Assembly (NCBI GenBank): GCA_040080135.1 | Contig: JBEBIZ010000006.1 | Location: 16,829 to 80,828 of the forward strand | DNA: 64,000 bases | Origin: Thiobacillaceae bacterium | GTDB taxonomy: Bacteria > Pseudomonadota > Gammaproteobacteria > Burkholderiales > Thiobacillaceae | Direction of reading: 5' to 3' | Part shown: piece by piece, positions 1 through 64,000 of the stretch | Position numbering within the stretch: position 1 is the stretch's first letter | Layout of the letters: each line of letters begins with the position of its first letter | The notes under the pieces: model-generated | Told to the model about the DNA's origin: nothing | What the model saw: the letters and a program-made list of their open reading frames with translations, nothing else | Database searches by the model: none | Program-made: the position numbers and the translations under genes

Positions 1-2400
1 TTGAGAATAAACCCTATGCCCAACGATACCCCGCTTGAGGGCGAACTGTTCCCCGCGAACAAACAATTGCCCATGTCCCCGCCACTGCCGGACGAATTGT
101 ATTTGCTGCCGCTGACAGAAAAGCCGTTTTTTCCGGCGCAGACTTTGCCGCTGCTGATGAATGAGGGACCCTGGCTATCGACCATCGAAGCGATCGGCGA
201 ACTGCCGCATCGCATGGTCGGGCTGGTCGTGGTCAAATCGGACAACACCGATGAAGTGAAACGCGGTGATTTTCGCAGCATCGGCACCATGGTGCGCATC
301 CATCATCCGGTGAAATCGGACGGCAAGATGCAGTTCATCGCCGAAGGCATGAAGCGCTTCCGGATTGTGGCGTGGCTGTCCGACACCGCGCCGTACCGCG
401 TGCGCGTGGAATATCCCAACGAGACCGGAAAACCCGACTCGGAGGTTATCCGCGCGTATTCGATTGCGATCATCAACACCATCAAGGAGCTGCTGCCGCT
501 TAATCCGCTATATTCCGAGGAGTTGAAGTTTTTTCTCAATCGTTTCGGGCCGAACGAGCCTTCTTTGTTGACCGACTTTGCTGCGAGTCTGACTACTGCG
601 TCCAAACAGGAGTTGCAGGATGTACTGGAAGCACTGTCGCTGAAGAAGCGCATGGAAAAAGTGCTGGTACTGTTGAAGAAAGAGCTCGACGTGGCGCGTC
701 TGCAATCGCAGATCCGCGAAAAAGTAGACGAGAAAATGACCGAGCAGCAGCGCGAGTTTTTTCTGCGCCAGCAATTGAAGGCGATCCAGAAAGAGCTGGG
801 GCTGGCGAAGGACGACAAGACTTCGGAGCTGGACAGTTTTCACGAACGCATTGCCAAGTTGACGCTGCCGGAGCAAGCCGCCCGCCGTATCGACGAGGAA
901 ATGCACAAACTCTCGCTGCTGGAAACCGGTTCGCCGGAATATACCGTCACGCGCAATTATCTCGACTGGCTGACTGTGCTGCCCTGGGGCGTGCTGACGC
1001 AGGACAAGATCGACCTGGCGGTGGCGCGAAAAATCCTTGATCGCGATCACGATGGCCTGGATGACGTAAAGGAACGCATCATCGAGTTTTTGGCGGTGGG
1101 TGCGATGAAAGGCGAAATGTCGGGCTCGATCCTGCTGCTGGTGGGGCCGCCGGGCGTGGGTAAAACCTCGATCGGGCGTTCGATTGCCGAAGCGCTGGGG
1201 CGCAAGTTTTTCCGTTTTTCGGTGGGTGGGATGCGCGACGAGGCCGAGATCAAGGGTCATCGCCGCACCTACATCGGCGCGATGCCGGGCAAGTTTTTGC
1301 AGGCGCTGAAAGAGGCGGGTACGGCCAACCCGGTCATCATGCTGGACGAGGTGGACAAGATCGGTGCCAGTTTTCAGGGCGATCCCGCGTCGGCACTGCT
1401 GGAGGTACTTGATCCGGAACAGAACACGGATTTTCTCGACCATTATCTGGACGTGCGATTTGACCTGTCCAAGGCGCTGTTCATCTGTACGGCCAATGAG
1501 TTTTCCATTCCGCCCGCCTTGCTCGACCGGATGGAGGTGATTCGCCTGTCGGGCTATATCACTGAAGAAAAACTCGATATTGCCAAACACCATTTGTGGC
1601 CGCGCGTGCTCGCCAAGTCGGGTTTGAAGAAGAATCAGCTGGTCATCACTGAATCAGCTACGCGGCACGTGATCGAAGGCTATGCGCGCGAAGCGGGCGT
1701 GCGTAATCTGGAAAAGCAATTGGGGCGGGTCGCACGCAAAGCGGTAGTCAAGATTTTGGGCGGCGCTGCGACGCCGATCAAAATCGGTGTGAAAGAAGTC
1801 GAGGCTTATCTTGATAAACCGGTATTCAATCGCGAAAAACCGATGTCCGGCGTGGGCATTGTGACCGGATTGGCGTGGACATCGATGGGCGGCACGACCT
1901 TGCCGGTGGAAGCATCGCGTGTGCACACACTCAATCGCGGCTTCAAGCTCACAGGCAAACTGGGGGAGGTGATGAAGGAGTCTGCCGAAATTGCGTACAG
2001 CTATGTCGCCTCGCACTCGAAAGCGCTGGGCTCGGAAGAAAAGTTTTTCGATAGTAGCTTGATCCACCTGCACGTACCGGAAGGTGCCACCCCCAAGGAC
2101 GGTCCGAGCGCCGGCGTGACAATGGCGACCGCGCTGCTGTCACTGGCGAAAAACCAGAAGATCAAACGCCCGCTGGCGATGACCGGCGAGCTGACACTGA
2201 CGGGCATGGTGCTGCCGGTTGGCGGCATACGGGAAAAGGTTATTGCCGCGCGTCGCGTTGGCATTTTCGAGTTGATTTTGCCTGATGCCAACCGGCGTGA
2301 TTTCGACAAGCTTCCGGACTATATCCGGGCGGGCTTCACCGTGCATTTTGCCAAGCGTTATCAGGACGTGGCCGACGTGGTGTTTGGCGGTGCTGCATGA
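1..2400 (+). CDS. lon: ATP-dependent protease La (LonA type)
   Basis: LON N-domain (LYLLPLTEKPFFP), Walker A GPPGVGKTS, Walker B VIMLDEVDK, catalytic Ser motif PKDGPSAG and Lys in GGIREK. Start uncertain: TTG at 1 or ATG at 16. Confidence 0.95.
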   Translation: MRINPMPNDTPLEGELFPANKQLPMSPPLPDELYLLPLTEKPFFPAQTLPLLMNEGPWLSTIEAIGELPHRMVGLVVVKSDNTDEVKRGDFRSIGTMVRIHHPVKSDGKMQFIAEGMKRFRIVAWLSDTAPYRVRVEYPNETGKPDSEVIRAYSIAIINTIKELLPLNPLYSEELKFFLNRFGPNEPSLLTDFAASLTTASKQELQDVLEALSLKKRMEKVLVLLKKELDVARLQSQIREKVDEKMTEQQREFFLRQQLKAIQKELGLAKDDKTSELDSFHERIAKLTLPEQAARRIDEEMHKLSLLETGSPEYTVTRNYLDWLTVLPWGVLTQDKIDLAVARKILDRDHDGLDDVKERIIEFLAVGAMKGEMSGSILLLVGPPGVGKTSIGRSIAEALGRKFFRFSVGGMRDEAEIKGHRRTYIGAMPGKFLQALKEAGTANPVIMLDEVDKIGASFQGDPASALLEVLDPEQNTDFLDHYLDVRFDLSKALFICTANEFSIPPALLDRMEVIRLSGYITEEKLDIAKHHLWPRVLAKSGLKKNQLVITESATRHVIEGYAREAGVRNLEKQLGRVARKAVVKILGGAATPIKIGVKEVEAYLDKPVFNREKPMSGVGIVTGLAWTSMGGTTLPVEASRVHTLNRGFKLTGKLGEVMKESAEIAYSYVASHSKALGSEEKFFDSSLIHLHVPEGATPKDGPSAGVTMATALLSLAKNQKIKRPLAMTGELTLTGMVLPVGGIREKVIAARRVGIFELILPDANRRDFDKLPDYIRAGFTVHFAKRYQDVADVVFGGAA

Positions 2401-3206
2401 ATACCAGGCAATATCGGGTCAAGGCCAACGCCAAACTCAACCTGAAAAAATATGATACGGCCGACACGTCACTTATAAACGGTAACAAGCGCAAAGCGAA
2501 AGCAGAACTCGAAGCATTGCGCACCCGGCTCGAGGCACTTCAGGGCCTGTTCTATGCCGACGGCAAGCACAAGATGCTGATCGTGTTGCAGGCTATGGAT
2601 ACTGCCGGCAAGGATTCCACGATCCGCATGGTGTTTGACGGCGTCAACCCGCAAGGAGTCAAGGTGTTTGGCTTCAAAGCGCCCACCAGCGAGGAGCTGG
2701 CGCATGATTTTTTGTGGCGGGTTCACGCCAAAACGCCTGCCAACGGCGAAATTACCATTTTCAACCGCAGTCATTACGAAGACGTGCTCATCACCCGCGT
2801 CAATGGCTGGATCGACGAACACACGTGCCAGGCACGCTATCAGTCCATACGTGAGTTCGAGCAGTTGCTGGTGGAGAACGGTACGACGATCCTGAAGTTT
2901 TACCTGCATATCTCCAAAGACGAGCAGAAAAAACGCCTGATTGAACGCCGTGATGACCCTACCAAACAGTGGAAATTCAATCCAGCAGACCTTGCATCCC
3001 GCGCGCAATGGGACGATTACATGTCGGCCTATACTCAGGCCATTACGGCTACTTCTACGCAACAGGCACCGTGGTTTATCGTGCCCGCGAATTCCAAATT
3101 GCAGCGTAATCTGATTGTTGCGAGTGTGATCTGCGACGCCTTGGAAGGGCTGGGTCTGGCTTATCCGGAAGCGGTTCCGGGAATCGACAAGATTCAGGTG
3201 GAGTAG
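2397..3206 (+). CDS. ppk2: Polyphosphate kinase 2 family protein (class III-like)
   Basis: Walker A QAMDTAGKD, FKAPT, FLWR, FNRSHYE and KWKF motifs. ATGA overlap with the lon stop. Confidence 0.9.
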   Translation: MNTRQYRVKANAKLNLKKYDTADTSLINGNKRKAKAELEALRTRLEALQGLFYADGKHKMLIVLQAMDTAGKDSTIRMVFDGVNPQGVKVFGFKAPTSEELAHDFLWRVHAKTPANGEITIFNRSHYEDVLITRVNGWIDEHTCQARYQSIREFEQLLVENGTTILKFYLHISKDEQKKRLIERRDDPTKQWKFNPADLASRAQWDDYMSAYTQAITATSTQQAPWFIVPANSKLQRNLIVASVICDALEGLGLAYPEAVPGIDKIQVE

Positions 3207-3227
3207 GGCAGGATTGACGCTGAGTCT

Positions 3228-3611
3228 TCAGGTCAGACTGATTATTTGATTCAGCCGTTCACACACTTGCGTGAATCCATCGTCTGTCAGACGTTTGAGC
3301 GGATGGGCTTTGGCGCCACGTAATTGCCAGTCGAAGGATTTCGGTTGATGACACAAGACATAACTGGTTTTCCCGGTCCGGTGCCCGGATGCTTTACCCA
3401 CTGCAACGGCGAACGGATTGTCGGCGTTATAGACAGCCGTGGTCATCGGCAGCCCAATCACAAGTGAAGTTTTCTCGTTGAAAATGCGCGGCGATAACAC
3501 GAGGAATGGGTGGACGTCTTTCATTTCCCGACCTGCCTGCGGGTTGCAATCTATCCAGATCACGTCCTGACGTTCGGGCACCCACTTGGCCGGAGCCGGT
3601 TTTTTTACCAT
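3228..3611 (-). CDS. mazF: MazF/PemK family endoribonuclease toxin
   Basis: WIDCNPQAGREM..HPFLVLSP and PMTT motifs. ATG at 3611 overlaps the antitoxin stop. Confidence 0.85.
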   Translation of the reverse strand: MVKKPAPAKWVPERQDVIWIDCNPQAGREMKDVHPFLVLSPRIFNEKTSLVIGLPMTTAVYNADNPFAVAVGKASGHRTGKTSYVLCHQPKSFDWQLRGAKAHPLKRLTDDGFTQVCERLNQIISLT

Positions 3612-3856
3612 TTCTCTGCGCCGACGGGTTCGGGGCACATGACCTCACCGCCATGGCGGTCGCGGTCATACAACGCCAGACGTTGCTCTAGCGTGAGCGC
3701 CGCTGGTTCATCCGGGGTAATGATGACGCGCCCGTCTTCGACGACTACCCGTACCCGCTGGTCTACGCGGAGATGCGCGGCTTTTGCAACTGCGGCAGGA
3801 AGCCGCACGCCGAGATTATTGCCCCATTGTTTTATATCGAGTATCGCAACAGACAT
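3605..3856 (-). CDS. mazE: AbrB/MazE family antitoxin
   Basis: KQWGNNLGVRLP swapped-hairpin signature, 83 aa, directly upstream of the toxin. Confidence 0.85.
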   Translation of the reverse strand: MSVAILDIKQWGNNLGVRLPAAVAKAAHLRVDQRVRVVVEDGRVIITPDEPAALTLEQRLALYDRDRHGGEVMCPEPVGAEKW

Positions 3857-3872
3857 GATGGCACCCCCGGTT

Positions 3873-3914
3873 AATGTTTAAACGTAGTCTATACATTCCG
3901 GCTGATCGAGTCAA
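3873..3914 (-). promoter_or_regulatory. Putative sigma70 promoter and operator of mazEF
   Basis: Minus strand TTGACT (3914-3909), 17 bp spacer, TAGACT (3891-3886). The imperfect inverted repeat AATGTTTA (3873-3880) / TATACATT (3890-3897) overlaps the -10. Confidence 0.55.
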
Positions 3915-3924
3915 TTACAGGTTA

Positions 3925-4722
3925 TTACCACTTCACCACGTGCACGTTCTCCAGCGTGCGCCCCAGAAAACGCTCGCCGATAGTCTGAAAGCGCAGTGGC
4001 AGGTCGGTGACGTAAAAATCGTAGCGCGGCCTGGCGTGGTCGGTGTTGGCAAGCTGTTTCTCAGCCAGTGTTTCGGCGACCTGTTCGGCCATGGCTTCAG
4101 CGGAGTCCACCAGTTGAACTTCAGCGCCGACAATTCGACTCAATAGCGGTTTGAGTAGCGGATAGTGGGTGCATCCCAGCACCAGCGTGTCGATGTGTTC
4201 GGCCAGCAGCGGTTTCAGATAATCCTCAGCGGTCAGTCGCGTGACTTCGTGGTCGAGCCAGCCTTCCTCAACCAGCGGCACAAACAGCGCACAGGCCTGC
4301 GAGTGGATGCGCGAGTCGGGCGCATAGTCGTGAATGGCGCGTGCATAGGCATTGCTGTTGATGGTGGTGGGCGTGCCGATGACGCCGATTTTTTTGCCGT
4401 GGCGAGCGGAAACCGCGCCGGCATCGATCACATCCAGCACTGGCACAGGCGACATGTCCTTGACCACCTGCGCCGCAACAGCCGCCATGGTATTGCAGGC
4501 GATGACCAGCAGCTTGACGTCTTTTTCCAGCAGAAAGCGGGTGATTTCAGCCGTGTAATGCGTAATGGTGTCGACCGATTTCACGCCGTAGGGCACGCGA
4601 GCGGTGTCGCCAAAATACACGATGTTCTCAAAGGGCAAACGCTCCATCAAGGCGCGCACAACAGTGAGGCCGCCGATACCGGAATCGAATACGCCGATGG
4701 GTGAGCGTGTATTTTCAGACAT
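3925..4722 (-). CDS. murI: Glutamate racemase
   Basis: GVFDSGIGGL, IACNT and LGCTHYP catalytic motifs. An alternative start exists at 4731. Confidence 0.95.
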   Translation of the reverse strand: MSENTRSPIGVFDSGIGGLTVVRALMERLPFENIVYFGDTARVPYGVKSVDTITHYTAEITRFLLEKDVKLLVIACNTMAAVAAQVVKDMSPVPVLDVIDAGAVSARHGKKIGVIGTPTTINSNAYARAIHDYAPDSRIHSQACALFVPLVEEGWLDHEVTRLTAEDYLKPLLAEHIDTLVLGCTHYPLLKPLLSRIVGAEVQLVDSAEAMAEQVAETLAEKQLANTDHARPRYDFYVTDLPLRFQTIGERFLGRTLENVHVVKW

Positions 4723-4804
4723 GGCGGGCAAATTATCGTAATGAGCAGCGCTCTATTTTACCTGTGGCATTCGGCGGGACGAAGTACCATGTAACTGGGT
4801 GTGC

Positions 4805-5860
4805 TTAAAGCGGTGCCTGTTGACGGGCAAGTGCCCAGCCGACATGCTCACGCACCAGTGCAGAAGGATGGTCGCTTCGCGCTGCCAGCGCGGACTTTGA
4901 AATTGTTGACGTCGGCGCATTGCCCAGCGCCACTGCGATGTTGCGCAGCCAGCGTTCATGGCCGATGCGGCGGATGGCGGAACCGGCCAGGCGATCATTG
5001 AAATCGGCCTCGCTCCAGGCAAACAGTTCAATTAGGCCTGCGCTGTCGAGGCCATTGCGAACGCTGAAGTCGGCGAGTTCCGAGGTCTTTGCAAAACGGT
5101 TCCACGGGCACACCAGCTGGCAGTCGTCGCAGCCGTAGATGCGGTTGCCGATTAGCGGGCGAAATACTTCCGGGATGCTGCTTTTGTGTTCGATGGTGAG
5201 ATAGGAAATGCAACGTCGTGCATCCAGCTGATACGGCGCAACGATGGCGGCGGTGGGGCAGATGTCGATGCAGGCATGGCAACTGCCGCAGTGGTCGGAT
5301 TCGGGGGGGTCAATCGGCAGCGCCAGATCGGTGTAGATTTCGCCGAGGAAAAACCACGAACCATGCGCGCGGTTGAGCAGGAGCGTGTGTTTGCCGCGCC
5401 AGCCGAGGCCGGACTGGCTGGCCAGTTCGACTTCGAGTACAGGTGCGCTGTCGGTGAATACGCGGTAATGATGGCCGCCCGTTTCGGCCTGTATCCGGTC
5501 GGCCAGTTGTTGCAGGCGGGCACGCAGAACCTTGTGATAATCGCGTCCCAGTGCGTAGCGGGCGATGTAGGCGGCATCGGGGTCATTCAGTACTGATTCG
5601 GGTGTGGCTGACTCAGGCGGGAAATAATCCAGCCGGGCGCTGATGATGCGTTGCGTGCCGGGAATCAGTTCTGCGGGATGGCTACGCTTGGTGCCGTGTG
5701 CCGCCATATAATCCATCTCACCATGAAAGCCTTTATCCAGCCACTGCTGCAAGCCCACTTCAGCCTCCGACAGGTCGCAGCCCGCAATCCCTACCGCAGC
5801 GAAGCCGAGCTCGGTTCCCCAGTGTTTGATTTGCCGTGCGAGTGCGTTTAAATCATGCAT
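4805..5860 (-). CDS. queG: Epoxyqueuosine reductase
   Basis: YALGRDYH, CGSCHACIDICPT and GCDDCQLVCPWN Fe-S motifs. Start placed at ATG 5860. Confidence 0.93.
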   Translation of the reverse strand: MHDLNALARQIKHWGTELGFAAVGIAGCDLSEAEVGLQQWLDKGFHGEMDYMAAHGTKRSHPAELIPGTQRIISARLDYFPPESATPESVLNDPDAAYIARYALGRDYHKVLRARLQQLADRIQAETGGHHYRVFTDSAPVLEVELASQSGLGWRGKHTLLLNRAHGSWFFLGEIYTDLALPIDPPESDHCGSCHACIDICPTAAIVAPYQLDARRCISYLTIEHKSSIPEVFRPLIGNRIYGCDDCQLVCPWNRFAKTSELADFSVRNGLDSAGLIELFAWSEADFNDRLAGSAIRRIGHERWLRNIAVALGNAPTSTISKSALAARSDHPSALVREHVGWALARQQAPL

Positions 5861-6340
5861 GAGTTTGATGATACCAAGTCCTGTCACAGGATATTGCCGG
5901 ATGAGGCGTCTACACTTGAACTAGGAGCCACCATCGCGCGCGGCTTGCGTGCGGGGATGACGCTGTTTCTCGAAGGCGACCTGGGTGCGGGGAAAACCAC
6001 GCTGGTGCGGGGTGTGCTGCGGGCATTGGGCTACGTCGGGCGGGTGAAAAGCCCGACCTATACCTTGAGCGAAATCTATAACGTGCCCGGCTTTGAGTTG
6101 TATCATTTCGACCTGTATCGCATGACTGACCCACGCGAGTGGCTGGATGCGGGTTTTCGCGAGGTGGCCGACGGGCAGATGGTCAGTCTGGTCGAATGGC
6201 CCGAGAAGGCTGCGGGGCTGTTGCCGCCGCCCGATATGCGGATCCGGCTCAGTGTGAATGACGAAGGACGTGACGCTGAAATTGTGGCCGAAACGGCACC
6301 AGGAAGAGAATGTTTGAAAGCATGTTGCACCGAGGATTGA
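5855..6340 (+). CDS. tsaE: tRNA t6A biosynthesis ATPase
   Basis: GDLGAGKTT, VKSPTYTL, HFDLYR and VEWPE motifs. Confidence 0.95.
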   Translation: MHEFDDTKSCHRILPDEASTLELGATIARGLRAGMTLFLEGDLGAGKTTLVRGVLRALGYVGRVKSPTYTLSEIYNVPGFELYHFDLYRMTDPREWLDAGFREVADGQMVSLVEWPEKAAGLLPPPDMRIRLSVNDEGRDAEIVAETAPGRECLKACCTED

Positions 6341-7650
6341 ATTTTATTGTGCCGGTCGTGATGGCGCTGTCGTCATTGTTCGTTTCGACAACGGCAGACG
6401 CCGTGCAGGTGTCCGCCGCACGGCTGTGGCCTTCGCCGGATTACACCCGGCTCACGCTGGAAGCGCCACAGGCGATTGCGTTCAAATATTTCATGCTGGC
6501 GAAACCAGAACGTCTGGTGCTCGATCTGGAAGGCGTGGAGTCCAGCGCGATGCTGCTTGATCTGGTGAGCAAGGTTGGCAACAGCGATCCCTATGTCACG
6601 TCGGTGCGCGTTGGTGTCAATCGCCCGGGCGTGATGCGGCTGGTGCTGGAGCTTAAAACACCGATCAAACCTTCGCTGTTTCAGTTGAAGCCGGTGGGCG
6701 AATACGGCCATCGGCTGGTGCTGGATTTATATCCCGAACAACCGCCCGATGCGCTGGCGCAATTGGGTGCTGGCAAAAAGCCGGATCAGGTGTCGGTTGC
6801 GGCTGAACCAGCCAAGCCCGACACCGCTCTCGATGGGGTTGGAGCGCTAGCGGTCAAGCCCGATTCTCCCAAGCTCAATCCGGCCAAAGTCGAGTCAGGC
6901 AAAGAGTCGAGCAAGCCCGCTGTCATCATCAGGCGACGCATGATGACGGTGGCGATTGACGCGGGGCATGGCGGCGAGGATTCGGGTGCCAAAGGCGCAA
7001 CGGGCACGTATGAAAAAAATGTGACGCTGGCGATTGCACGACGGGTCAAAGACAAGATCGATGCGGAAGAGGGGCTGCGCGGCATCCTGGTGCGTGACGG
7101 CGATTATTTCATTCCGCTAGCCGGGCGCGTCACCAAGGCGCGCGGGTTCAAGGCTGACCTGTTCGTGTCGATCCATGCCGATGCCTTTATCCGTCCCGAA
7201 GCGCGCGGTTCGTCGGTCTTTGCCCTGTCGGAACACGGTGCGACTTCAGCGGCGGCGCGCTGGCTGGCGAAGAAAGAAAACGAGGCCGACTTGATCGGCG
7301 GCATCAATATCGACGTCAAGGATGAGTTTCTCAAACGCACCCTGATCGACCTGTCTCAGACTGCAACGATTAACGATGGATTGAAACTTGCGCGTTCGGT
7401 GTTGCGAGAAATCGGCGGGATCAACACGCTGCACAAAAACGACGTTGAACAGGCCGGTTTCGCGGTGCTGAAGGCACCGGATATTCCGTCCATTCTGGTT
7501 GAAACCGCATTTATCTCGAACCCCGAAGAAGAACGCCGTCTGAACGATGATGCCTACCAGGACAAACTCGCAGATGCGATCGTGACCGGGATCAAAAAAT
7601 ATTTTGCCAAACTGCCCGCCACGGCACGCACCCGGTTGACACAGAATTGA
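6310..7650 (+). CDS. amiC: N-acetylmuramoyl-L-alanine amidase with AMIN domain
   Basis: AMIN region (YTRLTLE, RLVLDL) followed by Amidase_3 motifs IDAGHGG.D.GA, E, SIHAD and LVETAFISN. Confidence 0.92.
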   Translation: MFESMLHRGLNFIVPVVMALSSLFVSTTADAVQVSAARLWPSPDYTRLTLEAPQAIAFKYFMLAKPERLVLDLEGVESSAMLLDLVSKVGNSDPYVTSVRVGVNRPGVMRLVLELKTPIKPSLFQLKPVGEYGHRLVLDLYPEQPPDALAQLGAGKKPDQVSVAAEPAKPDTALDGVGALAVKPDSPKLNPAKVESGKESSKPAVIIRRRMMTVAIDAGHGGEDSGAKGATGTYEKNVTLAIARRVKDKIDAEEGLRGILVRDGDYFIPLAGRVTKARGFKADLFVSIHADAFIRPEARGSSVFALSEHGATSAAARWLAKKENEADLIGGINIDVKDEFLKRTLIDLSQTATINDGLKLARSVLREIGGINTLHKNDVEQAGFAVLKAPDIPSILVETAFISNPEEERRLNDDAYQDKLADAIVTGIKKYFAKLPATARTRLTQN

Positions 7651-8189
7651 AGATCGGAGATGTGCGGGGTGAGATTGCCCCCGGTTTCGATCAACCGCTG
7701 GGAGTGTTGCTGGCCTGCCACGGTCGCATCGAAAAGCAATGTGCGACGCTGGAAAAGCTGTTGCGACATCTGCCCCAACACGGGAGCGACGTGCAGGCGC
7801 AACAGGCCGCGCGCGCGATCCTGAATTACTTTGACACGGCAGCCGTTCACCACCACGACGATGAAGAGCGCAATCTGTTTCCGCTGCTGGAACGGGCGGG
7901 CGGCGGTGAATGGTGCGATCTGGTCGAGCCTCTGACCCGCGAACACGACGACCTGGCGCAGTTGTGGCGTGCGCTGCACCCACCGCTGCAAGCGCTGGCA
8001 CAGGGTGTAGCGCCTGCGTTGAATGCAGCCCTTGTCGAACGCTTCATTGCGCTCAATCGCAGTCATCTCGAGTTTGAAAACGAACGCGTATTGCCGCTGG
8101 CGAAACAGATTTTAAGCGCTGCCGATCTGGAACAACTCGGGCGCGCGATGGCTGCCCGGCGTGGCGTGGCCTTCACGCCAGTGCTATGA
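7647..8189 (+). CDS. Hemerythrin/HHE domain protein
   Basis: His/Glu ligand pattern CHGRIE, HHHDDEE..LFP, EH and HLEFENE. TTG start overlaps the amiC stop, and its stop overlaps the mutL start. Confidence 0.8.
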   Translation: MKIGDVRGEIAPGFDQPLGVLLACHGRIEKQCATLEKLLRHLPQHGSDVQAQQAARAILNYFDTAAVHHHDDEERNLFPLLERAGGGEWCDLVEPLTREHDDLAQLWRALHPPLQALAQGVAPALNAALVERFIALNRSHLEFENERVLPLAKQILSAADLEQLGRAMAARRGVAFTPVL

Positions 8190-9961
8190 GCATTCGCATT
8201 CTTCCCGATCTGCTGATTTCGCAAATCGCTGCGGGTGAGGTGGTCGAGCGCCCCGCTGCGGCATTGAAGGAGCTGCTGGAAAATAGCCTGGACGCGGGTG
8301 CGACCGAGATCCGCGTCGATCTGGAGCAGGGCGGCATCAAGCGCATTCGCATTACTGATAACGGTTGCGGCATCGCCCGCGCCGAGTTGCCACTGGCTTT
8401 GGCGCGCCACGCCACCAGCAAAATCGGCAGCCTGGAAGACCTGGAACGGGTGGTGAGTCTGGGCTTTCGTGGTGAGGCGCTGGCCTCGATTGCTGCGGTG
8501 TCGCGGCTCAGTCTCACCAGCCGGTCACAAGACGATAGCCATGCCTGGAGCGTGAGCGTGGAAGGGGGTCAATCGAGTGAACCCAGTCCCGCTGCGTTGG
8601 CGGTAGGAACGGTCATCGACGCGGAGGATTTGTTTTTTAATACCCCGGCCCGGCGCAAGTTTCTCAAAACCGAAGCCACCGAATACGCGCACTGTGCCGA
8701 AGCCATGCGGCGGCTGGCCCTGGTAAGAAACGATGTCGCATGGACGCTGACCCACAACGGAAGAGTGCTGGCGCGCTATGGCAGCGAACCCGCCTCAGCG
8801 CGTTGCCGCAATGTGCTGGGCGAGGCCTTTGAGCAAGCGTCGATTCAGGTCGAAGCTGCCGCCGCTGATTTGCGCGTAACGGGCTGGGTGATTCGTCCGT
8901 CGGCGGCGAACAGTAGTCGCGATAACCAGCATTGCTTCGTCAATGGCCGCTATGTGCGCGACAAGCTCATCATGCATGCGCTGAAAGTTGCGTATCGCGA
9001 TGTGCTGCATCACCAGTTACAGCCCGGCTATTGTTTGTTCATTACGCTGCCGCCCGAGAGCGTGGACGTGAACGTGCATCCCGCCAAAACCGAGATTCGT
9101 TTCCGGGATGGACGCGGGATTCATCAGTTTCTGTTCCACGCGGTCGAGCGTGTGCTGTCAGGTGTGGCCGACTCCATACAGACCGCCTCGTCTGTGCCGT
9201 CTCAATCGAATGTTGCGCCGCAAAACTATTTTCAGCCCCGGCAAACGGCGATGCCGCTGCACGTTTCGGAGGCGATGGCGTTCTATGCGCCGCTTGCAGC
9301 GCATCATCAAGACCGCGCGCCGCTTACGGAAGGACATAAAAGCTCAGCGGATGATCTTCAGTCATCGCCTGAAGATGCGCCGCCCCTGGGTTACGCACTG
9401 GGGCAGTTGCATGGCGTGTATGTCCTCGCGCAAAACGCCCAGGGTCTGGTGCTGGTGGACATGCACGCCGCGCATGAGCGCGTGGTCTACGAAAAGCTCA
9501 AAACCGCTCTGGATGCGCGCGCCGTGCCCGCACAAACCCTGCTGATTCCGGTGAGCCTCACGGTCGATGCGCGTGACCTGGGCGAAATCGAACCATACCT
9601 TGAACAACTCGCCGCAATCGGTTTTGAGTTGACCATCAGCTCGCCCACCTCGGTGGCCGTGCGCTCGGTGCCGTGGCTGCTGAAAGATGCCGACCCGGTT
9701 GATCTCACCCGCACCTTGTTACGCGAAGTGGCCGAATTCGGCGTGGCGCGTTTGCTGAATGAGCGCCGCAATGAACTGCTGGCAACGCTGGCGTGCCACG
9801 GCGCAGTGCGAGCCAACCGCCGCCTGACAATCCCAGAAATGAATGCATTGCTGCGCGAAATGGAAGCCACCGAACGCGCCGGACAGTGCAACCACGGTCG
9901 CCCCACCTGGTTTCAGATGGGGATGCGCGAGCTGGATGCGATGTTCATGCGCGGGCGTTGA
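8186..9961 (+). CDS. mutL: DNA mismatch repair endonuclease MutL
   Basis: QIAAGEVVERP, GFRGEAL, endonuclease motif DMHAAHERVVYE, ACH and CNHGRPT. Confidence 0.96.
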   Translation: MSIRILPDLLISQIAAGEVVERPAAALKELLENSLDAGATEIRVDLEQGGIKRIRITDNGCGIARAELPLALARHATSKIGSLEDLERVVSLGFRGEALASIAAVSRLSLTSRSQDDSHAWSVSVEGGQSSEPSPAALAVGTVIDAEDLFFNTPARRKFLKTEATEYAHCAEAMRRLALVRNDVAWTLTHNGRVLARYGSEPASARCRNVLGEAFEQASIQVEAAAADLRVTGWVIRPSAANSSRDNQHCFVNGRYVRDKLIMHALKVAYRDVLHHQLQPGYCLFITLPPESVDVNVHPAKTEIRFRDGRGIHQFLFHAVERVLSGVADSIQTASSVPSQSNVAPQNYFQPRQTAMPLHVSEAMAFYAPLAAHHQDRAPLTEGHKSSADDLQSSPEDAPPLGYALGQLHGVYVLAQNAQGLVLVDMHAAHERVVYEKLKTALDARAVPAQTLLIPVSLTVDARDLGEIEPYLEQLAAIGFELTISSPTSVAVRSVPWLLKDADPVDLTRTLLREVAEFGVARLLNERRNELLATLACHGAVRANRRLTIPEMNALLREMEATERAGQCNHGRPTWFQMGMRELDAMFMRGR

Positions 9962-10020
9962 ATGTGGTCGCGCTGTTTGATGAGATTGCGTGCGGCAGGG
10001 CAGGGCAGGTTGGGCTGGTT

Positions 10021-10050
10021 ACGGCTGGCTCAATTCGGCCAGGAAGAGAC
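10021..10050 (+). repeat. Degenerate direct repeat, left flank copy A
   Basis: ACGGCTGGCTCAATTCGGCCAGGAAGAGAC matches 12166-12195 at 21/30 positions without gaps. It contains a CTGGC/GCCAG hairpin. Confidence 0.5.
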
Positions 10051-10081
10051 GGTTGGGGCATGTTCGTCGAAAGTCTGTTCT

Positions 10082-10113
10082 ATGGTGGACAGCAGCCATC
10101 TGTAAATGGCTGC
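10082..10113 (+). repeat. Degenerate direct repeat, left flank copy B, plus 8 bp hairpin
   Basis: ATGGTGGACAGCAGCCATC (10082-10100) matches 12179-12198 at 16/20 with one gap. It overlaps the hairpin GCAGCCAT-ctgtaa-ATGGCTGC (10092-10113). Confidence 0.5.
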
Positions 10114-10178
10114 GATCGATTGACTAAATTATTTTTTTAACGTCGGCTGAAACAGTGGAGCGCTGAAAAGCGGCGCAG

Positions 10179-10628
10179 TTATTCCCACTTCCTCTCGCGG
10201 CCATCCTCGATAACTTCGATCAGGTCAGATGTGACATCTCGTATATTTCGTACTAAGTCGCTATCAGGAGCTTGAGCCGAAAAATCACTTGGGTCTGCAT
10301 TATTGCGCGTTATGCTTTGACGAAGCAGGATTAAACTCCGATTAGGAATTTCTAGTTCTGTCAGTGGTGCTCGTTGAAGTTGGCGGATCAGTCGTACGAC
10401 GCTCTGTCGCAAGTCAGTCGCATTTCTACTGTCGTGTTCCTGCGCGACATGGAAATTTATTGCTAAGCGTTCTAACTCACGCAGCTCAATGCAAACTTTA
10501 TGAGTGGCCTCCCGCTTTTCCTTGCGGCGCTCTTGCCTGAGGGTGGTTTTGTGAACGACAAACCAGCCCAAGAATATCAAGCCCCAACTTACCGCATTGG
10601 TCCAACCGTCACTGCATACTTCGGACAT
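10179..10628 (-). CDS. Hypothetical single-pass membrane protein
   Basis: 149 aa. An N-terminal hydrophobic helix (AVSWGLIFLGWFVV) is followed by a basic stretch (RQERRKEKR). It starts 2 bp after the upstream stop. Confidence 0.7.
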   Translation of the reverse strand: MSEVCSDGWTNAVSWGLIFLGWFVVHKTTLRQERRKEKREATHKVCIELRELERLAINFHVAQEHDSRNATDLRQSVVRLIRQLQRAPLTELEIPNRSLILLRQSITRNNADPSDFSAQAPDSDLVRNIRDVTSDLIEVIEDGRERKWE

Positions 10629-10630
10629 CC

Positions 10631-10963
10631 CTAGTGGGAACCTGCACTAGATTGGCTAGAAATATATTCTTTAATTTCCTGGACAAGAGTGGGGTCATCG
10701 CTCTGCAATTGCAACCGCTCTAGCAGAGTTTGCGGATCAAATCCTTCGCGCACCAGTCCGCCGAACGCCTCCTCGAGAAAAGAAGATGCCAAACCACGTG
10801 CGCCGTCGAGTTCAATGCATACAGCCCCGTTGCTGCGGTTAAGCGCCGGCACCAAAAGTTTTTCGCGGAAAGCCTGACCGCTATAGGGACCGTCCGCTAA
10901 ATAGCGACCGGCCGGGTAGCGGCCGAAATCTTTTGCAATGCTGATCACAATTTGTTGCTCCAT
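10631..10963 (-). CDS. STAS-like domain protein (DUF4325 type)
   Basis: 110 aa with DF...GR...GPYSG..FR and ELDG..G.ASSFLEEAFGGL, the DUF4325 signature. Confidence 0.8.
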   Translation of the reverse strand: MEQQIVISIAKDFGRYPAGRYLADGPYSGQAFREKLLVPALNRSNGAVCIELDGARGLASSFLEEAFGGLVREGFDPQTLLERLQLQSDDPTLVQEIKEYISSQSSAGSH

Positions 10964-10966
10964 TTA

Positions 10967-12028
10967 TCAAACCTCGCTCACGAGCGACGCTTCTTGCAGA
11001 GGTACGTCCCAATATATCAATGTACCCATAAGGCTATCCCGATAATTGTCTAAACTCGCTGTACCTTCTTTTGAACGATAGTATCCCCGGTTGCTGGATA
11101 CAATAGCCGTGCCGTGATGAACCTTCTCAACTACGTCGATGATATTACCCAGACCATGGCCTCGACCTGGCAGACCGGTCTGACTACGGCCTTCATTGAT
11201 GGCCTCCCTGATGCAGTTCGCATCATTGACGGGGAGTCCAAACTTTTCCATCTGTTTGATTAGCCAGGGTCGTTTGATCGGAAGAGTCGCTGGGATGCCA
11301 ATTCCGAGGTCGCAAAACACTACGCTTAGGTGGCCGTCTTTTTTCTGGGAAAACATCCACCAGTCACGCATATCAGTGTAGTTCAGCCCGTCGTCACGGG
11401 CACCATCATAGGCGTGATGGACGGCATTAGCCATAGCCTCCGCCAGTCCGCCTAGCAGCCCATCCACGAGAGGGGTAGCCAACTGACCCTCAAATGCTTC
11501 GATCACGGGAGCACAGATAGTGTTATCAACCAAGTGACCGCGTGCTACGCGCCAATGGACAACATCATGCCGTGTTGGTGTGCCATGTGACCGATGGCTG
11601 CACAGGTTGTAGACTCCGATCTGTTCCAAAACTTGGCTGGCGCGGTCATTGGCCGGTGCCGTACAGCGGACTTTAACGGAGTTATGGCGATATTCGATCA
11701 GGCGGGTGAGTTCCGCATAAAGCAGTAACGTTCCGCTAGCGACAAATTGTTTTGTCCTTGAGAAGTCAATCAAAAGGGTGCGATCTGGTGTATCGCGAAA
11801 ATGCTCCCGCAGTGCGGCCAGGAATGTTGCCAATTCGCTGCGCCGTCCGTGATTGTAGGCATCAATCGCCTGTGGGGCATAGATGCGCAGTGCAGGAAGG
11901 TGGTTTGGGTCATGCAGCTTCTGTCTTTTGTGACTACGTCGAGCGCGTGTTAATTTGGCGAGCGTTCGTACAAGCCGGTTAAGCTTACGCTTATGACGTT
12001 CGCGGTCGTCGCTCGATAGATATTTCAT
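10967..12028 (-). CDS. STAS-like domain fused to a GHKL (RsbW/SpoIIAB-like) ATPase/kinase
   Basis: STAS-like LLIDFS....FVASG (res 85-99), N-box EAMANAVHHAY, G1 DLGIGIP, G2 GRGHGL and G3 GT. The N-terminal arm is very basic. Confidence 0.75.
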   Translation of the reverse strand: MKYLSSDDRERHKRKLNRLVRTLAKLTRARRSHKRQKLHDPNHLPALRIYAPQAIDAYNHGRRSELATFLAALREHFRDTPDRTLLIDFSRTKQFVASGTLLLYAELTRLIEYRHNSVKVRCTAPANDRASQVLEQIGVYNLCSHRSHGTPTRHDVVHWRVARGHLVDNTICAPVIEAFEGQLATPLVDGLLGGLAEAMANAVHHAYDGARDDGLNYTDMRDWWMFSQKKDGHLSVVFCDLGIGIPATLPIKRPWLIKQMEKFGLPVNDANCIREAINEGRSQTGLPGRGHGLGNIIDVVEKVHHGTAIVSSNRGYYRSKEGTASLDNYRDSLMGTLIYWDVPLQEASLVSEV

Positions 12029-12165
12029 GGCTTACTTACGGAAAATCCAGGGTGTCAGGCTCGGAATAAGAAGAATGCGCTATAAGCATTCTAACGCTTG
12101 AAACCTGGTGGCGTCCGTTACGGAAGGCCGCTGCCTTCTGTTCACGGACATTCAAAGAGCAAACT

Positions 12166-12198
12166 ACGACTGGCTGAAATGGGTCGACAAGAGCCATC
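12166..12198 (+). repeat. Degenerate direct repeat, right flank copy C
   Basis: ACGACTGGCTGAAATGGGTCGACAAGAGCCATC is similar to copies A and B in the same orientation. Confidence 0.5.
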
Positions 12199-12202
12199 AA
12201 AA

Positions 12203-12508
12203 TCAAGCCGCTGCCCGCTCAGACCACGGAATGATTTTTTGCAGCGCACTGCCGGTTTCAACCTCTGCTTTTTCCATGTCGTAATGCGATTGCAGGTTGA
12301 GCCAGGATTGCGCATCGGTTCCAAAGAAGCGCGCCAGCCGCAATGCGGTATCGGCGGTGATGGCGCGCTTGCCGTGAGCAATCTCATTGATTCGGCGCGG
12401 TGATACGCCGATTTCAACTGCGAGTCGGTATTGACTTACGCCTAACGGCTTGAGCCATTCTTCCAGCAGGATTTCGCCGGGGGTGACCAGTTCCAATTTT
12501 TTCATCAT
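12203..12508 (-). CDS. higA: HigA family antitoxin (HTH-XRE)
   Basis: PGEILLEEWLKPLGVSQYRLA..IGVS..RINEI..GKR.IT..TALRL..FFGT...WLNLQ. Confidence 0.9.
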   Translation of the reverse strand: MMKKLELVTPGEILLEEWLKPLGVSQYRLAVEIGVSPRRINEIAHGKRAITADTALRLARFFGTDAQSWLNLQSHYDMEKAEVETGSALQKIIPWSERAAA

Positions 12509-12517
12509 CGTCGCCTT

Positions 12518-12796
12518 TCAGTGGTAATCCACAATTTCGACATTCATCGCCGAGCCGTCGCGCCATTCAAAACACAGGCGCCATTGATCGTTGATGCGAA
12601 TGCTCCATTGTCCTTTACGGTTGCCCTTCAGCGCTTCCAGCCGGTTTTGCGGCGGAACCCGCAAAAACATGAGGCTATTTGCGGCATGCAATTGCTTCAG
12701 TTTGCGCCGCGCGACCTGTTCGATGTTAACGAAACGCGCTATGCGTTTGTTTTCGAACAGCGCCCGCGTGTCTTTGCATCGGAACGATTCAATCAT
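12518..12796 (-). CDS. higB: HigB (RelE/ParE superfamily) toxin
   Basis: MIESF, NRLEALKG.R.GQWSIRINDQWRLCF and C-terminal VDYH. Toxin-first gene order. Confidence 0.9.
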   Translation of the reverse strand: MIESFRCKDTRALFENKRIARFVNIEQVARRKLKQLHAANSLMFLRVPPQNRLEALKGNRKGQWSIRINDQWRLCFEWRDGSAMNVEIVDYH

Positions 12797-12805
12797 GATC
12801 TATGT

Positions 12806-12820
12806 TAACGGGTGACGTTA
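12806..12820. promoter_or_regulatory. Putative HigA operator
   Basis: Palindrome TAACG-GGTGA-CGTTA located 10 bp upstream of the higB ATG. Confidence 0.5.
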
Positions 12821-12991
12821 TGAGTGGCAAGTGGCTTATCGAAATGTGTGTTCTCGTAGCCCAACCGAACCATGAATGCAGAAGTACTGCCGATAAAAAT
12901 CACTCCACTTACCCTTGGTGCGATGACGGATTTATTTTGCTTGGCGACCTTTTATATATAAGCTTTGCCTTATTGAATAAGCGAGAGTGTC

Positions 12992-13354
12992 ATGAACGAG
13001 CGCAACGAACGTAAAACCATCCCCATCCAGGACATCAACGAAGCCAGTAATTGCTCCAGCGCCGAGCCGTATGCGCTGATGGTGCTGGGGGATTCGATGT
13101 TGCCGGAGTTTGAGGAGGGCGAAATCATTGTGGTCGAGCCGTCCGGGCTGGTGAAGAGCGGCTCGTATGTGGTGGCGTTTGTGAATGAGGAATATATCTT
13201 CCGCCAGGTGGTGCAGCATGAAGACGGCTGGATGTTGAAGCCGTTGAATCCGATTTATCCTAATTTGCCGATTGACGATCTGGAGCCGTGCAAAGGCGTG
13301 GTTATCATGAAAAAGCTGCCGGGCAAACGCAGCGAGCAGAAACGCTACATTTAA
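12992..13354 (+). CDS. Stand-alone S24 family peptidase-like protein
   Basis: ALMVLGDSMLP.F..GEI.VV and LKPLNP. No HTH domain. The general-base Lys position reads YIFRQ. Confidence 0.75.
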   Translation: MNERNERKTIPIQDINEASNCSSAEPYALMVLGDSMLPEFEEGEIIVVEPSGLVKSGSYVVAFVNEEYIFRQVVQHEDGWMLKPLNPIYPNLPIDDLEPCKGVVIMKKLPGKRSEQKRYI

Positions 13355-13377
13355 CCCGGGGCTTCATCACGGGCGGC

Positions 13378-13842
13378 TTACATACCGCCACGGCCTTTGA
13401 GGTTGGATGATTTGATCATGACGACCATGTCATCAAGATTCGCTTCAGCCCGATCCGCACCTGATTTGGCAGCCTTGCTGACGATTTCCGGCATCTTGGC
13501 AATCATTTTCTTGCCGGTGGGCGTGTCGTAAAACGCAGCGATGTCTTCCATCTCTTTTTTGGAGAAAGTCTGGCTAACCATCGTGGTCAGTTCAGGTTTC
13601 AGGCTGTTGTAACTCATGTACTTGCCATAAAACTTGGTCATAACATCCTTGTAGGGGCTCAGCTCCATTTTCTGTTTGAGCTGGGCATCCACCCGCTGCT
13701 CGATGGCCGAGTCCAGGGACTTTTCCATGCCCAGCGAAACGACGAGTTTTTCAGCCACGGCGGCGTTGATGTCGTCGGCCAATGCGGTTCCACATGCACC
13801 TATCATCATGACAATGCTGGCGATGGCAGTTCTTGTTTTCAT
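13378..13842 (-). CDS. DUF2059-like exported protein
   Basis: Signal peptide MKTRTAIASIVMMIGACGTALA and motif FS.KEM.DI.AFY.TPTGKK. The ORF-track upstream extension is unlikely to be real. Confidence 0.7.
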   Translation of the reverse strand: MKTRTAIASIVMMIGACGTALADDINAAVAEKLVVSLGMEKSLDSAIEQRVDAQLKQKMELSPYKDVMTKFYGKYMSYNSLKPELTTMVSQTFSKKEMEDIAAFYDTPTGKKMIAKMPEIVSKAAKSGADRAEANLDDMVVMIKSSNLKGRGGM

Positions 13843-14001
13843 GCTTGTTCCTTGAGTTGAGATTGATTGTTTATGAGCGGATGGGCGTAGGATACCGAAA
13901 ATTGTGCGTCTGCGCGTAGCCAAGGTGATGCAGGCGCGCGCTTATGGAAACTCATTGAGTTTTCTTTCTTTGCCCAGTCCATACACCCAGGCCTTAAAAG
14001 T

Positions 14002-15054
14002 ATGTCGATAGAAACACCGCCTTCCCACGTACGCCGCAAACGATACCGCAACACGCACCCCCGCAAGTTCGAAGAAAAATACAAGGAACTGAATCCGCAA
14101 AAGTTTGCTGCTGATGTAGAAAAGGTGATTGCCCGCGGTCAGACCCCGGCTGGGATGCATCGTTCGATTTGTGTAGATGAAATTCTCGCGATTCTGAATC
14201 CCCAGCCCGGTGAAACCGGCCTGGATGCGACGCTGGGTTTTGGCGGCCACACTCGGGCGATTTTGCCCCGGCTTTTGCCTGGCGGCAGGTTGTTTGCCGT
14301 GGATGTGGATTCGATTGAGCTGCCGCGCACAATGGCGCGCTTGCGCGGGCAGGGGTTTTCGGAGGCGGAGCTGGTCATCCACAAAATGAATTTTGCCGGC
14401 ATCGCGCAACTGCTGCCGGAAGCGGGCGGCGGGTTTGACTGCATCCTCGCCGATCTTGGCGTGTCGTCAATGCAGCTTGATGATCCTGCGCGCGGCTTTT
14501 CCTACAAAAACGATGGCCCGCTCGACCTGCGCTTAAACCCTATGCGCGGGATGTCTGCAACAGCGTTGTTGCAGTCGATTACGGCTCAGGCATTGGCCGA
14601 ATTGCTGACCAAGAATGCGGATGAACCCCATGCCGAGTTGATTGCGCAGGCAATAAAAACAAGTGCGTCACCGATTACGACCACCCGGCAACTGGCCGAG
14701 CTTGTGCGCGCCGCGCTCAATGGGCTTCAGGAAACGGCGACGCATAAAAAAACCCTGGCACGTACTTTTCAGGCATTGCGTATCGCCGTCAACGATGAGT
14801 TCGGCGTGCTGGATCGCTTTTTAGAAGTGCTGCCCTGGTGTATGAAACCCGGTGCGCGGGTGGCGGTTATGGCTTTTCATTCCGGCGAGGACCGGCGTGT
14901 CGAGCAATCATTTGAAAAGTTTCTCCGCTCGGGAATGTATTCGAGCGTTGCCCCCGGCCCGCTGCGGCCATCGCCCGAAGAGCAGAGAAGCAATCCGCGC
15001 TCAACGTCCACAAAATTGCGCTGGGCAATCCGCTCGGCGCTTCAGGCATCGTGA
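14002..15054 (+). CDS. RsmH/MraW-family methyltransferase paralogue with N-terminal extension
   Basis: [18 protein letters not shown]...RGFS....[22 protein letters not shown] and NPRS. It has a basic N-terminal extension of about 50 aa and lies outside the mraZ-ftsL context. Confidence 0.85.
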
Positions 15055-16001
15055 CAGCCAGCACTACGGGTGCTCATCCGCCCGTTATTTTTATCATGGG
15101 GCCGACTGCTTCGGGCAAGACCGGGCTTGCGGTGAGTCTGGTACAAGCCTTGCCGCTTGAAATCATCAGTGTCGATTCCGCGCTGGTCTATCGCGGCATG
15201 GATATCGGCACGGCCAAACCAGATGCGGCCACGCTGGCGCTGGCGCCGCATCATTTGCTGAATATTCGCGAGCCGACCGAGGCGTATTCGGCGGCGGCGT
15301 TTTGTGCGGATGCGCTCGACTTGATGCGGGACATCACCGCGCGCGGCAAGGTGCCGCTGCTGGTGGGCGGCACGATGCTGTATTTTCGTGCCTTGCTGCA
15401 GGGTCTCGACGATCTGCCGCAAGCCGATCCCGAGGTTCGGGCTGCGATTGAGCGGGAGGCGGCAGCACAGGGCTGGCCTGCGCTCCATGCCCAATTGGCG
15501 CAATGTGACCCGCCGACAGCGGCGCGTCTCGAACCAACCGACGCGCAGCGTATTCAGCGTGCGCTGGAAGTCTTTCGCCTGAGCGGCCAAACCATGTCAT
15601 CGCTGATGACGCAGACGCAATCAGTCTTGCCGTATCGCGTGTTGCAACTAGCGCTGATTCCATCCGACCGTAGCGTGTTGCATCAGCGTATTGCTGCGCG
15701 GTTTGATGCTATGTTGTCCGCCGGTTTGCTGGATGAAGTCGCCGCGCTGCGCCGCGAGCATGCTTTGCATCCGCACATGACGGCGATGCGCTGCGTGGGG
15801 TATCGGCAGGCCTGGGAATATCTCGATGGCCAGATTGATATGAATAGCTTGCGCGAAAAGGGCATCGCGGCCACCCGGCAATTGGCCAAGCGCCAGCTTA
15901 CCTGGTTGCGTTCGTGGCCGGAGGCGGTTGAACTGGATTGTCTGGCGGACGATCTGGAAGTGCAAGGTCTGGCCAGGGTGCAGCGTCACCTGGAGCGGTA
16001 G
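15051..16001 (+). CDS. miaA: tRNA dimethylallyltransferase
   Basis: [34 protein letters not shown] and [14 protein letters not shown] start overlaps the upstream stop. Confidence 0.95.
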
Positions 16002-16004
16002 CAG

Positions 16005-17450
16005 TCAATCCGTAGTGGTGGATTTGACGATGCTCTGCGCACTGCCGCGATGGAAGCGCAAGGTCAGCGAGTCGCCTGGCTTGAGTGTGGCTGCATCCCG
16101 CACAATTTTCCCGACGTCACTTTCGACCAGACCATAGCCACGCGCCAGCACGCCCTCCGGATTGAGGTGGGCGAGGTTGCTGGCGAGCCGGTCGAGGTGT
16201 TGGTGGCGTTGCACCAAACTATCCTGCGGCGCGCGGCGAAGCCGGATCTGCGCGTTGGCCAGCTTTTGCTGCTGATGACCCAGTTGCGTGGAGAGCAGGG
16301 GCAGACGCATGCCAAGCAATCGCACGCGTGACATTTTTCTGTCGTGCAGCGTGTGCATCGCGTGCTTCATGCGCTTGGCCTGCTGCGCGAGACCTTCGTG
16401 CTGGCGGCGGAGCTGGTCGGCAGGGTGGATCAAACTTCGAGACAGATAATCCAGGCGCTGCATCTGGGTATTGCAGATGCGTGCCATGCTGCGGGTAAGC
16501 AGGGTCTGGTGCTGTTGCAGGGCCTGGCGCAAGTCACGCCGTTCCGGGCTGGCAAGCTCGGCTGCTGCGGTGGGTGTGGGTGCGCGCACGTCGGCGGCAA
16601 AATCGGCCAGCGTAAAGTCGGTTTCATGCCCCACGCCGCTCACCACGGGCATCGGGCTGGCAGCGATGGCACGGGCGACGGCTTCGTCGTTGAACGCCCA
16701 TAAATCCTCCAGCGCACCGCCGCCCCGACACACCAGTAGCACATCGCATTCTGCGCGCTGCCCCGCGAGACGAATCGCAGCGGCGATCTGTGCGCCTGCT
16801 TCATTGCCTTGCACCGGCGTGGGGTAGAGGATCACGGGCAAGCCCGGCATACGTCGCGCCAGCGCGGTCAGCACATCGTGCAAGGCTGCGGCCTGCGGCG
16901 AGGTCACAATGCCGAGGCGGCGTGGGAATAACGGCAGGGCGCGTTTTTTTGCGGGGTCAAACAGGCCTTCCGTTTCGAGCTTGGCCTTGAGTTTGAGAAA
17001 GGCCTCGTACAAGCGTCCGGCACCCGCGCGGCGCATGGTTTCGACCCCCATCTGGAATTCGCCGCGCGCTTCATACAGCGAAGGCAAAGCGCGAATTTCA
17101 ACATGATCGCCATTGGCCGGGGTGAAACCGGCTAACTGATTGCGACCGCGAAACATCACGCAGCGGACTTGAGCCGCAGCGTCTTTTAGTGAGAAATACC
17201 AGTGACCCGAAACCGCCGCAGTGAAATTGGATATTTCGCCTTCTACCCAAAGCAGCGGTAGCTGTGATTCCAGTGCGCGCCGAGCCATGCGGTTAAGCTC
17301 GCTGACGGTGAGTACGGGCGGCTCGTTGGGTACGTTTTTTTGTGTCAGGGACGGCGAATCAGGTGCTTGGCTGGATGGTGGATTGACATGCTTTTCAGGC
17401 GTGACCGGGTCAAAATTCAAGGCCGTTTGCGGCGTGCGTGTGGGCTTCAT
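16005..17450 (-). CDS. xseA: Exodeoxyribonuclease VII large subunit
   Basis: VEGEISN....SGH.YFSLKD, RGGG..EDLW.FNDE and VGHETDFT..DF.AD.RAPTPT. The Pro/Ser-rich N-terminus makes the start uncertain. Confidence 0.93.
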   Translation of the reverse strand: MKPTRTPQTALNFDPVTPEKHVNPPSSQAPDSPSLTQKNVPNEPPVLTVSELNRMARRALESQLPLLWVEGEISNFTAAVSGHWYFSLKDAAAQVRCVMFRGRNQLAGFTPANGDHVEIRALPSLYEARGEFQMGVETMRRAGAGRLYEAFLKLKAKLETEGLFDPAKKRALPLFPRRLGIVTSPQAAALHDVLTALARRMPGLPVILYPTPVQGNEAGAQIAAAIRLAGQRAECDVLLVCRGGGALEDLWAFNDEAVARAIAASPMPVVSGVGHETDFTLADFAADVRAPTPTAAAELASPERRDLRQALQQHQTLLTRSMARICNTQMQRLDYLSRSLIHPADQLRRQHEGLAQQAKRMKHAMHTLHDRKMSRVRLLGMRLPLLSTQLGHQQQKLANAQIRLRRAPQDSLVQRHQHLDRLASNLAHLNPEGVLARGYGLVESDVGKIVRDAATLKPGDSLTLRFHRGSAQSIVKSTTTD

Positions 17451-17537
17451 GGCGTGCAGCATAGCGGTTTTAATCCACCGTCAATGTATTTATTTTGTGA
17501 CAAGATGACATTAGCCCTTGACGAAAACGTTTATTGG

Positions 17538-17667
17538 TAAGCATCTGATTTTAATAAATTTTATTAAACGGTTATTTTTTGTGCCAAATAAAAACCTCTT
17601 TATTTACGACGGCTTAGCGGTCAGGATCGGGGATTCACACAGAGTTATCCACAACATCTGTGGAGAA
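17538..17667. promoter_or_regulatory. IHF-consensus site, AT-rich palindrome and paired DnaA boxes
   Basis: AATCAGATGCTTA on the minus strand (17550-17538) fits WATCAR-N4-TTR. TTTAATAAA-T-TTTATTAAA at 17550-17568. TTATCCACA at 17645-17653 and an inverted one-mismatch box TGTGGAGAA at 17659-17667. Confidence 0.55.
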
Positions 17668-17784
17668 CTCAACAGTCCCCGGTTGGTCTTGCAGCGTGGC
17701 GCGGCCCGATTAGAAAATCATTCGTAGAGAACGCTTGCGGAAACGGGCAGGAGAGCGCTACATTTCGGCTCTTGAAAGTTTTAT

Positions 17785-18405
17785 ATGGAGTTGTTCCCTG
17801 TGCTTGCTCTTATCGAAGCTGCTGGCTGGCCGATCTGGCCGCTGATCTTGGCATCCATCCTTGCCGTTGCCGTCATTATCGAACGCGCGTATTCACTGCG
17901 AATCCGGGAGGTCGCGCCGTCTGACTTGCTGGCTGCGACGGTCAAAGATTTTCAGAGCCGTGGCGTCACCCCGGATTTGTTAAATAAACTGAATGACAAT
18001 TCTCTGCTGGGCCGTATTTTTTCTACCGGACTTAAAAACGCGCACAACACGCGTGAGGTGATGAAGGAATCGATAGAGGAAGCGGGCCGCGCCGTGACGC
18101 ATGACCTTGAACGTTTTTTGACTACGCTGGGCACTATCGCCAGCATCGCCCCCTTGCTTGGGCTGCTCGGCACCGTCATTGGTATGGTTGAGATTTTCGG
18201 TTCGCAAACCCCGTCGGGTGGTAATCCTGGCGTGCTTGCGCACGGTATCTCGGTCGCGCTGTACAACACGGCGTTCGGCCTGATTGTGGCGATCCCATCG
18301 ATGATTTTCTATCGTTTCTATCGTTCCAAGGTCGATACGCTGGTGGTGGAGATGGAGCAGCAGGCGATCAAGCTGGTCGAGATTGTTCACGGCGACCGTA
18401 AATAG
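17785..18405 (+). CDS. exbB: MotA/TolQ/ExbB proton channel protein
   Basis: LGTIASIAPLLGLLGTV.GM, GI..AL..TA.GL.VAIP. Confidence 0.88.
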   Translation: MELFPVLALIEAAGWPIWPLILASILAVAVIIERAYSLRIREVAPSDLLAATVKDFQSRGVTPDLLNKLNDNSLLGRIFSTGLKNAHNTREVMKESIEEAGRAVTHDLERFLTTLGTIASIAPLLGLLGTVIGMVEIFGSQTPSGGNPGVLAHGISVALYNTAFGLIVAIPSMIFYRFYRSKVDTLVVEMEQQAIKLVEIVHGDRK

Positions 18406-18414
18406 GACTTGCAC

Positions 18415-18831
18415 ATGAATTTCCAGCGTGGGCAAAAACGGGACGATCCGGAAATCAATCTGATTCCGCTGATTGACGTGCTCTTGGTGATCCTGATTTT
18501 TTTGATGGTGACCACCACTTACGCGCGTTTCGCCGAACTGAAAATCAATCTGCCGACCAGCGGGGCTGAGCAGACACCGAACAAGCCCAAGCAGATCGAG
18601 GTGGCGGTGGATGCGAGTGGCACGTATCAGATCAATGCAACGGCACTCGCTACGGGTTCGGTGGACACGCTGGCCGAGGCCCTGAAACGCGCCGCCGGGC
18701 AGGATGCGGATCAGGTCGTGGTCATTAATGCCGACGCGAAGGCGACGCATCAGTCTGTCATCAACGTGATGGAAGCCGCGCGCCGCGTCGGTATCTCCCG
18801 CATTACCTTCGCCACGCAAACCGCTCAATAA
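18415..18831 (+). CDS. exbD: ExbD/TolR family protein
   Basis: EINLIPLIDVLLVILIFLMV and I.AD....HQ.VI.VM. Confidence 0.88.
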   Translation: MNFQRGQKRDDPEINLIPLIDVLLVILIFLMVTTTYARFAELKINLPTSGAEQTPNKPKQIEVAVDASGTYQINATALATGSVDTLAEALKRAAGQDADQVVVINADAKATHQSVINVMEAARRVGISRITFATQTAQ

Positions 18832-18884
18832 ATCCGGGTTCAATCACTCTAAGCTCAATCAATCTAGTCGGTGGCGTTGCCACA

Positions 18885-19904
18885 ATGTTCAATCTCCCAT
18901 CCCGCTGGACACGACTGACGCTGCCCAGTCTGCTGTTATTGCCTGTGGCGGGTCTGTTCGCCTTCGTCGTCTGGATGCGGCGACTGGCATATCGACGCAG
19001 CTGGAGGCCATCATTTGCAGTCGGCGTGCCGGTTGTCATCGTCGGCAATATCACCGCCGGCGGCAGCGGCAAGACGCCGCTGGTCATCTGGCTGGTCAAC
19101 TGGCTGAGCCAGCACGGATACCGTCCCGGTGTGGTCAGCCGTGGTTATGGCGGGTCGGCGATGGGCGCAGTCGAAGTGCATACCCAGAGTGATCCGGCGG
19201 TGGTGGGCGATGAACCGCTCTTGATCCATTACAAAACGAGTGCGCCGGTGGTGGTGGGGCGTGACCGTGTGCAGGCTGCCCGCACCTTGCTGGCGCGGCA
19301 TCCGGGGATCGACATCATTGTTGCGGATGACGGTTTGCAGCATTACCGGCTGCATCGCGATCTGGAGCTGGCGGTGCTGGATGCGCGCAGCGGGCTGGGC
19401 AACGGCCTGCCGCTTCCCGCCGGGCCGTTGCGCGAACCCGCATCCCGGCTTGAAACCGTGGATGCGCTGGTGCAGATTCGGCGCGGCGACACGCCCGTGA
19501 ATAATCTGCCTGTCGCGTCTTACCAGGCTGAATTTGCCCTGGGTAAAGCCTATGCGCTGACGCAGCCAGACCATAAAGTGGATATTGTCGATTTGCCCAG
19601 CAGCGATTGGCTGGCCGCCACTGGCATCGGGCAGCCGCAGGGATTTTTTGACATGCTGACCAGGCTGGGTTGGGATTTCAGGACAAAAATATTTTCCGAC
19701 CATCACCGCTACCAAGCGGACGATATTCCGGCAGCGGCACGCGTCGTGATGACCGAGAAAGACGCGGTAAAATGCTTGGCGTTCGCGCAGCCAGATTGGT
19801 GGGCGCTGGAACTGGAGGCACGACCCGAGGCCGCGTTTATCCAGTTTCTGGAGGATCGTCTCAAGTCGGCGCACCACCCTGCCGCAACCGCACACCCACG
19901 ATAA
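18885..19904 (+). CDS. lpxK: Tetraacyldisaccharide 4'-kinase
   Basis: VGNITAGGSGKTP, SRGYG, GDEP, DDGLQH, PAGPLRE and MTEKDAVK. Confidence 0.95.
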   Translation: MFNLPSRWTRLTLPSLLLLPVAGLFAFVVWMRRLAYRRSWRPSFAVGVPVVIVGNITAGGSGKTPLVIWLVNWLSQHGYRPGVVSRGYGGSAMGAVEVHTQSDPAVVGDEPLLIHYKTSAPVVVGRDRVQAARTLLARHPGIDIIVADDGLQHYRLHRDLELAVLDARSGLGNGLPLPAGPLREPASRLETVDALVQIRRGDTPVNNLPVASYQAEFALGKAYALTQPDHKVDIVDLPSSDWLAATGIGQPQGFFDMLTRLGWDFRTKIFSDHHRYQADDIPAAARVVMTEKDAVKCLAFAQPDWWALELEARPEAAFIQFLEDRLKSAHHPAATAHPR

Positions 19905-19916
19905 TAGGTAACGTCG

Positions 19917-20102
19917 ATGAATCACAAACTGCTCGAAATCCTGGTCTGCCCCGTGTGCAAAAGCGGCCTTACTTATCGCAAGGACAGCCAGGAGCTGCTC
20001 TGCCCGGCCTGTCGTATTGCTTATCCGATCACTGACGACATTCCCGTGATGCTGCCGGAAGAAGCGCGCCGACTGGACGCTGGCGAGCAAGTGGGTGGAT
20101 GA
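19917..20102 (+). CDS. ycaR: Trm112 family protein (YcaR-like)
   Basis: [11 protein letters not shown]...YPI.D.IPVML, in its usual position between lpxK and kdsB. Confidence 0.88.
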
Positions 20103-20877
20103 AAACGTGGCGCTAATGCAATTCCGCGTCGTGATCCCCGCGCGTTATGCGTCCAGCCGTTTGCCGGGCAAGCCGCTGGCCGATATTGGCGGTAAACCGA
20201 TGGTGCTGCATGTGCTCGAACGTGCGCTTGAATCGGGTGCCGAATCGGTAGTGGTAGCGACTGACGATGCGCGGGTAGAGCGCGTGGTGCGAGCCGCCGG
20301 GCAGCACGCCATCATGACCTCGCCGGATCATGCGTCTGGTACCGAGCGGCTGGTTGAGGTCGTCGAAACGCTGGGCTGGCACGACGACACGCTGGTGGTC
20401 AACGTACAAGGCGACGAACCGCTGATCGATCCTGCGCTGATCCGGGATGTGGCGACGCAATTGGCGACACATACCGATGCCGTCATCGCGACGCTCGCGC
20501 ATGCCATCGAGTCGCACGCCGACTTCATCAACCCGAATGTGGTCAAGGTCGTGACCAATGCGCAAGGCTACGCGCTGTATTTCAGCCGCGCGCCCATCCC
20601 GTGGCCGCGTGATGCGATGGCTGCTGGTGTGCCAATGGGGACCGAATCAAAACCGCTGCGCCATATCGGCCTCTACGCCTACCGTGCAGGCTTCCTGCGC
20701 ACCTACGCCAGCCTCATACCGTCGCCGCTGGAAAATATCGAGATGCTCGAACAGTTACGCGTGCTCTGGCACGGTTACCGGATTAGCCTGGGCATTACCG
20801 AAAATGCGCCCGCGCCGGGGGTGGATACGGCGGAAGACCTGGAACGGGTGCGGGCGTTGTTTGCCACACGCACGTAG
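20095..20877 (+). CDS. kdsB: 3-deoxy-manno-octulosonate cytidylyltransferase
   Basis: [35 protein letters not shown] and E.LEQLR. An alternative ATG exists at 20116. Confidence 0.95.
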
Positions 20878-20954
20878 AAGAACTGTTTTTCCACGAAGGA
20901 CGCGGGTTTGATTTACTGTGTGACCCTTCGCGCCCTTCGAGCAAATAATTTTTA

Positions 20955-22460
20955 TTAAGCTTCGCGCCGCATCTGCGGGAACAGAATCACATCCCGGATT
21001 GACGGCGCATCGGTCAGCAACATTACCAGTCGATCGATGCCGATACCGCAACCGCCGGTGGGCGGCAGGCCGTGTTCCAGCGCACGGATGTAATCGGCGT
21101 CGTAATGCATGGCTTCTTCGTCGCCCGCTTCTTTCTGTCGCACCTGCTCCATGAATCGCTCGGCCTGATCCTCGGCGTCATTCAGCTCGGAAAATCCATT
21201 CGCCATTTCACGGCCAGTGATGAATAGCTCGAAGCGTTCAGTGATTTCAGGGTGCGCATCGGAGCGGCGCGCCAGCGGGGAGACTTCAGCCGGGTAGTCG
21301 ATGATGAAGGTGGGCTGCATCAGCAGCGCTTCAGTGGTTTCTTCAAAGAATGAAAGTTGCAGGCCGCCGAGTCCGTCGGGTGGCCGATATTTGGCTTTGA
21401 CCGCAATGAACTGGGCGATCAGCCAGTCGCGGTCATTCAGTTGTGCCACGCTGTATTCGGGGTGATATTTGCGGATGGCATCTACTATGGTCAGGCGATC
21501 AAAAGGCCTGGCCAGATCAATCTCATTGCCTTGATAGGTCACGCTGGTCGAGCCGGTGGCGGCAATGGCCGCATGGCGAATCAGCGACTCGGTGTAATCC
21601 ATCAGATAGCGGTATTCGCGATACGCTTCGTAAAATTCCATCATGGTGAATTCAGGATTGTGCCGGGTCGAGAGACCTTCGTTACGGAAGTTGCGGTTAA
21701 TCTCGAACACCTTCTCGAAGCCGCCGACGACCAGTCGCTTCAGATACAGCTCGGGCGCGATCCGCAGGAACAACTCCATGTCGAGCGCATTGTGGTGCGT
21801 GGCAAACGGCTTGGCCGCAGCGCCGCCCGGAATAGGATGCATCATCGGCGTTTCGACTTCGAGAAAACCATTCCCCGTCATGAACTCGCGCATTGCCTGA
21901 ATGATCTTGGAGCGCCGAATGAATGTTTCGCGTGCGCCGTCGTTGGTAATCAAGTCGAGATAACGCTGGCGCGCGCGCTGTTCCGGATCGGCCAGTCCGT
22001 GAAACTTTTCCGGAAGCGGGCGCAGTGCCTTGGAAAGCAAGCGGATCGATTTTGCCTGGATCGTCAGTTCACCCTTGTTGGTCTTGAACAGCACCCCGGT
22101 TACACCAATAAAATCGCCCAGATCCCAATGTTTGAACGCGTCGTGAACCTCGGTGCCTGCATGGTCGTTGGAGATGTAAACCTGGATGCGTCCGCTCATA
22201 TCCTGCAGGCTGGCGAAACTGGCTTTGCCCATAACGCGTTTCAGCATCATGCGACCGGCGAGTTGCACGTTAATTGCTTCGGCCTCCAGCGTTTCTTTCG
22301 ATTTGTCGCCGTGTTCGACAGCCAGTGAGTCGGCATAATCGCGCCGGTCGAAATCGTTGGGGAAGGCGACGCCCTGCGTGCGAATCTCGGCGAGTTTGGC
22401 GCGGCGCTCGGCAATGATCTGATTTTCGTCGAGGACAGGAGCGAGATTTTCGGTGTTCAT
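20955..22460 (-). CDS. lysS: Lysine--tRNA ligase (class II)
   Basis: OB-fold [26 protein letters not shown]...HNPEFT and GIGIDRL. Confidence 0.97.
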
Positions 22461-22474
22461 GTGTATTGTTTCAA

Positions 22475-22906
22475 TCAGTAAAAGCTGTGAAGAGTGAAGC
22501 CGAGGCGCGTGGCGGCCTCGGCCTGATTTTTATCGGCAGTGGCGAATGCTTTCGCGGTGATGCGGCGGGCGACGGCAAGGTGTAAGGCATCCAGTGTGCG
22601 TAGCGGTACGGCGCCAACCTCGTCCATCAAGTGATAGGCGAGCGTCATGTCGTCTTCGCCGAAGGATGCGACGACGAGCGCGCCGTCCTGCATATCGAGG
22701 CGAAATGCTTCAAGGACCTGAGTTTCAAGTTCGGGAGAAACCTGGTTGGCGCGACGCCTGCGGGCCAGCGCGCAGCGCATTTCGATGATCGTGAGCCGAC
22801 TGATGCCGAGCGGTGCGCGACTCAGAAAGAACGTATCGAACGGGTCGCTGCCGGGCTCCCGAATATAACGTTTGACCAGTGCGCTGGTATCAACGTAGAT
22901 CATCAA
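22475..22906 (-). CDS. vapC: VapC PIN-domain toxin
   Basis: PIN acidic residues are intact: YVDTSA, E42, RTLDALH and TAD. Confidence 0.88.
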
Positions 22907-23136
22907 AAGCGCTCGTCGCGGTCTTCACGGATGAGAGCCTCGCTTGGAATGTCCTGCATGGGTTGGCTCGCGCGAAAAGCCGCCAGTGAACGGAACGTAT
23001 TCTTGCGCGGCGTTACCGGCAAAATTCGTGCAACCGGCTCGCCGCGACAGACCACCAGTACCTCGTCACTGTCGGCAAACATTAGATCGGGGTGCGACAA
23101 GCCTTCGCGGGCTTCACGGATGGTCAGGGTTTTCAT
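22903..23136 (-). CDS. Phd/YefM family antitoxin
   Basis: MKTLTIREAR...EVLVVCRGEPVARILP and SEALIREDRDER. 4 bp overlap with the toxin start. Confidence 0.8.
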   Translation of the reverse strand: MKTLTIREAREGLSHPDLMFADSDEVLVVCRGEPVARILPVTPRKNTFRSLAAFRASQPMQDIPSEALIREDRDERF

Positions 23137-23158
23137 CGATGGCCTAACAGAAAATGTG

Positions 23159-23188
23159 TGTGACACGATTATAAACGATGTGACACAT
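23159..23188 (-). promoter_or_regulatory. Promoter/operator of the Phd-VapC module
   Basis: Perfect TATAAT on the minus strand (23173-23168) lies between two TGTGACAC repeats 20 bp apart (23159-23166, 23179-23186). The second sits in the palindrome ATGTG-A-CACAT. No good -35. Confidence 0.6.
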
Positions 23189-23436
23189 TGCTCGCCAGCC
23201 CGCGTACCGTTCGCTTTCGACTTTGTCTTTGGAGTACCCCCTGTTCAGTAGGCATCTTGATGTCCAATAAATAAATTTGTGGTAGTGGAACCCTCTGCCA
23301 AGTCATCTTGCCTAGGGTTTAGGCGGTGGCTTTTAAATTCATGATCTCTGCTGATCAATCCACATGTTTTATTGTCGGCTCACAGAGCATGGTCGGTCAA
23401 AATTTACGCTACGCTCCATCCGCAGGAAACGTCTAC

Positions 23437-24541
23437 TTACACACCCTGTTTCAAGCTGGCTTCTATGAATATGTCGAGGTCACCGTCGAGCACTTTTTGC
23501 GTAGCGGAGACTTCGACATTGGTACGCAAGTCTTTGATGCGTGAATTGTCGAGCACGTAGCTGCGAATCTGGTGACCCCAGCCGACATCTGATTTTCCGG
23601 CTTCGAGTTTGTCCTGTTCGGCCTGGCGTTTGCGCAGCTCGGCTTCGTATAGTTTGGACTTCAGCATCGACATCGCTTCGGCGCGGTTTTTGTGCTGTGA
23701 GCGGTCGTTCTGGCATTGCACGACAATGCCTGAAGGTACGTGCGTGATGCGTACGGCGGAGTCGGTTTTATTGATGTGCTGGCCGCCGGCGCCTGACGCG
23801 CGGTAGGTGTCGACGCGCAGGTCGGCGGGGTTGATGTCGACTTCGATCGAGTCGTCCACTTCGGGGTAGACAAACACGCTGGCAAAACTGGTGTGGCGTC
23901 CGCCGGAGGAATCGAACGGTGATTTGCGCACCAGGCGATGCACACCGGTTTCGGTGCGCAGGGTGCCGAATGCATACTCGCCCTCAACCTTGATGCTGGC
24001 AGATTTGATGCCCGCGACGTCGCCGTCGGATTCTTCCAGCAACTCGGTCTTGAAGCCTTTGCGCTCGCAATATTTCAGGTATTGCCGCAGCAGCATGGAC
24101 GCCCAGTCGCAGGCTTCGGTGCCGCCTGCACCGGCCTGGATGTCGATAAAGCAATTGCTGGGGTCGGCAGGGTTGTTGAACATGCGGCGGAATTCCAGCA
24201 TGGCCACGTCTTTTTCGATGGTTCCGACATCGGACTGCACCGCAGACAGGGTGTCGTCGTCGTCTTCCATGCGCGCCAGCTCAAACAGTTCGGTGCCGTC
24301 TTTCAGGCCGTGCGTGATGCGATCCAGCACCAGCACGACATCTTCAAGCGATTTGCGCTCACGGCCAATTTCCTGGGCGTTGGCAGAATCGTTCCAGAAG
24401 TTGGGGTCTTCGGTCAGGCGGGCGACTTCTTCGAGCCGGTCTTTTTTGACATCGTAGTCAAAGAAACCCCCGGAGTTGAGTGGCACGGGCGGCCAAGTCT
24501 GTTAAAGCGGATTCGATCTGGTTGAGGGCTTCGGCTTCCAT
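23437..24541 (-). CDS. prfB: Peptide chain release factor 2, programmed +1 frameshift: join(24541..24461, 24459..23437), 367 aa
   Basis: ORF1 [27 protein letters not shown] ends in CTT TGA C. The downstream frame contains SPF and GGQ motifs. Confidence 0.96.
24457..24472 (-). promoter_or_regulatory. prfB +1 frameshift signal
   Basis: CGGGGG-TTT-CTT-TGA-C: an internal SD-like run, 3 nt spacer, slippery Leu codon and UGA-C stop. Confidence 0.92.
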
Positions 24542-24569
24542 GGTGTGTACAGGCGGGAAAAGGCATCGA

Positions 24570-25841
24570 TTATAAGCTACGCAGTACCGCCCACGCGACT
24601 ATCAGCCCGAGTCCGACAGCGCCCATGCCGGCGATGACGTGGCGTGCCATATTCCAGCCGCCAATCACAAGAACCATCACTGATTTGAAACCGAGGTTGG
24701 CGAGGATGGCCAGCGTAATGGTGTTGACGACGATATCGGTCGGCAGCTTGCCCATATGATGCAGGCGCAGACTGGAAAGGGTAACGGGATCGACATCGGT
24801 GAGACCGGATACCAGCGCGACGGCGTAAAGACCGCTATGACCCAGCCAGTCGGACAGCCAGGCTGATGTCAGAAGCACAATGGCATACATCACGCCAAAC
24901 CCGATAGCCGTGCGCAGCTCGGTGGGGTTGGCCATGGGCAGATCGGGTGTTGTGCCTTGTGGCTGGAGGGTGTGCGACCCGTACCACGCTCCCAGGCCAC
25001 CGATCAAAAGACCCCCTGCCAGCACCGGATAGAGTTGTGCCAGAACATCGGGCGCAAATACGGCGGCAAGTACGCCAAGGCGGATCAGAACCACCAGGTT
25101 AGCCAGCACGATGACGATGACCGCAATCCCAGCCATCGCGTCGCTGCTGCGTGCGTGACGGCTGAACGCCAGCGTGGTTGCGGTGGATGACACCAGACCA
25201 CCGAGCAACCCCATCAATACGGCACCGCGTTGCCCGGCCAGTCTGAGCGCAGCATATCCGGCCAGACCGACCCCGGCGATCAGTACGACAACCCACCAGA
25301 TTTGATAGGGATTGAGCGCGCCGTACGGACCATAATTTTTATCGGGGAGCAGCGGCAGGATGATGAGCGAGAGCAGCGCGAATTGCAGGATGGAGAGCAG
25401 GTCGCGGCGGCTCAAGCGCTGGCTGATGCCGCGCAGTTCGGGTTTGAAATAGAGCAGGGTGGTGACAATGATGGCCAGAATCACGGCTAGCTGAATTTCG
25501 TCTGACCATACCAGTACGCCGAGTCCGTAACACAGCAGCAAGGCGGCAACGGTAGTCGTGCCAGGATCACTTGTGTCCGAGTCGGGACGCAGATGCGCCG
25601 TGATAATCATGCCGCCGGTCAGTAATAGACCGATACCGATGAGCCAGGGCTGGTTGCTCAATGCAGCCAGATGCGCAGCCAGGGTGCCAAACAAGGCGGT
25701 CAGTGCAAAGGTTCGCAAGCCTGCGCGGGCGGCGGGATTGCGTTCGCGCTCCAGTCCCATCAACAGGCCGAGTGCAATCGCCACTGCATAACGTGGCAGC
25801 ACGACCAACTCGGGCGGAAGCCAGGCGGTGAGTTCGTTCAT
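24570..25841 (-). CDS. MgtC/SapB family membrane protein with DUF4010
   Basis: GLLMGLERE....AGLRTF, P...W..VVLI and GGLVSSTA. Multi-TM; overlaps the recJ stop. Confidence 0.82.
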   Translation of the reverse strand: MNELTAWLPPELVVLPRYAVAIALGLLMGLERERNPAARAGLRTFALTALFGTLAAHLAALSNQPWLIGIGLLLTGGMIITAHLRPDSDTSDPGTTTVAALLLCYGLGVLVWSDEIQLAVILAIIVTTLLYFKPELRGISQRLSRRDLLSILQFALLSLIILPLLPDKNYGPYGALNPYQIWWVVVLIAGVGLAGYAALRLAGQRGAVLMGLLGGLVSSTATTLAFSRHARSSDAMAGIAVIVIVLANLVVLIRLGVLAAVFAPDVLAQLYPVLAGGLLIGGLGAWYGSHTLQPQGTTPDLPMANPTELRTAIGFGVMYAIVLLTSAWLSDWLGHSGLYAVALVSGLTDVDPVTLSSLRLHHMGKLPTDIVVNTITLAILANLGFKSVMVLVIGGWNMARHVIAGMGAVGLGLIVAWAVLRSL

Positions 25842-27529
25842 GTGCTCGCTTCCCAGTGCTGGATGCGCAATTGCAGGCTGGTATTGCCGTTGTACTCGTT
25901 GGTCATCAACGCGTACACGGCACGGATTCGTTCGGGCAGTGGGTCGGGATGAAAGAAGTGCATGGCATCGAAGCTTTGTCCGTCACGTAGCAGCTTTAAC
26001 TTTAGATGCTTTTCCTTGAGCACGCGCTGGCTTTGCACTACAAACTCACCCACAAACAGGGGGGCGGGAAAGCCCTGTCCCCAGATTGCGTTTTCCAGCG
26101 CTTGCGCAAAGGCGTAGCTATGCGCATCTGATGCCAGTTCACCATCGGTTTCGAGAAGGCCTTCGAGATCGGCAGGGGAGAGCAACTCGCGGGTGACGTC
26201 ATCGAATGCGTGCTTGAATTCCAGGTAACGCTGATCGGAAATGCTGAGGCCCGCTGCCATCGCATGACCGCCGAATTTCAGGATCAGTCCGGGATGACGT
26301 TTATCGATCAGATCGAGCGCATCACGCAGATGCAAGCCGGGGATCGAGCGACCGGAGCCTTTCAGTTCGCCCGCATCGTTGCTGGCAAAGACGACGGTGG
26401 GCCGATGAAATTTATCCTTCAGTCGCGAGGCGAGAATGCCGATCACGCCGATATGCCAGCCGGGTTGATACGCGGTGAGACTGGTGCTGTCGTCGGCTTT
26501 GAAATCGGCCAGCACGGCCAGTGCTTCGTCCTGCATGTCGGCTTCGATATCGCGGCGTTCGAGATTAAGTGCGTTCAGGCGTTGTGCCAGCGGCTGGGCA
26601 TTGCTGTCGGTCGCCAACAGACATTCGATGCCTAGCGCCATGTCGTCGATCCGTCCGGCGGCATTGAGGCGCGGCCCCAGTTTGAAGCCGAGATCAAACA
26701 CGGTCGCGCGTACCGGATCGGCACCTGCGGCCTGAAACAGGGCAGTGATGCCGGGCGCAGCCTTGCCCGCGCGCATTCGCGCAAGCCCCTGCGCCACCAG
26801 CGTGCGGTTATTGGTATCGAGCCTGACGACGTCGGCAACGGTACCAAGCGCGACCAGATCGAGCAGTTCGCGCAGATCGGGTTCGGGATTGTCGGCATAC
26901 AGACCGCGTTGGCGTTGTTCGGCGCGTAATGCCAGCAATACATAAAACATCACGCCGACGCCGGCCAGATTTTTGGAGGCAAAGGTGCAGCCGGGCTGAT
27001 TGGGATTGACGATACAGGCCGCGTCTGGCAATGCTTCGCCGGGCAAGTGGTGATCGGTCACCAGCACCGGAATGCCGAGCCGGTTGGCCTCGGCCACACC
27101 TTCGACCGCAGCGATGCCGTTATCGACGGTAATCAGCAGATCAGGCGACCGCCCGGCAGCGAGACGCACAATTTCGGGCGTCAGGCCGTAGCCGTGAACT
27201 AACCGGTTAGGCACCAGATACTCGACGCTTGCGCCCAGCATGCGCAGGCCTTTCATCCCAACCGCGCATGCGGTTGCGCCATCGGCGTCGTAATCAGCCA
27301 CAATCAGCAGGCGTTTTTTCTGCGCGATCGCATCCGCAAGAAGTGTCGCAGCGTGTGCGCTATTCAGCAGGCTTTGCGGTGGCAGGAGTTGCGGCAGGCG
27401 GTGGCTGATCTGGCTGGCATCCGTGATGCCGCGCGCGGCAAGCAATCGGGCCCATGCGGAAGACAAGCCCTGTTGTTCGAGGGATTGCACGATATCGGGC
27501 GAATAGGCGCGGGTGCTGATTTGGGGCAT
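25838..27529 (-). CDS. recJ: ssDNA exonuclease RecJ
   Basis: DYDADG, TVDNG, DHH, ALGTVADVV, GPRLNAAGR and FGGHAMAAG. Confidence 0.96.
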   Translation of the reverse strand: MPQISTRAYSPDIVQSLEQQGLSSAWARLLAARGITDASQISHRLPQLLPPQSLLNSAHAATLLADAIAQKKRLLIVADYDADGATACAVGMKGLRMLGASVEYLVPNRLVHGYGLTPEIVRLAAGRSPDLLITVDNGIAAVEGVAEANRLGIPVLVTDHHLPGEALPDAACIVNPNQPGCTFASKNLAGVGVMFYVLLALRAEQRQRGLYADNPEPDLRELLDLVALGTVADVVRLDTNNRTLVAQGLARMRAGKAAPGITALFQAAGADPVRATVFDLGFKLGPRLNAAGRIDDMALGIECLLATDSNAQPLAQRLNALNLERRDIEADMQDEALAVLADFKADDSTSLTAYQPGWHIGVIGILASRLKDKFHRPTVVFASNDAGELKGSGRSIPGLHLRDALDLIDKRHPGLILKFGGHAMAAGLSISDQRYLEFKHAFDDVTRELLSPADLEGLLETDGELASDAHSYAFAQALENAIWGQGFPAPLFVGEFVVQSQRVLKEKHLKLKLLRDGQSFDAMHFFHPDPLPERIRAVYALMTNEYNGNTSLQLRIQHWEAST

Positions 27530-27604
27530 GGCGGGATTGTACCTAGCCCGGATTTGTATCGCGGCTTTGATGTCTGATTTTTCAAGTCCGGTTAATATTC
27601 AGTT

Positions 27605-29062
27605 ATGAGCCATCTACTTCCCCTTTCACGGGTTGCCAAACTGGTCGGTCAGTCGCGTCATGCCTTGCAGGAGATGATCCGCAGCGGCGCGCTTGCGACG
27701 TTCGACGGCATGGTCGAACAGGATGAGTTGCTGCGCGCTTTTCCGGAAGTGAAGTGGGATGACGATGCCGAATTTCGGCGTGTCACTGAAATCAAGGAAA
27801 AGGCCTTTGCCCGACGCGTACGCGAACTGGCGCTGCCCGACAAGGATGTACTGGCGGCGCGCATTGCCGAACTGGGTAATGAATATGCGACGGCTAAAGC
27901 CTTGCTGAAACATTACGCTAATGTAATGGTGTGGCTAGATGAAAAAATCGATGAAATCGAGGAAGACAAAAGCGCGGAGACCCGTCACGCGTTGCACACC
28001 GTACGTGCCTTTCTGGTGCGCAACTTAGCCGAAGTACCCGCAGATGCTGCCATGGCGCAAGCAGCGATTGCGCAGGAGAGGATACTCAAGATCATGTCAG
28101 CCCACGTTACGATTCAGCCCAGCGGGCACGAATTTTTTGTCGAAAGTAACGACACTTTGCTTCAGGCTGCGCTGCGTGCTGGCGTTTCGCTCAATTATGG
28201 TTGCAGCAATGGTAATTGCGGCGACTGCAAGGCGCGCCTGGTGTCGGGCGAGGTTAAAAAAGTTCACGCGCATGACTATGTGTTGAAGCAGTCAGAAAAA
28301 GATGCAGGCGTGATTTTGCTGTGCTCGTATGCGCCGATCAACGAGGTGGTCATTGAAGCCAGCGTAGCTGGTGCGCGCGATATTCCGGTGCAGCATTTAT
28401 CCGCCAAGGTGAAGTCGGTGGAACTGTTTAATCCTGCGATGGCGGCCTTGCATATTCTGGCGCCGCGCAGCCAGCGCTTGCGCTTTCTGGGCGGACAATC
28501 GGTTCAGTTATCGGTCAACGGCACGAGCGGGCGCTACGCCATCGCCAGTTGCCCGTGCGAAGACCGGCATATCGAAGTACAAGTGCCGCGCGATCCTCAC
28601 GATGCCTTTGCCAAGGCGATGTGCAACGGGTTAAAAGCGAATGACACGGTGGAGGTGGACGGGCCGTATGGTGAGTTTGTGCTGGACGAGGACTCGCCGC
28701 GCCCGACCATCTTCCTTGCGTTTGGTGCAGGTTTTGCGCCGATCAAAAGTCTGATTCAGCACGCCATGTCGCTGGAGTTGGCCGAGTCGATGGATTTGCA
28801 TTGGCTGGCAGACGCAGCGGGGCACTACCAGGACAATCTGTGCCGGGCGTGGGCCGATGCGTTCGACGACTTCACCTATGCGCCGCACCCGCAAACGACT
28901 GATCTGGATTCGGTCATGAGCCGCATCGTGACGGATTATCCCGACCTGCACCGGTTTGATGTGTATGCCGCAGGGGCGACAGCGGAGGTTGAACTGGCCA
29001 AGCACTGGTTCATGCAACAGGGCTTGCCGGAACAGCGCTGGTTTGCAGGTGCGCTTGATTGA
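27605..29062 (+). CDS. 2Fe-2S ferredoxin/FAD-NAD oxidoreductase with an extra N-terminal HTH-like and coiled region
   Basis: GCSNGNCGDC...LLC 2Fe-2S motif, GPYGEF and GAGFAPIKS. About 165 extra N-terminal aa begin LSRVAKLVGQSRHALQEMIRSGAL. Confidence 0.8.
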   Translation: MSHLLPLSRVAKLVGQSRHALQEMIRSGALATFDGMVEQDELLRAFPEVKWDDDAEFRRVTEIKEKAFARRVRELALPDKDVLAARIAELGNEYATAKALLKHYANVMVWLDEKIDEIEEDKSAETRHALHTVRAFLVRNLAEVPADAAMAQAAIAQERILKIMSAHVTIQPSGHEFFVESNDTLLQAALRAGVSLNYGCSNGNCGDCKARLVSGEVKKVHAHDYVLKQSEKDAGVILLCSYAPINEVVIEASVAGARDIPVQHLSAKVKSVELFNPAMAALHILAPRSQRLRFLGGQSVQLSVNGTSGRYAIASCPCEDRHIEVQVPRDPHDAFAKAMCNGLKANDTVEVDGPYGEFVLDEDSPRPTIFLAFGAGFAPIKSLIQHAMSLELAESMDLHWLADAAGHYQDNLCRAWADAFDDFTYAPHPQTTDLDSVMSRIVTDYPDLHRFDVYAAGATAEVELAKHWFMQQGLPEQRWFAGALD

Positions 29063-29080
29063 AACGACCGGCTTGAAGCG

Positions 29081-29500
29081 ATGCTGAGGCTGCTTTTATA
29101 TACGTGGGTGCTGCCCGTGAGCGTAGCTGGCTTGTTGCTGGCGCTGGTGGCGCGCAGCAGTGGCGGCGGATTGCAGCGCTTGAATGGTGTGATGGAGGTG
29201 TCGGGCGGCTGGCCAGCAAAGTGGCTTCAGCGTGGGTTCCCGTTTAGTGGGCCGGTTGCGGCGATCACTTTGGGGCACGTCATTGTGGGTGTGTCTACTG
29301 AGGCGCTGCAGCTGACGCGATCACACGAGCGCGCCCATGTGCGGCAATTTGAGCGGTGGGGCGTGCTGCTGCTGGTGCTCTACCCGCTGGCGGGCGTGCT
29401 TGCGTGGATCAAGGGCGGGAACCCTTATCTTGATAATCTGTTTGAGCGTCAGGCGCGGGCGCAGGAACAAGCTACTGCCCCGCCACACAATCCAGTCTAA
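29081..29500 (+). CDS. Hypothetical membrane protein with HExxH motif
   Basis: Two hydrophobic segments plus AITLGHV, HERAHVRQ and N.FE..A. Confidence 0.6.
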   Translation: MLRLLLYTWVLPVSVAGLLLALVARSSGGGLQRLNGVMEVSGGWPAKWLQRGFPFSGPVAAITLGHVIVGVSTEALQLTRSHERAHVRQFERWGVLLLVLYPLAGVLAWIKGGNPYLDNLFERQARAQEQATAPPHNPV

Positions 29501-29778
29501 TCTGTAAAGCGGTGAGTTTCTTCCCCCGGCGCGCCCGTGTCGGGATCGATCCAGTCGGATATGCCTAATTCGTCTTCGGCCTCTTCCAGCGTTTCGCCGG
29601 GCTCATAGTCGCTATCGGCGTTGTAATCCATGTCTTGCGTGGCATCGAGCAGAGTGGCGAACGGGCCGTACTCATCTCCTGTTTCGCTGTCCAGCCAGTA
29701 AAAGCCGTCAGGCCGCTCAATTACGCGGGTCAGGCCATCGTTCTGGATGATTGCTGGTTCTGATCTGGCGAGTTTCAT
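29497..29778 (-). CDS. Hypothetical acidic protein
   Basis: Asp/Glu-rich ORF converging on the previous gene with a 4 bp overlap. An alternative start exists at 29790. Confidence 0.55.
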   Translation of the reverse strand: MKLARSEPAIIQNDGLTRVIERPDGFYWLDSETGDEYGPFATLLDATQDMDYNADSDYEPGETLEEAEDELGISDWIDPDTGAPGEETHRFTD

Positions 29779-30069
29779 CTTTTTCTCCATCTGTGCGAAC
29801 TATAGGAAGCCTGACTGTTCAGATCAAGGCTCGATCATCCGCTAATCAAAATTGCACTTCAAATGGGAGTCCGGATTGCCTGTTGCACCCCCGTGCTTAC
29901 TTAGCGGCTCGAGCGTATTCAACTTGAGATACGGGAACGTGAAGGGCACTGTTGTGGCGAGGAAAACGATACAATCCGGTAAAGTGGTGTTGGGTAGTGA
30001 AAAGTAATGTGATGCGCGTGTTGTAATATCTGGGCGCAATAATTTCCAAAGATGATTGAGAGGATGACA

Positions 30070-31050
30070 ATGAACGTCGAATTTTCGAAGAAAATGTTTT
30101 TACCCTTGGTGCTCGCAGCAGTGGTCGCCGTATCCGGTTGCGGTGACGACAAAAAGAAAACGGAAGAAAAAGGCGGAACGCAGGTTGCCGCCAAAGTGAA
30201 CGGCACCGAGTTGACCGTACACCAGGTCAACTTTGCATTGCAGCGTATTCCCAATCTGGACAAGAGCAAAGCCAAGGAGGCATCGCTTCAGGTGATTCGT
30301 TCGCTGGTGGATCAACAGGTGATTGTGCAAAAAGCGATGGGCGACAAGCTGGATCGCGATCCAGCGGTGGTGCAAGCGATGGACGCTGCCCGCAGCCAGA
30401 TTCTGGCCGAGGCTTACATGAGCCGCAAGCTGGGTACGCCGGTTGTGCCCAGTGCTGCCGAGGTGACGGATTACTACAACAAACATCCTGAGTTTTTCTC
30501 GCAGCGCAAGGTTTTCCGCCTGCAGGAAATTGCCATCAAGGCGCCCAAGGACAAGTTTGAGGCGATTCGTGCACAGCTCACCGCATCCAAAACGCTGAAT
30601 GAATTTGGTGAATGGCTCAAGGCAGAAAAATATCAGGTCAAGGCTTCGCAAGGTGTGAAAGCATCCGAGCAATTGCCGCCTGCCATCCTGCCCAATCTGC
30701 AAAAAATGCCCGATGGTCAGGCCATGGTAGTGGCGACGCCAGAAGGATTATTGGTATTGGTGTTGGCGGGCTCGCAGGCACAACCTGTCACCGAAGTACA
30801 GGCTAAACCCGCGATTGAGCGCTTGTTGCAAAACCAGAAACGCCAGAAAGCCGCCAAGCAGGAGCTGGATACGCTGAAGGCCGCCGCCAAAATCGAGTAT
30901 CTGGGCGAGTTTGTTGACGCAGGCAAAGCGCCTGTGGCAGCTAAAGAACCTGCTCCAGCAACGCCTGCCCCCGCTGCTGCTGCGGGCAGCAAGGCGGCGC
31001 CTGCTGATCCATCTGCTGACGCAATCAGTAAGGGCATTTCCGGTCTGTAA
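30070..31050 (+). CDS. epsD: EpsD family peptidyl-prolyl isomerase-like lipoprotein
   Basis: Lipobox VSGC, QVAAKVNG.E.TVHQVN and a SurA/rotamase-like region. First gene of the exosortase B locus; alternative starts at 30052 and 30064. Confidence 0.8.
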   Translation: MNVEFSKKMFLPLVLAAVVAVSGCGDDKKKTEEKGGTQVAAKVNGTELTVHQVNFALQRIPNLDKSKAKEASLQVIRSLVDQQVIVQKAMGDKLDRDPAVVQAMDAARSQILAEAYMSRKLGTPVVPSAAEVTDYYNKHPEFFSQRKVFRLQEIAIKAPKDKFEAIRAQLTASKTLNEFGEWLKAEKYQVKASQGVKASEQLPPAILPNLQKMPDGQAMVVATPEGLLVLVLAGSQAQPVTEVQAKPAIERLLQNQKRQKAAKQELDTLKAAAKIEYLGEFVDAGKAPVAAKEPAPATPAPAAAAGSKAAPADPSADAISKGISGL

Positions 31051-31745
31051 TGTTTAGGGGCACGGTGAGCCGGCCCCGGTTGCTTATGTCTCCTGTTTTC
31101 GTTCGCAGCCTGCCGTTTGGGCTGTATATCGCTTTCCTTGTGCTCGAAGGTCTGTTGCCCGATTGGGCACCGGGCTTCGACGTGCGCTGGTTATATCCGC
31201 TCAAAGCCGGACTGGTCGCGTTGGTGCTGGCGGTGCTGTGGCGCCATTACACCGAACTCAAGCCGCATGGTCTGTCGTTCAAACACCTTCTGCTGTCGCT
31301 GGCAGCGGGCATTGTGGTGCTGGTACTGTGGGTCAATCTCGATGCGGGCTGGATGCTGATGGGAGAGATGGGCAAAGGCTACAACCCGACCAATGCAGCT
31401 GGGCAGATCGACTGGTTGCTGGTGGCATTTCGTATTGTGGGTGCAGCGCTGGTCGTGCCGATCATGGAAGAACTGTTCTGGCGTTCGTTCTTGCAGCGCT
31501 GGGCGCAGCAGGCCGACTTTATGGCACTTGATCCGGCGCAGATCGGCCTGAAAGCGCTGCTGATCGCCAGCGCATTGTTTGCCGTTGAACATGTGCAATG
31601 GTTCGCCGGGCTGATCGCCGGGCTGGCGTATGGCTGGCTGTATATCCGTACACGCAAGCTGTGGGCACCGATTCTGGCGCACGCCGTGACCAATGGTGGG
31701 TTGGGGGCGTATGTGTTTGTAACCGGGAAGTGGGCGTTCTGGTGA
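31050..31745 (+). CDS. CAAX prenyl protease-related protein (PEP-CTERM associated)
   Basis: VPIMEELFWRSF, FAVEH and AHAVTN CPBP motifs. Confidence 0.85.
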   Translation: MFRGTVSRPRLLMSPVFVRSLPFGLYIAFLVLEGLLPDWAPGFDVRWLYPLKAGLVALVLAVLWRHYTELKPHGLSFKHLLLSLAAGIVVLVLWVNLDAGWMLMGEMGKGYNPTNAAGQIDWLLVAFRIVGAALVVPIMEELFWRSFLQRWAQQADFMALDPAQIGLKALLIASALFAVEHVQWFAGLIAGLAYGWLYIRTRKLWAPILAHAVTNGGLGAYVFVTGKWAFW

Positions 31746-32998
31746 AAAAAATGCGCTTGCTCATTCCCCTGGTCGTTGGCGCGCTCCAGACTATGCCGGT
31801 TTTGGCAAAAGAGGGTGATACTTTTAGGCTGTTTGCGTCGTATGGCAGTACGTATGACGATAATTTGTTTCGCCTGGCCGAGAATGAAGGCTCGGGCACT
31901 CCGCGCGACGACTTTTCTGGTTCTTTAAGTGCCGGATTGACCATGAACTGGACGATCGGTCGCCAGAACATCACTGCGAATCTGACTGAAACACAAGTTC
32001 GTTATCAGCGAAATACTTCCCTTGATTACGATGGCCATGATTATCAGGCAGCTTGGAACTGGCGTTTGGGTAACCACTTGAGCGGCAATTTGGGCACGGG
32101 CGAATCAGTGACCCAAAGCAGTTTTAGCAATGTCAGTCAGATTAATAACCAAGTCCTTCGGCAACGTCATTTTGGCCGAGTCGATTGGGAGCTTCACCCG
32201 CGCTGGCGAATCGGGCTTGGCGGCGAGCAAGCCGACAATACTAACGGTGCATCGTCGTTGAGCACCCAAAATTTCCAGCAACAGTCCTATGACATTGGCC
32301 TAACGTATATCACGCCCAAGGGTAGTAGCTTAGGTTTCCAGGCGCGTCGGGTCGATTCCACGTTCCCCAACCCCCAAGTCATCAATGTATTTTTTCCCCC
32401 TTTTCCGTTGTCTTTGATTACCCCGCCGAGCGTCACTGTTAAAGACAACAGTTATCAGCAGACCGAGTATGCTTTAAATGGTGATTGGCGATTTTCTGGC
32501 AAGCTCTCATTGCAGGGGCGATTGGGCTGGATAGGGCGCAGTTATGCCAATAGCCAGCAAGGGAGCTTCCCAGGCTTTACCGTTGCATTGAGCACGCGTC
32601 CTGATTTTAGCGGGGTCTCAGGACGGCTCTCCGGAAACTGGAGCGTTACGGGGAAGACATCGTTGAGTGCATCGGTCTATCAGGAACCAAGCGACGCAGG
32701 CGACATCAATGCCATAACAGCTTTGAACCAGGGCGCTAGCATCAACGGTGCTTGGTTGGTGCGTGAAAAATGGCGGCTAAATACCGGAGCCACCTTCGTG
32801 AAGCGGAGTTTCCAGGGTGATCCAGGTGTGTCGCAAAACAAGGACAACACCTTGGGGGTGTCTCTTTCGCTGGGCTATACGCCGATCCGTGCGGTCTCGT
32901 TGAATGTCGGCTTAAGTAGCGGGAGTCGAGATTCCGACAATACTGTCGAAGATTACAAGTTCCACTCGTTATTTGCTAATGTTCGAGCTGACTTTTAA
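31742..32998 (+). CDS. epsL: EpsL-like outer-membrane beta-barrel protein
   Basis: Signal peptide, YDDNLFR, alternating beta-strand pattern and C-terminal Phe (VRADF). Confidence 0.75.
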   Translation: MKKMRLLIPLVVGALQTMPVLAKEGDTFRLFASYGSTYDDNLFRLAENEGSGTPRDDFSGSLSAGLTMNWTIGRQNITANLTETQVRYQRNTSLDYDGHDYQAAWNWRLGNHLSGNLGTGESVTQSSFSNVSQINNQVLRQRHFGRVDWELHPRWRIGLGGEQADNTNGASSLSTQNFQQQSYDIGLTYITPKGSSLGFQARRVDSTFPNPQVINVFFPPFPLSLITPPSVTVKDNSYQQTEYALNGDWRFSGKLSLQGRLGWIGRSYANSQQGSFPGFTVALSTRPDFSGVSGRLSGNWSVTGKTSLSASVYQEPSDAGDINAITALNQGASINGAWLVREKWRLNTGATFVKRSFQGDPGVSQNKDNTLGVSLSLGYTPIRAVSLNVGLSSGSRDSDNTVEDYKFHSLFANVRADF

Positions 32999-33044
32999 GT
33001 AGTTAGTACTTGGCAGACGATCCGCTAGCGTCTGGTGGGTCATT

Positions 33045-33061
33045 AAGGTATGTTTTTTGCT
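33045..33061 (+). promoter_or_regulatory. Candidate sigma54 promoter upstream of epsE
   Basis: AAGGTATGTTTTTTGCT: GG (33047-48), N10, GC (33059-60), with TTGCT at -12. Confidence 0.4.
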
Positions 33062-33131
33062 GTGATGGTTTGTGCTTGTACGTCGGGCTATCGCACGACG
33101 CTGTGGCAGTCAGGTTTGATTGGAGAATTTC

Positions 33132-33926
33132 ATGAAGGTGTGGTTAAGAAGCGTATTGATGGCGTTTGCCTTGTTGCTGTTGCAACCCGCATTGGCAGCT
33201 GATGATGAATACCGTATGGGTATGGGCGACGTGCTGCGGATCACCGTGTATGGCAACCCGGATCTCTCTACCGAGGTACGTGTTGGCGAAAACGGCACGA
33301 TCAATTTCCCGTTGATTGGTGCAGTAACTGTGGCGGGGCAGACACCTGCATCTGCAGAGAAGGACATTGCCAGTCGCCTATCCAAAGGCGGTTTTATTGT
33401 TGACCCTAACGTGAATTTGAACGTCACGCTTTACCGAGGACAACAGATTTCAGTGCTGGGCAGGGTAAATCGCCCATCCAAATATCCATTAGAGAAAATC
33501 AGTCATATATCTGATGTCCTGGCGCTGGCGGGTGGTATTGCTGGTGATGGCGCAGATGTGATTACCCTGATACGTGAACGCAATGGTAAAACCGAATACC
33601 ACGACATTGATGTTATTGCGCTGTTTAAGGAGGGTGGCGAGGCGGCGAATGTGCTGGTGGGCGACGGCGATATTATTAATGTCCCGCGTCAGCCGATTTT
33701 CTATATTTATGGTGAAGTTCAGCGCCCAGGTGCATTTCGACTTGAGCAGAACATGAGCCTGGTGCAAGCATTAACGATGGGCGGTGGCATTACTTCGCGT
33801 GGTACGCAGCGCGGTATCAAGATATTGCGACGCGATGTCAAAGGCGTGATGCAGGAGCTGGAAACAAAACTTTCAGACCCGATTCAACGCGATGACGTAA
33901 TTTACGTCAAGGAAAGCCTGTTCTAG
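33132..33926 (+). CDS. epsE: Polysaccharide export protein (Wza/EpsE)
   Basis: YR.G.GD.LRITVYG.PDL, G.I.FPLIG, SLBB repeats and GEV.RPG. RBS GGAGA precedes ATG 33132. Confidence 0.88.
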   Translation: MKVWLRSVLMAFALLLLQPALAADDEYRMGMGDVLRITVYGNPDLSTEVRVGENGTINFPLIGAVTVAGQTPASAEKDIASRLSKGGFIVDPNVNLNVTLYRGQQISVLGRVNRPSKYPLEKISHISDVLALAGGIAGDGADVITLIRERNGKTEYHDIDVIALFKEGGEAANVLVGDGDIINVPRQPIFYIYGEVQRPGAFRLEQNMSLVQALTMGGGITSRGTQRGIKILRRDVKGVMQELETKLSDPIQRDDVIYVKESLF

Positions 33927-33945
33927 GCTTGATCAAGAGATAACC

Positions 33946-35334
33946 ATGAACTTTACTCAATTCCTGCTGATTCTGAACGCGCGCAAGTGGGTTATTCTTG
34001 GCGTGCTGCTGTTAATTGTCGCCGTTACTACGGCGGTGAGCCTATGGCTCCCGAAGGAATACACTGCTGCCACTGACCTGATAATTGATTCCAAGAGCAA
34101 GGATACCTTGACCGGTCAGATGCTGTCCTCACAGATGTTTCCTGGGTACATGGCGACCCAGGTCGACGTTATCAAGAGCGCCAAAGTCGCGCAAAAAGTG
34201 GTGTATGAACTGAAGTTGGTGGATAGTCCCGGTGTCCGCGAGCAATTCATGCAAGCGACTAAAGGCAAAGGCACCATCGAGCAGTGGCTGAGTAGTTCGC
34301 TGCTGCAAAGACTTAACGTCGAGCCTTCGCGCGAGTCCAGTGTGATTACTATTTCATTCGATGGATCAGACCCGCAATTTAGCGCCACAATAGCTAATGC
34401 TTTTGCCAAGGCATATATTGAAACTAATCTTGACCTGCGCGTGGAACCTGCCAAGCAAAATGCTACTTGGTTCGACCAGCAGATTGTCCAGTTGCGTGAG
34501 CGAGTAGACCAGGCCCAGCAGAAACTCACTGCCTATCAGCGTGAAAAGAGTATTGTCGAATCCGAAGAGCGGCTGGATGTGGAAACCCGGCGCATGGGGG
34601 ACATCGCGGCCCAGGCGGTCGCGGCACAATCCGCGTTGTTTGATGCCAGCTCACGCACGCGTGAGAGTAGTAGCCTACCCGAGGTGACCAACAACCCAGT
34701 GGTGCAAGGCCTGAAAGCACAAGTGGCACAAGGCGAGGGCAAGCTGGCCGAACTGGCCGGGCGCGTCGGTGCCAACCACCCCGAATTTTTGCGCCTACAG
34801 GCCGAGGTCAATACCTACAAGGCCAAACTCGCCACCGCACTTAGTACGGCTACGCGCGGTATAGGTGCCACCGCCGGCGCGGCGCGCCAGCGTTACAGCG
34901 AACTGAGCGGCGCATTTGATAAGCAAAAAGTCAAAGTGCTGGGGCTAAAGCAGCAGCGCGAAGAAGCCACCCTGCTGGCACGCGATCTGGAAAACGCCCA
35001 GCGCATTTACGATTCCGCCCTGCAGCGCTATGGTCAGAGCCGTATGGAAGCACAGTCCACGCAAACCGACATCTCCGTGCTGAATCTGGCGGTTGCCCCC
35101 ACCGCTCCGTCCAAGCCGCGAGTATTCCTGAGGGTATTTCTCTCGGTATTCGTGGGCGCTTTGCTGGGCGTGAGTGCAGGGTTACTGGTTGAAATGTTGG
35201 ATCGCCGAGTGCGTTCCGGGCAGGACATTGCAGCTGGATTGGGAATACCGGTGTTGGCCGAAGTGACTAAAAAGGGTCGCCGACTGAGGGCGCTGCGCCG
35301 TCTGCTTAGCCGCAACCGCCCCGCCATGGCTTGA
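33946..35334 (+). CDS. epsF: Chain-length determinant (polysaccharide co-polymerase)
   Basis: Two TM segments flanking a coiled-coil, P..PSKP, and C-terminal LDRRVRS..D....G.PVL. Confidence 0.88.
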   Translation: MNFTQFLLILNARKWVILGVLLLIVAVTTAVSLWLPKEYTAATDLIIDSKSKDTLTGQMLSSQMFPGYMATQVDVIKSAKVAQKVVYELKLVDSPGVREQFMQATKGKGTIEQWLSSSLLQRLNVEPSRESSVITISFDGSDPQFSATIANAFAKAYIETNLDLRVEPAKQNATWFDQQIVQLRERVDQAQQKLTAYQREKSIVESEERLDVETRRMGDIAAQAVAAQSALFDASSRTRESSSLPEVTNNPVVQGLKAQVAQGEGKLAELAGRVGANHPEFLRLQAEVNTYKAKLATALSTATRGIGATAGAARQRYSELSGAFDKQKVKVLGLKQQREEATLLARDLENAQRIYDSALQRYGQSRMEAQSTQTDISVLNLAVAPTAPSKPRVFLRVFLSVFVGALLGVSAGLLVEMLDRRVRSGQDIAAGLGIPVLAEVTKKGRRLRALRRLLSRNRPAMA

Positions 35335-35377
35335 TCGCCCACTTACCTGATATCACACCGAATAAGTCGAGGTTTAC

Positions 35378-36265
35378 ATGAATTCATTCACCAGCATTAG
35401 CGAACATGGCAGTATCGTCGAAGCGCCAGCCAGTGTTGGGGCCGAGGCTAATATCGGCAAGTTGCTGCAGGATGCCGGCAAGCTCAAACCGCAAGACATG
35501 GAGCGTGTGCTCAAGCTGCAAAAGGAACGAAACCTGCGCTTTGGCGTTGCCGCGCAACAACTCGGCCTGGTAACCGAGGCCGACATCCAGCAAGCCTTGT
35601 CGCAGCAGTTTGAATACCCCACCATTCCCGCCGCCGAGGCGGGTCTCAGCCCCGAGCTCACCGCTGCGATCGATCCCTACAGCAAGGAGGCTGAAGCGCT
35701 GCGCACGGTTCGCTCAGAACTGTTGCTGCGCTGGTTCAAGGATGGCCGTAGAACCCTGGCAATAGGCAGTGCGCGCGCAGACGAAGGCGCAAGCTATCTG
35801 GCCGCCAACCTGGCCGTTCTGTTTGCGCAAATGGGGCGCAAGGTTCTGCTGGTCGACGCCAACATGCGGCAACCGCGCCAGCACGATATTTTTAATCTGG
35901 GCAAGGGCATGGGGCTGTCCGATTTCTTGGCTGGGCGTGTACCTTCGTTGCAAGTACACGGGATCAAGTCGTTTCCGACATTGGCCGTGCTGCCTGCCGG
36001 GTCACCACCGCCTAACCCGGCAGAATTGCTGGCACGCCCAACGTTCGGTGCACTACTGTCGAGCCTGGAAACCAGATACGACATCATTCTGTTGGATACA
36101 GCACCCGCACAGCGCAGCTCGGACTTCCAGCTGATTGCGGCGCATGTGGGCGGCATGTTGATCGCCAGCCGTCGTAACATCAGCCGTCTTGCGCCTCTGG
36201 CCGAACTGAAAGAGAAAATCACTTTTACCGGTGCTCAAGTGGTTGGCGCAGTGGTGCTGGATTAA
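35378..36265 (+). CDS. epsG: EpsG BY-kinase-like protein with an N-terminal MshEN-like motif and degenerate Walker A
   Basis: EALRT.RSEL, DEGASYLAANLA, VLLVDANMR, PPNPAELL and DIILLDT. Confidence 0.85.
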   Translation: MNSFTSISEHGSIVEAPASVGAEANIGKLLQDAGKLKPQDMERVLKLQKERNLRFGVAAQQLGLVTEADIQQALSQQFEYPTIPAAEAGLSPELTAAIDPYSKEAEALRTVRSELLLRWFKDGRRTLAIGSARADEGASYLAANLAVLFAQMGRKVLLVDANMRQPRQHDIFNLGKGMGLSDFLAGRVPSLQVHGIKSFPTLAVLPAGSPPPNPAELLARPTFGALLSSLETRYDIILLDTAPAQRSSDFQLIAAHVGGMLIASRRNISRLAPLAELKEKITFTGAQVVGAVVLD

Positions 36266-36269
36266 TCCC

Positions 36270-37175
36270 ATGAACACACTTGCCTCACGCGCATCCATGC
36301 TCGATTCCTTGGTTCCCCTCAAGGCCTGGTGGCCTATCGTGTTGGGCCTGCTGGTGCTGTATGTGCCCACCTACTGGACGTTGTCACACGGGATGTGGAA
36401 TTCGGAAGACTATGCCCACGGCCCCATCGTGCTGGTGGTGACCCTGTTTCTGATCTGGCAGCAGCGTGCCGTGTTCATAGCCGATTCCAGCAAGCCCACA
36501 GGTGTCGAGACAGCCACCGGCTGGACCCTGCTGGTTGTTGGCTTGCTCGCCTATGCGCTCGGCCGCTCCCAGGATATTATGGTGTTCGAAATCGGCTCGC
36601 AGATACCGGTCATCCTCGGTGCGCTGCTCATCACGCAGGGGACAAAAGCTGCCCGCGCCTTGTGGTTTGCGCTGTTTTTCCTGCTGTTCATGATTCCGCT
36701 GCCGGGTTTTGTGGTCGATTCGGTCACTGGCCCGCTCAAGCAATACATTTCGGTCATCGCCGAACAGGTGTTGTATGCCGTCGGCTACCCCATCGCGCGC
36801 AGCGGCGTCACCCTCACCATCGGCCCGTATCAACTGCTGGTGGCCGATGCCTGCTCCGGCCTGCATTCCATGTTCAGCCTGTCGGCCATGGGTTTGCTGT
36901 ATCTGTATCTGATGCAGCACACCAGCACCGCGCGCAACCTCATCATCATGGCCGCCGTTTTGCCGATCGCGTTTGTCGCCAACATCGTGCGCGTCATGGT
37001 GCTGGTGCTGGTGACTTACCACCTGGGCGACGAAGCCGGGCAGGGCTTCCTGCATGGCTTTGCCGGCATCATGCTGTTCGTCATCGGCCTGCTGTTTCTG
37101 TTTTTGCTGGACTGGGTGCTGGGCTTTATCTTCCCCGATCGTCCACGCGCAAACCTGACTGGAGACAAGTCATGA
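36270..37175 (+). CDS. xrtB: Exosortase B (EpsH)
   Basis: Multi-TM; YAHG, VADACSGL (catalytic Cys), ANIVR (Arg) and FLHGFAG (His). Confidence 0.92.
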   Translation: MNTLASRASMLDSLVPLKAWWPIVLGLLVLYVPTYWTLSHGMWNSEDYAHGPIVLVVTLFLIWQQRAVFIADSSKPTGVETATGWTLLVVGLLAYALGRSQDIMVFEIGSQIPVILGALLITQGTKAARALWFALFFLLFMIPLPGFVVDSVTGPLKQYISVIAEQVLYAVGYPIARSGVTLTIGPYQLLVADACSGLHSMFSLSAMGLLYLYLMQHTSTARNLIIMAAVLPIAFVANIVRVMVLVLVTYHLGDEAGQGFLHGFAGIMLFVIGLLFLFLLDWVLGFIFPDRPRANLTGDKS

Positions 37176-37867
37176 AACTTATCAGTTTCAAGCATCTTAT
37201 CATCGGCCTGTGCATGTTTGCCGCAGCGGGCATGGCGCTGGCGCTCAAACCCACTACCAAAGTGGCGGATAGCGGTCCCAAAATCGATCTCGAAACGCTG
37301 ATCCCTAAAATATTCGGCGACTGGAAAATGGACGCAACCATCACCCCGCTGATCGCCAATCCCGAGCAGGAAGCGCTGATCAAAAAAATCTACAGTCAGA
37401 CGCTCGCCCGCACCTATGTCAATGCCGCTGGCGAACGCGTCATGCTATCCATCGCCTATGGCGGCGATCAGTCCGACAACATGGCGGTGCACAAACCCGA
37501 GGCCTGCTATCCAGCCCAGGGATTCCAGATACTCAAGAATCCTACCATTAGCACCTTTTCCACCGAAGAAGGGAGCATTCCCATCAAACGACTGGTTGCC
37601 ACCCAGGGGCAGCGTATTGAGCCGATTACCTATTGGACGACTGTGGGTGACGAGGTTGCCATCAGTGGGTTGAAATGGAAGTTTCAGCAAGTGAAATATG
37701 GTCTCACCGGAAAAATTCCCGATGGTCTGTTGTTCAGAATTTCGAGCATTCAGGCAGACGAAACCAAGGCCTACCAAACGCAGGATGCCTTCACCCGCGA
37801 TCTACTCAAGGCGATGTCGCCCAGTGGGCGTAAACGCATCATCGGCAACCCTAATCCGGCCAGTTGA
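37172..37867 (+). CDS. epsI: Exosortase-associated protein EpsI (B type)
   Basis: YSQTLARTY, LSIAYG.DQ....VH.PE.CY..QGF and PDG.L.R.S. ATGA coupling to xrtB. Confidence 0.88.
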   Translation: MKLISFKHLIIGLCMFAAAGMALALKPTTKVADSGPKIDLETLIPKIFGDWKMDATITPLIANPEQEALIKKIYSQTLARTYVNAAGERVMLSIAYGGDQSDNMAVHKPEACYPAQGFQILKNPTISTFSTEEGSIPIKRLVATQGQRIEPITYWTTVGDEVAISGLKWKFQQVKYGLTGKIPDGLLFRISSIQADETKAYQTQDAFTRDLLKAMSPSGRKRIIGNPNPAS

Positions 37868-37913
37868 TTAATCTACGTCCTTAACCCGATTGCCCACTTC
37901 ATTACACGAAAAC

Positions 37914-38999
37914 ATGATTAAAAAAGCTCTCATCACCGGTGTCACAGGGCAGGATGGCGCCTATCTTGCTGAGTTCCTGCTGGAAAAGGGCTATGAAGTT
38001 CATGGCATCAAGCGCCGCACTTCGCTGTTCAATACCGACCGTATCGACCACCTGTACGAAGGCCCTGAAGTCAAAACGCGTCGCTTCATCTTGCATCACG
38101 GCGACCTCACCGACAGCTCCAGCCTGATCCGCATCATCCAGCAAGTCCAGCCCGACGAAATTTACAACCTTGCCGCGCAAAGCCATGTTGCAGTGAGTTT
38201 TGAAGAGCCGGAATACACGGCCAACTCAGATGCCCTCGGCGCGCTTCGGATTCTGGAAGCCATTCGCATTCTTGGCCTGGAAAAGAAAACCCGTTTCTAC
38301 CAGGCATCCACTAGCGAACTGTTCGGTCTGGTACAGGAAATTCCGCAAAAGGAAACGACCCCTTTCTACCCGCGCAGCCCTTACGCCTGCGCCAAGCTCT
38401 ACGCCTACTGGATTACCATCAACTATCGTGAAGCCTACGGCATGTATGCCTGTAACGGCATCCTGTTCAACCACGAATCGCCTGTACGCGGCGAGACTTT
38501 CGTCACGCGTAAAATCACCCGTGCGCTGGCGCGCATCAAGCTCGGCCTGCAGGATTGTTTGTTCCTCGGCAACATGGATGCCAAACGTGACTGGGGGCAT
38601 GCCAAGGATTACATCGAAATGCAATGGTTGATGTTGCAGCAGGACCAGGCGGAAGATTTTGTCATTGCCACCGGCGTGCAATACAGCGTGCGCGACTTTG
38701 TCGATGCAGCTGCCAAGGAATTGGGAATGGCGATTCGATGGGAAGGTCAGGGCATCGACGAAAAAGGCTTTGATGCCAACGGCAAATGCATCGTATCCGT
38801 CGATGCGCGCTACTTCCGTCCCACCGAGGTGGAAACCCTGTTGGGCGACCCCACCAAAGCAAAAACAAAACTCGGCTGGACGCCGAAGATCAGCTTTGCT
38901 GAGCTGGTGGCCGAGATGGTGCGCGAGGATCTTAAAGCCGCTGAGCGGGATGAGTTGGTGAAGAAACATGGCTACAAAGCCATGGATTACCACGAATGA
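37914..38999 (+). CDS. gmd: GDP-mannose 4,6-dehydratase
   Basis: [26 protein letters not shown] and [15 protein letters not shown]. Confidence 0.97.
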
Positions 39000-39064
39000 G
39001 CACAGTCACGGGGCAAGCTCCAGGCTCGCCCCATGCACTTGTAACTTGAGACCTGAATCCCATC

Positions 39065-39367
39065 ATGGATCGTGAAGCCGAAATCAAGATGTTGATTGCC
39101 GGTGTAATGCACCGCAACGCAGGGCGCTTACGTGGTCACAAGGTCTTTTTGTTTGGATCTCGTGCGACGGGTGATGCAAGGTCGCATTCTGATTTTGATA
39201 TTGGCGTGGTTGGCGATGAGCCGCTGTCGCTGAGCGATTTTTATGACATCGAAGATCAATTGGACGAATTGCCCACGCTCTACAAAATAGACTGGGTGGA
39301 TTTCAATCGTGTGTCCCCGCGTTTCAGTGAGCGAGCCGCGCGGCGGATAGAGGTGCTTCATGGCTGA
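39065..39367 (+). CDS. Minimal nucleotidyltransferase (MntA-like antitoxin)
   Basis: LFGSRA.G.....SD.DI motif and KID.VD. Confidence 0.85.
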   Translation: MDREAEIKMLIAGVMHRNAGRLRGHKVFLFGSRATGDARSHSDFDIGVVGDEPLSLSDFYDIEDQLDELPTLYKIDWVDFNRVSPRFSERAARRIEVLHG

Positions 39368-39752
39368 TTCACAGTGGATTGTCGATGATTTTTCGGCAGC
39401 GCTCGCGCAACTGCGTAATGCCCTGGCCGTCCCAGCTGAGCTCGATTTGATCAAGGCGGGCTGCATTCAGTATTTTGAGTTCAGCTTTGAACTCGGCTGG
39501 AAGGCCTGCAAGGTGGTGTCTGCCGAGCAGGGCTTGCCCGATTGCCTGTCGCCCAAAGCCTGCTTGCGCCAGGCGTTTACCTCTGGCTGGATTGAAGATG
39601 AGGCGATATGGCTGGATATGCTCGATGCACGCAATCGTATGTCACATACTTATGATGCACGCAAGGCTTTGGAAATTTACACATCCTTGTCGCAATTTCA
39701 TGAGGCCTTGCAAAAGTTATTGGCCACCCTGCAATCCGTGATTCAAAGTTGA
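39360..39752 (+). CDS. HEPN-domain (HI0074-like) putative RNase toxin
   Basis: [13 protein letters not shown] and RNRMSHTY, which fits R-X4-H-X-Y. Confidence 0.85.
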
Positions 39753-39753
39753 C

Positions 39754-40734
39754 ATGCATAATCAAGCCAAAATCTACATCGCAGGCCATCGTGGCCTGGT
39801 CGGCACCGCCCTCATGCGCAATCTGCGCGATAAGGGTTTTGCCAACTTCGTCACCCGCACGCATGCCGAGCTCGACCTCACCAGCCAAGCCGCCGTCGAA
39901 GCCTTCTTTGCGGCAGAAAAGCCCGATTACGTTTTCCTGGCAGCAGCCAGGGTCGGCGGCATCCATGCCAACAATACCTATCCCGCCGAATTCATACGCG
40001 ACAATCTTGCGATCCAGACCAACATCATTCACGCCGCGTACAAGAACAACGTCAAGCGCCTGCTGTTTCTGGGTTCCAGTTGCATCTACCCCAAACTGTC
40101 GCCGCAGCCGATGAAGGAAGAACACCTGCTGACCAGCGAACTGGAACCGACCAACCGACCCTATGCGCTAGCCAAGATCGCTGGTATCGAAATGTGCTGG
40201 AGTTACAACCGGCAATACGGCACGCAGTATCTGGCTGTTATGCCGACGAATTTGTATGGCCCAGGGGATAACTATCATCCGGAAAATTCGCACGTTATTC
40301 CTGCGATGATCCGTCGTTTTCACGATGCAAAAATCAACGGCGCGCCCAGTGTCGCCATCTGGGGCACAGGTACACCAAAACGCGAGTTCATGTACAGCGA
40401 AGACATGGCCGACGCCTGCGTTTATTTGATGAATTTGCCAGACGAGAAATTTATCCCGCTACTGGGGCAAGACCGTAATGATGGTCTGCCACCGCTGATG
40501 AATATTGGCGTGGGCCATGACCTCACCATTCGAGAGTTGGCTGAAACTGTGAAAGACGTGGTGGGTTATCAAGGCGATATTGAATTCGATGTCAGTAAAC
40601 TCGACGGCACACCGAGAAAATTAATGGATGTCAGCCGTCTGAGCGCTCAAGGCTGGCAAGCCCGCACCGAACTGTCCGAAGGCATCCGTCTGGCCTATGC
40701 GTCAGCGCCATTCAACAGCCAAGAGCATGCCTGA
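39754..40734 (+). CDS. fcl: GDP-L-fucose synthase
   Basis: GHRGLVG, AARVGGI.AN, GSSCIYP, YA.AK and WGTG.P.REF. Confidence 0.96.
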
Positions 40735-40812
40735 TAAGGTTTCAGCCAATATCCTTCACGATGCCGTGCTCGCGCATCTTGGCTCGCGAACACCGCCCGT
40801 GGCGGTTTCCCA

Positions 40813-41871
40813 ATGAATACCGCCTCCCCCAGTTCGCCAGCGCACGGCGCGCGCTCCATCCTGTATTTCGGCCCTGTGAGCGGCACCTGCCTGGACAGGG
40901 CCAACGCGCTGCGGCGTCTTGGCCATCGGGTAGAGCACATGGATTTGCGGCACCTGCTGCCTAACACCCCATGGGTCGACCGCATCACCTGGCGCCTGGG
41001 TGGCAACCTGTTGAGTCCGTGGCTCATGGGTGGCTTATCCAGCAAGCTTGCGGGTTATCAATTTGATGTTTGCTACGTGGATGGCGGTGAGTGGGTGACG
41101 CCTCGGGTTATTTCATTGCTGCGTCGGCATGCTGCAAAGGTCATCAACTACAGCATCGACGACCCCCTTGGGCCCCGTGATGGCGCACGATTCAAGGCCT
41201 TTCGGCAAAGCCTGACTCATTACGATCTGATCGCCGTCGTGCGGCAGGAAAACGTCGCAGAGGCACACGCGCTGGGTGCAAAGAATGTGATCCGCGTTTA
41301 CCGAAGTGCCGACGAGATTTCCCATGCGCCCAGACCACTTTCTGTCGAAGATCACCAGGCATGGGATTGCGACGTGCTGTTTCTGGGGACCTGGTTTCCG
41401 GAGCGCGGCCCCTTCATGCTCGATTTGATTCGGCGCGGCGTGCCGCTCACCCTCCGTGGTTCCCAGTGGCACAAAGCGCCGGAATGGCCCCAACTAAAAA
41501 ACCACTGGAAAGGCGGCTCCATTGGGGGCGACGACTACGCCAAAGCCATCCAGTGTGCCAAGGTCAATCTGGGATTGCTGTCAAAAGAAAACCGTGACCT
41601 CCACACCACGCGCTCGCTTGAAATTCCGGCCTTGGCCAGCCTGATGTGTGCCGAGCGCACCGCCGAGCACCTGGCAATGTATGCCGAAGGGCAGGAAGCA
41701 TTGTTCTGGAAAGACGCCGAAGAATGCGCAGCCATGTGCCGCTTCGCGCTTGCGGATGACCACCGTCGTCAGGCCATTGCCGATGCCGGTCACCAGCGTG
41801 TCAAAAAGAACGGCCACTACAACGAAATGATAGTTGCATCCATACTTGCTGCTGCGGGTCTGCCCGCATGA
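40813..41871 (+). CDS. Glycosyltransferase (CgeB/Glyco_trans_1_2-like)
   Basis: DVLFLGTW..ER, AK.NLG.L, RSLEIPA....M.AE and EALF. Confidence 0.75.
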   Translation: MNTASPSSPAHGARSILYFGPVSGTCLDRANALRRLGHRVEHMDLRHLLPNTPWVDRITWRLGGNLLSPWLMGGLSSKLAGYQFDVCYVDGGEWVTPRVISLLRRHAAKVINYSIDDPLGPRDGARFKAFRQSLTHYDLIAVVRQENVAEAHALGAKNVIRVYRSADEISHAPRPLSVEDHQAWDCDVLFLGTWFPERGPFMLDLIRRGVPLTLRGSQWHKAPEWPQLKNHWKGGSIGGDDYAKAIQCAKVNLGLLSKENRDLHTTRSLEIPALASLMCAERTAEHLAMYAEGQEALFWKDAEECAAMCRFALADDHRRQAIADAGHQRVKKNGHYNEMIVASILAAAGLPA

Positions 41872-43157
41872 TACGCAGGGTCGTTGCCGGTATGGGCGCA
41901 AATTCGTTTGGCATGGCCATCACCATTGGCATCCAGCTTGCGTCGCTGCCACTGTTTTTGCACTTTATGGATACCGCAAACTATGGCACCTGGCTGATAC
42001 TTTCGGCCATACCGGCGTATCTCTCGATGGCCGATGTGGGTATGGTCACCGCCGCTGGCAACAAGATGACCATGGCCATGGGAAAAGACGACTCGCTGGA
42101 AGCCAATCGGGTCTTCCAGAGTGCCCAGATGTTCATGGGCATCGTCTGCGGTGCGCTCGCTCTGATGGTGGTGCCCCTGATGCTGTTGGCTCCTCTGCCC
42201 GGCGTGACCACCCTGGATCAGCGCGTGGCGCTAGCCGCTCTGTCCATCGGTGTGCTGGTGTCGCTTTTTGGTGGTTTGTCCGAAGCGGCGTTCAAGTCCA
42301 CGCAGCGTTACGCCACTGGCACGGTGGCCGGCAACTTGGTGCGCGTAGGAGAGTGGCTGGGATTCATGGCCGGGCTGGCCACAGTGGGCAGTTTTGCTGC
42401 GGTGGCGGTGACCGGGCTGGCCGTTCGTCTGGCGGGAACCGTGGTCAGCATGGTGTTGGCAACGCGCGGCAAGCATGGTCTGAGCTGGGGAACACATGCG
42501 GCAGATAGGGCTGAAATCCGTTCCATGTTCAAGCCAGCCGTATCGTTCATGGCTTTTCCTCTGGCCAATGCCTTGAGCTTTCAGGGTGTAACACTGTTGG
42601 TGGGCGCGCTGTTCGGGCCGATTGCGGTTGCGCTGTTCAATACCTATCGCACCATTGCTCGGGTGGCCGTGCAAGTAACAGCAATTTTCAGTTTCTCGCT
42701 GTGGCCCGAGTTTTCCCGGTTGTTCGGACAGGGCGCAATGGCTACCGTGAACCGCCTGTTTCTCCGCAGTGCATTGCTGAGCGCAGCGCAGTCACTTTTG
42801 CTTAGCCTGATCCTGTATTTTCTGTCGCCCTGGTTGTTGCGTATCTGGACGCACGGGGCCATTGAATTCATTCCCTCACTGATGGTGCTGATGTTGTTAT
42901 ACGCTGCGGTGGGCGGCATCTGGCACATTCCCCGTGTTCTGCTGATGGCGACCAATCGACACGTTGGCCTGGCTTACTGGTCCATCCTTGCGGGCATGTT
43001 TTCTGTCGGGTTAGCATGGCTGATGGGCAGAGAATTACAATTGAACGGCGTTGGTGCCGCCATGCTGATGAGCGAGCTATTCATCGCCATCGTCTGCTCC
43101 TTGCTGGCTTACAGCGCCATCACCGACAACAACAAAACAAGGGCCGTCGCTCAATGA
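41868..43157 (+). CDS. wzx: Wzx-type polysaccharide flippase
   Basis: About 12 TM segments; YG.W..L.....Y....D.G motif near the N-terminus. Confidence 0.75.
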   Translation: MIRRVVAGMGANSFGMAITIGIQLASLPLFLHFMDTANYGTWLILSAIPAYLSMADVGMVTAAGNKMTMAMGKDDSLEANRVFQSAQMFMGIVCGALALMVVPLMLLAPLPGVTTLDQRVALAALSIGVLVSLFGGLSEAAFKSTQRYATGTVAGNLVRVGEWLGFMAGLATVGSFAAVAVTGLAVRLAGTVVSMVLATRGKHGLSWGTHAADRAEIRSMFKPAVSFMAFPLANALSFQGVTLLVGALFGPIAVALFNTYRTIARVAVQVTAIFSFSLWPEFSRLFGQGAMATVNRLFLRSALLSAAQSLLLSLILYFLSPWLLRIWTHGAIEFIPSLMVLMLLYAAVGGIWHIPRVLLMATNRHVGLAYWSILAGMFSVGLAWLMGRELQLNGVGAAMLMSELFIAIVCSLLAYSAITDNNKTRAVAQ

Positions 43158-43285
43158 AAGTTGTCCTCTCCACCGTGGGGAAATTCCATACCTTTGATCT
43201 GGCGCGCGAGCTGCGCGCACGTGGTGTCTTGAGCGATTACGGCCAAAAGACCATGGCAATGTACGACGACATGTTGAAGCCATGA
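43154..43285 (+). pseudogene. Internally deleted glycosyltransferase remnant (43 aa)
   Basis: A GT4-like N-terminus MKVVLSTVGKFHTFDLARELRARG is joined in frame to a GT-like C-terminus SDYGQKTMAMYDDMLKP. ATGA overlaps at both ends. Confidence 0.6.
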
Positions 43286-44838
43286 GTAACGCACGCTTCA
43301 TAGTCATACTCTTGCTGGTGTCGACATTCATTGCGTTTGCAGCGCAGTTCGTCATTGATTTTTCCGCCGAAAACATTGCTGCAGCCTGCATCGTGCTGGC
43401 TTCGTCCCTGGCGATTCTGCTGTACATCCATTGGACCGACGCCATCCAGACACACCCCCTGTCCACTTTCGCCATTTTTGGGTTTTGCATGTCAACCCAA
43501 CTGGGTGCCCTGCTGGTGCAGTCGGCGACATGGACCGCTCTGAGTCTGAATTTGCGGCTACCTATCGAGACCTTTGCCACCCTGGCCGGGTTCCAGGCTA
43601 TTGCGCTGGTCGCACATGGCGCGTATCGGCTCTTTTCTAATGCAGCCTCACCCAAAAAATTGTCGTTGGTGCGCACCGTGCTAGAAAAACTGGGACTGTA
43701 CGCCATCCCCACCGTGGGCACGCTGTGGATCATGGGCGTCATCGGTCTGTTTAGCTTACTGGTGGGCGGGGGCGAAGGAGCCGTCAGGAAGATGTTCCAG
43801 GGCATGTCCTTTGTGGCTTGGGCGCCTTTTTTAATACCGATGTATCTGCTTCAACAAGGCAGCAGCTACTGCAACGCCAAGAAAAACTATGTCTTTCTGC
43901 TGATCTATATGAGCTTGATTGTCTTGCTGGGCATGGCCGTCAATGCCCGTGGCATGATGCTCGCGGGTGCGATGACCATTGCGATATTTGCCTTGCTCAG
44001 CGTCATGCGCAGCACCCGGCCGGTGAAGGCTTCGCAGCTTGCAAAAATAGGTGTGCTGCTTGTTGTGATGGGTGCCATAGCCATACCCGTTACTGACCTG
44101 GTGACAGCCATGGTAATTGCCCGAAAGGCTCGCGGCTATGTTTCACCTGTCAAGATGGTTAACCTGACCCTTTACTACTTTCAGCGGCCGCAACTACTGC
44201 AAGCCCAGCGCGAGAAAGACCAGTTCATCAGCGTCCGTAGCAACTACGACGAGACCTACTTTGCCAGCCCGCTGATGGGGCGGCTGGTTGAGACCAAGTT
44301 TCATGACAACGCGCTCTATTTTGGTTCTCGAGTGGGCCCCAAAGGCGAAGAAAAAATGCGCGACATCACGGGTGATTTTTTCTGGGCCGCGTTGCCCGAC
44401 CCTGCTCTTAAATCACTGGCGATTGATGTTGACAAGAAGGATTTAAAATTCTCGATGGGCGACTACATCAGCCATCTGGGTGGGGGAGGGGAGCTGGGTG
44501 GATTCAAGACGGGCTCTGGTTTTGCACATGGCATCATCCTGTTCGGATACTTTTTTCCGCTGATCTATTTGCTCATTTGCCCCATTCTTTTCCTGGCCCA
44601 TGACCTTTTGTCCTACCGTTCGGCAAATGGAAGGGTTTTTCTCTCCACCCTGGGCATGCTGGGTATCTGGAAGCTGTTTCAGTACGGCATATCGGCTGAG
44701 TCACTCCAAGCCATGTTCATGGGCGTGGTGCGCGGCCTGCCGCAAAACATCATGTTGTATCTGGTTATTTTTCATATGGCTCGTTTGGGCGCGCGCATGC
44801 TGGGCAGCCTTGCGGGGTTGTCGCGGCCTTCAGCCTGA
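43282..44838 (+). CDS. Polytopic membrane protein, probable Wzy polymerase
   Basis: About 11-12 TM segments with a large periplasmic loop, located among GT genes after wzx. Confidence 0.6.
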   Translation: MSNARFIVILLLVSTFIAFAAQFVIDFSAENIAAACIVLASSLAILLYIHWTDAIQTHPLSTFAIFGFCMSTQLGALLVQSATWTALSLNLRLPIETFATLAGFQAIALVAHGAYRLFSNAASPKKLSLVRTVLEKLGLYAIPTVGTLWIMGVIGLFSLLVGGGEGAVRKMFQGMSFVAWAPFLIPMYLLQQGSSYCNAKKNYVFLLIYMSLIVLLGMAVNARGMMLAGAMTIAIFALLSVMRSTRPVKASQLAKIGVLLVVMGAIAIPVTDLVTAMVIARKARGYVSPVKMVNLTLYYFQRPQLLQAQREKDQFISVRSNYDETYFASPLMGRLVETKFHDNALYFGSRVGPKGEEKMRDITGDFFWAALPDPALKSLAIDVDKKDLKFSMGDYISHLGGGGELGGFKTGSGFAHGIILFGYFFPLIYLLICPILFLAHDLLSYRSANGRVFLSTLGMLGIWKLFQYGISAESLQAMFMGVVRGLPQNIMLYLVIFHMARLGARMLGSLAGLSRPSA

Positions 44839-44853
44839 CTGGCCGGGTAGTCC

Positions 44854-46038
44854 ATGAACATCGTTCTTTTTACGCATCCCGCATTCATGGCTTCGCAAAG
44901 CATGCCGCGGTTTGCAAGCATGCTCCAGGGGGCCTATCTTGCACGTGGCCACCAAGTGCAAATGTGGTCGCCGCAGGCCCGCGTTTACAACTGGGTGTCA
45001 AAAGGTTCCTTGCGCAAGTGGGCGGGTTATATCGACCAATACATTCTGTTCCCGCTGTGGGTGCGCAAGCAACTCCAGCGGCAGGTTGCCGATACGCTGT
45101 ATGTGTTCTGCGACCAGGCCATGGGCCCGTGGGTGCCACTGGTGAAAGACCGGCCGCATGTGGTGCACGTGCATGACCTGCTGGCCCTGCGTTCGGCGCT
45201 GGGTGATATACCTGAAAATTCCACCTCACCCTTGGGCCGGATCTACCAGCGCTACATACGCCAGGGGTTTAAGCAGGCGCTGCATTTCATCTCCATCTCC
45301 AAAAAAACACGCGAGGACCTGCACCATTTCGGTCAGGTATTGCTGCCCGTGACCTCCGAGGTGGTTTACAACGGCCTGAACTATCCGTACACACCGATGC
45401 CCGCCGAAGAGGCTGCACGCGCCCTGCAGCAGGCCAACTTGCCCGCGCCAACGCTCGGCATGCTGCTGCATGTCAGTGGCAACCACTGGTACAAAAATGT
45501 GCCGGGTGTCGTGCGTCTTTATGCCCACTATGCCCGCAACCAGCAGAACCCGCTTCCCTTGTGGCTGATCGGCGATATCCGGGGAAGCAAGGTTCAGGCG
45601 GCCCTGGCCGAGGTGCCGCCCCAGGGCAAGGTGCTGTTTTTTCAGAACCTGGATAACCGGACCTTACAGGCTGCCTATTCGCTTTCACGGGCGTTGTTGT
45701 TCCCCAGCCTGGCCGAGGGATTTGGCTGGCCCATCATCGAAGCACAAGCCTGCGGGTGCCCAGTCATTACCACGGACGAAGCGCCCATGAATGAAGTGGG
45801 TGGCCCGACCAGCCGTTACCTGCCGCGGCTTGCATCCAGCGACGACCCGCAGGCATGGGCCGCTCACGGCGCGACCGTGTTGAACGCCTTGCTCACCATG
45901 GATGCCGCCGAGCGCCAGATTCTGCGGGGGCAGTGTTGTGAGTGGGCCAGTCAATTTAATCAGGATGCCGCCATTGAGGGCTATCTGTGTTTGTATCGCC
46001 AGATCGTTGGGCGCGATGCCGCTCCGCCGACGCCTTGA
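44854..46038 (+). CDS. GT4 family glycosyltransferase
   Basis: SMPRFA, KNVPG and FPSLAEGFGWPIIEAQACGCPV. Confidence 0.85.
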   Translation: MNIVLFTHPAFMASQSMPRFASMLQGAYLARGHQVQMWSPQARVYNWVSKGSLRKWAGYIDQYILFPLWVRKQLQRQVADTLYVFCDQAMGPWVPLVKDRPHVVHVHDLLALRSALGDIPENSTSPLGRIYQRYIRQGFKQALHFISISKKTREDLHHFGQVLLPVTSEVVYNGLNYPYTPMPAEEAARALQQANLPAPTLGMLLHVSGNHWYKNVPGVVRLYAHYARNQQNPLPLWLIGDIRGSKVQAALAEVPPQGKVLFFQNLDNRTLQAAYSLSRALLFPSLAEGFGWPIIEAQACGCPVITTDEAPMNEVGGPTSRYLPRLASSDDPQAWAAHGATVLNALLTMDAAERQILRGQCCEWASQFNQDAAIEGYLCLYRQIVGRDAAPPTP

Positions 46039-46076
46039 TTCTTAAACCATAACCACTAGAACATCAGGAATTCATC

Positions 46077-47864
46077 ATGTGCGGCATCTCCGGTATTTTT
46101 GCGTACCACGATCTGGCTCCCCCTGTTGACGAGGGTGAACTGTTGCGCGTTCGCGACCGCATGGTTGCGCGCGGCCCCGACGCGGCAGGGCTTTGGATAT
46201 CTGATGACCGCCGGGTGGGCTTGGCTCACCGACGCCTGGCCATTATTGACCTCAGCCCCGGCGGTGTGCAGCCCATGCATGATCCGGAAACCCATAACTG
46301 GATTGTTTTCAACGGCGAGATTTACAACCACCAGGCGCTCCGGGCGCAACTCAACCGGGCCGGTGTCGTCACAAGGTCGCAGTCAGACACCGAGGTTTTG
46401 CTCAAGCTGTATGCCCTACACGGGTCGGCCATGCTGACCATGCTGCGCGGCATGTTTGCGTTTGCCATTTGGGACGCGCAGAAACGGCACCTGTTTATCG
46501 CACGGGATGCCTACGGCATCAAGCCCTTGTATATCGCTGATGATGGCAGAACACTGCGGTTTGCCTCGCAGGTCAAGGCCTTGCTTGCGGGTCAGGTCGA
46601 TACCCGCCCCGAGCCGGCTGGCCACGTCGGCTTTCTGCTCTGGGGCTCTGTGCCTGAGCCCTTTACCCTTTACAAGGGAATACGTTCCATGCCACCGGGC
46701 CACTGGTTAACGGTGGCCCATGGACGCACCAGCGAACCCGTGTGCTTTGACAGCCCCGCACTGCGACTGGCACAGATTCCATCCGTGGGGGCGGAGGGAG
46801 AGCAAGCGGCGTTGCACCAAATCGCCGGAGCCGTGCGCGACAGTGTCGCAGCCCACATGGTGGCTGACGTACCCGTGGGGGTGTTTTTATCGGCTGGTCT
46901 CGACTCCACCATGCTGGCGGCCTGTGCCGCCAAACTGGGGAATTTGCGCACGCTGACACTGGGCTTTTCCGAATACGCCAACTCGGTGCAGGATGAGGCA
47001 GCGCTGGCTGGCACCGTGGCAGACAGCCTGAACGCCAGCCACACCTTGCATCGGATATCAGCGGCGGATTTCGCCAACGACCGTGAACACCTGTTGGCTG
47101 CCATGGACCAGCCATCCATTGATGGTATCAACACCTGGTTTGTGGCCAAGGCGGCTGCGCAGCAGGGCTTGAAAGTAGCGCTGTCCGGCATCGGTGGCGA
47201 CGAATTGTTTGGCTCTTACCCCAGCTTTACCCAGCTACCCAGGTTGCTCAAGACACTGCGTGGCTTTACGGCCTCGCCGCTGATAGGGCGCGCGGTTCGT
47301 AAAGGTCTTTCCGTCGTGTCGGGTGCACTGCCCTCGCCCAAATTCGCCGGGTTGCTGGAATACGGTGGCACGCTGGGTGGCGCCTATTTGCTTCGCCGTG
47401 GGCTGTTCATGCCGTGGGAAATCGCGGCATTGCTTGGCCGGGACATGGCAGCTCAAGGGTTGACAGACTTGAATACACTGGAGGCCCTGGCCGCCTGCAA
47501 GCGCGGTATCGGCAGCGAGCGGCTGGCCATCTCGGCGCTGGAAACACAGTGGTACATGAAAAACCAATTACTGCGCGCTGCCGATTGGGCGGGCATGGCC
47601 CATTCGCTGGAAATTCGTGTGCCGTTTGTGGACATGACACTGCTGGGGAATTTTGTGGAAATAACTTCGCTCAAGCCGATACTAGAAAAAGCCATGATCG
47701 CCCGTAGCGTGTCCCCAGAGTTGCCAGAAGCCATCCTGAACAGGCCAAAAACCGGCTTTGCGGTACCCATTTACCAATGGCTGAACCCTAGTGCGCCCAG
47801 CAATATAAATAACCACCGCGTGTGGGCCCAAATGTTGTACCGCAACTTCACACAGTCTGCGTAG
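46077..47864 (+). CDS. asnB: Asparagine synthase-like class II amidotransferase (probable polysaccharide amidation)
   Basis: N-terminal MCGI, HRRLAIID, FNGEIYN, RD..G.KPLY, LSAG.DS and SG.GGDELF. Function inferred from EPS context. Confidence 0.85.
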   Translation: MCGISGIFAYHDLAPPVDEGELLRVRDRMVARGPDAAGLWISDDRRVGLAHRRLAIIDLSPGGVQPMHDPETHNWIVFNGEIYNHQALRAQLNRAGVVTRSQSDTEVLLKLYALHGSAMLTMLRGMFAFAIWDAQKRHLFIARDAYGIKPLYIADDGRTLRFASQVKALLAGQVDTRPEPAGHVGFLLWGSVPEPFTLYKGIRSMPPGHWLTVAHGRTSEPVCFDSPALRLAQIPSVGAEGEQAALHQIAGAVRDSVAAHMVADVPVGVFLSAGLDSTMLAACAAKLGNLRTLTLGFSEYANSVQDEAALAGTVADSLNASHTLHRISAADFANDREHLLAAMDQPSIDGINTWFVAKAAAQQGLKVALSGIGGDELFGSYPSFTQLPRLLKTLRGFTASPLIGRAVRKGLSVVSGALPSPKFAGLLEYGGTLGGAYLLRRGLFMPWEIAALLGRDMAAQGLTDLNTLEALAACKRGIGSERLAISALETQWYMKNQLLRAADWAGMAHSLEIRVPFVDMTLLGNFVEITSLKPILEKAMIARSVSPELPEAILNRPKTGFAVPIYQWLNPSAPSNINNHRVWAQMLYRNFTQSA

Positions 47865-48034
47865 GCCTAGTGTCGTGAAACAGAAATATCGAAACATGAA
47901 ACGGCGTCTTTTTCCGCATGGCGGCGTTGCTCGTCGTTGCCATAGAGCCAGCTATGTCGCCTCCTCACGCCTTGCCCTGCGAAAAAATCCATCCGTTTCA
48001 TTTTGTTGCACTATTTCTGTTTCACGACACTAGC

Positions 48035-49189
48035 ATGCGAATACTGCACATCATATCCAGCGTAAACCCCCACGGGGGGGGGCCCATGGAAGGCGTGCGC
48101 CAGCGCGGCCTCAAGCTTGTGGAGATGGGCCACAGCGTGGAAGTGGTGTCGATGGACGATGCCCAGGCGCAGTATGTGGCGGAGTATGCGTTGCCAGTGC
48201 ATGCTTTGGGGCCATCAAAAGGCGCATACCAACACAACCCGCATCTGGTGCCATGGCTGCAGGCCAACGCCCGCTCGTTTGACGTCATCGTGATCAACGG
48301 GCTGTGGCAGTACCACAGCTATGGCGCCTGGCGTGCATTGCAGCGCATGGGAGTTCCGTATTTTGTATTCACCCACGGCATGATGGACCCCTGGTTCAAG
48401 CGCACCTACCCGCTTAAGCACCTGAAAAAATGGCTGTACTGGCCCTGGGCCGAATACCGCGTCTTGCGCGATGCCCAGGCCGTGTTGTTTACCAGTGAAG
48501 ACGAGCGCCTGCTGGCGCGCCAATCGTTTTGGCTCTACAGCGCCCGGGAGGCCGTGGTGAGCTACGGCACCAAGACCCCGCCCAGCGACGCTGACGCATT
48601 GCGGGAAAGGTTTTACACCGCCTACCCGCACCTGCGGGGCAAGCGGGTGCTGCTGTTTTTAAGCCGCATTCAGGAAAAAAAGGGCTGCGACTTGCTGATA
48701 GCCGCTTTTGCCAAAGTGGCCGGACAAGACCCCAGGCTGCACCTGCTGATGGCCGGGCCTGACCAGACCGGATGGGTGGCTAAACTGAAGGCGCAAGCGC
48801 AGGCCCTGGGCGTGGCCGACCGCATCACCTGGCCCGGCATGCTGCAAGACGACATGAAATGGGGTGCCTTTTACGTGAGCGAAGCCTTTGTGCTGCCATC
48901 CCACCAGGAGAACTTTGGGATTGTGGTGGCCGAGGCGCTGGGCTGCGGGCTGCCCGTGTTGATATCCGACAAAGTGAATATCTGGCGCGAGATTGAGGCG
49001 GACGGAGCGGGGATAGTGAACACCGATACGGTGGAAGGCACGGTAAAAACCTTGCAACGCTGGCTGGCTCTGGACGCGTCGGCGCGCCAAATAATGGCGC
49101 AGCAAGCCAGATTGACCTTTGCGCAGCGTTTTACTGTTGAGGCGATGGCGCAGAGTCTGCTTGAAATAATCAGGAAACATACGCCATGA
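48035..49189 (+). CDS. GT4 family glycosyltransferase containing an in-frame G9 tract
   Basis: MRILHII, THGMMDPW, LSRIQEKKG and PSHQENFG.VVAEAL. Confidence 0.88.
   Translation: MRILHIISSVNPHGGGPMEGVRQRGLKLVEMGHSVEVVSMDDAQAQYVAEYALPVHALGPSKGAYQHNPHLVPWLQANARSFDVIVINGLWQYHSYGAWRALQRMGVPYFVFTHGMMDPWFKRTYPLKHLKKWLYWPWAEYRVLRDAQAVLFTSEDERLLARQSFWLYSAREAVVSYGTKTPPSDADALRERFYTAYPHLRGKRVLLFLSRIQEKKGCDLLIAAFAKVAGQDPRLHLLMAGPDQTGWVAKLKAQAQALGVADRITWPGMLQDDMKWGAFYVSEAFVLPSHQENFGIVVAEALGCGLPVLISDKVNIWREIEADGAGIVNTDTVEGTVKTLQRWLALDASARQIMAQQARLTFAQRFTVEAMAQSLLEIIRKHTP
48074..48082 (+). repeat. G9 homopolymer (in frame)
   Basis: CAC GGG GGG GGG CCC at codons 14-16 of the GT4 gene. Confidence 0.9.
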
Positions 49190-49758
49190 TTATTCAAGGC
49201 AATGACCCGTACACCCAGCCATCGTTCTCGCTGGGTAATCGCATGGCTCGAGCGCTGTGGGGCGTGACATGGCTGCTGCTATTCCGGCCCAGTCCACCAC
49301 CCTTTCACGCTTGGCGCAGGCTCTTGCTGCGTGTCTTTGGCGCACGGCTTGGCGAACAGGTCCACGTCTATCCGAATGTCAAGATTTGGGCACCGTGGTT
49401 ACTGACGATTGGCGATTTTGTGGGTATAGCCAATGGCGTCAATCTTTACAACATGTCCCGTATCACCATTGGCGACTATGCGGTCATCTCGCAAGGAGCC
49501 TATTTGTGCGGCGGTAGCCATGACTACAACACATCCAATTTTCAATTGATCGCAAAGCCAATCACTGTTGGCCAGTATGCATGGGTGTGCGCTGATGTAT
49601 TTATTGGGCTGGGTGTGACGGTGCCAGAGGGTGCCGTAGTGGGTGCACGTTCAGTCGTAACCAAAAGTCTAGTGCAGTCTTGGGTTGTGTATGCGGGTAA
49701 CCCATGTCGCCAAGTTGGCGTACGGAAGCAAAATATAAAGGGAATGGGATATGTCTAA
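49186..49758 (+). CDS. wcaF: WcaF-like hexapeptide-repeat acetyltransferase
   Basis: LLRVFGA..G, IWAPW.L.IG, LC.GSHD and GNP. Confidence 0.85.
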   Translation: MIIQGNDPYTQPSFSLGNRMARALWGVTWLLLFRPSPPPFHAWRRLLLRVFGARLGEQVHVYPNVKIWAPWLLTIGDFVGIANGVNLYNMSRITIGDYAVISQGAYLCGGSHDYNTSNFQLIAKPITVGQYAWVCADVFIGLGVTVPEGAVVGARSVVTKSLVQSWVVYAGNPCRQVGVRKQNIKGMGYV

Positions 49759-50383
49759 TAATCAAGTGAATACTTATGGCTGGCAATCGTCGTCGGGGCC
49801 AGAGTCCTGTGGTTACATCACACCAGAAGTGCTACGCATATTGGGCATACTTAACGTCAACCATGTGTGTGATTTAGGTTCCGGTAACGGCGCGCTTGTT
49901 GGCGCGCTGCATGGTGCTGGCTATCGGGCTGCCGGTGTTGAATACGACAAGGAGGGATTTGAGATTGCCAAGAAGAATTACCCTCATTCCAACTTTTATA
50001 ATATGGGGGTGCAGGATGACCCGGCACCGCTGCTGGCAAGTGAGACAGAAGCCTTCGATGCAGTCGTTTCCACCGAGGTAATTGAGCATTTGTTCTCGCC
50101 GCACTTGCTCCCTGTTTTTGCGGGCAAGCTATTGCGGACAGGGGGATATTTGGTGATTTCCACCCCTTATCACGGTTACCTCAAAAACCTTGCTCTGGCT
50201 GTATTCAATAAATGGGACACACATCACACACCTCTCTGGCATGGTGGCCACATCAAGTTCTGGAGCCGCGATACCTTGACTCAGTTGCTGGAGGAAAACG
50301 GATTTAAGGTGATTGCATTTCACGGTGCGGGCAGGCTGCCATGGCTGTGGAAAAGCATGATTCTTGTGGCGCGAGTTGCTTGA
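49751..50383 (+). CDS. Class I SAM-dependent methyltransferase
   Basis: VCDLGSGNG, FDAVVSTEVIEH, ISTPYHGY and GHIKFW. Confidence 0.85.
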   Translation: MSNNQVNTYGWQSSSGPESCGYITPEVLRILGILNVNHVCDLGSGNGALVGALHGAGYRAAGVEYDKEGFEIAKKNYPHSNFYNMGVQDDPAPLLASETEAFDAVVSTEVIEHLFSPHLLPVFAGKLLRTGGYLVISTPYHGYLKNLALAVFNKWDTHHTPLWHGGHIKFWSRDTLTQLLEENGFKVIAFHGAGRLPWLWKSMILVARVA

Positions 50384-50393
50384 GAGACACAAA

Positions 50394-51239
50394 ATGGATC
50401 AAGTTATTTCTGTCCTCGTCCTGACCAAAAACGAACAACAAGATTTGCCCGGGTGTTTGCAATCGGTTTCCTGGTGTGATGACGTGCATGTGTATGATTC
50501 CGTCAGCACAGATGAAACCGTTGCCATTGCTGAAAAGTTTGGTGCAACGGTGACCCAACGTCCTTTTGACAACTGGGCCAGTCATCAAAACTGGGGTTTG
50601 CAAAACATCAAGTTTCGTCATCCTTGGGTTTTTTACATTGACGCTGATGAACGCATGACCCCCGAGTTGGTGAAGTCGATTCAAGCTGAGGTCACTAGAG
50701 CGGGTGAAAACGTTGCCTTTCGCGTGCAGCGGCGGGATTTTTTCTTGGGCACTTGGCTGAAACATGTGCAAAGTTCACCGTATTACATGCGCCTTTTTCG
50801 CCCTGAGAAGATGCGCTACGAGCGGTTGGTGAATCCCATCTCCATTGCGGATGGCCCTGTAGGTGAGGTGGCTGGATTTTTGGACCACTTCCCCTTCGGC
50901 AAAGGCATTAACCATTGGGTGGACCGCCACAATTCTTACAGCCAGTTCGAAGCACGGCAAATCATGAATAACCGACAACAAGGTGGTGTATTTAGTTTGC
51001 GGAAGGCTTTTTTTGCGAAGGATTTTCACGAGCGTCGCTACCATCAGAAGGAATTGTTCTACCGCCTTCCATTGCGTCCCGTGGTCAAGTTCTTGATCTT
51101 GTATGTCCTCAAGCGCGGCTTTCTGGACGGGCGAGCCGGCCTTACCTACGCGGTGCTGCAGTCCATCTATGAATACATGATCGTGCTCAAGGTGCGTGAG
51201 CTTGAGGCGGCTCAAGCCCAGCCGATTGAGAAAATATGA
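50394..51239 (+). CDS. GT2 family glycosyltransferase
   Basis: LTKNE, DS.STD.T, Q.NW and IDADE. Confidence 0.88.
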   Translation: MDQVISVLVLTKNEQQDLPGCLQSVSWCDDVHVYDSVSTDETVAIAEKFGATVTQRPFDNWASHQNWGLQNIKFRHPWVFYIDADERMTPELVKSIQAEVTRAGENVAFRVQRRDFFLGTWLKHVQSSPYYMRLFRPEKMRYERLVNPISIADGPVGEVAGFLDHFPFGKGINHWVDRHNSYSQFEARQIMNNRQQGGVFSLRKAFFAKDFHERRYHQKELFYRLPLRPVVKFLILYVLKRGFLDGRAGLTYAVLQSIYEYMIVLKVRELEAAQAQPIEKI

Positions 51240-51314
51240 TGCAGCCCCTGTGGCATATCCGTATTCAGCTATGTTTTTAATAACATCTGCAAGTTGGTCT
51301 GCTGGGATCAGGAC

Positions 51315-52562
51315 ATGAAAGTCCTGCTTTACAGTGCCAATTTCGCGCCCGAGCCTACCGGCATTGGCAAATATTCCGGCGAGATGGCCGCCTGGTTTGC
51401 GGCGCAAGGGCACCAGGTGCGTGTGGTTGCAGCGCCCCCCTACTACCCAGCCTGGCAATTGGGCGTCGGCTATGCGTGGCCGCCCTACCGGCGCGAGCAG
51501 TGGCAAGGGGTGGACGTGTGGCGTGCTCCCTTGTGGGTGCCGCGCAATCCGGGTGGCCTGTTGCGCGTCGTGCACCTGCTAACGTTTGCCTTGTCTTCCT
51601 TGCCAGTGATGCTGATCCAGGTATTTTGGCGTCCGAATGTGGTGATGACGGTGGCGCCCGCCTTTGTATGTGCCCCGGTGGGATGGCTTACGGCAAGACT
51701 TTGCGGTGCCAGGGCGTGGTTGCACATTCAGGATTTTGAGGTTGACGTGGCTTTCCAGCTGGGGCTGCTTAAAGGCAAGGCGATGCAGCGACTGGTGTTG
51801 GCTTCAGAGCGGTGGCTGATGAGGCGCTTTGATGTCGTTTCAACCATCTCCCGCAAGATGATGGAGCGCCTGGCCACCAAGGGTGTTACGCCAGAAAAGA
51901 TCTGTTTCTTCCCCAATTGGGTGGACATTGACCAGGTACGCCCACTGGCCAAACCAAGCAGCTACCGGGCGGAGCTGGGGATTGCGACCGACGCGGTGGT
52001 GATGCTGTTCTCTGGCTCGCTGGGGAACAAACAGGGGTTGATGGTGATCCCTGATGCAGCCCGGCGCCTGTTGCAAGTGCCCGGTGTTGTTTTTGTGGTG
52101 TGCGGTGATGGCGTCATGAAGCCCGAGCTGGAAGAGGCGGCCAGAGAACTGCCTAACTTGAAGTTATTGTCACTGCAACCCTTTACAAGGCTAAGCGAGT
52201 TGCTGGGTCTGGCAGACGTCCATTTACTGACCCAGAGCGCTGATGCGGAGGACCTGGTGTTGCCCTCCAAGCTGACGGGCATGCTGGCCAGCGGACGACC
52301 GGTGATTGCAACTTGCAACGCGGGCACCGAGATCGCGGTTGTCGTTCAGCACTGTGGGCTGGTAGTGGCGCCAGGAGATGGCGCAGCGCTGGCATTGGCT
52401 ATCGTACAGATGGTCAATGACGTTGCCACGCGCCTTCGGCTTGGTACACAGGCGCGCGCTTATGCGGAAACGAATCTTGCACGCGATTTAGTGCTGGGTC
52501 GGCTGGCGAAGAAGATGGCATCCAATTCATTGAAAGAAACAGATGAAACAGCAACAAACTAA
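51315..52562 (+). CDS. wcaI: WcaI-like GT4 glycosyltransferase
   Basis: NFAPEPTGIGKYSGEMA, PPYYP.W, HIQDFE, FPNWVD, SG..G.KQG and PSKLTGMLASG. Confidence 0.85.
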   Translation: MKVLLYSANFAPEPTGIGKYSGEMAAWFAAQGHQVRVVAAPPYYPAWQLGVGYAWPPYRREQWQGVDVWRAPLWVPRNPGGLLRVVHLLTFALSSLPVMLIQVFWRPNVVMTVAPAFVCAPVGWLTARLCGARAWLHIQDFEVDVAFQLGLLKGKAMQRLVLASERWLMRRFDVVSTISRKMMERLATKGVTPEKICFFPNWVDIDQVRPLAKPSSYRAELGIATDAVVMLFSGSLGNKQGLMVIPDAARRLLQVPGVVFVVCGDGVMKPELEEAARELPNLKLLSLQPFTRLSELLGLADVHLLTQSADAEDLVLPSKLTGMLASGRPVIATCNAGTEIAVVVQHCGLVVAPGDGAALALAIVQMVNDVATRLRLGTQARAYAETNLARDLVLGRLAKKMASNSLKETDETATN

Positions 52563-53691
52563 ATACCCTGATGCCGGTGAAATCGTGATCTTTCAACCAG
52601 AATTCGTTGAATTCGGCGGGGAAGAACGCGTCATATTGTCGCTATCGAGAGCGTTACATGCTCAAGGCAAACCACATTCTATTTTGTGTTACTGGGACCA
52701 GATTAACCTGGCCTCGTACGCTTCGTGGCCATTGAAGGTGAATCAATTAAATCCACCACGAAATCCCCTTAAAAAGGTGCTGTCTTTGCGACACTGCCTT
52801 CAGTACCTTCATAAGGTGGGCAGTCCGGTTCCGGTGTTGTTCAATATCCAGTCAGCCTATCACGCCGGTTTGGGCGCCACGGCGCCATATCATTTGCGTA
52901 TTCCGGATACATATAGCTTGCTCGGTTTTAAGCCAGACGGCGAGTGTGCAAGTACAACCTCTTTTGCAGAAATGCTTAAAACATGGCTCTCTACCGCTGT
53001 ACGCCATGTTGCTACTCGGCGCGGTATCAACAAGGCCAATCATTTTGTTACCAATACCGCTGCCCTGCGCGATGAAATGGGGCGGCTATATGGTCGCAAC
53101 GCCGAAGTCATTTATCTGGGCGGGTTTGGGGAACCGCGGGCCGATCTGCCAAAGCGGGCAAATCGGCCGATTGAATTGTTTACGGTTTCACGACTTCAGT
53201 CCAGCAAACGCATTGACTGGATATTGAATGCATTGGCGGAGGTTAATCAGAATGCTGGCCAATATCCGGAGTGGCGTTTGCATATTGCGGGTTCAGGTCC
53301 TGATCGGGAAGCACTACAAAATTTGAGCAACTCGCTGGGGCTTGGTGATGCGGTGATCTTTCATGGCTTTGTTAGCGATGAGCAATTGGTAGATTTGTAC
53401 GAAAAATCTCACGTGTTTCTAATGCCAGCCAAACAAGGCTACGGCCTGCCTGCCATCGAAGCGCTATATCAAAAGCTGGGCTTGGTGGTGAGCGCAGAAT
53501 CAGGCGTAATCGAACTGCTGGAAAACACTAACTGGGTCACCATAGCAAGGGACGGCAAACAAGGATTTGCAACCGCCATGAAGGAAATGTTGCACAGAGT
53601 GGGGCAACCGGAATTTTTTGATCAACCCTTGCCTGCGCTGCCGACAGAAGAAGTTTGGGCCAAGAAAATCATCGAATATTTCAGATGGTAA
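52543..53691 (+). CDS. GT4 family glycosyltransferase
   Basis: FGGEER, VSRL...KRID and QGYGLP.IEA. Confidence 0.78.
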   Translation: MKQQQTKYPDAGEIVIFQPEFVEFGGEERVILSLSRALHAQGKPHSILCYWDQINLASYASWPLKVNQLNPPRNPLKKVLSLRHCLQYLHKVGSPVPVLFNIQSAYHAGLGATAPYHLRIPDTYSLLGFKPDGECASTTSFAEMLKTWLSTAVRHVATRRGINKANHFVTNTAALRDEMGRLYGRNAEVIYLGGFGEPRADLPKRANRPIELFTVSRLQSSKRIDWILNALAEVNQNAGQYPEWRLHIAGSGPDREALQNLSNSLGLGDAVIFHGFVSDEQLVDLYEKSHVFLMPAKQGYGLPAIEALYQKLGLVVSAESGVIELLENTNWVTIARDGKQGFATAMKEMLHRVGQPEFFDQPLPALPTEEVWAKKIIEYFRW

Positions 53692-53701
53692 TGGAGAATA
53701 G

Positions 53702-54792
53702 ATGATGCAGAACAAGAAGCCTGAAGTAGCGATGAAAGTCCGGTTTAGTTCTTTGGACGCGATTAGGGGATTAGCGGCGATAGCCGTTATGTTTCTGCAT
53801 TATGCCGGGAGAAGTGGACTAGATTGGATCCCGCGTGCGTGGATGGCTGTGGATGTGTTTTTTATCATGTCAGGATTTGTGCTTACGCATAGCTATGTCC
53901 AGAAAATAGCGGGGGGTCGCCTAAATTTTCTGGGCTTTGTCAAAATTCGCCTGGTTAGGTTGATGCCGCTTTACCTGTTGGGTTTGATGCTTGGGTACGT
54001 AAGTATGACTTATACATGTGGATTGCCTGATGCAACCTGTGCGCCAAACGTCATGCCTGCATTAGGTATGGGAATGTTAGTACAGCCCTATTTTACAGAG
54101 ATTTTTTGGCCATTTGGGGTTGGTACACTGAAAACCCCATTTCCTTTAAATGGACCAGCTTGGTCACTTTATTTTGAGTTATTCGTTAATCTGGTATTTT
54201 TTTACTGGGTTGTAAGCACAAAATATAGGCATGTCTGGCTGGTAATAGGGTTGGCATTGCTTGGGTACGTGGCAGCCTATCACTTTAATGGCTCGGTCAA
54301 TGGCGGTTGGACTAATAGTAATTTTTACGTTGGTTTTCCGCGGGTGATCTATCACTTTTTTATAGGGGTGTTGATTTATACCCAGTATCAAAAGTATGGG
54401 TTCAACTCGAGAATAATTGCTCTCAGCTCAATTGCTTTGCTACTGGGAACTTACGCGATTAACTCAAGTTTAGTCAGCATGTTTTCCTTATTTGTATTAG
54501 CGCCATTTGTGGTATTGGCTAACGCCAAGATTACTTTCAATGACTATGCGGAGCGGTTATGCACTTGGCTGGGCGATATTTCCTACCCCTTATATATCGT
54601 GCATTGGCCTATATTCCAGTTGTTGTATTTGTTCGGACATCTGGAGGGTTTACCCCCCCCATCAGAGTGGCTGCTATGGGGTTAATTGCCGTGTTACTGG
54701 CTTGGCCGTTGGCATTAGCTGATAAAGCAGTGCGGAAAAGGTTCTCTCGAAAGTCTGGAGCATTAGCAAAGGTTGCGTTGGAAAAGCCATGA
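53702..54792 (+). pseudogene. Acyltransferase-3 (OafA-like) O-acyltransferase, frameshifted at a C8 tract
   Basis: SLDAIRGLAA, VD.FF..SGFV, W.L..E...Y and G..SY.LY..H motifs. Frame 1 stops at 54685. A last TM helix and basic tail (PPIRVAAMGLIAVLLAWPLALADKAVRKRF) continue in another frame to 54792. Confidence 0.75.
54653..54660 (+). repeat. C8 homopolymer at the frameshift
   Basis: TTA CCCCCCCC ATC. C9 or C6 would join the two frames. Confidence 0.9.
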
Positions 54793-54804
54793 ACAACATG
54801 AACA

Positions 54805-57048
54805 ATGAAAGCGAATAATTTCTCAATCAGATTGGTCGTGGCGAGGACGCTTTTTTGTATTCAAGTCATTGGGCTTGCCTTGTGTTCGCCCTATTCACTC
54901 GCCGATGTTTTACCTCCTGTTATTTTTAATGCGCCCCTGAGCGCCCGCCCCGGCGATATTGTCGGCTTGCAGGGTGAAAACTTTGGTGATGCGCCCGTGG
55001 TCACGCTCATGGGAAATGGCGGAGACAGCACCAGTCTGAACAAACTGGAAGTGGTGAATTCCTTTGGTACCGGCTGGGTGTCTTTCAAAATTCCCGCAAC
55101 GGCCACCGGTGCCTTGACAGTACAAGTCAGTAACGGCGCGGCGACGAGCGCCCCCATCGTGCTCAATGGTGCCCGCGCCTACCATCTGGATGCGCTGCAA
55201 ATTGTCCCGCGCGGACCCTTCCGACTGTTTGGGCGAAACCTGCTGCTGCCGGGCTTCACACCCGTAGTGACGGTGGATGGTTTGCCCGCTGTGGTGGATA
55301 CCCGCGCCAGTGATGAACACATGCTGATGGTTACCGCACCACGCGGCGTGCGGGCGGGCGGCAAGGCTGCCATTTCCGTAGATAATGGCAACGGAACGGG
55401 GCCGGCATTGCTGGACAGAGAGATTGAAGTGGCAGCCGGTCGAGGCGACCCCTTTGCTTTGGGCGTGGGTTGGGGCGCCGGGTTTTCCGCCATTGCTGCC
55501 AAAGTGGTGCTGGCTGTCAGCGATGCCAGGCTGGCCAGCAAGGTGGTGTGCAACGGGCTGGTTGACGACACCCCCGCCATTCAGGCGGCCATTGACCTGG
55601 TGGCTGTCGGCGGCGGCGTGCTGCAGTTGCCCCCAGGCACTTGCCGCCTGGCGGGCAGCCTGAAGCTCAAGTCCCGAGTGGTGCTGCAAGGGGCGGGCAA
55701 GAGCCGCACAGTGATCAGGTACGAAGCTCACTACCCACTTTGGGGGCACGGTCTTGATTTGGCCGGGGTGCGTAACTTGACGCTGATTAATACGCGTGGC
55801 CGGATTGAGAGCCCATTGTTGCAGAACAGCTCTCGCGTTTTTTTTCAGAACCTGAAGTTTATGCTTGGCGGCGGCATTCACATGTTCTTGACGAACAATA
55901 ACAATTTTGTCATCTCGAATACCGACTTCATTCAACCCAAAAACCCCGATGACTATGGACCTTACACGTTGGGCGGATCTGGTGGACTGGTTTTTTTCGG
56001 TAACACCACAACCTTCGCCAACGGATCACCGACTTTTTCCAGGGTGCATGATGCTTACATAGCACACAACCGTTTTACGCGTGACGCAAGAGACAACCAA
56101 AATTCGACGGGTGTGATTCATAGCTTGGCCATGGACTTTGCACATCGTATTGCAATCACAAATAACACCTTTGACGTACTCGGCGGCCCCATAGTGAATA
56201 AGGTTCGCAACGATGGTGAGACCCTGCTCACCGAAGGTGGCGGTGCACGACGTACAGAGAACCTGGGCACTGTCGCTAGCGCTACCGCGATGACGCTTTC
56301 TGACCCGGGTAACACGATTAACGTAACATCTTTTGAAGGGGGTGCGCTTCCAGAGAACTATGGCGTAGCTGTTGTCGGTGGCAAAGGCGCCGGCCAATCG
56401 CGCAGAGTCACCGACTATTCGCAAGGCACTTTGACGGTGGACAAGCCGTGGGATGTGGTGCCTGACACAAGCAGCCGGTATGCCACATTTGTTTGGGGGC
56501 TGGAAAAATCGCTCATCAAGGGCAATACGCTTATGCAAAACCCTCGCGGAATATGGCTCTATCAAACCGCCATTCGCGATGTCGATATTGTCGGGAACGT
56601 GATTCATGAAGGCGGAGGCATATACCTGCGTTCAGCACAGAATATCGAAGATCGACTATTTGTTCCCATTTATGGCGTGCGTATTGCGAACAACACAATC
56701 GAAAATGTCACCAGGGAATGGACGTCATATATCAACGTATCATTTGTACGAATGGACGCGAGTGATTTTGGGATTGGAACCATAGGTATTGAAGTAAGAA
56801 ACAACGAGATAAAGGCAAACACCCCTAACCTGGTTCTATCCAGTGAGGAGTCTGGCGGGGTGGAAGGTTATCTCAATCTCATGCGGTTTGAGGGTCAAAC
56901 CCAAGGGCAATCAAAAAACCAAACCCGACTGTTAGGTACGATTTTTCAGAACAACCAATGTATTGGATGTGACATCGGCGTGTTCGTGCGTGACGGTGCG
57001 AAAGGCACTGTACAGGATGGCAATGCAGTGATTGCTGCGCCACGCTGA
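54805..57048 (+). CDS. Secreted IPT/TIG plus right-handed beta-helix (pectate lyase 3-like) protein
   Basis: Signal peptide, Ig-like N-terminal repeats, DDTPAIQAAID...G..L.LP.G motif and Asn-rich parallel beta-helix repeats. Confidence 0.7.
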   Translation: MKANNFSIRLVVARTLFCIQVIGLALCSPYSLADVLPPVIFNAPLSARPGDIVGLQGENFGDAPVVTLMGNGGDSTSLNKLEVVNSFGTGWVSFKIPATATGALTVQVSNGAATSAPIVLNGARAYHLDALQIVPRGPFRLFGRNLLLPGFTPVVTVDGLPAVVDTRASDEHMLMVTAPRGVRAGGKAAISVDNGNGTGPALLDREIEVAAGRGDPFALGVGWGAGFSAIAAKVVLAVSDARLASKVVCNGLVDDTPAIQAAIDLVAVGGGVLQLPPGTCRLAGSLKLKSRVVLQGAGKSRTVIRYEAHYPLWGHGLDLAGVRNLTLINTRGRIESPLLQNSSRVFFQNLKFMLGGGIHMFLTNNNNFVISNTDFIQPKNPDDYGPYTLGGSGGLVFFGNTTTFANGSPTFSRVHDAYIAHNRFTRDARDNQNSTGVIHSLAMDFAHRIAITNNTFDVLGGPIVNKVRNDGETLLTEGGGARRTENLGTVASATAMTLSDPGNTINVTSFEGGALPENYGVAVVGGKGAGQSRRVTDYSQGTLTVDKPWDVVPDTSSRYATFVWGLEKSLIKGNTLMQNPRGIWLYQTAIRDVDIVGNVIHEGGGIYLRSAQNIEDRLFVPIYGVRIANNTIENVTREWTSYINVSFVRMDASDFGIGTIGIEVRNNEIKANTPNLVLSSEESGGVEGYLNLMRFEGQTQGQSKNQTRLLGTIFQNNQCIGCDIGVFVRDGAKGTVQDGNAVIAAPR
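56146..56231 (+). repeat. 86 bp direct repeat, copy 1 (inside the beta-helix gene)
   Basis: 84/86 identical to 58120-58205. Confidence 0.95.
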
Positions 57049-57193
57049 TTTGTCCAGTCAGGGTGGTTCCTCAGTGAAAAGAGGGTTTATACTTCCCACG
57101 AAATAAATTGACGAATTGGCTTCGTATTTTTTTGTATCAAACAGTGGAGCTCGCGGGCTGGTGAGTCCACATCTTGTCAACTGAAAGTCCTCC

Positions 57194-58093
57194 ATGCCGA
57201 CCACACTGCTGCGCACCACACATGACCATTCCCTGGGGCACCAGATTGACCGCAAGCTCGCGCGCCGCCTGACGGCTCAGGCACCGGCGCTGCGCGCCGC
57301 ACGAGGTGGGCACCGGATGGCGATCTACGCGAACGACCTGATCGGTATCCAGATCAACCAGTTCGGCCTGTATGAGCGCGACGCGCTGGAGCTTCTGTTC
57401 CAGTTTCTTGAACCGCTGAAGGATGTGTTTGCCCAGGGCACGGCGCTGGACATTGGCGCCAACATCGGCAACCACACGCTGTTCTTTGCGGAGCGCTTTG
57501 CCCGGGTGCACGCGTTCGAGCCGCACCCCACCACCGCCGAGCTGCTGCGGCTGAACACGCAATGGGCTGACCACGTGAGCGTGCATGCGCACGGCCTGGG
57601 CGATACACGGGGTCAGTTTGATCTGATCGAACACGCGGCTAACCTGGGCGGCTCGTCAATCCGCATTGGCGACACAACGGGCGGTCAGGTGCTGCCGATC
57701 GCCGTGGAACGGCTGGACGACCTGGCACTGGACCTTCAGGGCTTGCGCTTCATAAAGATCGACGTGGAGGGCTTTGAGGCGCAGGTGTTGCGCGGCGGCA
57801 AGGCCGCGCTGGCGGAGCGCCAACCCCTGGTGGTGCTGGAGCAGCACGAGAGCGAGTTCACCGAGGGTTCGACCGAGTCGATCCGCTTCCTGACCAGTCT
57901 GGGCTACCGCTTCTGCTGGCACCAGGAGCCGCCGATGGCGCGCTGGTGGCTGCTGCGGCGGCTGGATGAGCTGCGCGAGGCGATGGTTGGGCGCGAGCAC
58001 CGCATCGAAACCGCCACGGTGGTGCCGCAGCAGAACTATTCGATGCTGATCGCGGTGCCACCGCAGTTCGCCGTGGCACTGGGGTTGCGCTGA
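57194..58093 (+). CDS. FkbM family methyltransferase
   Basis: LDIGANIG.H, FEP.P, IKIDVEG.E..VL.G. High GC; start uncertain. Confidence 0.85.
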   Translation: MPTTLLRTTHDHSLGHQIDRKLARRLTAQAPALRAARGGHRMAIYANDLIGIQINQFGLYERDALELLFQFLEPLKDVFAQGTALDIGANIGNHTLFFAERFARVHAFEPHPTTAELLRLNTQWADHVSVHAHGLGDTRGQFDLIEHAANLGGSSIRIGDTTGGQVLPIAVERLDDLALDLQGLRFIKIDVEGFEAQVLRGGKAALAERQPLVVLEQHESEFTEGSTESIRFLTSLGYRFCWHQEPPMARWWLLRRLDELREAMVGREHRIETATVVPQQNYSMLIAVPPQFAVALGLR

Positions 58094-58119
58094 GTTGAAG
58101 CGGATGGCCCGTGGGCTGG

Positions 58120-58205
58120 CGTATTGCAATCACAAATAACACCTTTGACGTACTCGGCGGCCCCATAGTTAATAAGGTTCGCACCGATGGTGAGACCCTG
58201 CTCAC
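58120..58205 (+). repeat. 86 bp direct repeat, copy 2 (intergenic)
   Basis: An orphan copy of an internal beta-helix gene segment with two substitutions. Confidence 0.95.
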
Positions 58206-58289
58206 TGACCTACTCACCGCGCCAGAGCACCATGAACATTAATGTTGAGGGTAGAGTGATGCCTTGATGTTTTCGATAAGGACATAAAG

Positions 58290-58556
58290 ATGCGTACCAC
58301 GCTCACGATTGAAGATTCGCTTGCCAGTGAACTCAAAAAACGTGCGCTTGAAACCGGCAAGCTGTTCAAGCAGGTGGTGAATGAGGTGCTGTTGACTGGA
58401 TTGCGACAGAAAGCAGGGCGCAAATCGCAGGCTTATCGCCTGAAACCGGTTTCGCTTGGCGTGCCGCTGTCGTGCGTCAATCTGGACAGGGCATTGCTTC
58501 TTGCAGACGAGCTGGAAGACGTGTCGCTACGCGCCAAACTGGAGCAGCGAAAGTGA
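58290..58556 (+). CDS. VapB-like ribbon-helix-helix antitoxin
   Basis: MRTTLTIED.L...LK..A...G..FKQVVNE.L..GL. Confidence 0.8.
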   Translation: MRTTLTIEDSLASELKKRALETGKLFKQVVNEVLLTGLRQKAGRKSQAYRLKPVSLGVPLSCVNLDRALLLADELEDVSLRAKLEQRK

Positions 58557-58737
58557 TTCTGGGCACTGGGCCATCCTGCGCAATCTGCTGCTGCAAACCG
58601 GCATGGCGGCCAATCTAACGACCGATGCTCACATTGCTGCGCTGGCGCTGGAACAGGGGTACCGCGTTTATTCTGCGGACAACGATTTTCGTCGCTTTCC
58701 CGGATTGAAGCATGTCAACCCGTTGTCGGCTGGATAG
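58553..58737 (+). pseudogene. VapC PIN toxin with internal deletion
   Basis: GTG ATT CTG (MIL) overlaps the antitoxin stop, then joins out of frame to the C-terminal half HW.IL..LL...G...[14 protein letters not shown]...SAD.DF.RFPGL...NP. Confidence 0.78.
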
Positions 58738-58790
58738 GTCATATCCGGATTTCCAGACCAGTCGAATTTAGAATTTTCGGGAGAAAAACA

Positions 58791-59801
58791 GTGAAGGTTT
58801 TGTTAACCGGCGGGGCAGGCTATATCGGCTCGCATACCGCAGTGGAATGCCTGGCCGCGGGGCACGATGTCGTGGTGTTCGATAATCTGTCGAACAGCAG
58901 TCCAAAATCGCTGGAGCGCGTCGCGCAGATTGCGGGCAGGCAGGTTGAATTCGTGCAGGGCGATATTCGTGATCGTGCCGCATTGCGCACGCTGTTTGCC
59001 GATCATGCAATCGATGCGGTGGTGCATTTTGCCGGACTGAAGGCGGTGGGCGAGTCGGTCGAAAAACCGCTGCTGTATTACGACAACAATATCGTGGGCA
59101 GCATTGTGCTGTTTGAGGAAATGGCGGCGGCGGGGGTAAAGGCGGTGGTGTTTTCGTCGTCCGCCACGGTGTACGGCGACCCGGCGACGGTGCCGATTAC
59201 CGAGGATTTTCCGCTGTCGGCGACGAATCCGTATGGACGTTCCAAACTCTTTATCGAAGACATTCTGCGTGACATTGCGCGTGCGGATGCGGGCTGGAAT
59301 GTCGCGCTGCTGCGCTATTTCAATCCGGTCGGCGCGCATGAGTCGGGGCTGATCGGGGAAGACCCGCGCGGCATTCCCAATAATCTGATGCCGTTTGTCG
59401 CGCAGGTGGCGGTGGGTCGCCGGCCGCATCTCAGCGTGTTCGGCGGCGATTACCCCACGCCGGATGGCACGGGCGTGCGCGACTACATTCACGTGGTTGA
59501 TCTCGCGCGCGGGCATGTGGCCGCACTCAACAAGCTGCTGCAACTCGGCGGCGTGGAAACCTGGAATCTGGGTACCGGGGTCGGGGTGAGTGTGCTGGAT
59601 ATGGTGGGCGCGTTCGAGGCGGCCAGCGGCAACAAGGTGCCATACAAGATTGTGGCGCGACGTGCAGGCGACGTGGCGCAATGCTGGGCCGACCCGGCGC
59701 GCGCAGCGCGCGATCTGGGTTGGCGTGCGCAATTCGATCTGGCGCGCATGTGCGCGGATTCATGGCGCTGGCAACAGATGAATCCAGAGGGTTATGTTTG
59801 A
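58791..59801 (+). CDS. galE: UDP-glucose 4-epimerase
   Basis: [41 protein letters not shown] and [11 protein letters not shown]. Confidence 0.97.
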
Positions 59802-59860
59802 GGTGGCTTAAAACTGGCCGACAGGTTTACACTGCAAAAACAATAACAGGAGGTGGAGAG

Positions 59861-60814
59861 ATGAATAAGCATGGTGTCGTAGGTTGCATGGCGTTAATCG
59901 CTGCACTCGGGAGTACATCCGCGTTCGCGCTGCTTGGCGGCAGCGTCGATGCCAATTCGGTCAGTTCTCCTTGGGCGGGTGTAGGTGCGGTCACCGTCGA
60001 TGGCAACGTTTTCTCCGGCGCGTTGCTTGATAGTACGCATGTTTTGACCGCGGCTCACGTGGTGAGCGGCGCGACTTTGTCCACTGTCGGTTTTACGCTC
60101 AATGTCGGCGGCGACGCAACACAGATCCTCGGCGCCACTGCGGTTCAGGTGTTTCCGGGATACACCGGCACAACGCCAGGGGCGGACGGCGTCTGGCACG
60201 ACGACCTGGCAATCATCACGCTGAGCGCGCCAGTTAGCGGCGTGGTGCCGACGTACAGCCTGTTTAACGGCAGTCTGGCGAATCAGACGATTACCCTGGT
60301 TGCGTATGGCAACGGCGGCAATGGTGTTAGTGGCGCTACCAGCGCGGCCAGTGCGAGCGTCAAGCGGGCAGGGCAAAACCGGGTGGACGTGCAGTTGATG
60401 GACGATGATGTTCCTGGCTCTACAGTCAAGGAAGTGTTTGTATTCGACTTCGACGGATCGACTGCGGCGAGCAATGTGTTTGGCGCGGACGCAGCACCCA
60501 ACCTTACGCTGGGTGCAAACATCGAAGCCCAATTTGCCAGCGGTGATTCCGGCAGCCCGGTGTTTGTCAATGATGGCGGCGTGTGGAAGATCGCAGGCAT
60601 CGCCAACTTCATCGGTAGCACGACTCAGTCTTCAGGCAGCGATGCATTGTTTGGCGCTATCGGCGGCGGCACCATCGTGGCCTCGTATATCCCATGGATT
60701 ACGTCGGCATTGGCCACGCCCGTGCCGGAACCGCACACCTGGCTGCTGCTGCTGGCGGGGCTGGGGTTGGTTGGCGCGGCCAAGCTACGGCTGCGTTTTC
60801 CCGGCTGTAAATAG
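59861..60814 (+). CDS. PEP-CTERM-anchored trypsin-like (S1) serine protease
   Basis: Signal peptide, triad TAAH / DDLAI / GDSGSP, and C-terminal VPEP + TM + basic tail. RBS AGGAGG. Confidence 0.9.
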   Translation: MNKHGVVGCMALIAALGSTSAFALLGGSVDANSVSSPWAGVGAVTVDGNVFSGALLDSTHVLTAAHVVSGATLSTVGFTLNVGGDATQILGATAVQVFPGYTGTTPGADGVWHDDLAIITLSAPVSGVVPTYSLFNGSLANQTITLVAYGNGGNGVSGATSAASASVKRAGQNRVDVQLMDDDVPGSTVKEVFVFDFDGSTAASNVFGADAAPNLTLGANIEAQFASGDSGSPVFVNDGGVWKIAGIANFIGSTTQSSGSDALFGAIGGGTIVASYIPWITSALATPVPEPHTWLLLLAGLGLVGAAKLRLRFPGCK

Positions 60815-60869
60815 CCGCATCTGAGACCCCGACAAGCGGATCATCGATGATTACATGTATGCGTTTTTA

Positions 60870-60895
60870 ATGCCTGGCAGAATTCTGCCAGGCAT
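60870..60895. repeat. Perfect 26 bp palindrome
   Basis: ATGCCTGGCAGAA-TTCTGCCAGGCAT, with no U-tract on either side. Confidence 0.9.
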
Positions 60896-61066
60896 CTTCC
60901 AAAAGTTCGTCTGTAGGACAAACACCCACAAACAAGACGATCCTTGTCTTACAGTAAATCCAGCGCTAGTCCGTATTTAGTAAGTCAGCCCCCTGCCGAC
61001 AATGTATTCACTGCACCGAGAACATGTTTCGAAGTCTCTGCTCGGTGAACCTAAAAGGGGAATGCA

Positions 61067-61381
61067 ATGAAACTGGACGAAATGCTGGACGAAATGCGCG
61101 ACGTGAATCTGAGCTATCTGTTGCTGGCCCAGAACATGATCCAACAAGACAAAACCACCGCGATTTACCGGCTTGGAATCAGCCAGGACATGGCCGACAT
61201 CCTCGAAGACCTGACGTCTGCACAGGTTTTAAAGCTGTCACGCTCGGGCACGATGGTATCGCGCTTCCGTTTTGACGATGCGACGGTGCTGGGCATGTTG
61301 ACCAGCTACACCAAGGATCGCGCACTCTCGCAATCACATGCTGCCATTTTGATGTCTGCCCAGCAAGTCGAAGTGTGCTGA
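61067..61381 (+). CDS. flhD: Flagellar master regulator FlhD
   Basis: NLSYLLLAQ.MI..D...A..RLGIS...AD.L..L...Q..KL. Confidence 0.93.
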   Translation: MKLDEMLDEMRDVNLSYLLLAQNMIQQDKTTAIYRLGISQDMADILEDLTSAQVLKLSRSGTMVSRFRFDDATVLGMLTSYTKDRALSQSHAAILMSAQQVEVC

Positions 61382-61420
61382 GCAAGATCGTCCCGATAAT
61401 AACGAATCAAATAAAAAATC

Positions 61421-61987
61421 ATGAGCAAAAAAAGTCTGCTTTCAGAAGTCAAACAAACCCAGCTTGCCATTGAACTGATTCAAGTCGGCGCACGGCCTCA
61501 GGTGCTGGAATCGGAAACCACGCTGTCGCGGGAGCGGATTTTAAAGTTGTACAAGGAAGTCAAAGGCGTGTCGCCGCCTAAAGGCATGTTGCCCTTCTCG
61601 ACCGACTGGTTTCTGACCTGGCTGCCCAATGTGCACTCTTCGCTGTTTATCAATATCTATCGGTTCATCACCAAAAACAGCACTTGCTCGGGCGTTGAGG
61701 CGATTCTCAAAAGCTACCAGCTGTACCAGGAATATCTGTACAACAACGAACATGAAGAGGTGCTGAGTTTCACGCGCGCCTGGACACTGGTTCGGTTTTT
61801 CGACAGCCATATGCTGCAAACCACGAGCTGCTGCGAGTGCTCAGGCAACTTTATCGTTCACCCCGATGACCTGCATCATGATTATCGGTGCGGCCTCTGC
61901 CACATGCCTTCGCGCGCCGGAAAAACCAAAAAATCCAAGGCCGCTGCCTACGCCAATCAGCAATTGCAATACACAGCAGCAGCTTAA
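61421..61987 (+). CDS. flhC: Flagellar master regulator FlhC
   Basis: GARPQVLESET.LSR, SPPKGMLPFSTDWF and Zn-finger C..C...C..C. Confidence 0.95.
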   Translation: MSKKSLLSEVKQTQLAIELIQVGARPQVLESETTLSRERILKLYKEVKGVSPPKGMLPFSTDWFLTWLPNVHSSLFINIYRFITKNSTCSGVEAILKSYQLYQEYLYNNEHEEVLSFTRAWTLVRFFDSHMLQTTSCCECSGNFIVHPDDLHHDYRCGLCHMPSRAGKTKKSKAAAYANQQLQYTAAA

Positions 61988-62007
61988 ATTTTAATCAGGA
62001 AAATTGA

Positions 62008-62766
62008 ATGAGGTCGCCGCCGACCAGCGTCAAGGCGCTCCTGATTCAGGCGATTGCGTTGGTGCTGGTTGTGGTCGGCGTAGTGTTGCTCCGACGTTAT
62101 ATGGGCACACAGCCCTCGCTGATACTGGCGGTCATCGCTCAGGGAATAACGGCGGCGGTGCTCAGTGTCTGGCGCAAACTTCCACCCTGGTGGGTGCTGA
62201 TCCAGCTCATTTTCCTGCCTGCAATCCTTGCCGCACTTTGGCTAAACCTCCCCGCGAAATTCTATTTCATCGCATTTCTGGTGCTGCTCCTGTTCTACTG
62301 GAGTACGTTTCGAACCCAGGTTCCACTCTATCTTTCCGGACGGCGCGCCTGGCAATGCGTGGCCGAACAACTCCCGGTTTCATCTTCATTCCGTTTCATT
62401 GATCTTGGCAGCGGAGTAGGCGGCTTGCCGCTGTATCTGGCGTCGGTCAGGCTAGCGGGGGAATATCACGGAATTGAAGTCGCACCAGCCCCCTGGCTGA
62501 TAAGCCGGATGCGGGCGCTGCTGTCTGGCAGCCAAGTCCAGTTTCATCGCAAGGATTACGGTCGCATCACGCTCGCGGATTACGACGTGGTTTTTGTATT
62601 CCTGTCCCCGGCAGCCATGGACGGTATCTGGCGCAAGGCGCAGGCAGAAATGCGCAGCGGGACACTGTTGCTCAGCCTGTCCTTTCCCGTACCCGATGTG
62701 CCGCCAAGCTTCACCGCCCAGGTCGCGGGTGGAGCGCGACATGTCTTGTATGGCTGGAGAATGTAA
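62008..62766 (+). CDS. Membrane-anchored class I SAM methyltransferase
   Basis: Three to four N-terminal TM helices, then VPLYLS, FIDLGSGVGG, GIE..P and DVVFVFLSP..M. Confidence 0.8.
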   Translation: MRSPPTSVKALLIQAIALVLVVVGVVLLRRYMGTQPSLILAVIAQGITAAVLSVWRKLPPWWVLIQLIFLPAILAALWLNLPAKFYFIAFLVLLLFYWSTFRTQVPLYLSGRRAWQCVAEQLPVSSSFRFIDLGSGVGGLPLYLASVRLAGEYHGIEVAPAPWLISRMRALLSGSQVQFHRKDYGRITLADYDVVFVFLSPAAMDGIWRKAQAEMRSGTLLLSLSFPVPDVPPSFTAQVAGGARHVLYGWRM

Positions 62767-62918
62767 GACCAGGTTTGTGCCGGGCGATTATTTTTGCTGT
62801 TGCCGCATTAAGTTTTAAGCATACAAGTCGAATCCTCAGGATATGAATCTTGCTGCATGTGAGCCATACAAGCCCATGTTCGCAGCGCAGTGCTGCAATT
62901 TTTGAGGAAGGCTGAATC

Positions 62919-63779
62919 GTGTTAGTCATCATTGGATATGTTGTCGTTATGGCCTCCGTGTTTGGAGGTTTCGCCATGGCGGGTGGGCACTTGGCCGCGC
63001 TCTTGCAGCCCCTTGAGCTGCTGATGATTGGCGGCGGCGCGGCGGGCGCATTCTTCGTTGGTAATAACGGAAAATCCATCAAGGCCACCATGAAGGCTTT
63101 GCCCAGTATTTTTAAAGGCTCAAAATACACACGGGCGCTTTACATGGATTTGATGTCTTTGTTATTTGAACTGCTGTCCAAGGTGCGGAAAGAAGGTTTG
63201 ATGTCAATCGAATCGGATGTCGATAATCCGGAATCCAGCCCGCTTTTTTCAAAATATCCGTCCATTCTTTCCGATCATCATGTCGTCGAGTTCATGACCG
63301 ATTATTTCCGGCTTATGGTCAGTGGCAGCATGAATGCGCTTGAGATCGAAAACCTCATGGATAACGAAATCGAAACGCATCATCACGAAGGCGAAGTTCC
63401 CGCACATTGCGTTGCAAAATTGGGCGACGGCTTGCCCGCCTTCGGTATTGTGGCGGCGGTAATGGGCGTGGTGCATACCATGGAGTCGGTGGGTTTGCCG
63501 CCGTCCGAATTGGGGATGCTGATTGCCCACGCGCTGGTCGGCACCTTTCTCGGCATTCTGCTGGCCTACGGTTTTGTCGGTCCGCTGGCGGGATTGCTCG
63601 AACAGAAACTGCATGAATCCACCAAGATATTCCAGTGTGTGAAAGTAACTATGCTGGCGAGCTTGAATGGCTATGCGCCAGCCATTGCCGTCGAGTTTGG
63701 GCGCAAGGTGCTGTTCTCAACCGAACGTCCGTCATTCCGCGAACTGGAAGAACACGTGAAGGGTGCAAAGTCCCGCTAG
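62919..63779 (+). CDS. motA: Flagellar stator protein MotA
   Basis: GG....L.QP.E...IGG, R.EG...E, PAFGIVAAV.GV and ALVGTFLGIL..YG. Confidence 0.96.
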   Translation: MLVIIGYVVVMASVFGGFAMAGGHLAALLQPLELLMIGGGAAGAFFVGNNGKSIKATMKALPSIFKGSKYTRALYMDLMSLLFELLSKVRKEGLMSIESDVDNPESSPLFSKYPSILSDHHVVEFMTDYFRLMVSGSMNALEIENLMDNEIETHHHEGEVPAHCVAKLGDGLPAFGIVAAVMGVVHTMESVGLPPSELGMLIAHALVGTFLGILLAYGFVGPLAGLLEQKLHESTKIFQCVKVTMLASLNGYAPAIAVEFGRKVLFSTERPSFRELEEHVKGAKSR

Positions 63780-63801
63780 TGACGCGCAGACCTAAACAAA
63801 A

Positions 63802-64000
63802 ATGAGCGAAAAAGAAAAACCCATTATCGTCATCAAACGCATCAAGAAAGTTGCGGGCGGACATCATGGCGGCGCGTGGAAAATTGCCTATGCCGATTTT
63901 GTGACGGCGATGATGGCGTTTTTCCTGCTGATGTGGCTGCTGGGCTCAACGGCGAAAGGCGACCTGGCCGGTATCTCCGAGTATTTCAAAACACCGCTCA
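63802..64000 (+). CDS. motB: Flagellar stator protein MotB (5' partial)
   Basis: HHGGAWKIAYADFVTAMMAFFLLMWLL. Runs off the window end. Confidence 0.93.
   Translation, partial: MSEKEKPIIVIKRIKKVAGGHHGGAWKIAYADFVTAMMAFFLLMWLLGSTAKGDLAGISEYFKTPL

Follow-up and report, generated by a model that had tools for sequence, protein, structure and literature searches.

Within the window, the 64,000-nucleotide stretch of contig JBEBIZ010000006.1 from a Thiobacillaceae bacterium that was analysed here, three genes designated K, S and T follow one another on the minus strand over 1.85 kb. The open reading frames confirm the tight packing given in the preliminary description of this DNA, with gaps of 3 bp between K and S and 2 bp between S and T. 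The genes, their domains and the surrounding insert are listed in Table 1.

Table 1. Features of the K-S-T locus in the window
Feature	Position	Strand	Description or basis
K gene	10967..12028	-	ORF, 353 aa; STAS-like and GHKL serine-kinase-type protein, CapK/VapK relative
S gene	10631..10963	-	ORF, 110 aa; DUF4325 STAS-like protein, probable kinase substrate/adaptor
T gene	10179..10628	-	ORF, 149 aa; single-pass membrane four-helix bundle (predicted), candidate effector
Polybasic N-terminal arm of K, residues 1-45	11894..12028	-	AF2 secondary structure and charge in 101 homologues
STAS-like alpha/beta domain of K, residues 47-142	11603..11890	-	AF2 topology
GHKL (Bergerat-fold) ATP-binding domain of K, residues 160-343	11000..11551	-	Invariant motifs, fold matches, VapK alignment
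Ser60-Ser61 codons of S; Ser60 the predicted phospho-acceptor	10781..10786	-	Invariance and VapS alignment
Predicted TM segment of T, residues 9-27	10548..10604	-	Conserved hydrophobic stretch and flanking charge
Accessory insert with trio and higBA, directly after the mutL stop	9962..12934	.	Same-genus comparison

The trio belongs to a low-GC insert of roughly 3 kb, in which it is adjoined by higBA (12203–12796). Both the insertion setting beside higBA and the reduced GC content had been proposed from the letters alone, and both were borne out: the GC content is 0.48–0.54 over approximately 10000–14000 against about 0.60 in mutL and miaA, and the insert after mutL is missing from 24 same-genus genomes; the ancestral intergenic sequence resumes at about 12935. 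K was not found in these 24 genomes, and the trio is missing in 24 of 24 same-genus genomes and in 40 of 40 relatives. The S24 peptidase gene, considered as a further member of the islet, was ruled out, being the conserved gene after mutL, from which it is separated by about 65 bp, in 8 of 8 same-genus genomes. Direct repeats were also considered as insertion scars; only repeats of 12–30 nt with 70–92% identity were found, scattered within genes, and they were rejected because none of them brackets the insert. A scan for promoters and terminators gave signals no more than expected by chance.

The complete GHKL ATP-binding site described for the first gene is present in K as E197/N201, D240-L-G-I-G and G288-R-G-H-G, and residues E197, N201, H205, D240, G242, G244, R289, G290 and G292 are invariant among 101 homologues. 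The only Pfam families matched by K were HATPase_c_2 and HATPase_c, both below threshold. Foldseek comparison of the AF2 model (pLDDT 90.1) with the PDB gave SpoIIAB as the best fold match (chains 1th8_A, 1til_E and 1l0o_A; TM-score 0.60–0.64 when normalised to the target), CheA P4 being also among the fold matches of the GHKL domain, while the best PDB sequence match was RsbW, with which the N-box could be aligned. The homologues of K number 207 and are all unnamed; K furthermore matches phrog_3364 (E=2e-46). In VapKSC of Escherichia sp. E4736, a VapK kinase is encoded together with the DUF4325 antitoxin VapS and the PIN toxin VapC (Chambers, Rani, Min, Villa, Corbett, EMBO J 2026, PMC13373217; PDB 9Z7O). 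The K profile aligned with VapK over 168 columns by hhalign (94.4% probability, E=9e-8), and BLASTP returned the same protein with E=6e-6 and about 26% identity in the GHKL domain only. As judged from these comparisons, K is homologous to VapK, with statistical support that covers the GHKL part only; the K profile also detected the kinases encoded in genuine K-S-PIN loci.

The very basic arm that had been noted at the start of K proved to be real and family-wide. It forms one long helix, residues 6–38, in the AF2 model, and in 101 homologues its net charge over about 46 residues ranges from +7 to +24, with a median of +15; phage and plasmid copies of K possess it as well. The arm is missing in VapK and in the kinases that accompany PIN genes in the sampled loci, with the single exception of locus L082, whose kinase has a weakly basic and possibly over-extended N-terminal stretch. 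At the membrane, this polybasic arm could serve to bind nucleic acid or anionic lipid. The domain that follows has a strand and helix order fitting STAS topology in the AF2 model and carries the conserved motif IDFSxTxxFxAxGTLL. An hhalign comparison of the N-terminal domain with the profile of S was not significant (E=0.05, 18 columns), and the STAS label is given because of the model topology and the homology of the neighbouring GHKL domain. Residue Ser98 (FVASG), listed in the preliminary description as retained in this domain, is indeed present, but its position is not conserved, being occupied by S, G, A or D, and it is therefore unlikely to be a phosphosite. The kinase CapK is activated by ssDNA held between its STAS and GHKL domains (PMC13373217); the K equivalent of the ssDNA-contacting aromatic residue, F54 in VapK and W68 in CapK, could be located only to within one residue, at Q94 or F95.

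The second gene had been described as encoding a STAS-like protein with a serine pair at positions 60 and 61. S matches Pfam family PF14213 (DUF4325) with E=2.5e-12, and the motif SSFLEEAFGG, both serines included, is invariant in the 44 loci described below. VapS matches the same family (E=2.7e-17) and is the sole PDB sequence match of S (9z7o). Direct comparison of the S profile with the single VapS sequence by hhalign was weak (E=0.016), so that the common family membership of the two proteins is based on the shared Pfam model. Ser60 was aligned in two independent alignments to Ser48, the phosphosite of VapS (PMC13373217). With a mean pairwise identity of 51% across loci, S is the most conserved protein of the trio, and probably it is the kinase substrate and adaptor, with Ser60 as the predicted phospho-acceptor.

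T has an N-terminal hydrophobic helix, followed by RQERRKEKRE and a helical bundle; in the family, a hydrophobic VTWxLVIxGW is conserved and is followed by RERRKEKR. The hydrophobic helix of the T encoded in the window scores only moderately (Kyte-Doolittle 1.26). In the AF2 model (pLDDT 93.7) the helix of residues 5–61 extends from the membrane segment into the bundle. The median net charge is 0 before the TM segment and +3 after it, and an N-out, C-in orientation is therefore predicted. The model and the charge bias agree with the single membrane helix and cytoplasmic helical domain first suggested for this gene: T is predicted to be a four-helix bundle that faces the cytoplasm, with a single N-terminal helix as its anchor in the inner membrane. 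No match to T was found in Pfam, NCBIfam, PADLOC or PHROG, and fold searches against the PDB and BFVD gave no significant match, only generic four-helix bundles; in the same fold searches T was unlike any known toxin or pore. Its best viral fold match is an unnamed protein of 159 aa, equal in length to phage AS1_39. The T family comprises about 1,370 clusters (1,372) at 50% identity.

An alignment-based K search of genome contigs gathered 44 loci; a single-sequence K query found none. As proposed in the preliminary description, the gene neighbourhoods were surveyed, and the trio was found to be conserved together, its order being kept in 43 of the 44 independent loci. Distant T homologues are likewise preceded by K and a DUF4325 gene, and the pairwise distances of K, S and T co-vary (Mantel r 0.69–0.79, p≤5e-4). 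There is no fourth conserved gene, no other family occurring in more than 7 of the 44 loci. The statement that sigma factor and phosphatase are both missing here extends to the family, since neither a sigma factor nor a PP2C phosphatase is among the leading flank families (149 flank proteins) or conserved with the trio (44 loci). The Marinobacter phage AS1 carries the trio beside its Cro/CI regulator, and P2-like prophages carry it between a CI-like repressor and tail genes. Plasmid or plasmid-like copies adjoin MazEF, RelE, Fic/VbhA and antirestriction genes, and also Rep and ParAB, and many of the chromosomal copies are situated within or beside type I R-M operons. Type I R-M, integrase and S24 families head the Pfam tally of the 149 flank proteins, the S24 matches in the flanks of other loci being prophage CI-type repressors. 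On phages, plasmids and genomic islets alike, the three genes move and diverge together as a unit. A search of PADLOC-DB 2.0.0 gave no match for K, S or T at E≤1.

The occupant of the third gene position was surveyed in 30 DUF4325 loci from 401 Pseudomonadota genomes, where the gene after the kinase-STAS pair is a PIN gene (VapKSC) in 4 loci and T-like in 5–6; in the K-S-T clade a PIN gene was found in 0 of 44 loci. T fills the gene slot that is held by the PIN toxin in VapKSC. In that system, VapK phosphorylates the antitoxin VapS, by which the PIN toxin VapC is released and protection against phage is obtained (PMC13373217). Both loci are three-gene operons with the same order of kinase, STAS protein and third gene; the kinases are homologous, the DUF4325 partners share a conserved serine at the phosphosite position, and both are mobile, lack a phosphatase or sigma factor and occur near other defence or TA genes. 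They differ in that the third gene encodes a PIN nuclease in VapKSC and, by prediction, a single-pass membrane four-helix bundle of no Pfam family in K-S-T, in the additional N-terminal polybasic helix, some 45 residues long, that K possesses and VapK does not, and in the C-terminal inhibitory extension of about 23 residues that is found in VapS and not in S.

The second published relative, CapK-CapS, is a transcriptional switch formed by an HTH-STAS-GHKL kinase and a STAS-wHTH repressor of a downstream immune operon, and 20% of capKS loci lie downstream of R-M systems (PMC13373217). K-S-T shares with it the logic of the kinase-STAS pair and the proximity to R-M, type I R-M being at the top of the flank tally. 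In contrast to CapK, however, K has no HTH Pfam match and its N-terminus is a basic helix in the AF2 model; S, with 110 aa, consists of DUF4325 only and lacks a winged-helix domain; and no conserved operon follows the trio, whose output would be a protein partner and not transcription. The mechanisms of both VapKSC and CapKS have been demonstrated experimentally (PMC13373217). The claim of an undescribed system holds in part: the pair of kinase and DUF4325 protein is the published switch of CapK/CapS and VapK/VapS, so that the kinase-STAS core is already known, and only the membrane third gene lies outside the description in that paper. The membrane version is widespread and has no name in the sources searched.

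The homology and the architecture of the K-S-T module can be stated with high confidence, and the sensor-switch-effector logic first suggested for the locus is consistent with an arrangement of kinase, STAS substrate and membrane protein. A role of the trio in conflict, defence or addiction appears reasonably probable. On balance, the trio is read here as a self-contained mobile module and a sister of the VapKSC TA/anti-phage system, most likely of the toxin-antitoxin or abortive-infection type, gated by its kinase and with a membrane protein as effector. That T is a membrane toxin neutralised by S is suggested by analogy and is put forward more tentatively. By the same analogy with VapKSC, S would be bound to the cytoplasmic bundle of T in the resting cell and keep T inactive, and an infection or DNA-damage cue would activate K. 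The activation of CapK by ssDNA offers a model for how K may be triggered: the cue would probably be single-stranded nucleic acid between the STAS-like and GHKL domains, with the polybasic arm assisting. K would then phosphorylate S at Ser60, phospho-S would release T, and free T might self-associate and disturb the inner membrane, leading to arrest or death before the phage cycle is completed, or serving its carrier element as an addiction module.

Membrane-acting abortive infection effectors include RexAB of phage lambda and the TM effectors of CBASS, Pycsar and type III CRISPR (Cam1, Csx23). Like T as predicted, these proteins have a cytoplasmic sensor or regulatory domain joined to one or few membrane helices, and the prophage copies of the trio are neighbours of the repressor gene, as is rexAB in lambda. 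T differs from all of them in showing no sequence similarity or significant fold similarity (PADLOC, PDB, BFVD), and its control would be exerted by a phosphorylatable STAS protein and not by a nucleotide signal or a RexA-type partner.

Alternatively, T could be a membrane anchor, scaffold or sensor that keeps the other two proteins at the inner membrane, for instance at the site of phage DNA entry; the output would then come from K phosphorylating further proteins of host or phage, or from phospho-S acting on a target in the host. Such a role would be in keeping with the polybasic helix specific to this kinase family and its possible binding of nucleic acid or anionic lipid at the membrane, and the T bundle shows a weak fold likeness to the four-helix sensor domains of QseE, KinB and chemoreceptors. 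These matches are not significant, however, and the domains concerned are periplasmic, whereas the bundle of T is predicted to be cytoplasmic. Furthermore, T occupies the exact slot of the VapKSC toxin, alternating with PIN in otherwise homologous operons, and it is the fastest-evolving member of the trio (30% mean identity), as expected of an effector or a conflict interface. A role of T as an anchor, scaffold or sensor is judged unlikely.

It is also rather improbable that the trio is only a three-part TA module by which plasmids and prophages are stabilised or made addictive, and that it plays no part in defence against phage. The plasmid-like contigs with Rep, ParAB and other TA pairs nearby are in favour of this, as is the insertion of the trio together with higBA in the window; against it stand the many chromosomal copies at type I R-M operons and the position of the prophage copies in the lysogeny/immunity region, which in prophages is the typical home of exclusion genes. 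Moreover, the homologous VapKSC acts as a TA system and also protects against phage Bas42 (PMC13373217), and since it does both, the two roles are not mutually exclusive.

The circuits SpoIIAB-SpoIIAA and RsbW-RsbV of Bacillus resemble the trio in the fold of the GHKL anti-sigma kinase and in a small STAS substrate whose helix 2 has a serine at its beginning; they differ in having a sigma target and a PP2C phosphatase, in the lack of the STAS-like domain that is fused to K, and in being core developmental or stress circuits, K-S-T being accessory and mobile. Partner switches based on STAS proteins are also known to regulate targets other than sigma factors, and the closeness of the GHKL domain to SpoIIAB in fold and the STAS phospho-serine motif of S would fit a housekeeping switch of this RsbW/RsbV type for membrane-associated host physiology, but a function unrelated to genetic conflict is very improbable in view of the absence of the trio from every same-genus genome and relative compared, its arrival after mutL in foreign low-GC DNA, its occurrence in phages and plasmids, and the lack of a conserved sigma factor or PP2C phosphatase nearby.

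Returning to the reading of K-S-T as a kinase-gated module with a membrane effector, a bolder form of it may be considered, although with less than even confidence: K-S-T may form a third, large and still unnamed branch of the CapK/VapK immune switches, in which phosphorylation of the DUF4325 protein would directly unleash new single-pass four-helix-bundle membrane effectors, the polybasic helix of K would put the sensor at the membrane or at incoming nucleic acid, and the whole would serve as an abortive infection or exclusion system of temperate phages, plasmids and R-M islands. The trio is small and self-contained and offers clear point mutants (K N201A, S S60A/S60E), and it is therefore directly testable in E. 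coli. Control of bacterial immunity by a kinase-STAS switch was demonstrated only in 2026, with a repressor and a PIN toxin as the two outputs; K-S-T would constitute a third output class, about as common as VapKSC in the sample of 401 Pseudomonadota genomes. If T is the effector, the proteins that bring about cell suicide or exclusion by acting on the membrane would gain a new type, and one phospho-switch would be attachable to very different effectors.

The three minus-strand genes K (kinase-type), S (DUF4325 STAS-like) and T (membrane protein) lie head to tail, separated by 3 bp (K-S) and 2 bp (S-T), and the GC content, ~0.60 in mutL and miaA, drops to 0.48-0.54 between ~10000 and 14000. 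The tightly packed, GC-poor arrangement noticed in the preliminary description was confirmed. In Pfam, S matched DUF4325 (PF14213, a STAS-like family; E=2.5e-12), K gave only sub-threshold hits to HATPase_c_2 and HATPase_c, and T had no match; none of the three proteins matched an entry of NCBIfam or PADLOC-DB 2.0. K matched phrog_3364 and S the C-terminal part of phrog_5816, both listed in PHROG with unknown function.

Features of the trio, its surroundings and selected comparison loci (window positions unless a locus, contig or residue range is named)
Feature	Position	Strand	Remark
Inserted segment	9962-12934		~3 kb
mutL stop to T end	9962-10178		217 bp
T	10179-10628	minus	149-aa ORF
S	10631-10963	minus	110-aa ORF
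K	10967-12028	minus	353-aa ORF
K, long helix	residues 6-38		AF2 model
K, alpha/beta domain	residues 47-142		AF2 model; STAS-like strand and helix order
K, GHKL domain	residues 160-343		AF2 model
higB-higA pair	12203-12796		
HTH_3 antitoxin (HigA)	12203-12508		Pfam
HigB-like toxin	12518-12796		Pfam, E=1.5e-18
S24 peptidase	12992-13354		120 aa
Second variable segment	13378-15054		between S24 gene and miaA
T homologue, Binatia contig	L042:1120-1695		strand opposite K and S
K-S fusion locus, Nostoc cf. commune plasmid pANSO36B	L051:1914-4308		414-aa fusion
Third gene, Acinetobacter indicus plasmid pB18-6	L048:4490-5065		191 aa
PRiA4_ORF3-family protein	L074:689-1354	minus	PF07929, E=2.6e-52
Single-chain DUF4325 protein, another contig of the window's genome	G000:C5 ~16581-17603 (L079:682-1704)		340 aa

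The AF2 model of K, based on 101 sequences (pLDDT 90.1, pTM 0.84), had SpoIIAB as its top Foldseek match (E=4e-4, target-normalised TM-score 0.63), followed by CheA P4, while RsbW was the sole sequence hint for K in the PDB. The catalytic residues E197, N201, H205, D240, G242, G244, R289, G290 and G292 are invariant in the 101 homologues, and the median net charge of the N-terminal arm is +15. The STAS nature of the N-terminal domain is suggested by the topology of the model, its STAS sequence score being not significant. Ser98, which the preliminary description regarded as a retained serine of this domain, is not conserved (S, G, A or D), and the STAS-like domain of K is therefore probably not a substrate itself. 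In S, the motif SSFLEEAFGG, with the presumed acceptor serine, is invariant. The AF2 model of T (pLDDT 93.7) contains a single 57-residue helix that starts as a hydrophobic segment (residues 9-27) and runs on into a four-helix bundle. Since the median charge is 0 before this segment and +3 after it, the bundle is predicted to be cytoplasmic; fold searches with T returned generic helical bundles only.

Two kinase-STAS switches, CapKS and VapKSC, have recently been characterised (Chambers et al., EMBO J 2026, PMC13373217). CapK, an HTH-STAS-GHKL protein activated by ssDNA, modifies CapS (STAS-wHTH) by phosphorylation of a conserved serine and thereby derepresses immune operons; in the related vapKSC operon, Ser48 of the STAS antitoxin VapS is phosphorylated by VapK, which frees the PIN toxin VapC and protects against phage Bas42 by ~2 logs (PMC13373217). 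An older PIN classification already included, as a subgroup, VapC proteins coupled to DUF4325 genes. When compared with the VapK and VapS sequences taken from the AlphaFold files of PMC13373217, the K profile matched VapK with 94.4% probability (E=9e-8), and BLASTP gave 26% identity between K and VapK across the GHKL domain (E=6e-6). VapS matches DUF4325 (E=2.7e-17), as S does, and is the sole PDB sequence match of the S profile (9z7o); its Ser48 pairs with Ser60 of S in two independent alignments. The equivalent of the ssDNA-stacking residue F54 of VapK is Q94 or F95 of K, a placement accurate only to within one residue. The trio nevertheless belongs to neither system, since it has no PIN protein, whereas the third gene of VapKSC encodes a PIN toxin, and K and S lack both DNA-binding domains of CapKS (the HTH of CapK and the wHTH of CapS). 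The interpretation in the preliminary description is supported in part: its sensor-switch-effector idea fits this evidence, but the kinase-STAS core is that of CapKS and VapKSC, published in 2026.

A survey of PF14213 in 401 Pseudomonadota genomes found the domain in 38 and returned 30 loci. Five of these combine K and S with a T-family protein whose N-terminus forms a hydrophobic helix; in a sixth, the gene after S encodes a small, unrelated transmembrane protein and the 186-aa ORF before S has no K-profile match. Four loci show the VapKSC arrangement of a co-directional upstream ORF (~290-345 aa), S and a PIN protein, the upstream ORF matching the K profile in three of the four. The same place in homologous operons is thus filled either by T or by a proven toxin, which is the main argument for T as the effector. 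At one locus (L074), a PRiA4_ORF3-family protein encoded 72 bp downstream of S may be another output of the switch; the co-directional 324-aa ORF upstream had no K-profile match. The remaining loci carry K-S fusions or single-chain HTH-GHKL-DUF4325 proteins.

Another contig of the window's own genome carries the gene for a second DUF4325 protein of a different kind, a single chain with an N-terminal winged helix (MarR/IclR-like), HATPase_c_2 and a C-terminal DUF4325. ORFs of similar size (335-352 aa) occur in several other sampled genomes, with Pfam confirmation for one of them only (L076). The fusion on the Nostoc plasmid is annotated as DUF4325-containing, and the gene after it encodes a DUF5895 protein. 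On the Acinetobacter indicus plasmid, the third protein after K and S has hydrophobic N-terminal stretches, apparently forming two membrane helices, and was not detected by the T profile (E=0.023), which suggests that the position after K-S can be taken by different membrane proteins.

K has 207 homologues in a large protein collection, all of them without names. An alignment-based search with one genome per species yielded 45 loci, hosted by Beta- and Gammaproteobacteria (Gallionella, Nitrosomonas including N. europaea ATCC 25978, Sulfuricella, Cupriavidus, Pseudomonas, Neisseria, Methylobacter, Crenothrix and Silvimonas) and, outside these classes, by one Pseudodesulfovibrio and one Binatia genome. 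An S homologue directly follows K in 44 of the 45 loci and a T-like ORF (140-220 aa) follows S in 43; beyond these three, no gene family is shared by more than seven loci. Pairwise distances between loci are strongly correlated among K, S and T (Mantel r 0.69-0.79, p<=5e-4), mean identity across loci being highest for S (51%) and lowest for T (30%). Distant T homologues, found independently, again have a 358-aa protein and a DUF4325 protein upstream. Searching 1.84 billion cluster representatives with a T profile gave 1,372 T-family clusters at E<=1e-3, of which 834 reached E<=1e-10; the 150 matches listed are 131-221 aa long and mostly cover nearly the full profile. The T homologue on the Binatia contig lies on the opposite strand from K and S and shows X residues (N bases) when translated, probably an assembly problem rather than a true inversion.

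Judged from its genomic contexts, the trio is accessory and mobile. Among the closest homologues, an 82%-identical copy is carried by a plasmid-like contig together with Rep3, ParAB, a relaxase, Fic/VbhA and ArdC, and in a Sulfuriferula genome (T 84% identical) the trio stands alone beside mer genes. More distant copies adjoin the Cro/CI regulator of Marinobacter phage AS1, an XRE repressor on a Pasteurella phage-like plasmid, and MazEF, RelE and antirestriction genes on Vibrio and Acinetobacter plasmids; in P2-like prophages they lie between the CI-type repressor and tail genes. A gene series encoding a 293-aa, a DUF4325 and a 125-aa transmembrane protein has been tabulated for a Francisella prophage (PMC7924643). 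Among 149 flank proteins of 44 loci, the commonest Pfam families were those of type I R-M systems (specificity, methylase and restriction subunits), of phage integrases and of S24 peptidases.

K was found in the genome of the window and in none of 40 relatives, 24 of them of the same genus. In eight same-genus genomes a conserved S24-peptidase gene lies ~65 bp past mutL, and in the window the ancestral intergenic sequence picks up again at ~12935, which indicates that the ~3-kb segment with the trio and higBA was inserted directly after the mutL stop codon. No convincing flanking repeats were found around it. The stretch between mutL and T, GC-richer than the remaining insert and without a credible ORF, may be left over from the element that brought in the cassette. 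The higB-higA pair shares the insert with the trio; the two were probably acquired separately, since the close relatives of the trio examined sit elsewhere without this higBA. The S24 peptidase (S24 domain only, no HTH) was rejected as part of the islet, being a core gene of the genus kept directly after mutL in 8/8 genomes examined (77-87% identity). In the second variable segment lie the gene of a DUF2059 protein and that of a 350-aa methyltransferase of the MraW/RsmH family (E=8e-67), the latter running at its end into the start of miaA; neither was found in the S24-miaA interval of the eight same-genus genomes, which ranges from 0.7 to 5.4 kb.

By analogy with VapKSC, T would be kept inactive by S, presumably through direct binding, until an infection or DNA-damage signal, probably single-stranded nucleic acid, switches on K. 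Phosphorylation of Ser60 of S by K would then set T free to act on the inner membrane, where its presumed toxicity could underlie a defence phenotype. The locus is best described as combining a kinase-STAS switch with a membrane-anchored four-helix-bundle protein, a form of these switches that is widespread and without a name.

Follow-up and report, generated by a model that had tools for sequence, protein, structure and literature searches.

Described counterparts of EpsG are found, on the one side, amongst the BY-kinases and their inactive relatives. CapA and CapB of S. aureus have a split arrangement in which CapA is the membrane PCP and its C-terminal fragment docks on CapB and activates it, and in BY-kinase octamers, Wzc of E. 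coli being a further member of the group, an EX2RX2R motif plays a role in oligomerisation (PMC9800525). BY pseudokinases are likewise a described class, represented by EcpK of M. xanthus, HfsB of C. crescentus and GumC of Xanthomonas. Going by their published descriptions, these proteins resemble EpsG in having a BY fold with neither a working catalytic site nor a tyrosine tail. They are paired with, or fused to, a PCP-2 protein that has no kinase of its own and are proposed to act through protein-protein contact; both the EcpK/EpsV and the HfsB/HfsA pairs work without phosphorylation. No c-di-GMP module has been reported for EcpK, HfsB or GumC, and the EcpK paper makes no mention of c-di-GMP.

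The other half of the comparison is provided by MshE (5HTL) and by two domains of T. thermophilus PilF, GSPII-B and GSPII-C, in which two 24-residue motifs separated by a 5-residue linker form four helices and in which the module is attached to a T2SS/T4P ATPase. NfrB of E. coli, an MshEN-containing glycosyltransferase that is activated by c-di-GMP, offers a precedent for an exopolysaccharide machine being put under direct post-translational control by c-di-GMP through a module of the MshEN type (PMC8669469). The fusion of MshEN_N to EpsG is itself in print: in the supplement of Wang et al. 2016 (PMC5013675) the M. flagellatus EpsG, Mfla_2024, is one of the aligned proteins, its motif reading TIGSLLLRMGKITPEDAERIMRLH-KEKGL-RFGEAAQALGLITEDDIQQVLSRQ, and is listed as an MshEN_N plus ATPase architecture. 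The EpsG domain was predicted to be a c-di-GMP binder in 2016. An NCBIfam model for the motif also exists. Among the papers that could be consulted, none gives c-di-GMP binding (ITC, DRaCALA), ATPase or phosphorylation data for an EpsG or names EpsG as a pseudokinase, and literature searches linking EpsG to c-di-GMP, or MshEN to exosortase, PEP-CTERM, chain length determinant, Wzc, BY-kinase or co-polymerase, found no paper either.

The exosortase-B cassette around epsG

The gene described here lies in a 64,000-nucleotide stretch of DNA from a Thiobacillaceae bacterium, the whole of which is referred to as the window. It forms part of a complete exosortase-B (XrtB) EPS set consisting of EpsD, a CAAX protease, EpsL, EpsE, EpsF, EpsG, XrtB and EpsI, and all of the proteins encoded around epsG score above the cutoffs of their own models.

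30052-31050, + strand: epsD, peptidyl-prolyl isomerase (TIGR02925, 272 bits)
31050-31745, + strand: PEP-CTERM-system CAAX-type protease (TIGR03008, 258.6 bits)
31730-32998, + strand: epsL, outer-membrane beta-barrel protein, XrtB/PEP-CTERM associated (TIGR03014, 324.2 bits)
33120-33926, + strand: epsE, periplasmic/outer-membrane polysaccharide export (OPX) protein (TIGR03028, 367.8 bits)
33946-35334, + strand: epsF, chain-length determinant of the PCP-2 type that carries no kinase domain, the EpsG partner (TIGR03017, 610 bits against a cutoff of 422.75)
35194-35283, + strand: cytoplasmic tail of EpsF, MLDRRVRSGQDIAAGLGIPVLAEVTKKGRR, like the CapA C-terminal fragment
35378-36265, + strand: epsG ORF, 295 aa
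36231-37175, + strand: epsH, exosortase B (XrtB) (TIGR03113, 420 bits)
37175-37867, + strand: epsI, B-type exosortase-associated protein (NF045609, 296.4 bits)

A gap of 43 nt separates epsF from epsG, the ATG of which is preceded by GAGG 6-9 nt upstream, and XrtB and EpsI-B follow directly downstream. The translation of epsG agrees with the one quoted in the initial annotation. The exosortase match starts at residue 33 of its ORF, and epsH probably starts in fact with the ATG around 36270, immediately past the epsG stop. EpsF ends 25-45 residues past its second membrane segment and contains no P-loop domain; the best PDB match to its tail is the CapA fragment of 4jmp, a weak match (E 0.24, 13.7 bits).

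The same arrangement recurs in related loci. In a related-locus search seeded with an 8-sequence EpsG alignment, EpsF is the immediate upstream neighbour of EpsG in 78 of the 80 named loci, EpsG is followed by XrtB in 62 and the full EpsF-EpsG-XrtB order is found in 60. EpsF-EpsG fusion proteins also occur, in which Wzz and GNVR domains precede the EpsG-matching region, which runs from the MshEN_N motif onward. EpsG of Methylobacillus sp. 12S and Mfla_2024 of M. flagellatus KT, from the methanolan eps cluster, belong to the same family (TIGR03029), have EpsD, L, E, F, H and I as neighbours and share the MshEN_N plus P-loop layout, at about 45-50% identity between the window's EpsG and that of Methylobacillus.

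The genome encodes 19 GGDEF proteins. A diguanylate cyclase was sought beside the eps locus and none of the 19 genes is on the window's contig, which therefore provides no pointer to local signalling. A search of the same contig for an LMW-PTP/phosphatase gene also found none, which distinguishes EpsG from the CapA/CapB and Wzc systems.

The N-terminal MshEN_N module

EpsG matches its NCBIfam model TIGR03029 at 339.7 bits (cutoff 313.8), with residues 23-293 covering profile positions 2-272 of 274, and is an ordinary member of a widespread family. The family comprises 671 clusters at 50% identity (E <= 1e-30), occurring in Thiobacillus, Nitrosomonas, Methylophilaceae, Oxalobacteraceae, Rhodocyclales and Methylococcales. 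The 'epsG' of H. seropedicae does not belong to it, the name having been given there to an unrelated glucosyltransferase. The protein is made up of a disordered N-terminus (residues 1-24), an MshEN_N module modelled as four helices (25-77), a conserved linker (78-97) and a BY-kinase-like P-loop domain (98-295). An AF2 model built from a 126-sequence alignment (pLDDT 92.6, pTM 0.86) supersedes a single-sequence AlphaFold model of pLDDT 36.9. Residues 25-77 (nt 35450-35608) read NIGKLLQDAGKLKPQDMERVLKLQ-KERNL-RFGVAAQQLGLVTEADIQQALSQQ, giving 24 + 5 + 24 residues.

35450-35521, + strand: MshEN motif I, residues 25-48, NIGKLLQDAGKLKPQDMERVLKLQ
35522-35536, + strand: five-residue linker KERNL between motifs I and II
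35537-35608, + strand: MshEN motif II, residues 54-77, RFGVAAQQLGLVTEADIQQALSQQ

The initial annotation had proposed a tandem MshEN-type motif of two 24-residue units and a 5-residue linker here, and profile searches bear this out. The NCBIfam model NF053729 ('c-di-GMP motif, MshE-related') aligns EpsG residues 26-77 with positions 2-53 of its 53, scoring 37.0 bits in a whole-protein hmmscan (E 2.1e-9), 1 bit below the cutoff of 38, and 40.7 bits, above cutoff, when the whole genome is scanned in six frames; across the two scans the E value at this site runs from about 2e-9 to <=6e-10. Only three sites were returned from the 2.7 Mb genome by the six-frame scan, the other two within ORFs of around 570-580 aa. 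A phmmer search with the single EpsG sequence, over residues 23-105, finds PilF (6f8l, 1.5e-4), PilB (9g1w) and MshE (5htl, 0.007), and a profile of the family's N-terminal region searched against the PDB reaches PilF at 2.5e-21 and V. cholerae MshE (5HTL) at 1.4e-10, the latter alignment having no gaps across MshE residues 6-73. NfrB models match the N-terminus weakly. A Pfam scan of EpsG returned only sub-threshold AAA_31/CbiA matches and did not find T2SSE_N/MshEN; this miss is no evidence against the module, because the Pfam model covers the longer N plus C domain. The AF2 model places helices, of the lengths to be expected for such a module, at residues 26-32, 38-51, 55-61 and 67-77, with a pLDDT of about 97 over 30-70. 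Among the 50 matches listed for a Foldseek search with the full EpsG model, all are to the kinase domain.

In motif I, residues N25, I26, G27, K35, M41, L45 and Q48 correspond to R9, L10, G11, I19, L25, L29 and Q32 of MshE, and in motif II R54, F55, G56, I70, L74 and Q77 correspond to R38, L39, G40, L54, L58 and Q61. When set against the relaxed motif RLGxxhhxxGhhxxxxhxxxLxxQ, motif I agrees at 9 and motif II at 10 of the 11 constrained positions, with exact spacing, the departures from the published form being Q31, K35 and Q60. Mutation of L10, G11, L29, L39, G40, L54 or L58 in MshE lowers affinity more than 10-fold, and the EpsG equivalents of all of these are conserved in kind. Amongst 147 relatives, G27 is retained in 145, L30 in 142 and Q48 in 135, and in the second motif F55 in 146, G56 in 140, L74 in 134 and Q77 in 143. 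Conservation in the ligand-contact columns is 90-99%, with variation at the x positions. The HMM search across EpsG relatives that had been suggested as a check matched NF053729 to 125 of 126 diverse sequences. These alignments make the EpsG N-terminus a homologue of MshEN_N, the four-helix module that binds c-di-GMP, and its contact glycine, glutamine and hydrophobic positions are intact. The module differs from MshE in having no MshEN_C subdomain, in the asparagine that opens motif I, in a glutamine at position 7 of both motifs and a lysine at position 11 of motif I, and in being fused to a BY-kinase-like domain instead of an ATPase of the T2SS/T4P type.

The opening asparagine, in place of arginine, lysine or leucine, had been entered as a caveat; the residue is indeed N25, but its weight is minor. 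Mutating Arg9 of MshE changes affinity less than 5-fold, and in PilF GSPII-B, which binds c-di-GMP at 6 nM, the two first-arginine positions hold lysine and leucine. By analogy, arginine at motif position 1 is dispensable, and within the family the motif I residue is poorly conserved, being arginine in 42 of 147, with S, T, N, A or Q accounting for about 40%. K35 sits at the position of MshE I19, where I19R is among the changes listed for the non-binder XpsE. Lysine or arginine at this position is the rule in the EpsG family (117/147), and a GKL-containing motif is found in PilF GSPII-C, which binds c-di-GMP at about 0.46 uM.

The degenerate kinase-like domain

The C-terminal domain of EpsG has a BY-kinase fold as modelled, with Foldseek returning CapAB at 4e-17, CapAB and Wzc together at E 1e-16 to 1e-17, and an rmsd of 1.4-1.5 A to the Wzc kinase domain.

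35693-35713, + strand: EX2RX2R ring-oligomerisation motif, E106-A-L-R109-T-V-R112, in helix 103-118
35768-35797, + strand: degenerate Walker A, SARADEGASY, residues 131-140, placed by HMMER alignment to CapB GAGKST
35846-35869, + strand: Walker A', LLVDANMR, residues 157-164, with Asn162 in place of the second Asp
36083-36106, + strand: Walker B-like IILLDTAP, residues 236-243, Asp240 retained

The fold and the EX2RX2R motif are shared with CapA/CapB, with Wzc and with the genome's other BY-kinase, and across 126 EpsG relatives the conservation of E106, R109 and R112 is 90% or higher. EpsG and EpsF also repeat the split of CapB and CapA, with a membrane PCP whose tail is weakly like that of CapA. 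The catalytic site is a different matter, and here the observations of the initial annotation stand. The alignment with CapB sets A138 opposite the Walker A lysine and Asp135 opposite the first glycine, which departs from GxxxxGK[ST]; the translation reads DAN within LLVDANMR, departing from hhhhDxDxR; and a search for tyrosine in the tails of EpsG (...TGAQVVGAVVLD) and EpsF (...RRLLSRNRPAMA) found none. The last tyrosine of EpsG is Y234, the protein ending in ...GAQVVGAVVLD, and 145 of 147 relatives have either no tail tyrosine or one. The lysine column of these 147 relatives holds R in 65, A in 26, C in 13, S in 13, T in 8 and K in 8, the lysine thus being kept in 8/147 and in none of the 80 named genomes; an uncultured Methylobacillus relative (L030) has serine where the window's EpsG has alanine. 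Other positions persist, namely D240 (Asp in 133/147), D160 (144/147), R164 (142/147), G137 and S139, and because the Walker B aspartate, Asp160, Arg164 and Ser139 stay conserved some nucleotide binding by EpsG is possible. Loss at the Walker A and Walker A' sites covaries with a raw Fisher p of 3e-22, which is no proof of co-evolution because a phylogeny-aware test was underpowered, with only 2 independent pairs on supported branches.

The genome's other BY-kinase, which serves as an internal contrast, is a canonical autokinase of the XrtA type (TIGR03018, 307 bits) and has GEGKS, DAD and DSPP motifs and the tail GADYYYGYYGSYGK (YYYGYYGSY); an MshEN motif was sought in it and none was found. 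Unlike this autokinase, CapB and Wzc, EpsG has no Walker A lysine, has DxN in place of DxD and no tyrosine cluster, and carries the extra N-terminal MshEN_N. It shares with the BY pseudokinases a BY fold (in the model), the absence of catalytic residues and of a tyrosine tail, and a PCP-2 partner that lacks a kinase domain, although all three Walker motifs are lost in EcpK whereas in EpsG Walker B and half of Walker A' remain. The sequences indicate that EpsG proteins are not kinases, and the family name 'tyrosine kinase' is not backed by them. Both the MshEN motif and the degenerate kinase site are, on this comparison, family-wide EpsG traits and not peculiar to the window's gene.

A candidate role for c-di-GMP and its alternatives

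We consider it likely, at a probability of roughly 60%, that EpsG is a pseudokinase scaffold for EpsF, the assembly state of which is switched by c-di-GMP. In this XrtB-linked Wzx/Wzy-type EPS system of a Thiobacillus-like betaproteobacterium, EpsG would partner the polysaccharide co-polymerase EpsF on the cytoplasmic side and would be unable to act as an autophosphorylating tyrosine kinase. Its role would instead be that of a scaffold, docked on EpsF's CapA-like cytoplasmic tail and helping to fix the oligomeric state of the EpsF ring. Binding of c-di-GMP to the N-terminal module, and not tyrosine phosphorylation and dephosphorylation, would shift the assembly state of EpsG/EpsF, and EPS polymerisation and export would thereby be coupled to the cellular c-di-GMP level. 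EpsG would differ from NfrB, whose full MshEN domain belongs to a glycosyltransferase of the synthase type, in being a non-catalytic partner of a Wzx/Wzy co-polymerase. Conservation of EX2RX2R, the EpsF-EpsG fusions, the weak match of the EpsF tail to CapA and the precedents of EcpK with EpsV and of HfsB with HfsA support the scaffold role. Points counted against the mechanism are the asparagine at the start of motif I, K35, the whole-protein NF053729 score 1 bit short of cutoff, the Pfam miss, the conserved Walker B and Walker A' residues and Ser139, the 'autophosphorylating' label of a secondary source and the lack of a GGDEF gene on the window's contig.

A fortuitous likeness of a Leu/Gln-rich helical stretch to MshEN can be ruled out: the motif is short and EpsG departs from the exact published relaxed regular expression, but E values of 2e-9 to 1.4e-10, full-length gap-free alignments, the mere three genome sites and the match of 125/126 relatives to NF053729 are not those of a coincidence. 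The N-terminal module might, rather, be a remnant of the GSPII/MshEN_N fold that serves structure or protein interaction and binds no c-di-GMP, comparable to the N-domains of XpsE/GspE or to PilF GSPII-A, leaving EpsG as a constitutive, signal-independent scaffold for EpsF. We regard this as unlikely, at something over one chance in five. MshEN-like non-binders are documented in XpsE and PilF GSPII-A, and the variable first position of motif I, the basic residue at the I19 position and the marginal whole-protein score are all compatible with such a loss. Non-binders, however, lose the Gly, Leu and Gln contacts, as in XpsE with G11V, L29R, G40L, L54H, L58C and Q61V, whilst the EpsG family retains those positions at 90-99% against an overall identity of only about 40%; moreover Mfla_2024 EpsG stands with MshE and NfrB in the first column of Supplementary Table 3 of Wang et al., a column that we read as likely binders.

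Less probable still is that EpsG remains nucleotide-dependent, either as an ATPase or as a kinase acting on EpsF or a glycosyltransferase through a non-canonical P-loop, with c-di-GMP modulating that activity. Retention of D240, D160, R164, G137 and S139 would fit such an enzyme, as would the arginine (65/147) or lysine (8/147) found at the lysine position. The work of Ayabe-Chujo et al. in 2012 is reportedly the sole experimental or functional study of EpsF/EpsG, and a passage in a secondary source cites it for EpsG proteins as 'autophosphorylating tyrosine kinases'. Against this, three catalytic-site changes, G135D, K138A and D162N, occur together; Walker A lysine mutants are the standard kinase-inactive forms (CapB K55M, 2ved; Wzc K540M, 7nhr); and EpsG has neither a tyrosine tail nor a phosphatase gene on its contig. 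Control of a pseudokinase by c-di-GMP in place of Wzc-type phospho-cycling, which the initial annotation had put forward, would be plausible as the best-supported reading. A broader proposal is rather more tentative and falls somewhat short of even odds. In EpsG-type, XrtB-linked Wzx/Wzy systems the MshEN_N module may have replaced the tyrosine phosphorylation cycle as the switch for ring assembly and disassembly under EpsF, with c-di-GMP exerting a direct post-translational effect at the chain-length/export step. The ATP site may have decayed stepwise, from K to R with DxD kept and then with loss of R and a change of DxD to DxN, placing the window's protein at the fully decayed end.

Within the window the finding is an ordinary one, adding one further member to a known family. 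For the family, recent work on EcpK and HfsB did not settle by what means a dead kinase drives the assembly cycle of a co-polymerase, and the predicted second-messenger-binding module on EpsG supplies an answer that is concrete and easy to test. If this is true, c-di-GMP would directly control the co-polymerase step of a Wzx/Wzy pathway, which would be relevant to biofilm and floc formation by groundwater, wastewater and host-associated betaproteobacteria.

The epsG gene and its cassette

The epsG gene is found within a textbook XrtB-type EPS cassette, whose members are as follows.

Genes of the cassette, with window coordinates; every neighbour of epsG scores above its curated cutoff
30052-31050, EpsD peptidyl-prolyl isomerase
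31050-31745, PEP-CTERM-system CAAX-type protease
31730-32998, EpsL outer-membrane barrel
33120-33926, EpsE export protein
33946-35334, EpsF co-polymerase
35378-36265, + strand, epsG ORF, 295 aa
36231-37175, exosortase B, XrtB/EpsH
37175-37867, B-type EpsI

EpsG itself matches TIGR03029 with 339.7 bits (cutoff 313.8). A GAGG is located 6-9 nt 5' of the epsG ATG, and relatives with 80-92% identity, many of them bearing the name Thiobacillus, have the same length. Taken at its longest, the XrtB ORF has a GTG start at 36231 and shares 35 nt with the 3' end of epsG; TIGR03113 matches this ORF from residue 33 on, and an ATG at about 36270, right behind the epsG stop, is probably the real start. On the 3' side of the cassette lie genes for a GDP-mannose dehydratase, a GDP-fucose-synthase-like epimerase, a glycosyltransferase and a flippase-like protein. 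Between the GDP-mannose 4,6-dehydratase (37890-38999) and the epimerase (39754-40734) sits an MNT/HEPN-type pair (39065-39752, + strand), as is typical of toxin-antitoxin modules, in which the gene of a small nucleotidyltransferase (Polbeta/NTP_transf_2, 100 aa) and a PF08780 gene annotated as 'nucleotidyltransferase substrate binding protein like' (130 aa) have 8 nt in common.

The N-terminal MshEN-type motif

The tandem motif at residues 25-77 (nt 35450-35608) reads letter for letter as in the initial annotation, and its match to the MshEN consensus stands, with 9 of 11 constrained positions met in unit 1 and 10 of 11 in unit 2 when scored with the relaxed motif of Wang et al. 2016. The NCBIfam model NF053729 ('cyclic di-GMP-binding domain, MshE-related') aligns with EpsG over profile positions 2-53 of 53 (E 2.1e-9; 37.0 bits, cutoff 38). 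Scanned with this model in six frames, the whole 2.7 Mb genome yields three sites only; the EpsG site scores above cutoff at 40.7 bits, and the remaining two belong to ORFs of about 570-580 aa. A profile made from the first 80 residues of 40 diverse EpsG relatives matches Thermus thermophilus PilF (E 2.5e-21) and the N-domain of Vibrio cholerae MshE (5HTL, solved with c-di-GMP; E 1.4e-10), the latter without gaps across MshE residues 6-73. Given the NF053729 E-value, the three-site scan and the PilF and MshE profile matches, the motif is, at the level of sequence, judged to be real rather than a chance resemblance. An alignment-based AlphaFold model (pLDDT 92.6, pTM 0.86) predicts helices at 26-32, 38-51, 55-61 and 67-77, and this modelled four-helix order is the pattern expected for MshEN_N.

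Equivalent residues, EpsG = MshE, from the profile alignment
Motif I: N25=R9, I26=L10, G27=G11, K35=I19, M41=L25, L45=L29, Q48=Q32
Motif II: R54=R38, F55=L39, G56=G40, I70=L54, L74=L58, Q77=Q61

In MshE, a change to any conserved hydrophobic residue lowers the affinity more than 10-fold, while changes to Arg9, Asp12 or Gln32 shift it less than 5-fold. The caveat raised initially, that the first-repeat Arg is replaced by Asn, is correct in placing Asn25 at the Arg9 position; its weight is only minor, since the affinity of the MshE Arg9 mutant differs less than 5-fold and PilF's GSPII-B domain has an affinity of 6 nM for c-di-GMP with Lys and Leu replacing both arginines. A more serious oddity is Lys35, which occupies the MshE Ile19 position; I19R figures among the substitutions given for XpsE, a non-binder. 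PilF GSPII-C, which has EGKLS in one of its three motifs, binds c-di-GMP at about 0.46 uM. EpsG probably binds c-di-GMP.

The degenerate kinase-like domain across the family

Residues about 98-292 of EpsG are homologous to the kinase domains of CapB, Etk, Wzc, BceF and VpsO (HMMER E-values 1e-26 to 1e-17; Foldseek 4e-17), and the model superposes on the Wzc kinase domain with an rmsd of 1.4-1.5 A over about 203 columns. The loss of kinase hallmarks described in the initial annotation is borne out by alignment with CapB. The Walker A Lys is replaced by Ala138 (SARADEGASY over SEAPGAGKST), with Asp135 in place of the first Walker A Gly, and Walker A' reads DAN (LLVDANMR over LIVDGDMR), the second Asp having become Asn. 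The C-terminal Tyr cluster is missing, as EpsG has no Tyr beyond Y234 and the EpsF tail has none. Walker B (ILLDTAP) is kept, as is the ring-forming EX2RX2R motif (E106, R109, R112).

A phmmer search of 1.84 billion cluster representatives with EpsG gave 671 clusters at E <= 1e-30; the best 150 share 37-54% identity, and nearly all align from query residue about 22 onwards. Among 147 of these best 150 representatives, conservation is high at G27 (145/147), L30 (142/147), Q48 (135/147), F55 (146/147), G56 (140/147), L74 (134/147) and Q77 (143/147), while Arg at motif position 1 is found in only 42/147 for motif I and in 98/147 for motif II. The proposed search for MshEN across the relatives found NF053729 in 125 of 126 (E <= 1e-3), all 126 being matched by the EpsG model TIGR03029. 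The Walker A Lys column of the 147 holds R 65, A 26, C 13, S 13, T 8, K 8, V 6 and G 4, and 145 of them have a tail Tyr count of 0 or 1. In 80 named-genome loci (Thiobacillus, Methylotenera, Methylobacillus, Methylophilus, Massilia, Janthinobacterium, Pseudoduganella, Nitrosomonas, Methyloversatilis, Dechloromonas, Methylococcales and others) neither a Lys at this column nor a Tyr tail occurs (0/80 for each); EpsF directly precedes EpsG in 78 and XrtB follows in 62. The MshEN_N motif and the degenerate kinase site are therefore traits of the EpsG family, not peculiarities of the window's gene.

Four representatives (P0127, P0189, P0239 and P0267; 747-790 aa) are EpsF-EpsG fusions, in which the EpsG-matching part, from about residue 15-23 and including the motif, is C-terminal to Wzz and GNVR domains. 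This domain order places the MshEN_N module at the junction of co-polymerase and kinase-like core, and the fusions resemble a Wzc-like PCP-2a bearing a predicted c-di-GMP module. Betaproteobacterial-looking EpsG copies also appear in MAGs labelled Candidatus Thermoplasmatota archaeon (P0056, 84% identical to the window's EpsG), Opitutaceae and Synechococcus sp. (L014 and L063); the Opitutaceae-labelled copy agrees exactly with a Methylotenera locus (L011) in its Walker A and motif strings, and all three are probably contaminants introduced at binning, not real transfers.

Within the stretch that holds Walker A and Walker A' (nt 35768-35869 in EpsG), the second Walker A' position varies with the residue in the Walker A Lys column. 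Of the sequences with Arg in that column 61/64 have DxD, and of those with a residue other than Arg or Lys 61/74 have DxN; the named-locus set agrees (Arg with DxD 14/14; other residues with DxN 62/67). The raw Fisher p of 3e-22 ignores kinship; a quick tree requires 12 and 15 parsimony changes for the two traits, and its supported branches hold only 2 independent pairs, leaving a sign test powerless. The pattern suggests that the ATP site decayed stepwise, from K to R with DxD and then to loss with DxN, and the window's EpsG would stand at the decayed end. This pairing is unreported in the literature surveyed.

A possible role of c-di-GMP in the control of EpsF

The genome also encodes a second BY-kinase, an XrtA-associated autokinase of family TIGR03018 (307 bits).

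Contig C57, 65979-66542, - strand, TIGR03018 kinase, outside the window

With GEGKS, DAD, DSPP and the tail GADYYYGYYGSYGK, and with no MshEN motif when checked for it, this protein is a clean internal contrast to EpsG. Because such a canonical autokinase occurs in an EpsG-bearing genome, the organism seems to operate an EPS system with phospho-cycling beside the Lys-less EpsG system. The genome's two LMW-PTP genes lie on contigs other than the window's. With 19 GGDEF-domain ORFs in the genome, none of them on the window's contig, c-di-GMP signalling is present in the organism.

EpsG may dock on the cytoplasmic tail of EpsF, whose best PDB match, a weak one (E 0.24), is the CapB-activating fragment of CapA. 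It would then form a ring in the cytoplasm and so set the assembly state of EpsF, a role modelled on proposals for the BY pseudokinases EcpK/EpsV and HfsB/HfsA, and c-di-GMP on the MshEN_N module would shift that state and so gate polymerisation and export. This gating stands at about even odds. That EpsG has no tyrosine-kinase activity is very likely; one secondary citation calls EpsG proteins autophosphorylating kinases, which is weak evidence against the pseudokinase reading. Control of an EpsG pseudokinase by c-di-GMP appears to be the best explanation as a whole (probability roughly 0.6). The observation in the initial annotation is confirmed and its mechanism partly supported.

The reading is less new than supposed. 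The MshEN_N-EpsG fusion is already published: the accessible part of the Wang et al. 2016 supplement (PMC5013675) describes Methylobacillus EpsG as an MshEN_N subdomain only plus an ATPase domain 'different from the T2SSE ATPase', aligns Mfla_2024 and, of the two protein columns in Supplementary Table 3, assigns it to the first, where MshE and NfrB also stand. That part contains no EpsG construct or binding measurement. BY pseudokinases are likewise a described class, with HfsB followed by EcpK (2025) and GumC termed a 'pseudo-BY-kinase' in a 2022 review (PMC9800525); these papers mention neither c-di-GMP nor EpsG. A 2026 paper on Curvibacter presents EpsF/EpsG plainly as control of chain length. 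The literature search found no paper joining MshEN with exosortase, PEP-CTERM, chain-length determinant, Wzc, BY-kinase or co-polymerase, and none joining EpsG with c-di-GMP. The 2012 work of Ayabe-Chujo is reportedly the only functional paper on EpsF/EpsG.

The window's epsG is an unexceptional representative of a known family with a catalogued domain architecture, a family in which c-di-GMP binding may have taken the place of phospho-cycling.

Follow-up and report, generated by a model that had tools for sequence, protein, structure and literature searches.

Why does an acyltransferase gene in a polysaccharide locus end early, at a run of eight cytosines, when a frame encoding the rest of the protein lies open behind the run? 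We considered a sequencing error, recoding during expression, a slow slippage polymorphism and a reversible switch in exopolysaccharide (EPS) chemistry. The window, that is, the whole stretch of 64,000 nucleotides that we analyzed, contains the gene, its neighbors and the tract, whose coordinates are collected in the table.

The acyltransferase gene and its locus

The truncated ORF (P0001) scored 75.8 bits against the Pfam profile PF01757 and covered profile positions 2-311 of 326, while the protein read through the tract scored 81.8 bits and covered positions 2-325. Both are above the curated threshold of 31 bits and belong to the AT3 family; the profile is completed only by the read-through. 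Homologs are named peptidoglycan/LPS O-acetylase OafA/YrhL in their source records, and a whole-genome search for AT3 genes returned one, the window's own.

The surrounding co-oriented genes encode a GDP-mannose dehydratase, epimerases, several GT4 and GT2 glycosyltransferases, an AsnB-like amidotransferase, a hexapeptide acetyltransferase, methyltransferases, FkbM, an EpsI/DUF3485 exosortase-associated protein, the secreted beta-helix protein and a PEP-CTERM-tagged protease. Judged by this gene content, the locus is a PEP-CTERM/exosortase EPS cluster, and it is only this context that suggests an exopolysaccharide as the AT3 acceptor. An EPS O-acyltransferase, as the earlier note had named it, thus agrees with both the profile match and the locus, with the acyl group left general rather than specified as acetyl. 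Elsewhere in the same EPS locus, a G9 run (48074-48082) lies inside a GT4 glycosyltransferase gene (47918-49189), where it encodes in frame the Gly-Gly-Gly of an N-terminal HGGGP motif. The genome has just one other G/C run of 9 nt, and this G9 is a second potential slippage site of the locus.

Judged by pyruvate kinase, the named relatives closest to this genome (2.71 Mb in 57 contigs, 57.2% GC) are Thiobacillus sp. MAGs, at 92-93% identity. The AT3 gene has 44% GC and a GC3 of 48%, compared with 57% and 67% for the genome. Our search for AT3 orthologs found none in 24 same-genus genomes and none in 221 same-family genomes; syntenic GT4-AT3-beta-helix loci, at 64-82% amino acid identity, were found on metagenomic contigs of 42-51% GC. 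Because the gene is GC-poor, has no ortholog in the family and has its syntenic counterparts on these GC-poorer contigs, it is an accessory gene, probably acquired laterally within a GT4-AT3-beta-helix module.

Table. Features of the AT3 locus and of the tract (window coordinates)
Feature	Position	Strand	Basis and remarks
GT4 glycosyltransferase, upstream syntenic neighbor	52543..53691	+	Pfam; 80-81% amino acid identity to the neighbor in L009, L010 and L014
AT3 (Acyl_transf_3, OafA/YrhL-like) O-acyltransferase ORF P0001, truncated C8 allele, 327 aa	53702..54685	+	ORF translation, Pfam PF01757
C8 homopolymer (Pro-Pro-Pro codons), slippage site	54653..54660	+	Sequence; in-frame length 9 nt
Orphaned 3′ end in the other frame, encoding IRVAAMGLIAVLLAWPLALADKAVRKRFSRKSGALAKVALEKP (TMH10 and basic cytoplasmic tail)	54661..54792	+	Translation; TGA at 54790-54792
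Premature TAA, reached in the shifted frame	54683..54685	+	Sequence; 8 codons past the tract
Secreted beta-helix protein (pectate-lyase/NosD-like), downstream	54805..57048	+	Pfam; begins 12 nt past the ON-frame stop

What is lost beyond the tract

The tract lies 88% along the AT3 gene, in the context GGT TTA CCCCCCCC ATC AGA, with the C8 exactly at 54653-54660. With C9 or C6, the frame stays open from the tract through the TGA; one added C gives a 363-aa protein, with a gap of 12 nt before the ATG of the beta-helix gene. The repeat therefore sits inside the ORF and sets its reading frame, as in contingency genes: 9 nt give the full protein, and 8 or 10 nt truncate it. Sequence and ORF translation agree here with what had been noticed at the outset, namely that the C8 run truncates the protein at 54685 and that a C9 or C6 frame would regain a last transmembrane helix and a basic tail, ending 12 nt before the next gene.

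The lost tail is conserved. A search with the read-through protein returned 543 homologs, and all of the full-length orthologs compared (12 of 12, at 61-78% identity) follow the +1C frame and share the pattern GLxPxxRV..MGLIAI..AW.L.I.DK..R. None of them ends at the C8-type stop; had they done so, this would have spoken against the proposed truncation. In a 68-sequence alignment, D341 and R345, both in the lost tail, are invariant, and the conserved AT3 motifs are likewise invariant in the 68 homologs: S294 and Y298 (SYPLY), together with H33, R22, R83 and R86. The last four probably correspond to the published catalytic residues, among the His and Arg conserved in TMH1 and the arginines around TMH3 of AT3 proteins. 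The tail spans 42 codons with the same stop position in seven of seven orthologous loci compared. This shared length and stop, the extension of the AT3 profile and the two invariant residues argue that the open tail frame is not a product of chance.

The AT3 core fold comprises ten transmembrane helices, with a conserved SxxxY motif in TMH9 (PMC9833829). For the intact allele P0122, whose C terminus is identical to the window's read-through in the tail, the AlphaFold model (pLDDT 91, pTM 0.90) has a helix pattern consistent with this core: it ends with helix 281-311, which bears the SxxxY residues S294 and Y298, and a final helix 319-351 with pLDDT above 90. After residue 318 the C8 product of the window diverges, and it is without helix 319-351, so it does not complete the ten-helix core. 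In the published OafB model, TMH9, TMH10 and the N terminus bound a cytoplasmic entrance for acyl-CoA. A PDB sequence search and a Foldseek search with the AT3 protein gave no significant match, and the helix roles given here are accordingly those of the AlphaFold model and the published models. On this structural and conservation evidence, the loss of TMH10 and of the invariant D341 and R345 most likely leaves the C8 allele without activity. A C8 allele of this kind would pass in annotation as a short but "intact" acyltransferase despite missing an essential helix.

Tract states in natural relatives

Sequences of the orthologous site were gathered by exact-sequence look-ups and contig retrieval. 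Two Logan contigs, L012 and L013, from the runs SRR29156676 and SRR29156677, carry the same C8, out of frame by −1, with 0 mismatches to the window over 1.2 kb. P0122 (363 aa, same 90% cluster), found on contig L016, which was seen in two samples and comes from run SRR23617256, has C9 and is in frame; L016 differs from the window by 10 SNPs in 1228 bp (99.2% nucleotide identity). In the lineage of P0004, at 83% amino acid identity and represented by contigs L009-L011 from three samples, the site reads TTA T CCCCCCCCC ATT, that is, 10 nt (T+C9) where 9 are needed, and the +1 shift leads into a third frame. In codon-by-codon comparison, four more distant orthologs are in frame and without a run: L014 (ACA CCG GCT ACA), L017 (AGT CCC CCA GTA), L018 (ACT CCG CCA ACA) and L020 (AGT CCC ACA GTA). 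Variation of the tract in nature, which the first reading had left to be checked, is borne out, as natural relatives depart from the in-frame C9 both downward (C8) and upward (a 10-nt equivalent), with C8 and C9 separated at 99.2% identity and T+C9 in the 83% lineage. By this comparison, the C run arose in one clade. Three of its lineages were sampled, and slippage has shortened the run in one of them and lengthened it in another.

The T+C9 OFF allele is carried by at least two strains, since a single SNP, as well as a diverging sequence downstream, sets L009 apart from L010 and L011. Within each OFF lineage the consensus state was constant across samples (C8 in 3 of 3, T+C9 in 3 of 3), and no reversal event was seen. 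An exact-pattern scan of a metagenome contig collection for tract variants gave 0 matches, the collection evidently lacking samples of close relatives; an alignment-based scan of the same collection recovered only distant relatives (at most 39% identity) and no further tract lineages.

The synteny of the module extends to the beta-helix gene, which L009, L014 and L020 share at 68-72% amino acid identity. We also observed several features just downstream of the tract. Both L012 and L013 end at the same base, 54812, 8 nt into the beta-helix gene, while the contig of the C9 strain reaches 54851; the shared end hints at strain-level sequence branching just downstream of AT3. In the 83% relative, a second, AT-rich AT3 gene lies directly downstream (L009:2239-3356, and the 3′ end of L010). 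It is also split, into 273 aa and 70 aa, at a T6 run (3053-3058 in L009), where T7 would restore a continuation containing SxxxY. L010, from another sample, departs from L009 exactly at this split, a sign that strains may have recombined or exchanged alleles there.

To place the breaks in time, we compared substitution rates in the tail and the body of the gene. Between the two OFF lineages, dN/dS was 0.21 in the tail and 0.07 in the body, with a dS of ∼1.0. Tail values for ON pairs with an estimable dS were 0.20-0.37, with the exception of the close pair L017-L020 at 0.60. The tail comparison revealed no secondary lesions in either OFF allele. Both OFF lineages have thus kept an intact tail frame on which purifying selection acts. 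By these estimates, both frameshifts are young compared with the split between the lineages, or else the ON state has been repeatedly selected.

Error, rescue, slow slippage or phase switch

Homopolymers are prone to errors, and the earlier note had held it equally possible that the organism is truly C9 with an intact gene; the matching Logan contigs L012 and L013 might come from the same libraries or reads as the genome assembly, in which case a systematic miscall could be common to all. However, a second assembler gave an identical C8 from two runs, and an independent lineage with the opposite (+1) state in three samples suits biology better than a directional platform error. Moreover, the assembly has 26 other G/C runs (8-14 nt), and those checked, all but one on contig C19, cause no homology-supported frame break; that other long runs break no gene identified by homology argues against an artifact. 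A sequencing or assembly artifact, no longer on an equal footing, is now unlikely. We give a similarly slight chance to a C8 allele that still yields functional enzyme through events at expression. The homopolymeric heptamer C CCC CCC permits perfect tRNA re-pairing in the −1 frame for −1 ribosomal slippage, and slippage by RNA polymerase could add a C. At ATGGGGTTAA (54676-54685), a tail-frame ATG at 54676, which codes for Met324 in the intact protein, overlaps the TAA that ends the truncated frame, with a spacing of 7 nt. Termination-reinitiation there might produce TMH10 as a peptide of its own (39 aa), able to join up with helices 1-9, but such a product is purely speculative. Against these routes, the frameshift is not conserved, with the nearest strain in frame and orthologs without the run; in the other OFF lineage the shift would have to go the other way, and an equivalent restart is missing; we identified neither a stimulatory structure downstream nor a strong Shine-Dalgarno sequence; and RNA-polymerase slippage is best documented on A/T runs. 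Programmed frameshifting or transcriptional-slippage recoding was rejected as the main reading because the out-of-frame arrangement is not conserved across orthologs, which are in frame and mostly without the run, the nearest strain being C9.

The remaining alternative is a true contingency locus, in which selection would preserve the poly-C tract for rapid, reversible slipped-strand switching, so that each population is a mixture of acylated and non-acylated cells, with a benefit in bet-hedging against phages or grazers or in tuning floc or biofilm properties. The 8-10 nt of C lie within the length range that phase-varies in other bacteria, including mismatch repair-proficient Bordetella (PMC1891110), and AT3 O-acetyltransferases are recurrently repeat-switched, as in Haemophilus influenzae oafA (PMC9558356) and pneumococcal wciZ in serotypes 15B/15C (PMC5028725). 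Three length states across three lineages, a change of state between strains merely 0.8% apart, and the intact, selected tail frame without secondary lesions in both OFF alleles also fit such a switch. On the other side, the genome has intact MutS and MutL, the state is constant within a lineage across samples, and evolved switches seldom have their tract so close to the 3′ end. We found 27 G/C runs of at least 8 nt in the 2.71 Mb genome, 20 of them of length 8, where ∼123 of length 8 were expected from composition; most lie in frame in housekeeping or assorted genes, or are non-coding. Genome-wide, G/C runs are thus depleted and not concentrated in surface genes, and among the other 26, of which all but the C19 run were checked, none breaks a gene that homology identifies. 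Pro-Pro-Pro was encoded as C9 in 3 of 144 cases against ∼3.7 expected from codon use, a rate that is not below prediction and, being about that of chance, lends no support to a selected tract. Altogether, a dedicated contingency switch seems to us rather unlikely.

Some long runs elsewhere in the genome are recorded here for their own sake. On contig C19, a 429-aa AAA-type ATPase ORF, which also has a G8 at 34170, reaches its stop 5 codons past a C8 run (35081-35088). C9 at 35081 would fuse this ORF with the downstream ORF into 661 aa, but the stop is natural-looking and the arrangement is probably one of ordinary adjacent genes. Five runs of 10-14 nt (C14 at C55:4273-4286, C12 at C34:37981-37992, G12 at C53:21612-21623, G11 at C22:148227-148237 and C10 at C57:84753-84762) are far longer than one would expect from the decay of the run-length counts. 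Most are apparently intergenic or at ORF ends: a histidine-kinase-like ORF has its stop 7 codons past the G11, and the C10 is just upstream of a small ORF. They could be variable tracts of promoter or spacer type.

We therefore favor, with moderate confidence, a true hot spot of slippage that yields ON and OFF alleles, reversibly in principle and probably at a low rate. In this model, three proline codons in the lineage of a Thiobacillus-like betaproteobacterium would have become a C9 run, from which replication slippage would have removed one C to give C8. The shifted frame would then end 8 codons on, and its product would be without transmembrane helix 10, Asp341 and Arg345. The enzyme would be inactive and the polymer would be made without its acyl decoration, because the inactivated AT3 is the genome's only one. 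Further slippage could in principle interconvert acylation-ON and acylation-OFF alleles, at a rate that is probably low given intact mismatch repair. That activity is lost, that the polysaccharide is the substrate, that the change can be reversed and that it brings any selective benefit are inferences; the in-frame, −1 and +1 lengths of relatives indicate that ON and OFF alleles coexist in nature. The tract looks more like an allelic polymorphism than rapid phase variation; one state per lineage and intact mismatch repair agree no less well with a slow polymorphism arising by mutation than with classical phase variation. Of the reversible switch proposed at the outset, then, the slippage site and its natural ON and OFF lengths stand, whereas the single state per lineage, intact mismatch repair and the absence of a contingency-locus pattern do not favor the switching itself.

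Known switches and the meaning of the alleles

O-acylation alters the viscosity, charge and recognition of exopolysaccharides and is a common route to changed phage or immune recognition of surface glycans. Campylobacter and Neisseria carry poly-G/C contingency genes. In Bordetella, homopolymeric tracts differ from strain to strain and also inside a single culture (PMC1891110). The window gene resembles the tracts of these three genera in that G/C runs of ∼8-15 nt in surface-related genes are polymorphic between close strains, and it shares with Bordetella a betaproteobacterial host with mismatch repair. Those genomes, however, have many tracts concentrated in surface genes, with within-culture variation measured, whereas in the window's genome G/C runs are depleted overall and one tract-broken gene is confirmed.

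Closer in function is H. influenzae oafA, an AT3 lipooligosaccharide O-acetyltransferase gene that is phase-variable by an intragenic tetranucleotide repeat and is frameshifted in strain Rd (PMC9558356). Both genes are PF01757 members in which a repeat within the ORF sets the frame and strains are intact or frameshifted, and in both the outcome would be the presence or absence of acyl decoration on a surface glycan, as we infer for the window gene. oafA differs in having a 5′ tetranucleotide array and demonstrated high-frequency switching in a host-adapted pathogen; the window gene has a 3′ mononucleotide C run, encodes an AT3-only protein with a putative EPS target, and belongs to a free-living, mismatch repair-proficient, chemolithotroph-like bacterium. 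In Streptococcus pneumoniae, the length of a TA repeat in the capsule O-acetyltransferase gene wciZ divides serotypes 15B and 15C (PMC5028725). As with the window gene, an O-acetyltransferase-type gene in a polysaccharide locus is frameshifted by repeat length and ON and OFF alleles are natural, with mixed populations known for wciZ. That repeat, in contrast, is a dinucleotide in mid-gene in a Gram-positive capsule locus, with documented reversible switching and serological consequences. Natural inactivation of pneumococcal wcjE and wciG underlies serotypes 11E, 9A and 35D (PMC9558356). These, too, are stand-alone AT3 genes of polysaccharide loci that are repeatedly lost in nature, giving non-acylated polymer variants, but their lesions are mostly irreversible and heterogeneous, whereas the window gene has one recurrent slippage site.

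The fullest version of the idea would be a three-state 3′ poly-C contingency switch for EPS acylation, on a laterally acquired cassette, in an environmental, mismatch repair-proficient, sulfur-oxidizing betaproteobacterium. We hold this to be doubtful. If it were true, pressure from phages or grazers would lead populations to switch the chemistry of their slime, and classical phase variation would extend from host-adapted pathogens to environmental chemolithotrophs. The mechanism itself is well known from pathogens, and what is added here is three natural tract states and the setting of an environmental, sulfur-oxidizer-like bacterium. ON and OFF alleles of the sole AT3 gene at one slippage site may serve as a marker for EPS-chemistry variants in natural or engineered communities.
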